19,175 nucleotides of DNA from positions 1-19,175 of the forward strand of contig JAWCFL010000028.1 in assembly GCA_038858525.1 (NCBI GenBank). The letters run 5' to 3'. The position numbers and the translations under genes are program-made. Each line of letters starts with the position of its first letter. Within the stretch, counting starts at the first letter, position 1. Source of the stretch: Candidatus Jordarchaeales archaeon (GTDB lineage Archaea > Asgardarchaeota > Jordiarchaeia > Jordiarchaeales > Freyrarchaeaceae). Shown piece after piece: positions 1 to 19,175 of the stretch. Under the pieces are notes generated by a model, which ran no database searches, was not told the DNA's origin, and was given only the letters and a program-made list of their open reading frames with translations.

Positions 1-1
1 T

Positions 2-406
2 TCAACGTTGCCTTTTAATGTTCCTCTTTATGAACCCTATTACTTCCTCCGTCATAGTTCCGGGGCCAAACACCTCCGCTATGCCAACCTCCTTAAGCTT
101 GGGAACATCCTCATCCGGTATTATCCCGCCAGCTATGACGAGCACGTCATCCACCCCGTTTTTCCGCAGAAGCTCCATCACCCTTGGAAGCAAGGTCATA
201 TGCGCACCGGAGAGTATGCTCAAGCAGAGGACGTCCACATCCTCCTGAATGACCGTTTCAACTATTTGCTCCGGCGTCTGCCTCAACCCGGTGTATATGA
301 CCTCAAAGCCGGCATCCCTGAGCGCAGCAGCGATTATTTTCGCTCCCCTATCATGGGAGTCGAGCCCCGGCTTAGCGACGAGCACCCTCACCCTTCTTCC
401 GCTCAC
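2..406 (-). CDS. Cobalamin (B12)-binding small subunit of an acyl-CoA mutase (IcmB / MCM C-terminal-domain type), 134 aa
   Basis: [13 protein letters not shown] carries the base-off/His-on DxHxxG motif, plus SILSGAH and GGIIP motifs. GTG start with GGGAGG 8 nt upstream; TGA at 2-4; 13 bp downstream of the large subunit. Confidence 0.95.
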
Positions 407-419
407 CGTTTCAGCCTCC

Positions 420-2099
420 CTAGAACACTATCAGCTCCTGATATTCCCCATAAACCTCTTTCAGAGTCTTTGTTATTTCTCCTATGCTGGCATAGACCTT
501 AACCGCGTCAAGTATATAAGGCATAAGGTTCTCATCCCTCTCCGCCGCCCTCCTCAGAGCTGCAAGTCTCTCCTCGACCCTGCCATTGTCCCTCTCCGCC
601 TTAACCCTTCTCAACCTTTCAACTTGTAGCCTCTCTACCTCTTCATCTATCCTCAATATCGGAACCTTAACCTTCTCATCCAAAGCGTACTTGTTGACTC
701 CAACCACAACTCTCTCCCCTCTCTCTATTTCCTGCTGGTACCTTCTGGCGCTCTCAGCAATCTCCCTCTGGAAAAACCCTTTCTTGATGCCCTCCACGAC
801 TCCGCCCATCTTCTCTATTCTATCAAGGTACCTGAAAGTCTCCTCAACCAACCTTTCGGTGAGCCACTCGACGTAGTAGGAGCCGCCGAGCGGGTCAACA
901 GTGCTGCACACCCCGCTTTCGTAAGCTATGATCTGCTGTGTTCTAAGAGAGACCCTGACAGCCTCCTCCGTCGGCAACGCTAAAGCTTCGTCGTACGAGT
1001 TTGCGTGAAGCGACTGTGCGCCTCCTAGAACAGCCGCCAGCGCCTGAATAGTAACCCTAACAATGTTGTTGAGGGGCTGCTGAGCTGTGAGGGTGCACCC
1101 TGACGTCTGAACGTGCATCCTAAGCCACATTGAGCGTTCCTTCTTAGCGTTAAACCTTTCCTTCATCAGAATAGCCCAGACCTTCCTTGCCGCTCTAAAC
1201 TTAGCTATTTCCTCAAAAAAGTCGTTGTGCGACGCGAAAAAGAACGATAGCCGAGGTGCGAACTCGTCTACGTCTAACCCTCTCTCCATGGTAGCCTCAA
1301 CATATGTTACGCCGTCAGCTATGGTGAATGCCAGCTCCTGGAGGGCTGTCGCCCCTGCTTCACGTATATGATAGCCGCTTATGCTTATAGGGTTCCACTT
1401 AGGCATTTTCCTAGTGCAGTACTCTATTAGGTCAACCGAGAGCTTAAGTGCGGCTTCAGGGGGGAATATGCAGAGCTTCTGAGCGATGAACTCCTTCAAG
1501 TTGTCGTTTTGCGTCGTTCCGCCCAGCTTCTCCATAGGAACCCCCTGCTTTTCACCCACTGCCACGTACATCGATAAGAGAATAGGGGCAGGCATGTTTA
1601 TAGTCATTGAAGTGGTCACCTTGTCAAGAGGTATGCCGTCGAAAAGCATCTCCATGTCCTTCAGCGTCGAGACCGCCACGCCGCACCTTCCAACCTCACC
1701 CATAGAAAGCGGATCATCCGAGTCAAGCCCCATAATGGTAGGGTAGTCGAAGGCGACGCTCAGCCCTGTCTCCCCCTCGCTCAGCAAGTACTTGAAGCGC
1801 TTATTAGTGTCCTCAGCAGTCCCGAAGCCTGAGAACTGCCGCATCGTCCATATCCTGCTTCTGTACATGGTTGCATGGATGCCACGCGTGAACGGGTACT
1901 CTCCTGGAAATCCTAAATCACGCAGGTAGTCAAGTCCAGCTACATCCTCCGGTGTGTAAACGGGATTAACCTCGAACCCCGACGAAACCCTAAAGTTTTC
2001 CTCCCTCTCAGGAAGCGCCTCAAGCCACTTGCTGCGCGTCTCACGTTCCCATTTCTCCCTCGCCTTACTCAATTCACCCATCTTCCTTTCATCAAACAT
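420..2099 (-). CDS. B12-dependent acyl-CoA mutase large (substrate-binding TIM barrel) subunit with isobutyryl-CoA mutase-like specificity residues, 559 aa
   Basis: Motifs [65 protein letters not shown] and [11 protein letters not shown] moved the start from 2192 to ATG 2099, which has GGAGGG/GGTG upstream; the extra 31 aa are not family-like. Confidence 0.95.
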
Positions 2100-2143
2100 C
2101 ACCAAACCCTCCACACTAACAAGCAAAAAATCGTCTTCAACAC

Positions 2144-2157
2144 TAATAAAGCGTTTG
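2144..2157 (-). promoter_or_regulatory. Putative BRE/TATA promoter of the mutase operon
   Basis: The minus strand reads caaacg-CTTTATTA about 45 nt upstream of ATG 2099. A T-rich tract (ttaattttctattttt) lies further upstream, after the flavin reductase stop. Confidence 0.4.
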
Positions 2158-2255
2158 ACGCAACACTCCACTGACGATAACAAGGGAGACAAGTAAAAAT
2201 AGAAAATTAAGAACGAAGTGGAAGGATGAAATAGGCTGTTCTCTACGCTTCTTAC

Positions 2256-2771
2256 TCATTTTCCAGGTTCCTTGATGTATGTGGCCGCTTTCTCCGGCGT
2301 CTTCCCCTGTTTCACTTCGTGATAATAGGCGTACGTCATGGGTTCCGCATCGTTCAGAATTTCCGCGTCAACAACCCTTCCGATGAATATTGTGTGGGTT
2401 CCAACATCCACGCTGCTGACAACCTTTGCTTCGACGTATCCTACAGTGTTCTCAAGGACGATGGGTGCTCCCGTCACGCCAAGCTTATACTTTACGTTCT
2501 CGAATTTTTTTATCTCTTTTCCTGTTCTGAAGCCGAATATCCCAATGAACTTTAAAGGTGTGTCCCTTGTCAGAATCGAGACAGAAAAAACTCCACTCTT
2601 CCTGATAAACTCATGCGTCAAGTTCTGCTTGTTTATGCTTACAGCTATAGTAGGCGGGTCAGCTGTAACCTGGAAAACCGTGTTGGCTATCTGGCCATTG
2701 AGCTCCCCATTATTCCTCGAAGCGACAATATACAACCCGTAGCTGATCTTGTGAAGCGTCTTCAAGTTCAT
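2256..2771 (-). CDS. Flavin reductase-like FMN-binding split-barrel protein (flavoredoxin / Hrb N-terminal-domain type), 171 aa
   Basis: ISYGLYIV, NGQIANTVFQVT, PPTIAVSINK, NLTHEFI, GTHTIFIG and PMTYAYYH are typical of this family. ATG with GAGGGG upstream. No C-terminal rubredoxin CxxC motifs. Confidence 0.9.
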   Translation of the reverse strand: MNLKTLHKISYGLYIVASRNNGELNGQIANTVFQVTADPPTIAVSINKQNLTHEFIRKSGVFSVSILTRDTPLKFIGIFGFRTGKEIKKFENVKYKLGVTGAPIVLENTVGYVEAKVVSSVDVGTHTIFIGRVVDAEILNDAEPMTYAYYHEVKQGKTPEKAATYIKEPGK

Positions 2772-2818
2772 CTGGTTGCCCCCTCAACAACGTTCCTCTA
2801 AAATGAGGGAGGGTTTCG

Positions 2819-2832
2819 TTTTTAAACTTTCC
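2819..2832 (-). promoter_or_regulatory. Putative BRE/TATA promoter of the flavin reductase gene
   Basis: The minus strand reads GGAAAG-TTTAAAAA, 48 nt upstream of ATG 2771. Confidence 0.5.
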
Positions 2833-2917
2833 TGAAGTAGCTGTAGACTTTTACGCCTATACTTGATAACCTCATGTAGAGCATGTATAAATAGAAGCGA
2901 TCTCCAACTCTACGCGG

Positions 2918-2925
2918 TTTAAATA
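2918..2925 (+). promoter_or_regulatory. Putative TATA box for the TPP-creatininase unit
   Basis: TTTAAATA; an ATG lies 22 nt after it (2948). A second TATAAATA lies at 2886-2893. Confidence 0.4.
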
Positions 2926-3022
2926 TGCGCCGTGGTGGACGCATTACATGATGAGGAGTTTAATTAGGTATGCGCTAAGAACTAACACGAGAATGTGGTA
3001 TGTGAGGAGGTTATGAGACGTC

Positions 3023-3943
3023 GTGACTTTGAAGCGGGTGAGCGCCTTCATGCGCCGACTGTTCAGGGCTGGGGAGTTTTGGCGCGTCTTTTTCCAGGAA
3101 AATTTTGCTCTTGAATTAGTGGACATTTTGATCGGCGAATACAGGAAAAGCGAGCGCAGACTAATACTGCTGGATTATGATGGAACGCTGGTGCCATTCG
3201 CAGATAAGCCTAGCGACGCTGAGCCTGATGAAGACCTCCTCGAGTTGCTTGGGTCGCTTGCTCGTGATGATAGGAATGAAGTCGTCATAGTTAGCGGCCG
3301 AGACAGAAGTTTCCTGGAAAAGTGGTTTGGAGGAAGGCAGTTAGGGTTGGTGGCTGAGCATGGAGCTTGGGTTAGAGTGAAGGGCGCCGGCTGGCGGCTT
3401 ACTGGACCACTGGAAGATGGCTGGAAGAGGGAGGTTTTCCCGCTTCTCGAAGAATGCGTTAAAAACACCCCGGGCTCCTTCATAGAGGAGAAGAGTTTTT
3501 CGTTGGTCTGGCACTACAGGAAAGCTGACCCCCTCGTTGGGAGGATGAGGGCTAGATCGCTTAAAGAGAAGCTTACGAGTCTCGCCGCCCGCCTCGGGCT
3601 GGAAGTGTCTGAGGGGAACATGGTGGTGGAGGTCAAGAACTTGGGGGTGAACAAGGGACGCGCCGTCCTATACTGGACTTCGAAGGCTGACTGGGACTTT
3701 ATACTAGCTATCGGGGACGACGTAACCGACGAGGACATGTTCGCCGCCCTTCCAAGCCAAAGCTACTCCGTAAAGGTTGGAGTACCCCCCTCCCAAGCCA
3801 AATTCTTCGTTAGGTCGGTTGAGGATGTGAGAACTATCCTAAGAGGGCTCGCTGAGTCATCCATGCATTCTCACGCACATGATAACGTGCATCATAAAAA
3901 GAGGATTTTTTCATGGTTTCTTGAAGGAGGTGCCACTGGTTGA
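3023..3943 (+). CDS. otsB: Trehalose-6-phosphate phosphatase-like HAD (class IIB) domain of the type found in bifunctional TPS/TPP enzymes; start uncertain (3023, 3050 or 3119)
   Basis: All HAD motifs are intact: LLDYDGTL, VSGR, AEHG, EEKSFSLVWHYR, NKG and GDDVTDEDMF. No TPS (otsA) domain in the window. Confidence 0.88.
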   Translation: MTLKRVSAFMRRLFRAGEFWRVFFQENFALELVDILIGEYRKSERRLILLDYDGTLVPFADKPSDAEPDEDLLELLGSLARDDRNEVVIVSGRDRSFLEKWFGGRQLGLVAEHGAWVRVKGAGWRLTGPLEDGWKREVFPLLEECVKNTPGSFIEEKSFSLVWHYRKADPLVGRMRARSLKEKLTSLAARLGLEVSEGNMVVEVKNLGVNKGRAVLYWTSKADWDFILAIGDDVTDEDMFAALPSQSYSVKVGVPPSQAKFFVRSVEDVRTILRGLAESSMHSHAHDNVHHKKRIFSWFLEGGATG

Positions 3944-4746
3944 AGGTTTTCCTGCACGAGATGACTTATCCCGAGGTCAGCCACAAAGCCGAAGAAGACA
4001 CCGTGATTGTAATACCCGTAGGTAGCATAGAGCAGCACGGGGTTCATCTTCCTCTTGGAACAGACTTATTCATCGCTCTTGAAATCTCCAGGAGGTTGGC
4101 TGAGAAGACGGGCTCCATAGTGGCTCCAGCTTTATGGGTGGGTTTCTCTGAGGAGCACATGGCCTTCAAGGGAACTATAACGCTGGAAGGTGAAACGCTG
4201 GTAAGAGTGATACGTGACGTTATTAGAAGCCTGTCCTCTCATGGATTCAGGAAGTTCGTGGTCGTAAATGCGCATGGAGGCAACGACGCACATCTCAGGT
4301 CAGCTGTTCTTGACGCAAACCTTAACCTAAACGTCGACGTCCTCTACGTAGGACCAAACGAAATTTCATCCCTCCTACCTCGAGAACTTCAGCGTGAACT
4401 GGAGGAAAACATTGACCTTCATGCGGGCATCCTAGAGACCAGCATAATCAACCTCATACGCCCCGACCTCGTCCGGAGAGACCGTCCATCTAAGCCAAAG
4501 CTAACCCTCAGAAAACCCCTCCTCGAAGCCCTAGAACTCGTAAAGGATAACCCTACGCTCAGGGCAAGCGTCCTTTCCAGCTTTCTTACAAGGTTCGACA
4601 AGCTTTCAGATAACGGCTCCCTCACGCTGGCCGACCCACTAAGCCATTGGGACGAGTCTGAAACGGAGAAAGCGCTGGAGGAACTCGCTGTGAAACTCGC
4701 CGAAATAGTGGAGAAATGGAAGATTGCCGGGCGCGTAGATAATTAA
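3940..4746 (+). CDS. Creatininase-family metal-dependent amidohydrolase (creatininase/ArfB/MftE family), 268 aa
   Basis: Motifs PVGSIEQHGVHLPLGTD, GFSEEH, NAHGGN and HAGILETS. The TTG start overlaps the TPP stop (TTGA), with GGAGGTG upstream. Confidence 0.93.
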   Translation: MKVFLHEMTYPEVSHKAEEDTVIVIPVGSIEQHGVHLPLGTDLFIALEISRRLAEKTGSIVAPALWVGFSEEHMAFKGTITLEGETLVRVIRDVIRSLSSHGFRKFVVVNAHGGNDAHLRSAVLDANLNLNVDVLYVGPNEISSLLPRELQRELEENIDLHAGILETSIINLIRPDLVRRDRPSKPKLTLRKPLLEALELVKDNPTLRASVLSSFLTRFDKLSDNGSLTLADPLSHWDESETEKALEELAVKLAEIVEKWKIAGRVDN

Positions 4747-4753
4747 AAGACCT

Positions 4754-4786
4754 AGCGTAAACCTTAAGGTGGAATAAGGTTTAGCT
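4754..4786. repeat. Inverted repeat (operator or hairpin) between the creatininase and GNAT genes
   Basis: TAAACCTTA (4758-4766) and TAAGGTTTA (4775-4783) are perfect 9-bp arms with an 8-nt spacer, extendable by AGC/GCT across one bulge. It contains the perfect palindrome ACCTTAAGGT (4761-4770). The repeat is seen directly; its function is inferred. Confidence 0.6.
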
Positions 4787-4813
4787 CTCACTGAAATGTG
4801 GAGGGAGTCACTC

Positions 4814-5275
4814 GTGAAGATTAAGATACGAAACTATCAGCCGTCGGACAGCGATGACACGATGCTTCTCATGAGAACTCTTGCGAACGAGGTGGGCCTT
4901 TCATTCAACCCTGAAAAGTGGCGCGAGTCTGATTACCTGCGCGTTTTCAGTCCAGGGTTAAGGAGGCAGACGCTGGTAGCTGAGGATGAGGAAACGAGGA
5001 GAGTCGTAGGCATGGGGATGGTTGAAGCACGCCTCGAGCCCACAGGCCACTTCGTCGGCTACTTGACAAACTGGGTTGTGGACAAAAAATACAGGGACAA
5101 GGGAGTAGGAAAGATGCTTGCTGAGGCAGCCATAGAAATACTCTCAAAGCTTAAAGTGGACGCCATACGTGTCGACGTCGGCATGAACTTCGTCGACAAG
5201 CTCTCTGAAAGACTTAAAAAGTTGGGCTTCACCCCCGTCTACGTTGTTTTCGAAAAGAAAATTAATGCACGTTAA
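4814..5275 (+). CDS. GNAT-family N-acetyltransferase, about 153 aa
   Basis: Acetyl-CoA-binding motif VVDKKYRDKGVGKMLAEAA, N-terminal IKIRNY strand and C-terminal KKLGF. I prefer GTG 4814 (GGAGGGAG upstream) over ATG 4796. Confidence 0.88.
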   Translation: MKIKIRNYQPSDSDDTMLLMRTLANEVGLSFNPEKWRESDYLRVFSPGLRRQTLVAEDEETRRVVGMGMVEARLEPTGHFVGYLTNWVVDKKYRDKGVGKMLAEAAIEILSKLKVDAIRVDVGMNFVDKLSERLKKLGFTPVYVVFEKKINAR

Positions 5276-5289
5276 CTGGGGGCATCGTT

Positions 5290-5658
5290 TTGAACGAGAA
5301 GCCCGTCTATGGAATAGAGTGGAATGACCTAGTCATCGACTACGAGCAGCCGATAAGCGACGAGGTTCTCAAGTCGATGACGCTCACACAGCTGTTCGAG
5401 ATGGTCGAGCACATGGAGTACGTCTATTTTTATTATCGCAGTGACGCATACTGGGCTGAGAAGGGAAACTGGAGTCAGTTCGAGGAAAACTTCAAGAAGG
5501 TGCACTTTCTCCTCATCTCGGCTAGGTTGACCCCAAACCATTACAGGAAATGGGCTGAAGGAAAACTTTCATACGCTAACCTAACATACAAGGAGCACAT
5601 GAAAAGAATAATGGAAGATGGTAAATATTTTGCAAAAGTCGTCGAGGACGGGTTTTAA
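5290..5658 (+). CDS. Hypothetical protein, 122 aa, aromatic-rich, no recognised family
   Basis: It fills the gap between GNAT (14 bp away) and the MBL gene (TAATG 1-bp overlap). TTG start with GGGGG upstream; codon style matches its neighbours. Confidence 0.75.
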   Translation: MNEKPVYGIEWNDLVIDYEQPISDEVLKSMTLTQLFEMVEHMEYVYFYYRSDAYWAEKGNWSQFEENFKKVHFLLISARLTPNHYRKWAEGKLSYANLTYKEHMKRIMEDGKYFAKVVEDGF

Positions 5659-6575
5659 TGCAAACAGTCGAACTCTGCAGGGGAATAATCCTTGTTGAGG
5701 GGGAAAGAGGTGGAAAATATCCCTCATCAAACTCTCTCCTAGTAGGAGAGGAAAGTTTCATACTGGTCGACACAGGCTTCTCCCTCTCACCCCAAGCAGT
5801 CAAAGAACTTAAGGAAAATTTTCGAGTTGAGGCAGTGGTTAACTCACACTGCCACGAAGACCACATACTCATGAACCACTTGTTCCAAGATGCGCAGATA
5901 TGCTGCCACAGGCTTGACGCTCCCGCCGTGAGAAGCGTAACTGAACTCAACAACAGATACTTCACCCCAAAAGACAGAGAGCTGGCAAAGCTAGGCGAGC
6001 AATTCCTCCGCGTTCTCCTCAACCTTAAAGACTCGAAAGTTGACTTCGAGTTCGAAAACGGATACACGTTCAACTTAGACGTCACAAAGATGACAGTCCT
6101 ATATGCCCCAGGGCACTCCGCGGGACACTGCTGTTTCTATTTCCCAAGAGAAAAAGTGGTTTTCCTATCCGATTACGACCTTACTTCGTTTGGACCATGG
6201 TATGGGGGAACAGATTCAAGCCTTACAGAAACGTTATCATCGGTAGAGAAGTTGAAGTCGCTCGAAGCGGAAGTAGCTGTCACAAGCCACAGGAAAGACC
6301 CCATCAGGGGACACGATGAAATACTAAAACTAATCGAAGAATATGTCTCAAAGATTCAGGAGAGAGAGAAACAAATACTTGACGCGCTTAGGGGGCGATG
6401 GATGAGCGCAGACGAACTAGCAGACCTAGCCATAATATACAGGCGCTTCCCGGAACCGAAAGACCTCTTCAAGGTCAGCGAAAGAATAATGATAGAGAAA
6501 CACCTAGAAGCCCTGCTCGAAAAGGGAAAAGTGAAAAAGCAAGGCGACAAATTCACGGCAGCAAACGACCAATAA
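5658..6575 (+). CDS. Metallo-beta-lactamase-fold hydrolase with a C-terminal winged-helix-like extension, 305 aa
   Basis: HCHEDH (HxHxDH), PGHSAGH, SD and TSH metal motifs. The C-terminus IEKHLEALLEKGKV is wHTH-like. Confidence 0.92.
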   Translation: MQTVELCRGIILVEGERGGKYPSSNSLLVGEESFILVDTGFSLSPQAVKELKENFRVEAVVNSHCHEDHILMNHLFQDAQICCHRLDAPAVRSVTELNNRYFTPKDRELAKLGEQFLRVLLNLKDSKVDFEFENGYTFNLDVTKMTVLYAPGHSAGHCCFYFPREKVVFLSDYDLTSFGPWYGGTDSSLTETLSSVEKLKSLEAEVAVTSHRKDPIRGHDEILKLIEEYVSKIQEREKQILDALRGRWMSADELADLAIIYRRFPEPKDLFKVSERIMIEKHLEALLEKGKVKKQGDKFTAANDQ

Positions 6576-6711
6576 AATTACCATACGTGATTACTTTTCA
6601 CGAGGCAACCGCATCAACCCCGAACGAACACGAGAACTCGCAAAAATAAGTAACAGAAGAATTGGAAAAACATACTCACACATTTTTTAGATTCCACTCT
6701 CATTCTAATTT

Positions 6712-6727
6712 AGGTTTATAAAGACCT
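6712..6727 (+). promoter_or_regulatory. Putative TATA box of the methyltransferase gene, inside a near-palindrome
   Basis: TTTATAAA (6715-6722) flanked by AGGT and ACCT. Confidence 0.4.
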
Positions 6728-6756
6728 GATGCAAAGATCATATCAGAACAAGTCTG

Positions 6757-6770
6757 GAACATGGGTGTTC
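6757..6770. promoter_or_regulatory. Palindromic operator candidate GAACA-N4-TGTTC, copy 1
   Basis: GAACATGGGTGTTC, 32 bp upstream of the MTase start; 12/14 identical to the copy at 12140. Confidence 0.45.
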
Positions 6771-6802
6771 GTCTTAGTTTAAAGTTTTGAAGGGGGTTAC
6801 AC

Positions 6803-7651
6803 GTGAGGGGCGAGAAGAACAGGGTTTACGTTATGGATTGCCTTGAGGGGATGAGGAGTCTTCTCGACGACGGTGAAGTCAGCGTCATCGTCACCTCTCC
6901 GCCATACAATATCGGAGCTAGCTATAACAAGTATGAAGATGTGCTTCCTAGAGAGAAGTACTTGGATTGGATGGAAGAGGTGGCGAGAGAGTGTAGACGC
7001 GTTCTGAGTGATGATGGTTCCTTTTTTCTAAACGTCGGCCATAAGCCCAGCGACTGGTGGGTTCCGCTGGAGGTAGCATTCAGGTTCAGGAAGCACTACG
7101 CCCTCCAAAACGTCATCATCTGGGTTAAGTCCATAGCGATAAGCAAGGCTGACGTAGGAGACTACCCGAACATCAGGGGTGACATAGCAGTTGGCCACTT
7201 CAAGCCTATAGGTGGGAGGCGCTTCCTGAACGACTGCTTCGAATACGTGTTTCACTTCACCAAGAGCGGGGAGGTCGAACTTGACAGGCTGGCAATCGGC
7301 GTGCCGTACCAGGACAAGTCCAACATTGGGAGGTGGAAGGCTGCAACGCAGGATTTGAGGTGCAGAGGCAACACGTGGTTCATACCTTACGAGACAATTC
7401 AGAGACGCGAAAAGCAGAGACCGCACCCAGCAACCTTCCCACCAAAGCTCCCAGAAATGTGCATAAAGCTGCACGGCCTCCGAAAAACCAAGCTTGTCCT
7501 AGACCCATTCATGGGAATAGGAAACACAGCCGTAGCATGCACAAGGCTCGGCGTCGACTGGATAGGCTTCGAAATAGATGAATACTACGCAAGCATAACG
7601 GAGAAAAGAGTCAAAGAAGCCAAGGAAAGTTTACTACAGTTTATTAGGTAA
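6803..7651 (+). CDS. Beta-class N4-cytosine DNA methyltransferase, M.MjaV-like (likely GTAC), 282 aa
   Basis: Motif IV TSPPYN is N-terminal and motif I DPFMGIG is C-terminal, which is the beta order. The segments [39 protein letters not shown] and [18 protein letters not shown] match my recollection of M.MjaV. The specificity is inferred. Confidence 0.93.
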
Positions 7652-8248
7652 CGGTTTAATGCTCCATTCTCTTACAATGTTCTCCTTCTTGTAGAGCTCT
7701 ATGTTGCTCGTATTAAACTCGCACTTCAAGCTGACTTTGATCCTAGCTGCATCTATCATTTTGAAACCAGTAATTTTTTTCTTCTCATGGAGGAAGCCGA
7801 TAATTATGTGACATGCATTCCTCGTAACCTTACTGAATTCAACAGGCTCGTAGTAGAACGTTCTAAACGTGCTGTTTAATTGATTCTTTTCCGCTAGTTT
7901 AACCTCAATATAATATGCTTTTCCTCCACGTTCAATCAGTATGTTAGGGTAGCCCGCAAACTTGTTTTCAGGTATTATGCCCGAAAGCTTCTCTCTCAAC
8001 ATACCCTCGAGCCTAACGCTAACTTCGTTCGGCCTCAGGGAACTGAAGTCCTCACCTTGCGCCTCCTCAACAACCTCTTTAGCTTTTTCATAGATTTCAG
8101 CGACAACTTCGTCATCTTCCTCCGTTATCGAGTAAACATCGTAGCCTGTTGTCATTTTGATTACATAACTAAATGGAATGTCCCGTACTCTTCGTAAAAT
8201 GTTTTCGAAAAACTCCTTCCCCGGCAATCTACCTGAAATATCCGTCAA
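7634..8248 (-). CDS. Type II restriction endonuclease-like PD-(D/E)xK-fold protein, probable cognate of the MTase, 204 aa
   Basis: RPNEV...AGYPN...YIEVK layout. It is convergent with the MTase and overlaps it by 18 bp. TTG start with GGGAGG upstream; AT-richer than its neighbours. Confidence 0.75.
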
Positions 8249-8292
8249 CCAGTAAACCTCCCGTTTTGCAAATAATCAAAACCGGTTTGTGT

Positions 8293-9429
8293 TTATTGGC
8301 TACTTAATTGCAATTGTTTTTTTCCTAATATCGCGATGAATGGAAGTGTCCTCTTTAGGGGGACGCCCAGTTCGGCGAGTGCCTTCGCGTCTTTTATTTT
8401 TCCCTCGACTTCTCTCAGGTTAATTATTCGTCTCGCCAGCTTGGGCCCTATGCCGGGGACTCTGAGCAGCTCCTCGTAGCTTGCCTCGTTGACGTCGACA
8501 GGGTAAAGGTGAGGGTTGCTGAGGGCGAATGCAAGCTTCGGGTCAACATCTAAGGGCAGGTTTCCTTCCTCGCTGAAAACTATCTCCCCTAACTTGAAGC
8601 CGTAGTCTCTGAGGAGCCAGTCTGCTTGGTAAAGTCTGCGCTCTCTCACCTTCGGCGTCCTTGGCTTTGATTCGAAGCGCGTCCCTCTTATCGGGGTGAA
8701 CGCCGAGTAATACGCCCTGTTAAGCCTTAACTCCCTGTAAAGCCAGTTTACTGTTTTGAGGATTTCGAGGTCCGACTCTTCTCCGCCTCCCACAACAAAC
8801 TGCGTCGTGTGTCCCGAGGGCAGCAACCCCTTTCTTTTAAGTCCGCTAATCCACTTTAGCCTCCTCAGCAAGTCAACATTGAAGCTCTTGGTTGATGAGA
8901 GCTCTTGAAGTCTAACGCTGCTCGGCGCCTCAAGATTAACGCTGAGCCTATCAGCAAGCGTCGCCGCCTCTCTAACCACGGAGTACGATGCTCCAGGGAG
9001 AACCTTTAAATGAACGTACCCTGAGAAGCCATATTTCTCCCTAAGAATCCTAACAGCCTCTATCATTTCATTCATTGTTGAGTCGCTGTCCCCGCACACG
9101 CTAGACGAAAGGAAAAGCCCCTCAACATAGCCCTCACGGTACAGCTCCATGAAGAGCTTAGCGAACTCCTCCGGGCTAAACTTAACCCTCTTCGCCCGGG
9201 TGGACCGGGAAAATGCACAGTAACCGCAATCATGAATACAAATATTACCGTAAAGAATCTTGAGGAGGTTCATGCACCCTCCATCAGGAAGAGCTGCAGG
9301 ATAAACCCATGGACCGAGGAGGGGACGTAGGCCGGTAGCCTTCTTAACTTTGTTAAGCGTTGGAGAAGATGAACACTTGTCGAACTCCGCTCCGGCTCCC
9401 AAGACCCTTAACTTATCAACAGTATCCAT
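8293..9429 (-). CDS. Radical SAM protein with a C-terminal helix-hairpin-helix, putative DNA modification/repair family (TIGR03916-like), 378 aa
   Basis: CIHDCGYC (CxxxCxxC), EGLFLSS, GYVHLKVLPG, ADRLSVNLE, TTQFVVG, RERRLYQADWLLRDYGF, DPKLAFAL and HhH LLRVPGIGPK. The real start is ATG 9429 (GAGGAGG upstream), not 9951. Confidence 0.92.
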   Translation of the reverse strand: MDTVDKLRVLGAGAEFDKCSSSPTLNKVKKATGLRPLLGPWVYPAALPDGGCMNLLKILYGNICIHDCGYCAFSRSTRAKRVKFSPEEFAKLFMELYREGYVEGLFLSSSVCGDSDSTMNEMIEAVRILREKYGFSGYVHLKVLPGASYSVVREAATLADRLSVNLEAPSSVRLQELSSTKSFNVDLLRRLKWISGLKRKGLLPSGHTTQFVVGGGEESDLEILKTVNWLYRELRLNRAYYSAFTPIRGTRFESKPRTPKVRERRLYQADWLLRDYGFKLGEIVFSEEGNLPLDVDPKLAFALSNPHLYPVDVNEASYEELLRVPGIGPKLARRIINLREVEGKIKDAKALAELGVPLKRTLPFIAILGKKQLQLSSQ

Positions 9430-9463
9430 AAAACCCTCCTCGATATAGGAGAGGAACAAGTAT

Positions 9464-9478
9464 CCTTTAAAATTTCCC
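9464..9478 (-). promoter_or_regulatory. Putative BRE/TATA promoter for the radical SAM gene
   Basis: The minus strand reads GGGAAA-TTTTAAAGG about 35-50 nt upstream of ATG 9429. Confidence 0.35.
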
Positions 9479-9583
9479 TCCCTCTCAACCCCCTTAAGGG
9501 TTGTCGCGGCGTGAAGCGAACCGATAGAAATAAAATCCTTTAACTCGCTTCCTCTCTTCTCTAACAGAAAACCTTCATGGTGG

Positions 9584-9945
9584 TTGTCTTTGGATTTAGA
9601 TGCGGTGACGCGTAAATTCGTGGAAACTTGTAGGGAATACGCTGACCACGTGGGGTTCGCTGTTGTTTTCGGCTCTGCTGTTAACGGGTCCTTTTCCCCA
9701 GCGTCAGACGTAGACATCGCGGTATATTTCCTGGGAGATAAGAAGGAAGCTTTCGAGCTTCTAAAGAAGGTTTCAGGCCGCCTTGGGGAGAGGTTTGACG
9801 TGAAACTCTTCAGTTTCTCCCCCTCTACGTTAGGGTTGAGGCTTTGAAGGGAAAGCTCGTAATGGGAGATGAACGCCTCCTTTACGAGGTGGCAACGGAA
9901 ACAGTAAGAGAGTGGGAAGCATCTAAACCCAATTTGATTACATAA
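9584..9945 (+). pseudogene. Minimal nucleotidyltransferase (MNT/MntA-type antitoxin) with a 1-nt frameshift near 9814-9817
   Basis: FGSAVNGSFSPASDVD is a GSx10DxD motif. After ...VKLFS the protein continues in the -1 frame as LPLYVRVEALKGKLVMGDERLLYEVATETVREWE..., a typical MNT C-terminus ending at TAA 9943-9945. Confidence 0.85.
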
Positions 9946-9963
9946 AGCCATACGGTGGCGAGA

Positions 9964-10406
9964 ATGAAGAGGAAGCTGAGAACCGAAAGAATACTCAAAA
10001 GGCTGAAAGACATAAATGACGCGGTTGAACTAGTAGCAGAAAACTGCCAGAAGATTTCGAGTCATTTGCCAAGCTTGGACTAGTGAAGGACAGAGTATAA
10101 CAAAAAAGTAGAATTCGCTATAGAAAGCATACTTGACGTGCTTGCAATAATAAACACAGACCTTTCACTTGGTGCCTGCATGCGAAGGCGACATCATAGA
10201 GAACTTGAATAAGAAGGGAATTATAACTTATGATAGCTGAGGAAGTTAGAGAAATGAAGGGCTTCAGAAAAGTACTGGTTCACGGGTACGGCGAGATAGA
10301 CGACGGGTTAGCATTCGAAGCGATAAAGAACGGGTTAAGTGTCTTCGAAACCTTCATATTGGAGATAGAAAAGTTCCTCAGGTCATACAGCTCCTCTAAA
10401 AGCTGA
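9964..10406 (+). pseudogene. HEPN/DUF86 (HepT-type) RNase toxin with four frameshifts; absent from the ORF track
   Basis: Manual reconstruction: MKRKLRTERILKRLKDINDAVELVAE / LPEDFESFAKLGLVKDRV / KKVEFAIESILDVLAIINTDLSLG / PACEGDIIENLNKKGIIT / MIAEEVREMKGFRKVLVHGYGEIDDGLAFEAIKNGLSVFETFILEIEKFLRS. It carries the HEPN Rx4H motif. Frameshifts lie near 10041, 10099, 10174 and 10229. Confidence 0.85.
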
Positions 10407-10542
10407 TGGTCTGTTTAAGTACCTTAACAGTGGTGTTTAGGAAACTTTTAGAAGACAGGTGTTAAAGCGTCCTCAGAACTCCACACGTTAAAACAGGTTA
10501 ACGAAGAGGGAATCTGAGGATATGAAAACCTCCATGATTGCT

Positions 10543-11577
10543 TTACTTTTTTCCCGCTCCTCCATGTGTGAGTTTTTCGTTTAGGGCTAGGCGGACTAGG
10601 TTGCTCAGCATAAACGGCTCCATTCCTTGCGCTTCTGCTCTGCTTCTTAAGTTTAGGGCGCATAGCGGACATAGGAAAACCATTGCTTCCGCCCCACTCT
10701 CCTTAGCGTCCATGACGTTCCTCATTTTCCACTCATCCACTTTCTCCCTAGGTATCGTGGACATTCCGGTCATCGGCCCCCCGCAGCAAATCGCGTTCAA
10801 CCTATCATACCTTCTCTTAACTCTTTCAACCCCTATCCGCTCGAAGAGCTCGTCGAGCAGCTTATCCTTCCAGAGAGTATACCTTGAAGCGCATGGTTGC
10901 TGGTAAGCTACACTCATGTTCAACTCCTCGACTTCGTCCTCATGCTTTTTCACGTAATCCAGTAAGTACTCTATAATGTGGACTGGCTTGAACGGCAAGC
11001 GCAGACCATACTCTTTAGCCTTAACGGTAAGCATAACGTAGCAGTCGTCATGATAACATATCACTTCCCTAGCTCCAACTTTACTGGCGATTTTTGCTAA
11101 GTTTTCCACGAATTTTCGGGCGTTATCTCTAACCATGCTGGGTTTTCCAAGATGAACCCAGCCAATGTAGCAGAAGTATTCGCCTCCCTTAGTGACGGTT
11201 AACCCCTCGAAAAGTCTCCCCTCAATCACACCAGGAATGAAGTCGACACTGCAAAGGTTCAGAATAGGCATTCCGCGCCTACCCTCTAAGACCTGCGATG
11301 GCATCTGCGCCGCCATAACCATCATGTTTATCGCCCTCTCCGTCGCCGGGTAGCTTCCAGTCTCCTCCTGCCTTTCGTTGATGAGGTCGAATGGGTTAGC
11401 CCCCTCAGGACAAAAAGTGTTGCAAGCAACACATGTAATGCACTCAGAAGTCACTGGCGTAGGTCTTCCTTCGACAAGCTTCTTGAACTCCTCCCTAGCC
11501 TTCTCTCTCGAATACGCTAAGTAAGGGCACCTCTCAAGGCACTCCCCACATAAACTACACTTTTCCCTGTAAAACAT
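10543..11577 (-). CDS. (Fe-S)-binding oxidoreductase: 2x[4Fe-4S] ferredoxin domain plus CCG domains (HdrD/GlcF-like), 344 aa
   Basis: CSLCGECLERCP and CITCVACNTFCP; C-terminal CCG motif QPC-x34-CCG...CPLC. ATG 11577 with GGGAGG upstream. Confidence 0.9.
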   Translation of the reverse strand: MFYREKCSLCGECLERCPYLAYSREKAREEFKKLVEGRPTPVTSECITCVACNTFCPEGANPFDLINERQEETGSYPATERAINMMVMAAQMPSQVLEGRRGMPILNLCSVDFIPGVIEGRLFEGLTVTKGGEYFCYIGWVHLGKPSMVRDNARKFVENLAKIASKVGAREVICYHDDCYVMLTVKAKEYGLRLPFKPVHIIEYLLDYVKKHEDEVEELNMSVAYQQPCASRYTLWKDKLLDELFERIGVERVKRRYDRLNAICCGGPMTGMSTIPREKVDEWKMRNVMDAKESGAEAMVFLCPLCALNLRSRAEAQGMEPFMLSNLVRLALNEKLTHGGAGKK

Positions 11578-11679
11578 ACGCAAGCCTCCCACAATTAAAT
11601 AACAAACAGACGAAAACAAGTAAAAAACGGTTTCGAAAAAACCAAGGCTTAATCAGTTCCCCCAATGATAAAGATACAA

Positions 11680-11693
11680 GAACACCTTAGTTC
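11680..11693. promoter_or_regulatory. Palindromic operator candidate, copy 2 (one mismatch)
   Basis: GAACACCTTAGTTC, about 100 bp upstream of the Fe-S gene start. Confidence 0.35.
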
Positions 11694-11977
11694 CCTGCCA
11701 TAACCAAAAATCGACTTTAAAAGAGGAAAAAGCCTCAAAAATTCCGTTCTTATTTATCAATAGCTTTCTGAATGGTCAATTTAGACCTTCCAAATGCCTA
11801 AAAAACCAAAATGGTAAAGCTACTACAATCGAAAAAACATTCGCTTTAAAGGAAAGCGCCAATTGTACTCGTAGAAAAATGTCAGGAGACGCAATAGTAA
11901 GTGTGAAGAAAGGCGTTAAATTGCCCTGTTGCAGAAAATCCCCTAAATGGTAATGTAGCGTTTGGGGCAGTTTACAC

Positions 11978-12043
11978 GCTCGTTTAGGTAGCCTGAAACC
12001 GGGGGATAAGTAATTTAAATTACCGTTTCAGCATTCAACGAGC
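11978..12043. repeat. Nested inverted repeats forming a 66-nt imperfect hairpin
   Basis: GCTCGTT (11978-11984) pairs with AACGAGC (12037-12043), and CTGAAAC (11993-11999) pairs with GTTTCAG (12025-12031). They enclose the perfect 14-bp palindrome GTAATTTAAATTAC (12010-12023). Confidence 0.65.
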
Positions 12044-12139
12044 CGTCTTCATGATGAATAGAGCTCGTAGTAATGTTAGCCATAGAGGTCACATCTTTTT
12101 GGAGACCACTACAGAAATAAGAAAAATAAATTATTTCAA

Positions 12140-12153
12140 GAACATATGTGTTC
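12140..12153. promoter_or_regulatory. Palindromic operator candidate GAACA-N4-TGTTC, copy 3
   Basis: GAACATATGTGTTC, 21 bp upstream of the aldolase ATG and just after an AT-rich TATA-like tract. Confidence 0.45.
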
Positions 12154-12174
12154 CCTTCCTAGTTGGTGATACGC

Positions 12175-13083
12175 ATGTTTCGTGGAGTTATCCCTCCGAT
12201 TATCACTCCGTTCAACAGTGAAGGTGGGCTGGACGAGGCCTTTCTGAGGAGTCACGTTAATTACTTGATTAAATGTGGCGTTCATGGGGTTTTCTGTTTG
12301 AGTAGCGTCGGTGAGTTCGCCTACCTATCGGATGAGGAGAAGCTCAGAGTTATGGAGGTCGTCGTGGAGGAGGTCGCCGGGCGTGTTCCCGTGCTTGTCG
12401 GCGTCGGCCACTTTAGTTGCAGGGTTTCCGTAAATTATGCTAAAATAGCTGAGCGCTTAGGTGCAGATGGCCTAGTAGCCATAATTCTCTCCTACTTTCC
12501 CGTGACGGACGATATGGCTTACGAGTACTACGTGTCCCTTGCTGGATCCACGAGTCTTCCAGTGTTAATCTACAATTTCCCCGCAGTTACAGGCTTTGAC
12601 ATTAAGCCTGAAACCGTTGCACGTCTCGCTGAGATCGAAAACATCGTTGGGATTAAGGACACGGTTGTCGACGCCCGGCACACCCTAAAAATACTAGAGC
12701 TCGCGCCGAGTGGCTTCTCGGTTTTCCCCGGGTCAGAGATCACACTTCAAGCAGCAATGGAAGCCGGAGCCAAAGGAATGATACTCGGCACCTCAAACAT
12801 AACCCCAACTCCCTCAGTTGAGTTCTACGAAGCATACCGCTCAGGCGACATAGCGAGGGCCCGCTCTCTCCTACCAAAGGTGGTCAACCTTCTCCAGATA
12901 GTATCCATCGCCCCAGTCCAATATCTGCCCTCAATAATAAAGAACGCGATAAATCTCATTGGACGCCCAATAAACACCTTTGTCAGGAAACCTCTTCCAA
13001 GCCTCTCAAAGGAGCAACTGGAAAAGCTCAAGGAAAAAATGGTCGAGATAGGCCTTTTAGAAGCCCCGGTTAATGGAAGCTAG
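12175..13083 (+). CDS. DHDPS/NAL-family class I aldolase, likely a 2-keto-3-deoxy-sugar-acid aldolase rather than DapA, 302 aa
   Basis: GVIPPIITPF, SSVGE (in place of GTTGE), IYNFP and Schiff-base Lys in GIKDT. ATG 12175 has GGTGA upstream; the ORF-track start is TTG 12163. Confidence 0.88.
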   Translation: MFRGVIPPIITPFNSEGGLDEAFLRSHVNYLIKCGVHGVFCLSSVGEFAYLSDEEKLRVMEVVVEEVAGRVPVLVGVGHFSCRVSVNYAKIAERLGADGLVAIILSYFPVTDDMAYEYYVSLAGSTSLPVLIYNFPAVTGFDIKPETVARLAEIENIVGIKDTVVDARHTLKILELAPSGFSVFPGSEITLQAAMEAGAKGMILGTSNITPTPSVEFYEAYRSGDIARARSLLPKVVNLLQIVSIAPVQYLPSIIKNAINLIGRPINTFVRKPLPSLSKEQLEKLKEKMVEIGLLEAPVNGS

Positions 13084-14123
13084 GCTCCTTTAGCCTTCCT
13101 CAGAATTTCTTCAACCGTCATGTTGTGCTTTAACGCTATCATCTTGATGGCTCGCTCCGCCTCCTTCCTGACGTCTTCATCCGGATGGAGGCGTAGGGGG
13201 TCTATGGCTTTAACAGCCTTTACGCCTCCGGCTCTCGCTAGTGCCTTCAGCGCTGTCAGCTTAACTTGTTTGTCCTCGTCTGAAAGGGCTTCTATTAGCG
13301 TCTTCTCAGCCTCCTCGCTTCCCATGTTTCCTAGGGCGGATGCAGCCCACAAGCGCACCTTCGCATCCTCGTCCCTCAGTGCCCCCTCTAGTATCTCCCT
13401 CACTCTAGGGGACCCTGTAGAGGCTAGCGCCCTGACGACGCTCACCCGTACCTCGGCATCTTTCTCTTGTAGCATCCTGCTCAGGTAGGGGATCACCTCC
13501 TCGCCCCCTATCTTTCCAAGTGCCTCCACAGCTTCCTTTCTAACCCTCCAGTCCCAGTCATCCAGAAGCCTAATGAGCTCGTCTCTAGCCTTGCCCTCAC
13601 ATATTTCACCGAGAACCCTTGCGGCTCCGGCCCTAACCTTCCAATCATCACTTCTAAGCAATCCCACTAGTCTATCAGAGTATCTTGAAGCTCCTTTCAC
13701 CAGCGCCTCCATGGCTGCGGTTCTCACCCTCTCATCCTCATCTCCTAACGCCTTGATCAGCGCATCGAAATGGCTTCCCCCTGAAATTTTAATGATCGAT
13801 TTAAGAGCTGCAAATCTAACGTCTCCTTCTCCGTCATTCAAAAGCTTCTCAAGGGAGCTCATCACACTTATGCTACCTATCTTGCCAAGGGCGTGCGCCA
13901 CCCTAACCCTAACCTCACTGTTCCTGTCATCAACAAGCCTTGAAAGCTCGACCGCTGCATCTGCATCACCTATCTCTCCTAGAGCATCGATCGCCTCAAG
14001 CCTAACCCTCTCCTCTTCATCGCTAAGAAGATACATAAGCTGGAGCACGGCCTCCCTTCGTCTTCCAGCCCTATACTTCTCAACCGCCTCCCTAACCTTC
14101 CTAGACATGGAACCCTTAATCAT
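13080..14123 (-). CDS. HEAT-repeat (PBS-lyase/alphaRep-type) protein with 10 repeats of about 31 aa, 347 aa
   Basis: Ten recurring L-x-D-x-x-x-x-V-R-x-x-A-x-x-A-L-G units, from SDEEERVR to HPDEDVR. ATG 14123 has GGTGA 7 nt upstream; GTG 14144 is the alternative. Confidence 0.9.
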   Translation of the reverse strand: MIKGSMSRKVREAVEKYRAGRRREAVLQLMYLLSDEEERVRLEAIDALGEIGDADAAVELSRLVDDRNSEVRVRVAHALGKIGSISVMSSLEKLLNDGEGDVRFAALKSIIKISGGSHFDALIKALGDEDERVRTAAMEALVKGASRYSDRLVGLLRSDDWKVRAGAARVLGEICEGKARDELIRLLDDWDWRVRKEAVEALGKIGGEEVIPYLSRMLQEKDAEVRVSVVRALASTGSPRVREILEGALRDEDAKVRLWAASALGNMGSEEAEKTLIEALSDEDKQVKLTALKALARAGGVKAVKAIDPLRLHPDEDVRKEAERAIKMIALKHNMTVEEILRKAKGA

Positions 14124-14176
14124 CGCAAATTCACCACTCGCCACTCATAAAACCCAAAAATTAGAGAATCTCCTAC

Positions 14177-14184
14177 TATTTAAA
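14177..14184 (-). promoter_or_regulatory. Putative TATA box for the HEAT-repeat gene
   Basis: The minus strand reads TTTAAATA about 54 nt upstream of ATG 14123. Confidence 0.4.
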
Positions 14185-14349
14185 CTTAAACATGTCAAAC
14201 TTCATCGGCCTTAAACATCACCAGCTTCACCAACCCTTCTGTTGAGGGAATGAGGAATGATAGGCTAAGTCTGTTGCGTGTCGCGCTCTTCCCAATGCTA
14301 CACTCAGCTACATTTCCGGCTTGAAGGGCTGCTTGGAGCGTTAGGGCTC

Positions 14350-16776
14350 TTAGATTGCTTCGAGCTGTTCGACCTTTGACCACCCTCCCTCCTTCGTGAC
14401 CATGTATACCGTGTCTGCTGCGTCTTCGAGCTCCCTGTCATGGCTTACCACTATCAGTTGCGGGATTACCCTCGCCTCCTCCCTGAACCCCTTCTTGAGT
14501 ATCTCTATGAGCTCTCTCCTTCTCTCCTCGTCTAGGAAGACTGTTGGTTCATCCATGATCATCATGCTAATCTTGTCCCCCGCTATAACTTTAGCTATAG
14601 CCATCCTTAGGGCTATGGCAAGCGCAACTCTTTCCCCTCCGCTTATAGTGTCCACGCTCTGGCTTCCGGAAGGCCCTACAACAGTCAGCTCGTAGTCCTC
14701 GTCCAACTTGACGTCTGAGTACTCCAAGTTAAACTTGTTAAGGTACTCCTTCGTGTAAGATTCTATTTTTGGCTTAGCTCTGGCTCTTATAAGCTTCTGG
14801 ATGCCATCTTTTCCGTAGGCATCCCTAACTTTCTCAAGAAGCATAATGAATGATTCAAGCCTTTTAACTTCCCCCTCCACTTCTTCAAGCTTCCTAGCCC
14901 TCTCCTCGCGGTTTTTTAACTCCTCTCCTAACCGTTTCTTCTCGCCTTCCAGCCTAGCGAGCTCCCTCCTCTCCTCTTCAAGCCTAGCCTTAACTCGCTC
15001 AGCCTCCCCTTTTACAGCCTCATACTCTCTCTCATCATATCCTAATTCATCCATCTCTTTTTCAACAACTAAAAGCTCCTTTTCAGCCTCCTCTGCCTCC
15101 TTCATTGCAATATTATAAGCTTCCACCAGGATCTCCTCGCTTCCGAGCCCCCTTAGCTGACTTTCAGCCTGCCTATAAGCCTCGTAATCCGCCTCTAATC
15201 TGTCAGCCTCTTTTCGCGCATCCTCTATTTGCTTCTCCAATTCGACCAGTTTTTCAAGCTTAGACCTGGACTCCTCAAGCTCCTCCTCCATCCTCCTTCT
15301 CCTCTTCCTTTTATCCTCCAATTCCTCTCTAAGGCTCTTAATCTTCTCCACGTCAATCTGCTCGATCCCGGTTTTTCTTTTATTTTCCTCCTTAAGCTTC
15401 CTCTCTGCCTCCTTCATCTCTTTCCCAACTCTTTCTTTTTCCTCCTTGAGCTTTGCCTCCTCCTCGAGTAGCTCTTTTATCAGTCTCTCCCTGTGCTCCT
15501 CAGTCAGCTCTCTTCCGCAGAGGGGGCACTTCGCTTTTGCCTCACTAAGCCTCTTAACCTTATCCTTGCTGTCTTCTATCCTACCCTCCAGCTCACCCAT
15601 CCTACCCTCCAGCTCCCTTATCCTATTGGTCAAATCCTCGATTTCTCTTTCAACCCTCCTCTTTTCATTTTCACTAATGGCTGAAACATTCTCCATGTTA
15701 ACCTCTACACCAAGCAAACGTGAGTAATCAGTCATCATCTTGTTTATCTTTCCTTCCAATTCTTTCTCTTCCTTTAAGAACTCCTTAACGTTCTTTTCCT
15801 GTATTCTGACAGCCTCCCTTGCCCCCTCATACTGCCTCCTCTCCTCTCCAAGCCTTTCAGCCTCATTTTTGAGGGCAACATACCTTTCATACCCTTCCTT
15901 TCTCTTCTCTACCTCCCTCTTAAGGCTCTCAAGTTTTCTAAGACTTTCCTCGGTAGCCTTCACTTTCTCCTTTTTTCCTTCAAGCTTAGCCTTTATCTCG
16001 ACACGTTTCACGTTAAGCTCCTCGAACCTCCTCTTTTTCTCCTCTATTACTTTTAGCTTCTCCTCAGCTCTCACAGCTTCCTCCTCAAGCTTTCTGGCTA
16101 ACACTTCCACTTCGCTGATCTTATCTTCCACGTTAGCCAGCTCCACTCTTAGCCTTTCGAGTTCCTCCATAACTCTCTCCTTCTCCTTCAGTTCCCCCCT
16201 TAGCCCCTCAAGCCTCTTCTCATATTCTCCAACTATTTCCCTCATCATGAGCCACGCTTGCTCGAAGTCATCTATTCCCAGGAGCTTTGATACTAGCTTC
16301 TTCCTTTCAGCGGGTTTCTCGGTGACCAGCCTCTCTATTTCGCCCTGCCGGACGTAAACCGAGTTCTCGAACGTTTCCTTCTCAACATCAAGTATCCTTG
16401 CAATCTCTGGAAGCAGCGTCCTGGAGCCAGCCTCCCTTGTGATAGGGCGCTTTCCGCTCTCCGTGATCTCGTATATGACCCCTTTAATGTCGCATCCCTC
16501 CTTTTTTCTCTCGATATTCCACTCGGCGGCGTATCTCCCCCTACCTTGTATTGAAAACTTGAGGCTAACCCTGGCGTGCTTAGCTTTCCTGTTAACCACG
16601 TTTTCATCCTTCCCCCTGGAGTGAAGCTTGAAGAGAGCGAAGCTGACGCCGTCCAGAATGCTGGTCTTACCTGCCCCATTGGGCCCAACTATCAATGTGA
16701 CGCCCAAGTCAAACTTCATCTTAGTTTTCTTATGAGAGACGAAGTTTTCCAGCTCCAGCTCTTCTATTATCACCAC
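14350..16776 (-). CDS. rad50: DNA double-strand-break repair ATPase Rad50, about 808 aa
   Basis: Walker A GPNGAGKTS, Q-loop YVRQGEI, central zinc hook CPLCG, long coiled coils, signature ISGGE, Walker B/D-loop IMDEPTVFLD and H-loop VSHD. The start may be the second GTG (16773), which overlaps the mre11 stop as GTGA. Confidence 0.96.
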   Translation of the reverse strand: MVIIEELELENFVSHKKTKMKFDLGVTLIVGPNGAGKTSILDGVSFALFKLHSRGKDENVVNRKAKHARVSLKFSIQGRGRYAAEWNIERKKEGCDIKGVIYEITESGKRPITREAGSRTLLPEIARILDVEKETFENSVYVRQGEIERLVTEKPAERKKLVSKLLGIDDFEQAWLMMREIVGEYEKRLEGLRGELKEKERVMEELERLRVELANVEDKISEVEVLARKLEEEAVRAEEKLKVIEEKKRRFEELNVKRVEIKAKLEGKKEKVKATEESLRKLESLKREVEKRKEGYERYVALKNEAERLGEERRQYEGAREAVRIQEKNVKEFLKEEKELEGKINKMMTDYSRLLGVEVNMENVSAISENEKRRVEREIEDLTNRIRELEGRMGELEGRIEDSKDKVKRLSEAKAKCPLCGRELTEEHRERLIKELLEEEAKLKEEKERVGKEMKEAERKLKEENKRKTGIEQIDVEKIKSLREELEDKRKRRRRMEEELEESRSKLEKLVELEKQIEDARKEADRLEADYEAYRQAESQLRGLGSEEILVEAYNIAMKEAEEAEKELLVVEKEMDELGYDEREYEAVKGEAERVKARLEEERRELARLEGEKKRLGEELKNREERARKLEEVEGEVKRLESFIMLLEKVRDAYGKDGIQKLIRARAKPKIESYTKEYLNKFNLEYSDVKLDEDYELTVVGPSGSQSVDTISGGERVALAIALRMAIAKVIAGDKISMMIMDEPTVFLDEERRRELIEILKKGFREEARVIPQLIVVSHDRELEDAADTVYMVTKEGGWSKVEQLEAI

Positions 16777-17909
16777 GAGCCCTCCCTGAAAAACTTCTCA
16801 ACAAGCCTCTTGGCTTCATCCATCCCCTCTCTTCCGCCTCTTAAAGCGTTAAACAGCTCCCATGCAAACTCCGCGATGTCTCCCCCCAGAATCTCGCTCA
16901 ACAGCTCTTTGTGGGATATCGTCTTCCAGCTAGATAATTTGAACTCTCTTTCAGCCTCATCCTCGAATTCAGGTCTCCAGTGGAGAACTTTTCCGGAAAA
17001 CACCTTCTCAAGGACTTCTAGAGCCACTCGCCTATCGATGCCTGAACCAGTAACCCTGACGTGAACCACAGGCTTCCTCCCTCCAAGCTCCCTAACAACT
17101 TTTTCCACGTCTTCTTTTAGTTGCTCGTACCTTAACTCGATCTCGAACTGCGGCCTGACATCTAAGTTTACCGGCTGAACTTCGGGTAGATCCCCGCTCA
17201 GGTCTACCAGGTAGAATCCCTTCCCGTTTCTTCTCCACTCATCTATTTCGTCTCTTCTCGTTATCTCTGTTGATCCAGCGTATGCCAGTATGCCTCCCCC
17301 GAGGGTCATCTTTCGCCTGCCGTGAAGATGACCCATAGCGTAGTAGCTGGCCCCCACAGGTATTTCGCCAACCTCAAGCTGAAAATCATAGCTCATGTAA
17401 ATGTTTATCGCCTGATGCATAACCACAACGCTTCTCCAGTACCCCTTACCCTCATCAACTATCCTGGAGAGCTCCTCCAGTAGCACGTCTCGGTGTCTCC
17501 TTGTCATGTTAACTACTCCGCCTATGTACACCTCTCTTCCGTCAGCCTTTATCACGCACCCCTTCCTTCCCCCTCCACCCTCAACACCTAGGAGCGTTAA
17601 CTCCTCCTCGAAAAGCCTGTGAGGCGGCATCCCCCTTCTCTTGGGAAAATCATGATCCCCGAGAACAGCATACACTTTAACCCCCTTCTCCCTCAGCTTT
17701 TTCAGTTGCGCCTTAGCGGTGTATAGGGCCTTCACCGACGGCCTAAAGGAGTCGAACATGTCTCCCGAGTGAACCACAACTCTTACGTGGTCCTCGAGAA
17801 CCTTCTCGGTAAATTCCTCGAAAGCCTTGCTGAAGTCATCTTCTCTCTCATCTAAGTTGTACTGCTTGTAGCCTAGATGCGTGTCGGAAACATGCGCTAT
17901 GAGCACCAT
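16770..17909 (-). CDS. mre11: DNA double-strand-break repair nuclease Mre11, about 379 aa
   Basis: Phosphoesterase motifs HVSDTHLG, SGDMFD, GDHD, MHQ and GHLH, plus YAGS; located between herA and rad50. Start is ATG 17909 or GTG 17906, with GGTGA upstream. Confidence 0.96.
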   Translation of the reverse strand: MVLIAHVSDTHLGYKQYNLDEREDDFSKAFEEFTEKVLEDHVRVVVHSGDMFDSFRPSVKALYTAKAQLKKLREKGVKVYAVLGDHDFPKRRGMPPHRLFEEELTLLGVEGGGGRKGCVIKADGREVYIGGVVNMTRRHRDVLLEELSRIVDEGKGYWRSVVVMHQAINIYMSYDFQLEVGEIPVGASYYAMGHLHGRRKMTLGGGILAYAGSTEITRRDEIDEWRRNGKGFYLVDLSGDLPEVQPVNLDVRPQFEIELRYEQLKEDVEKVVRELGGRKPVVHVRVTGSGIDRRVALEVLEKVFSGKVLHWRPEFEDEAEREFKLSSWKTISHKELLSEILGGDIAEFAWELFNALRGGREGMDEAKRLVEKFFREGSW

Positions 17910-17916
17910 CAATCAC

Positions 17917-19175
17917 CTAACCCATATCAAGCAGTTCGTCTATTTCTCTCCTTCTCTCTTCAACCCTGCTCCCCCTCCTCCACTCTGATACGACGTCAAT
18001 GTCTGATCCGACGAGCTTCCCCCTGTACCTGTCTATCTTTACTAGTGAGGGAACCCTCACCATCATTCCCAGCACTACCGCCTCCCCGGTGTTGAGAGAT
18101 GGAAGCTGGCTGAGAAGCTCGTCGCTAAGCGCCTCGCTTGCCGCTTGGACATGCCTCTGGTCCGAGGGCTCGACGAGCTTAAGTATTATCATGTTGTTGA
18201 CTTGGGAGAGAGCGTTGACGCTTAACGCCTTCGGCCTTTGACTCACAAGGCAGAGCCCAACTCCAAACTTTCTCCCCTCACGCGCCACCCTGCTAATCCA
18301 GTAGCTCGACAACGTATCCTCGCTTGTTGGAGCCAGTATGTGGGCTTCCTCCACCACTGTTAAAACTGGATGCCTGAAACCGCGTCCCCCTCCTTCGATA
18401 ATGAATTTTTTTCTCTCCTCGAGGAGCCTTCTAAGCGTGTGGCTCACCACTACATCAGCGCACTCCTCGTCAACTTGGCCTAGATCCACGACGTTGGCAT
18501 AACCAAGCCTAAACTTGCTTACTATGTCGCCCACACCCGGTCTTATCACCCTCGAGTACTTATCCTCAAACCCCTCAACCTTGTTTAGTATTGGAGCCTT
18601 CTCCTTTCTGTTCTCCTCCCCGCTGCTCAGCTCCTCCTTAAGGAGCTCCAGGAAGTGTGCAGGGTCTTCCCCCCTCCTAATTTTGTCCATGGCGTTCCTA
18701 TAGGCTTCTCTAAATATTCTTTCCTGCACATGGTATTCTGGTCTTATGTTCATCAGCTGCATAAGCTCCCCGACGCTTAGAGTGCATGGGTCGAGTATTG
18801 GCGTCACGGGGTTAACGTTGCCATCACCAAGGTCAGAGTTAACGTACTCGGAGTGCATGTCGAATAGCACTACGGTTCCCCCCATTTTAACGATCCCATC
18901 TGTTATGACTGCAACCGTGTTTGACTTTCCAGCGCCTGTGACGGCGAGTATCGCTAGGTGGCGTGAAACCATGCGGTTCACGTCGATGCATACGGGCACC
19001 TCGTCGTGCGATATCAATGTCCCTATTCTCAGCGTAGAATCTCCCCGTTCCCCAAAAACCCTCCTCAGGGTTTCACTGTCAGCCCTCTTAACTTCAACCC
19101 CTGGTGGGGGCGGAGTACGCGGAATTCGCAGTTCCTCGACGTCGCCGAGCACCTCAACAACCCCCTTAACGTACA
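17917..19175 (-). CDS. herA: Bipolar DNA helicase HerA, 5' end (HAS barrel) cut off by the window edge
   Basis: RHLAILAVTGAGKSN (Walker A), FDMHSEY, VVEEAH (Walker B), AREGRKFG (arginine finger) and SQRP. The frame stays open to the window end (YVKGVVEVLGD...), so 19152 is not the start. Confidence 0.95.
   Translation of the reverse strand, partial: YVKGVVEVLGDVEELRIPRTPPPPGVEVKRADSETLRRVFGERGDSTLRIGTLISHDEVPVCIDVNRMVSRHLAILAVTGAGKSNTVAVITDGIVKMGGTVVLFDMHSEYVNSDLGDGNVNPVTPILDPCTLSVGELMQLMNIRPEYHVQERIFREAYRNAMDKIRRGEDPAHFLELLKEELSSGEENRKEKAPILNKVEGFEDKYSRVIRPGVGDIVSKFRLGYANVVDLGQVDEECADVVVSHTLRRLLEERKKFIIEGGGRGFRHPVLTVVEEAHILAPTSEDTLSSYWISRVAREGRKFGVGLCLVSQRPKALSVNALSQVNNMIILKLVEPSDQRHVQAASEALSDELLSQLPSLNTGEAVVLGMMVRVPSLVKIDRYRGKLVGSDIDVVSEWRRGSRVEERRREIDELLDMG

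Follow-up and report, generated by a model that had tools for sequence, protein, structure and literature searches.

The gene at positions 420 to 2,099 (minus strand) of the 19,175-nucleotide window, the whole stretch of Jordarchaeales (Asgard) DNA analysed here, raises the question of which acyl-CoA its product rearranges. Databases label genes of this type 'methylmalonyl-CoA mutase (family protein)' or 'acyl-CoA mutase large subunit family protein'. According to an earlier, sequence-only reading, an automatic methylmalonyl-CoA mutase (MCM) annotation would hide the actual carbon flow. Our sequence comparisons suggest that the gene probably encodes the large (substrate-binding, catalytic) subunit of a heteromeric, adenosylcobalamin (AdoCbl)-dependent isobutyryl-CoA mutase (ICM) of the IcmA/IcmB type (EC 5.4.99.13).

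The open reading frame extends from an ATG at 2099 to a stop codon at 420–422 and encodes 559 residues (P0001). A TTG at 2192 offers an alternative upstream start; we place the start at the ATG, since homologues measure 559–561 residues and the gene calls on 23 contigs with an identical protein point to it. In a profile search, TIGR00641 spans residues 36–555 with 821.8 bits (cut-off 303.8), a full-length match above the curated cut-off that places the product among the AdoCbl-dependent acyl-CoA mutase large subunits (TIGR00641/PF01642). The MCM equivalog model NF006944 reaches 652.7 bits, below its cut-off of 876, a result that is weak on its own because the model includes the B12 domain and thus penalises a split enzyme. 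With 379 bits, the IcmF model NF045497 falls short of its cut-off of 1,500; this score and the length of 559 residues do not fit the fused IcmF, which unites B12 domain, G-domain and substrate domain in one chain. When PDB chains were searched with phmmer, HcmA (4R3U) emerged as the best solved relative with 606 bits, followed by human MUT with 517; identity to a solved structure is about 55%, and the active site aligns without gaps. A point against the ICM assignment is that this closest solved relative is a 2-hydroxyisobutyryl-CoA mutase, which means that this branch of the family has undergone a change in specificity.

In MCMs, Tyr89 contacts the substrate carboxylate, while Phe and Gln at positions 89 and 207 define ICM, a logic that IcmF follows as well. 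Direct reading of the minus strand, combined with the phmmer alignment, yields TTC (Phe89) at 1833–1835 and CAG (Gln207, within LKEFIAQKL) at 1479–1481. Phe89 lies opposite the Tyr within TIRQYAGF in human MUT and M. tuberculosis MCM, with no local gaps, and also opposite position 89 of P. shermanii MutB, where chain 5REQ, which we take to be the Tyr89Phe mutant, reads TIRQFAGF. In the three MCMs (P. shermanii, human and M. tuberculosis), the residue opposite Gln207 is the Arg within KEFMVRNTYI. The corresponding residues of HcmA are Ile90 (TMRQIAGFG) and Gln208 (KEYMAQKEY). The residue identities and the alignment register are thus directly established, and Phe and Gln occupy the Tyr89 and Arg207 sites as the sequence-only reading had proposed. 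P0001 lacks both residues typical of MCM (EC 5.4.99.2), carries those of ICM, and has Phe89 and Ala116 where HcmA has Ile90 and Asp117.

The Phe/Gln signature is not due to chance, since it is kept in 120 of the 120 nearest database homologues (69–84% identical), all of which agree with the query at ten aligned active-site positions that include 89 and 207. Thr85, Arg87, Gln197, Asn198, Tyr243 and His244 are common to P0001 and the MCMs. An MCM-like QND had earlier been singled out as a distinguishing trait that might qualify the assignment; this caveat fails because Asn198 is the norm in the Phe/Gln clade, being present in 44 of 55 named Phe/Gln homologues, bacteria among them. Across 150 family representatives, positions 89, 207 and 116 display dozens of residue combinations, indicating that specificities in the family are diverse.

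The adjacent gene at 2–406 (minus strand), which starts 13 nt past the large-subunit stop, encodes an IcmB-like B12-binding small subunit of 134 residues (P0002; TIGR00640, 188.8 bits, cut-off 57.45) and is the only gene of TIGR00640 grade in the assembly. By direct reading, its base-off/His-on DxHxxG motif, D16-S-H18-D-R-G21 (DSHDRG), is encoded at 344–361 (minus strand). In six conspecific contigs, the mutase operon is directly followed downstream by a gene for a 500-residue fusion of MeaB with a CobA-type adenosyltransferase. This gene falls past the end of the present contig, and its C-terminal 223 residues are found on contig C38 of the same assembly. A first impression that MeaB is absent from the genome was dropped, since the gene spans an assembly gap. 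The locus therefore has both the separate small B12-binding subunit and the MeaB-type chaperone expected of an ICM, the latter being a component that the sequence-only reading had advised to look for. P0001 is confirmed as the catalytic subunit of a two-part B12-dependent acyl-CoA mutase with ICM-type Phe/Gln residues.

Upstream of the mutase, 156 nt (2100–2255, minus strand) separate it from the preceding gene. A run rich in T follows that gene, and the spacer also contains a TATA-like CTTTATTAG and, roughly 10 nt ahead of the start codon, GGAGG. Judged from these elements, the spacer likely provides the operon's own predicted promoter and ribosome-binding site. The upstream neighbour at 2256–2771 (minus strand) encodes a Flavin_Reduct-domain protein of 171 residues (PF01613, 128 bits), and this gene adjoins the mutase in all conspecific contigs as well as in a relative with 84% identity, where the orientation is divergent. 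Given this divergence and the spacer with its T-run and TATA-like box, we did not adopt the flavin-reductase gene as an operon member. The window neighbours, namely the flavin reductase, a trehalose phosphatase and a creatininase-family protein, are uninformative on the substrate, and an Rfam search of the window detected neither a cobalamin riboswitch nor any other RNA family.

A mutase tree had been suggested by the sequence-only reading. In a FastTree phylogeny of 111 sequences, in which the characterised ICMs (Streptomyces IcmA, IcmF) are not represented, Phe/Gln and Tyr/Arg enzymes separate as that reading would have it. The 61 Phe/Gln proteins, query included, form a single clade (support 0.96), apart from a Tyr/Arg clade (support 0.91) that holds the paralogue from the same genome. 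This clade structure is a direct observation; the link from Phe/Gln to ICM is taken from the literature. Only four alignment positions split both clades consistently (89 F/Y, 207 Q/R, 122 L/Q and 208 K/G), and Phe89 is invariant in all 61 members. The query falls within an archaeal subclade (support 0.92). Proteins of the Phe/Gln type are present in Bathyarchaeia, Thermoplasmatota, Aenigmatarchaeota, Promethearchaeota, haloarchaea and many bacterial phyla, and the signature is hence not the archaeal rarity that it had been taken for. The enzyme type is already known and the clade widespread, so the Jordarchaeales protein represents a corrected generic label and no new kind of enzyme.

Characterised ICMs were also sought by other routes. 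A tblastn search against plasmids returned MCM-labelled matches only, the best Streptomyces match being of the Tyr/Arg type, and the names of family cluster representatives were uninformative for this purpose. A search for longer, fused homologues gave MCM-type fusions only. Five genomes that carry a two-subunit Phe/Gln enzyme contain no IcmF above the curated cut-off of NF045497, a point in favour of the ICM reading. One representative (P0131, Ile/Gln/Asp) was ruled out as HcmA's own cluster, its 521 bits to 4R3U being lower than the 606 of the query.

The surroundings of the two enzyme types were compared within 6 kb of the mutase at 53 Phe/Gln and 26 Tyr/Arg loci. With kinship ignored, that is, with related genomes treated as independent, an epimerase-like gene is found near 0 of 53 Phe/Gln and 9 of 26 Tyr/Arg loci (p = 1.5e-5), OAD_beta (decarboxylase beta) near 0 and 7 (p = 2e-4), and a carboxyltransferase near 3 and 10 loci, respectively (p = 5e-4). 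Any beta-oxidation gene, in contrast, accompanies 17 of 53 Phe/Gln loci against 2 of 26 Tyr/Arg loci (p = 0.02, kinship again ignored), with the enrichments of single beta-oxidation genes being marginal (p about 0.05). This neighbourhood contrast is observed directly. In the archaeal subclade of the query, the mutase adjoins genes for acyl-CoA dehydrogenase, EtfAB, thiolase, acyl-CoA synthetase and a CobA-type adenosyltransferase. A thiolase/DUF35 pair lies downstream of the mutase in the 84% relative. Residues, phylogeny and gene neighbourhoods all support the earlier proposal of a mutase for carboxylate-free acyl-CoAs, within which we infer the exact substrate, the direction and the physiological role.

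The genome also encodes a second, Tyr/Arg mutase, whose presence was among the points to be checked. This paralogue, observed on contig C9, is 66% identical to P0001 and reads TMRQYAGFG and KEYIARGMY. Altogether, the 92.7%-complete assembly holds two large subunits, one small subunit and one MeaB. As for the pathway partners of an MCM, neither a methylmalonyl-CoA epimerase nor a carboxyltransferase was found in the window; in the assembly, Carboxyl_trans was likewise not found, and the recommended look for an epimerase yielded sub-threshold candidates only (66 bits vs 115). Also present in the genome are acyl-CoA dehydrogenase-like genes (five or more), genes for thiolases, 3-hydroxyacyl-CoA dehydrogenases and enoyl-CoA hydratases, and three 2-oxoacid:ferredoxin oxidoreductase alpha-type genes. 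In a closed genome from the same order, two small subunits accompany three large ones (Tyr/Arg, Phe/Gln and Phe/Phe), of which the Phe/Phe gene alone has a small-subunit gene next to it; the genomes G009, G020 and G025 combine two large subunits with one small subunit each. We tentatively suggest that in Jordarchaeales and related Asgard archaea a single small subunit and a single MeaB-CobA might serve both ICM-type and MCM-type large subunits. If true, this would constitute a shared, exchangeable cofactor module for two large subunits of different specificity.

In the proposed mechanism, the small subunit would hold AdoCbl in the base-off/His-on form via the DxHxxG histidine. Homolysis of the Co–C bond would generate a 5'-deoxyadenosyl radical, which would abstract hydrogen from the acyl-CoA in the barrel of the large subunit, and a 1,2 shift of the thioester carbonyl would interconvert isobutyryl-CoA and n-butyryl-CoA. 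Phe89 and Gln207 stand where MCMs use Tyr and Arg to hold the carboxylate of methylmalonyl/succinyl-CoA, so that the pocket would suit an uncharged methyl group. The fused MeaB GTPase and CobA-type adenosyltransferase may take care of AdoCbl synthesis and loading. Isobutyryl-CoA derived from valine or isobutyrate would in this way enter beta-oxidation as butyryl-CoA and end as two acetyl-CoA, or the route may run in reverse, with methylmalonyl-CoA presumably left to the Tyr/Arg paralogue on the other contig.

Several known systems share parts of this arrangement. MCM (P. shermanii MutB 1REQ, human MUT 2XIJ) and the C9 paralogue have the same fold and the same radical machinery, but differ from P0001 in the Tyr89/Arg207 pair and in their genomic company. 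IcmF (4XC6), a fusion of ICM and GTPase, presumably catalyses the same reaction and is also associated with a G-protein chaperone; it is, however, one polypeptide of about 1,090 residues, whereas the Jordarchaeales chaperone is fused to the adenosyltransferase instead of the mutase. IcmA/IcmB of Streptomyces cinnamonensis (EC 5.4.99.13) likewise consists of separate large and small subunits, with DxHxxG in the small subunit and Phe/Gln at both specificity positions of IcmA. Syntrophothermus lipocalidus isomerises isobutyrate to butyrate, and its ICM cluster Slip_0757-0760 encodes the same components, namely a large and a small subunit, a MeaB-like protein and a cob(I)alamin adenosyltransferase (PMC5017805). 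Compared with these last two systems, the Jordarchaeales host is archaeal and its MeaB and adenosyltransferase are fused; the likeness to IcmA lies in gene organisation and residues.

The ICM assignment has to be weighed against other substrates. Phe/Gln shows only the loss of the carboxylate contacts, and the main substrate of a carboxylate-free acyl-CoA mutase could be isovaleryl/pivalyl-CoA, 2-methylbutyryl/valeryl-CoA or some further short branched acyl-CoA released when leucine, isoleucine or alkanes are degraded. The varied residue combinations among the family representatives and the third, Phe/Phe paralogue in genomes of the same order would agree with this, as would the pivalyl-CoA side activity of IcmF. 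The substrate range of P0001 may also be broader, given that IcmF and other Phe/Gln enzymes accept isovaleryl/pivalyl-CoA as well. In native and engineered pivalyl-CoA mutases, however, a smaller residue replaces the Phe that is invariant in the present clade, and the neighbouring genes (acyl-CoA dehydrogenase/EtfAB, acetoacetyl-CoA-type thiolase) fit straight-chain C4 oxidation. We consider a main substrate other than the C4 pair unlikely.

Very unlikely is a functional MCM, in effect a redundant isoenzyme whose active site carries unusual residues. Such an enzyme would agree with the database label, the identity to the Tyr/Arg paralogue, and the single small subunit and single MeaB of the assembly, whereas both carboxylate ligands are replaced, the NF006944 score stays below its cut-off, none of the 53 Phe/Gln loci has an epimerase-like or decarboxylase beta gene within 6 kb, and a Tyr/Arg enzyme already exists in the genome. 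Moreover, single Tyr89Phe or Arg207Gln mutations lower the activity of P. shermanii MCM by orders of magnitude. A hydroxyacyl-CoA mutase of the HCM/RCM type, converting 2-hydroxyisobutyryl-CoA to 3-hydroxybutyryl-CoA, would explain why HcmA/HcmB of Aquincola tertiaricarbonis, also built from two subunits, is the closest solved structure (aligned residues 8–559) and why Gln at 207/208 is common to both. It seems highly improbable given that HcmA has Ile90, Asp117 and Ala198 where P0001 has Phe89, Ala116 and Asn198.

In the open literature searched, we found no connection between ICM and Asgard archaea, and ICM and Bathyarchae appeared together in a Cuniculiplasma proteome study alone; the Freyarchaeia/Jordarchaeia metabolism literature that we checked does not mention mutases. 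Correcting the label is a useful, if incremental, step. Generic labels hide a distinct reaction, and metabolic reconstructions of Asgard archaea, Bathyarchaeia and other uncultured archaea would read such genes as propionate/succinate metabolism. More probably, the Phe/Gln genes in uncultured archaea mark a link from valine or isobutyrate to butyrate and into beta-oxidation.

The mutase large subunit (P0001) occupies exactly the coordinates that the sequence-only reading had assigned to it, running on the minus strand from an ATG at 2099 to a stop at 420-422 and translating into 559 aa. Phe89 is encoded by TTC at 1835-1833, within a segment of 10 residues, and Gln207 by CAG at 1481-1479, within LKEFIAQKL. 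A phmmer comparison of P0001 with all PDB chains gave end-to-end alignments, with both sites free of nearby gaps, to the 2-hydroxyisobutyryl-CoA mutase (HCM) subunit HcmA (4R3U, 606 bits), human MUT (517 bits), the M. tuberculosis methylmalonyl-CoA mutase (MCM, 477 bits) and P. shermanii MutB (458 bits). The proposed register of both residues is borne out: Phe89 lies opposite the Tyr that the human and mycobacterial enzymes have in TIRQYAGF and opposite position 89 of MutB, and Gln207 lies opposite the Arg in the KEFMVRNTYI of every MCM aligned. Thr85, Arg87, Gln197, Tyr243 and His244 are the same as in MCM. Opposite Phe89 and Gln207, HcmA has Ile (TMRQIAGFG) and Gln, and its Asp117 and Ala198 correspond to Ala116 and Asn198 of P0001. 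In this register, P0001 therefore matches neither set of residues, the MCM pair or the HCM triad.

On TIGR00641, the model of the acyl-CoA mutase N-terminal domain, P0001 scores 821.8 bits where the cut-off is 303.8. Within this family, P0001 does not fit MCM, as Tyr89 and Arg207 are both absent and the score on the curated MCM equivalog model is 652.7 against a cut-off of 876. Nor does it fit HCM, as it lacks Ile90 and Asp117. The Phe/Gln pair reportedly marks both isobutyryl-CoA mutase (ICM) and IcmF, and MCM mutants at Tyr89 and Arg207 are said to be low in activity; IcmF is ruled out by its architecture, and P0001 falls far under the cut-off of that model (379 against 1,500). The partner gene, 13 nt downstream, encodes a 134-aa B12-binding small subunit (P0002, 2-406, minus strand; TIGR00640, 188.8 bits) with the DxHxxG motif as DSHDRG. 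P0001 and P0002 are predicted to work like IcmA and IcmB, with each sequence-level feature of that group that was examined present.

The genome does hold a second mutase of the Tyr/Arg, or MCM, type, a 555-aa large subunit on contig C9 (G000:C9:2530-4098) that reads TMRQYAGFG and KEYIARGMY. It is 66% identical to P0001 and lies in a beta-oxidation cluster with a thiolase/DUF35 pair, another thiolase, an acyl-CoA dehydrogenase and a 3-hydroxyacyl-CoA dehydrogenase. The two proteins differ precisely at the substrate-carboxylate contacts, the pattern that would be expected of two specificities rather than of drift.

The same division runs through the family. The residues of P0001 at the ten sites examined recur in 120/120 nearest homologues, of which the closest, identical ones aside, are from Candidatus Freyarchaeota (84%) and Bathyarchaeia (~70%). 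Together with the archaeal HerA, Mre11 and Rad50 genes of the window, this places the host among the Asgard archaea. Across 80 named loci, on contigs from one genome per species, Phe/Gln mutase genes number 55 and Tyr/Arg ones 28, the former coming from Bathyarchaeota, Aenigmatarchaeota, Thermoplasmatota, Promethearchaeota, Natrialba, Thermus, Chloroflexota, Acidobacteriota, Nitrospira, Actinomycetota and others. In a FastTree phylogeny (LG+gamma, SH-like support) of these mutases and family representatives, a single clade (support 0.96) gathers 61 Phe/Gln sequences and one His/Gln intruder, and another (0.91) holds Tyr/Arg sequences, including the C9 paralogue. The subclade of P0001 is all archaeal (0.92); the placement of four long-branch Phe/Gln representatives elsewhere in the tree has negligible support. 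At >=85% conservation, the two clades can be told apart at four positions only: 89 (F/Y), 207 (Q/R), 122 (L/Q) and 208 (K/G). The "QND" of P0001 (Asn198) had been taken as a hint of a different substrate, a suggestion that does not hold: position 198 is Asn in 44, Thr in 9 and Ala in 2 of the 55 Phe/Gln sequences, so that Asn, as the majority state, does not point to an unusual substrate. In two Anaerolineales/Anaerolinea MAGs (L038, L059), Tyr/Arg and Phe/Gln large-subunit genes stand in tandem on the same strand, 0.4-2.5 kb apart.

The window, bases 1-19,175 of contig C28 in an assembly of 2.09 Mb and 63 contigs (92.7% complete), breaks off 1 base past the small-subunit stop. In six conspecific contigs with an identical mutase protein, a gene for a 500-aa protein (L014:12108-13610, plus strand) follows the small-subunit gene after 9 nt and fuses the GTPase MeaB (residues 25-283, 283 bits) to a CobA/CobO/BtuR-type ATP:cob(I)alamin adenosyltransferase (330-500, 214 bits). 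Contig C38 ends in the last 223 codons of this gene (G000:C38:15177-15845, minus strand, 100% identity), and the N-terminal 277 codons fall within the C28-C38 gap. The genome therefore does not lack MeaB, whose apparent absence reflects the assembly gap. The fusion is a local event, because Bathyarchaeota (L021) have two neighbouring, unfused genes. One conspecific assembly has the gene called as two pieces of 168 and 375 aa (L016:12108-13837) in a locus ~227 bp longer, and the break in the window's assembly may stem from an insertion or a strain difference at the site. The same four functions, large subunit, small subunit, MeaB and adenosyltransferase, make up the ICM cluster Slip_0757-0760 of Syntrophothermus lipocalidus, an organism whose physiology includes the isomerisation of isobutyrate to butyrate (PMC5017805).

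Directly upstream of the mutase lies a 171-aa Flavin_Reduct-domain protein (2256-2771, minus strand). Its gene adjoins the mutase in all conspecific contigs and, divergently, in the 84% relative. The corrin reductase CobR is a member of this family and, speculatively, the protein might feed cob(I)alamin to the adenosyltransferase.

Genomic neighbours were compared between 53 Phe/Gln-only and 26 Tyr/Arg-only loci by clustering the ORFs up to 6 kb away from the mutase and running Pfam on the cluster representatives. With p-values that overstate significance because related genomes were counted as independent, Tyr/Arg loci carry more often a 135-aa glyoxalase-fold epimerase-like protein (9/26 against 0/53, p 1.5e-5), a carboxyltransferase (10/26 against 3/53, p 5e-4) and the decarboxylase beta subunit OAD_beta (7/26 against 0/53, p 2e-4), whereas Phe/Gln loci carry more often any beta-oxidation gene (17/53 against 2/26, p 0.02), among them acyl-CoA dehydrogenase (ACAD) and a 400-aa thiolase (each 8/53 against 0/26, p 0.048), 3-hydroxyacyl-CoA dehydrogenase (7/53 against 1/26, p 0.26) and enoyl-CoA hydratase (8/53 against 2/26, p 0.48), as well as CobA-type adenosyltransferase (ATR; 6/53 against 0/26, p 0.17). 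The direction of the contrast is clear. Gene orders in the archaeal subclade of P0001 include thiolase-EtfA-EtfB-ACAD-...-ATR-mutase (Aenigmatarchaeota), EtfAB-acyl-CoA synthetase-ACAD-ATR-mutase-small-MeaB (an uncultured archaeon), ACAD-small-MeaB-mutase-ATR (Thermoplasmatota) and, in a 69% homologue, small-MeaB-mutase-ATR-ACAD with an ADP-forming acyl-CoA synthetase gene ~2.5 kb upstream. The 84% relative shows mutase-small-MeaB/CobA-lactamase_B-thiolase-DUF35.

The assembly holds two large subunits, one small subunit and one MeaB; G009, G020 and G025 likewise have two large and one small each, and G010-G014 three and two. As small subunits are fewer than large ones, the Tyr/Arg and Phe/Gln large subunits may draw on a common B12-binding subunit and a common chaperone. 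The closed G011 genome (C1) has Tyr/Arg, Phe/Gln and Phe/Phe large subunits; one of its two small genes adjoins the Phe/Phe gene, and the other, free-standing, is the only one left for the remaining two, neither of which has an adjacent small subunit. The Phe/Phe paralogue (G011:C1:3243174-3244748) is ~44% identical to P0001 and recurs in genomes of the same taxonomic order, in L136 (G010), L139 (G013), L140 (G014) and L141 (G012). It has Ala116, Phe122, Asn198 and Val208 and its own adjacent small subunit, and no characterised mutase matched its specificity type.

Elsewhere in the window, an N4/N6 DNA methylase (6803-7651, plus strand) converges with a 204-aa protein (7634-8248, minus strand) that had no Pfam match in the window scan and a precomputed MjaV family assignment (PF27324) in conspecific contigs; they are probably a type II restriction-modification pair. 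HerA helicase (17917-19152), an Mre11-like phosphoesterase (16770-17912) and Rad50 with a zinc hook (14350-16776), all on the minus strand, form an archaeal DNA-end-resection gene set, with no NurA noted within the window.

Among the genes of the assembly are at least five that are acyl-CoA dehydrogenase-like, along with those for thiolases, several 3-hydroxyacyl-CoA dehydrogenases and enoyl-CoA hydratases, and three 2-oxoacid:ferredoxin oxidoreductase alpha-type genes. A carboxyltransferase (PF01039) was not found in this 92.7% complete assembly, and the search for an epimerase returned sub-threshold candidates only. Plausibly, valine would be converted via 2-oxoisovalerate to isobutyryl-CoA, which the mutase would isomerise to butyryl-CoA for beta-oxidation to two acetyl-CoA.

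A link between ICM and Asgard archaea was not found in the open papers searched, among which "isobutyryl-CoA mutase" and "Bathyarchae" appeared together only in a Cuniculiplasma proteome study. The Phe/Gln mutase type occurs widely among bacteria and archaea; for P0001, the Phe/Gln reading is a correction of annotation, of moderate value.
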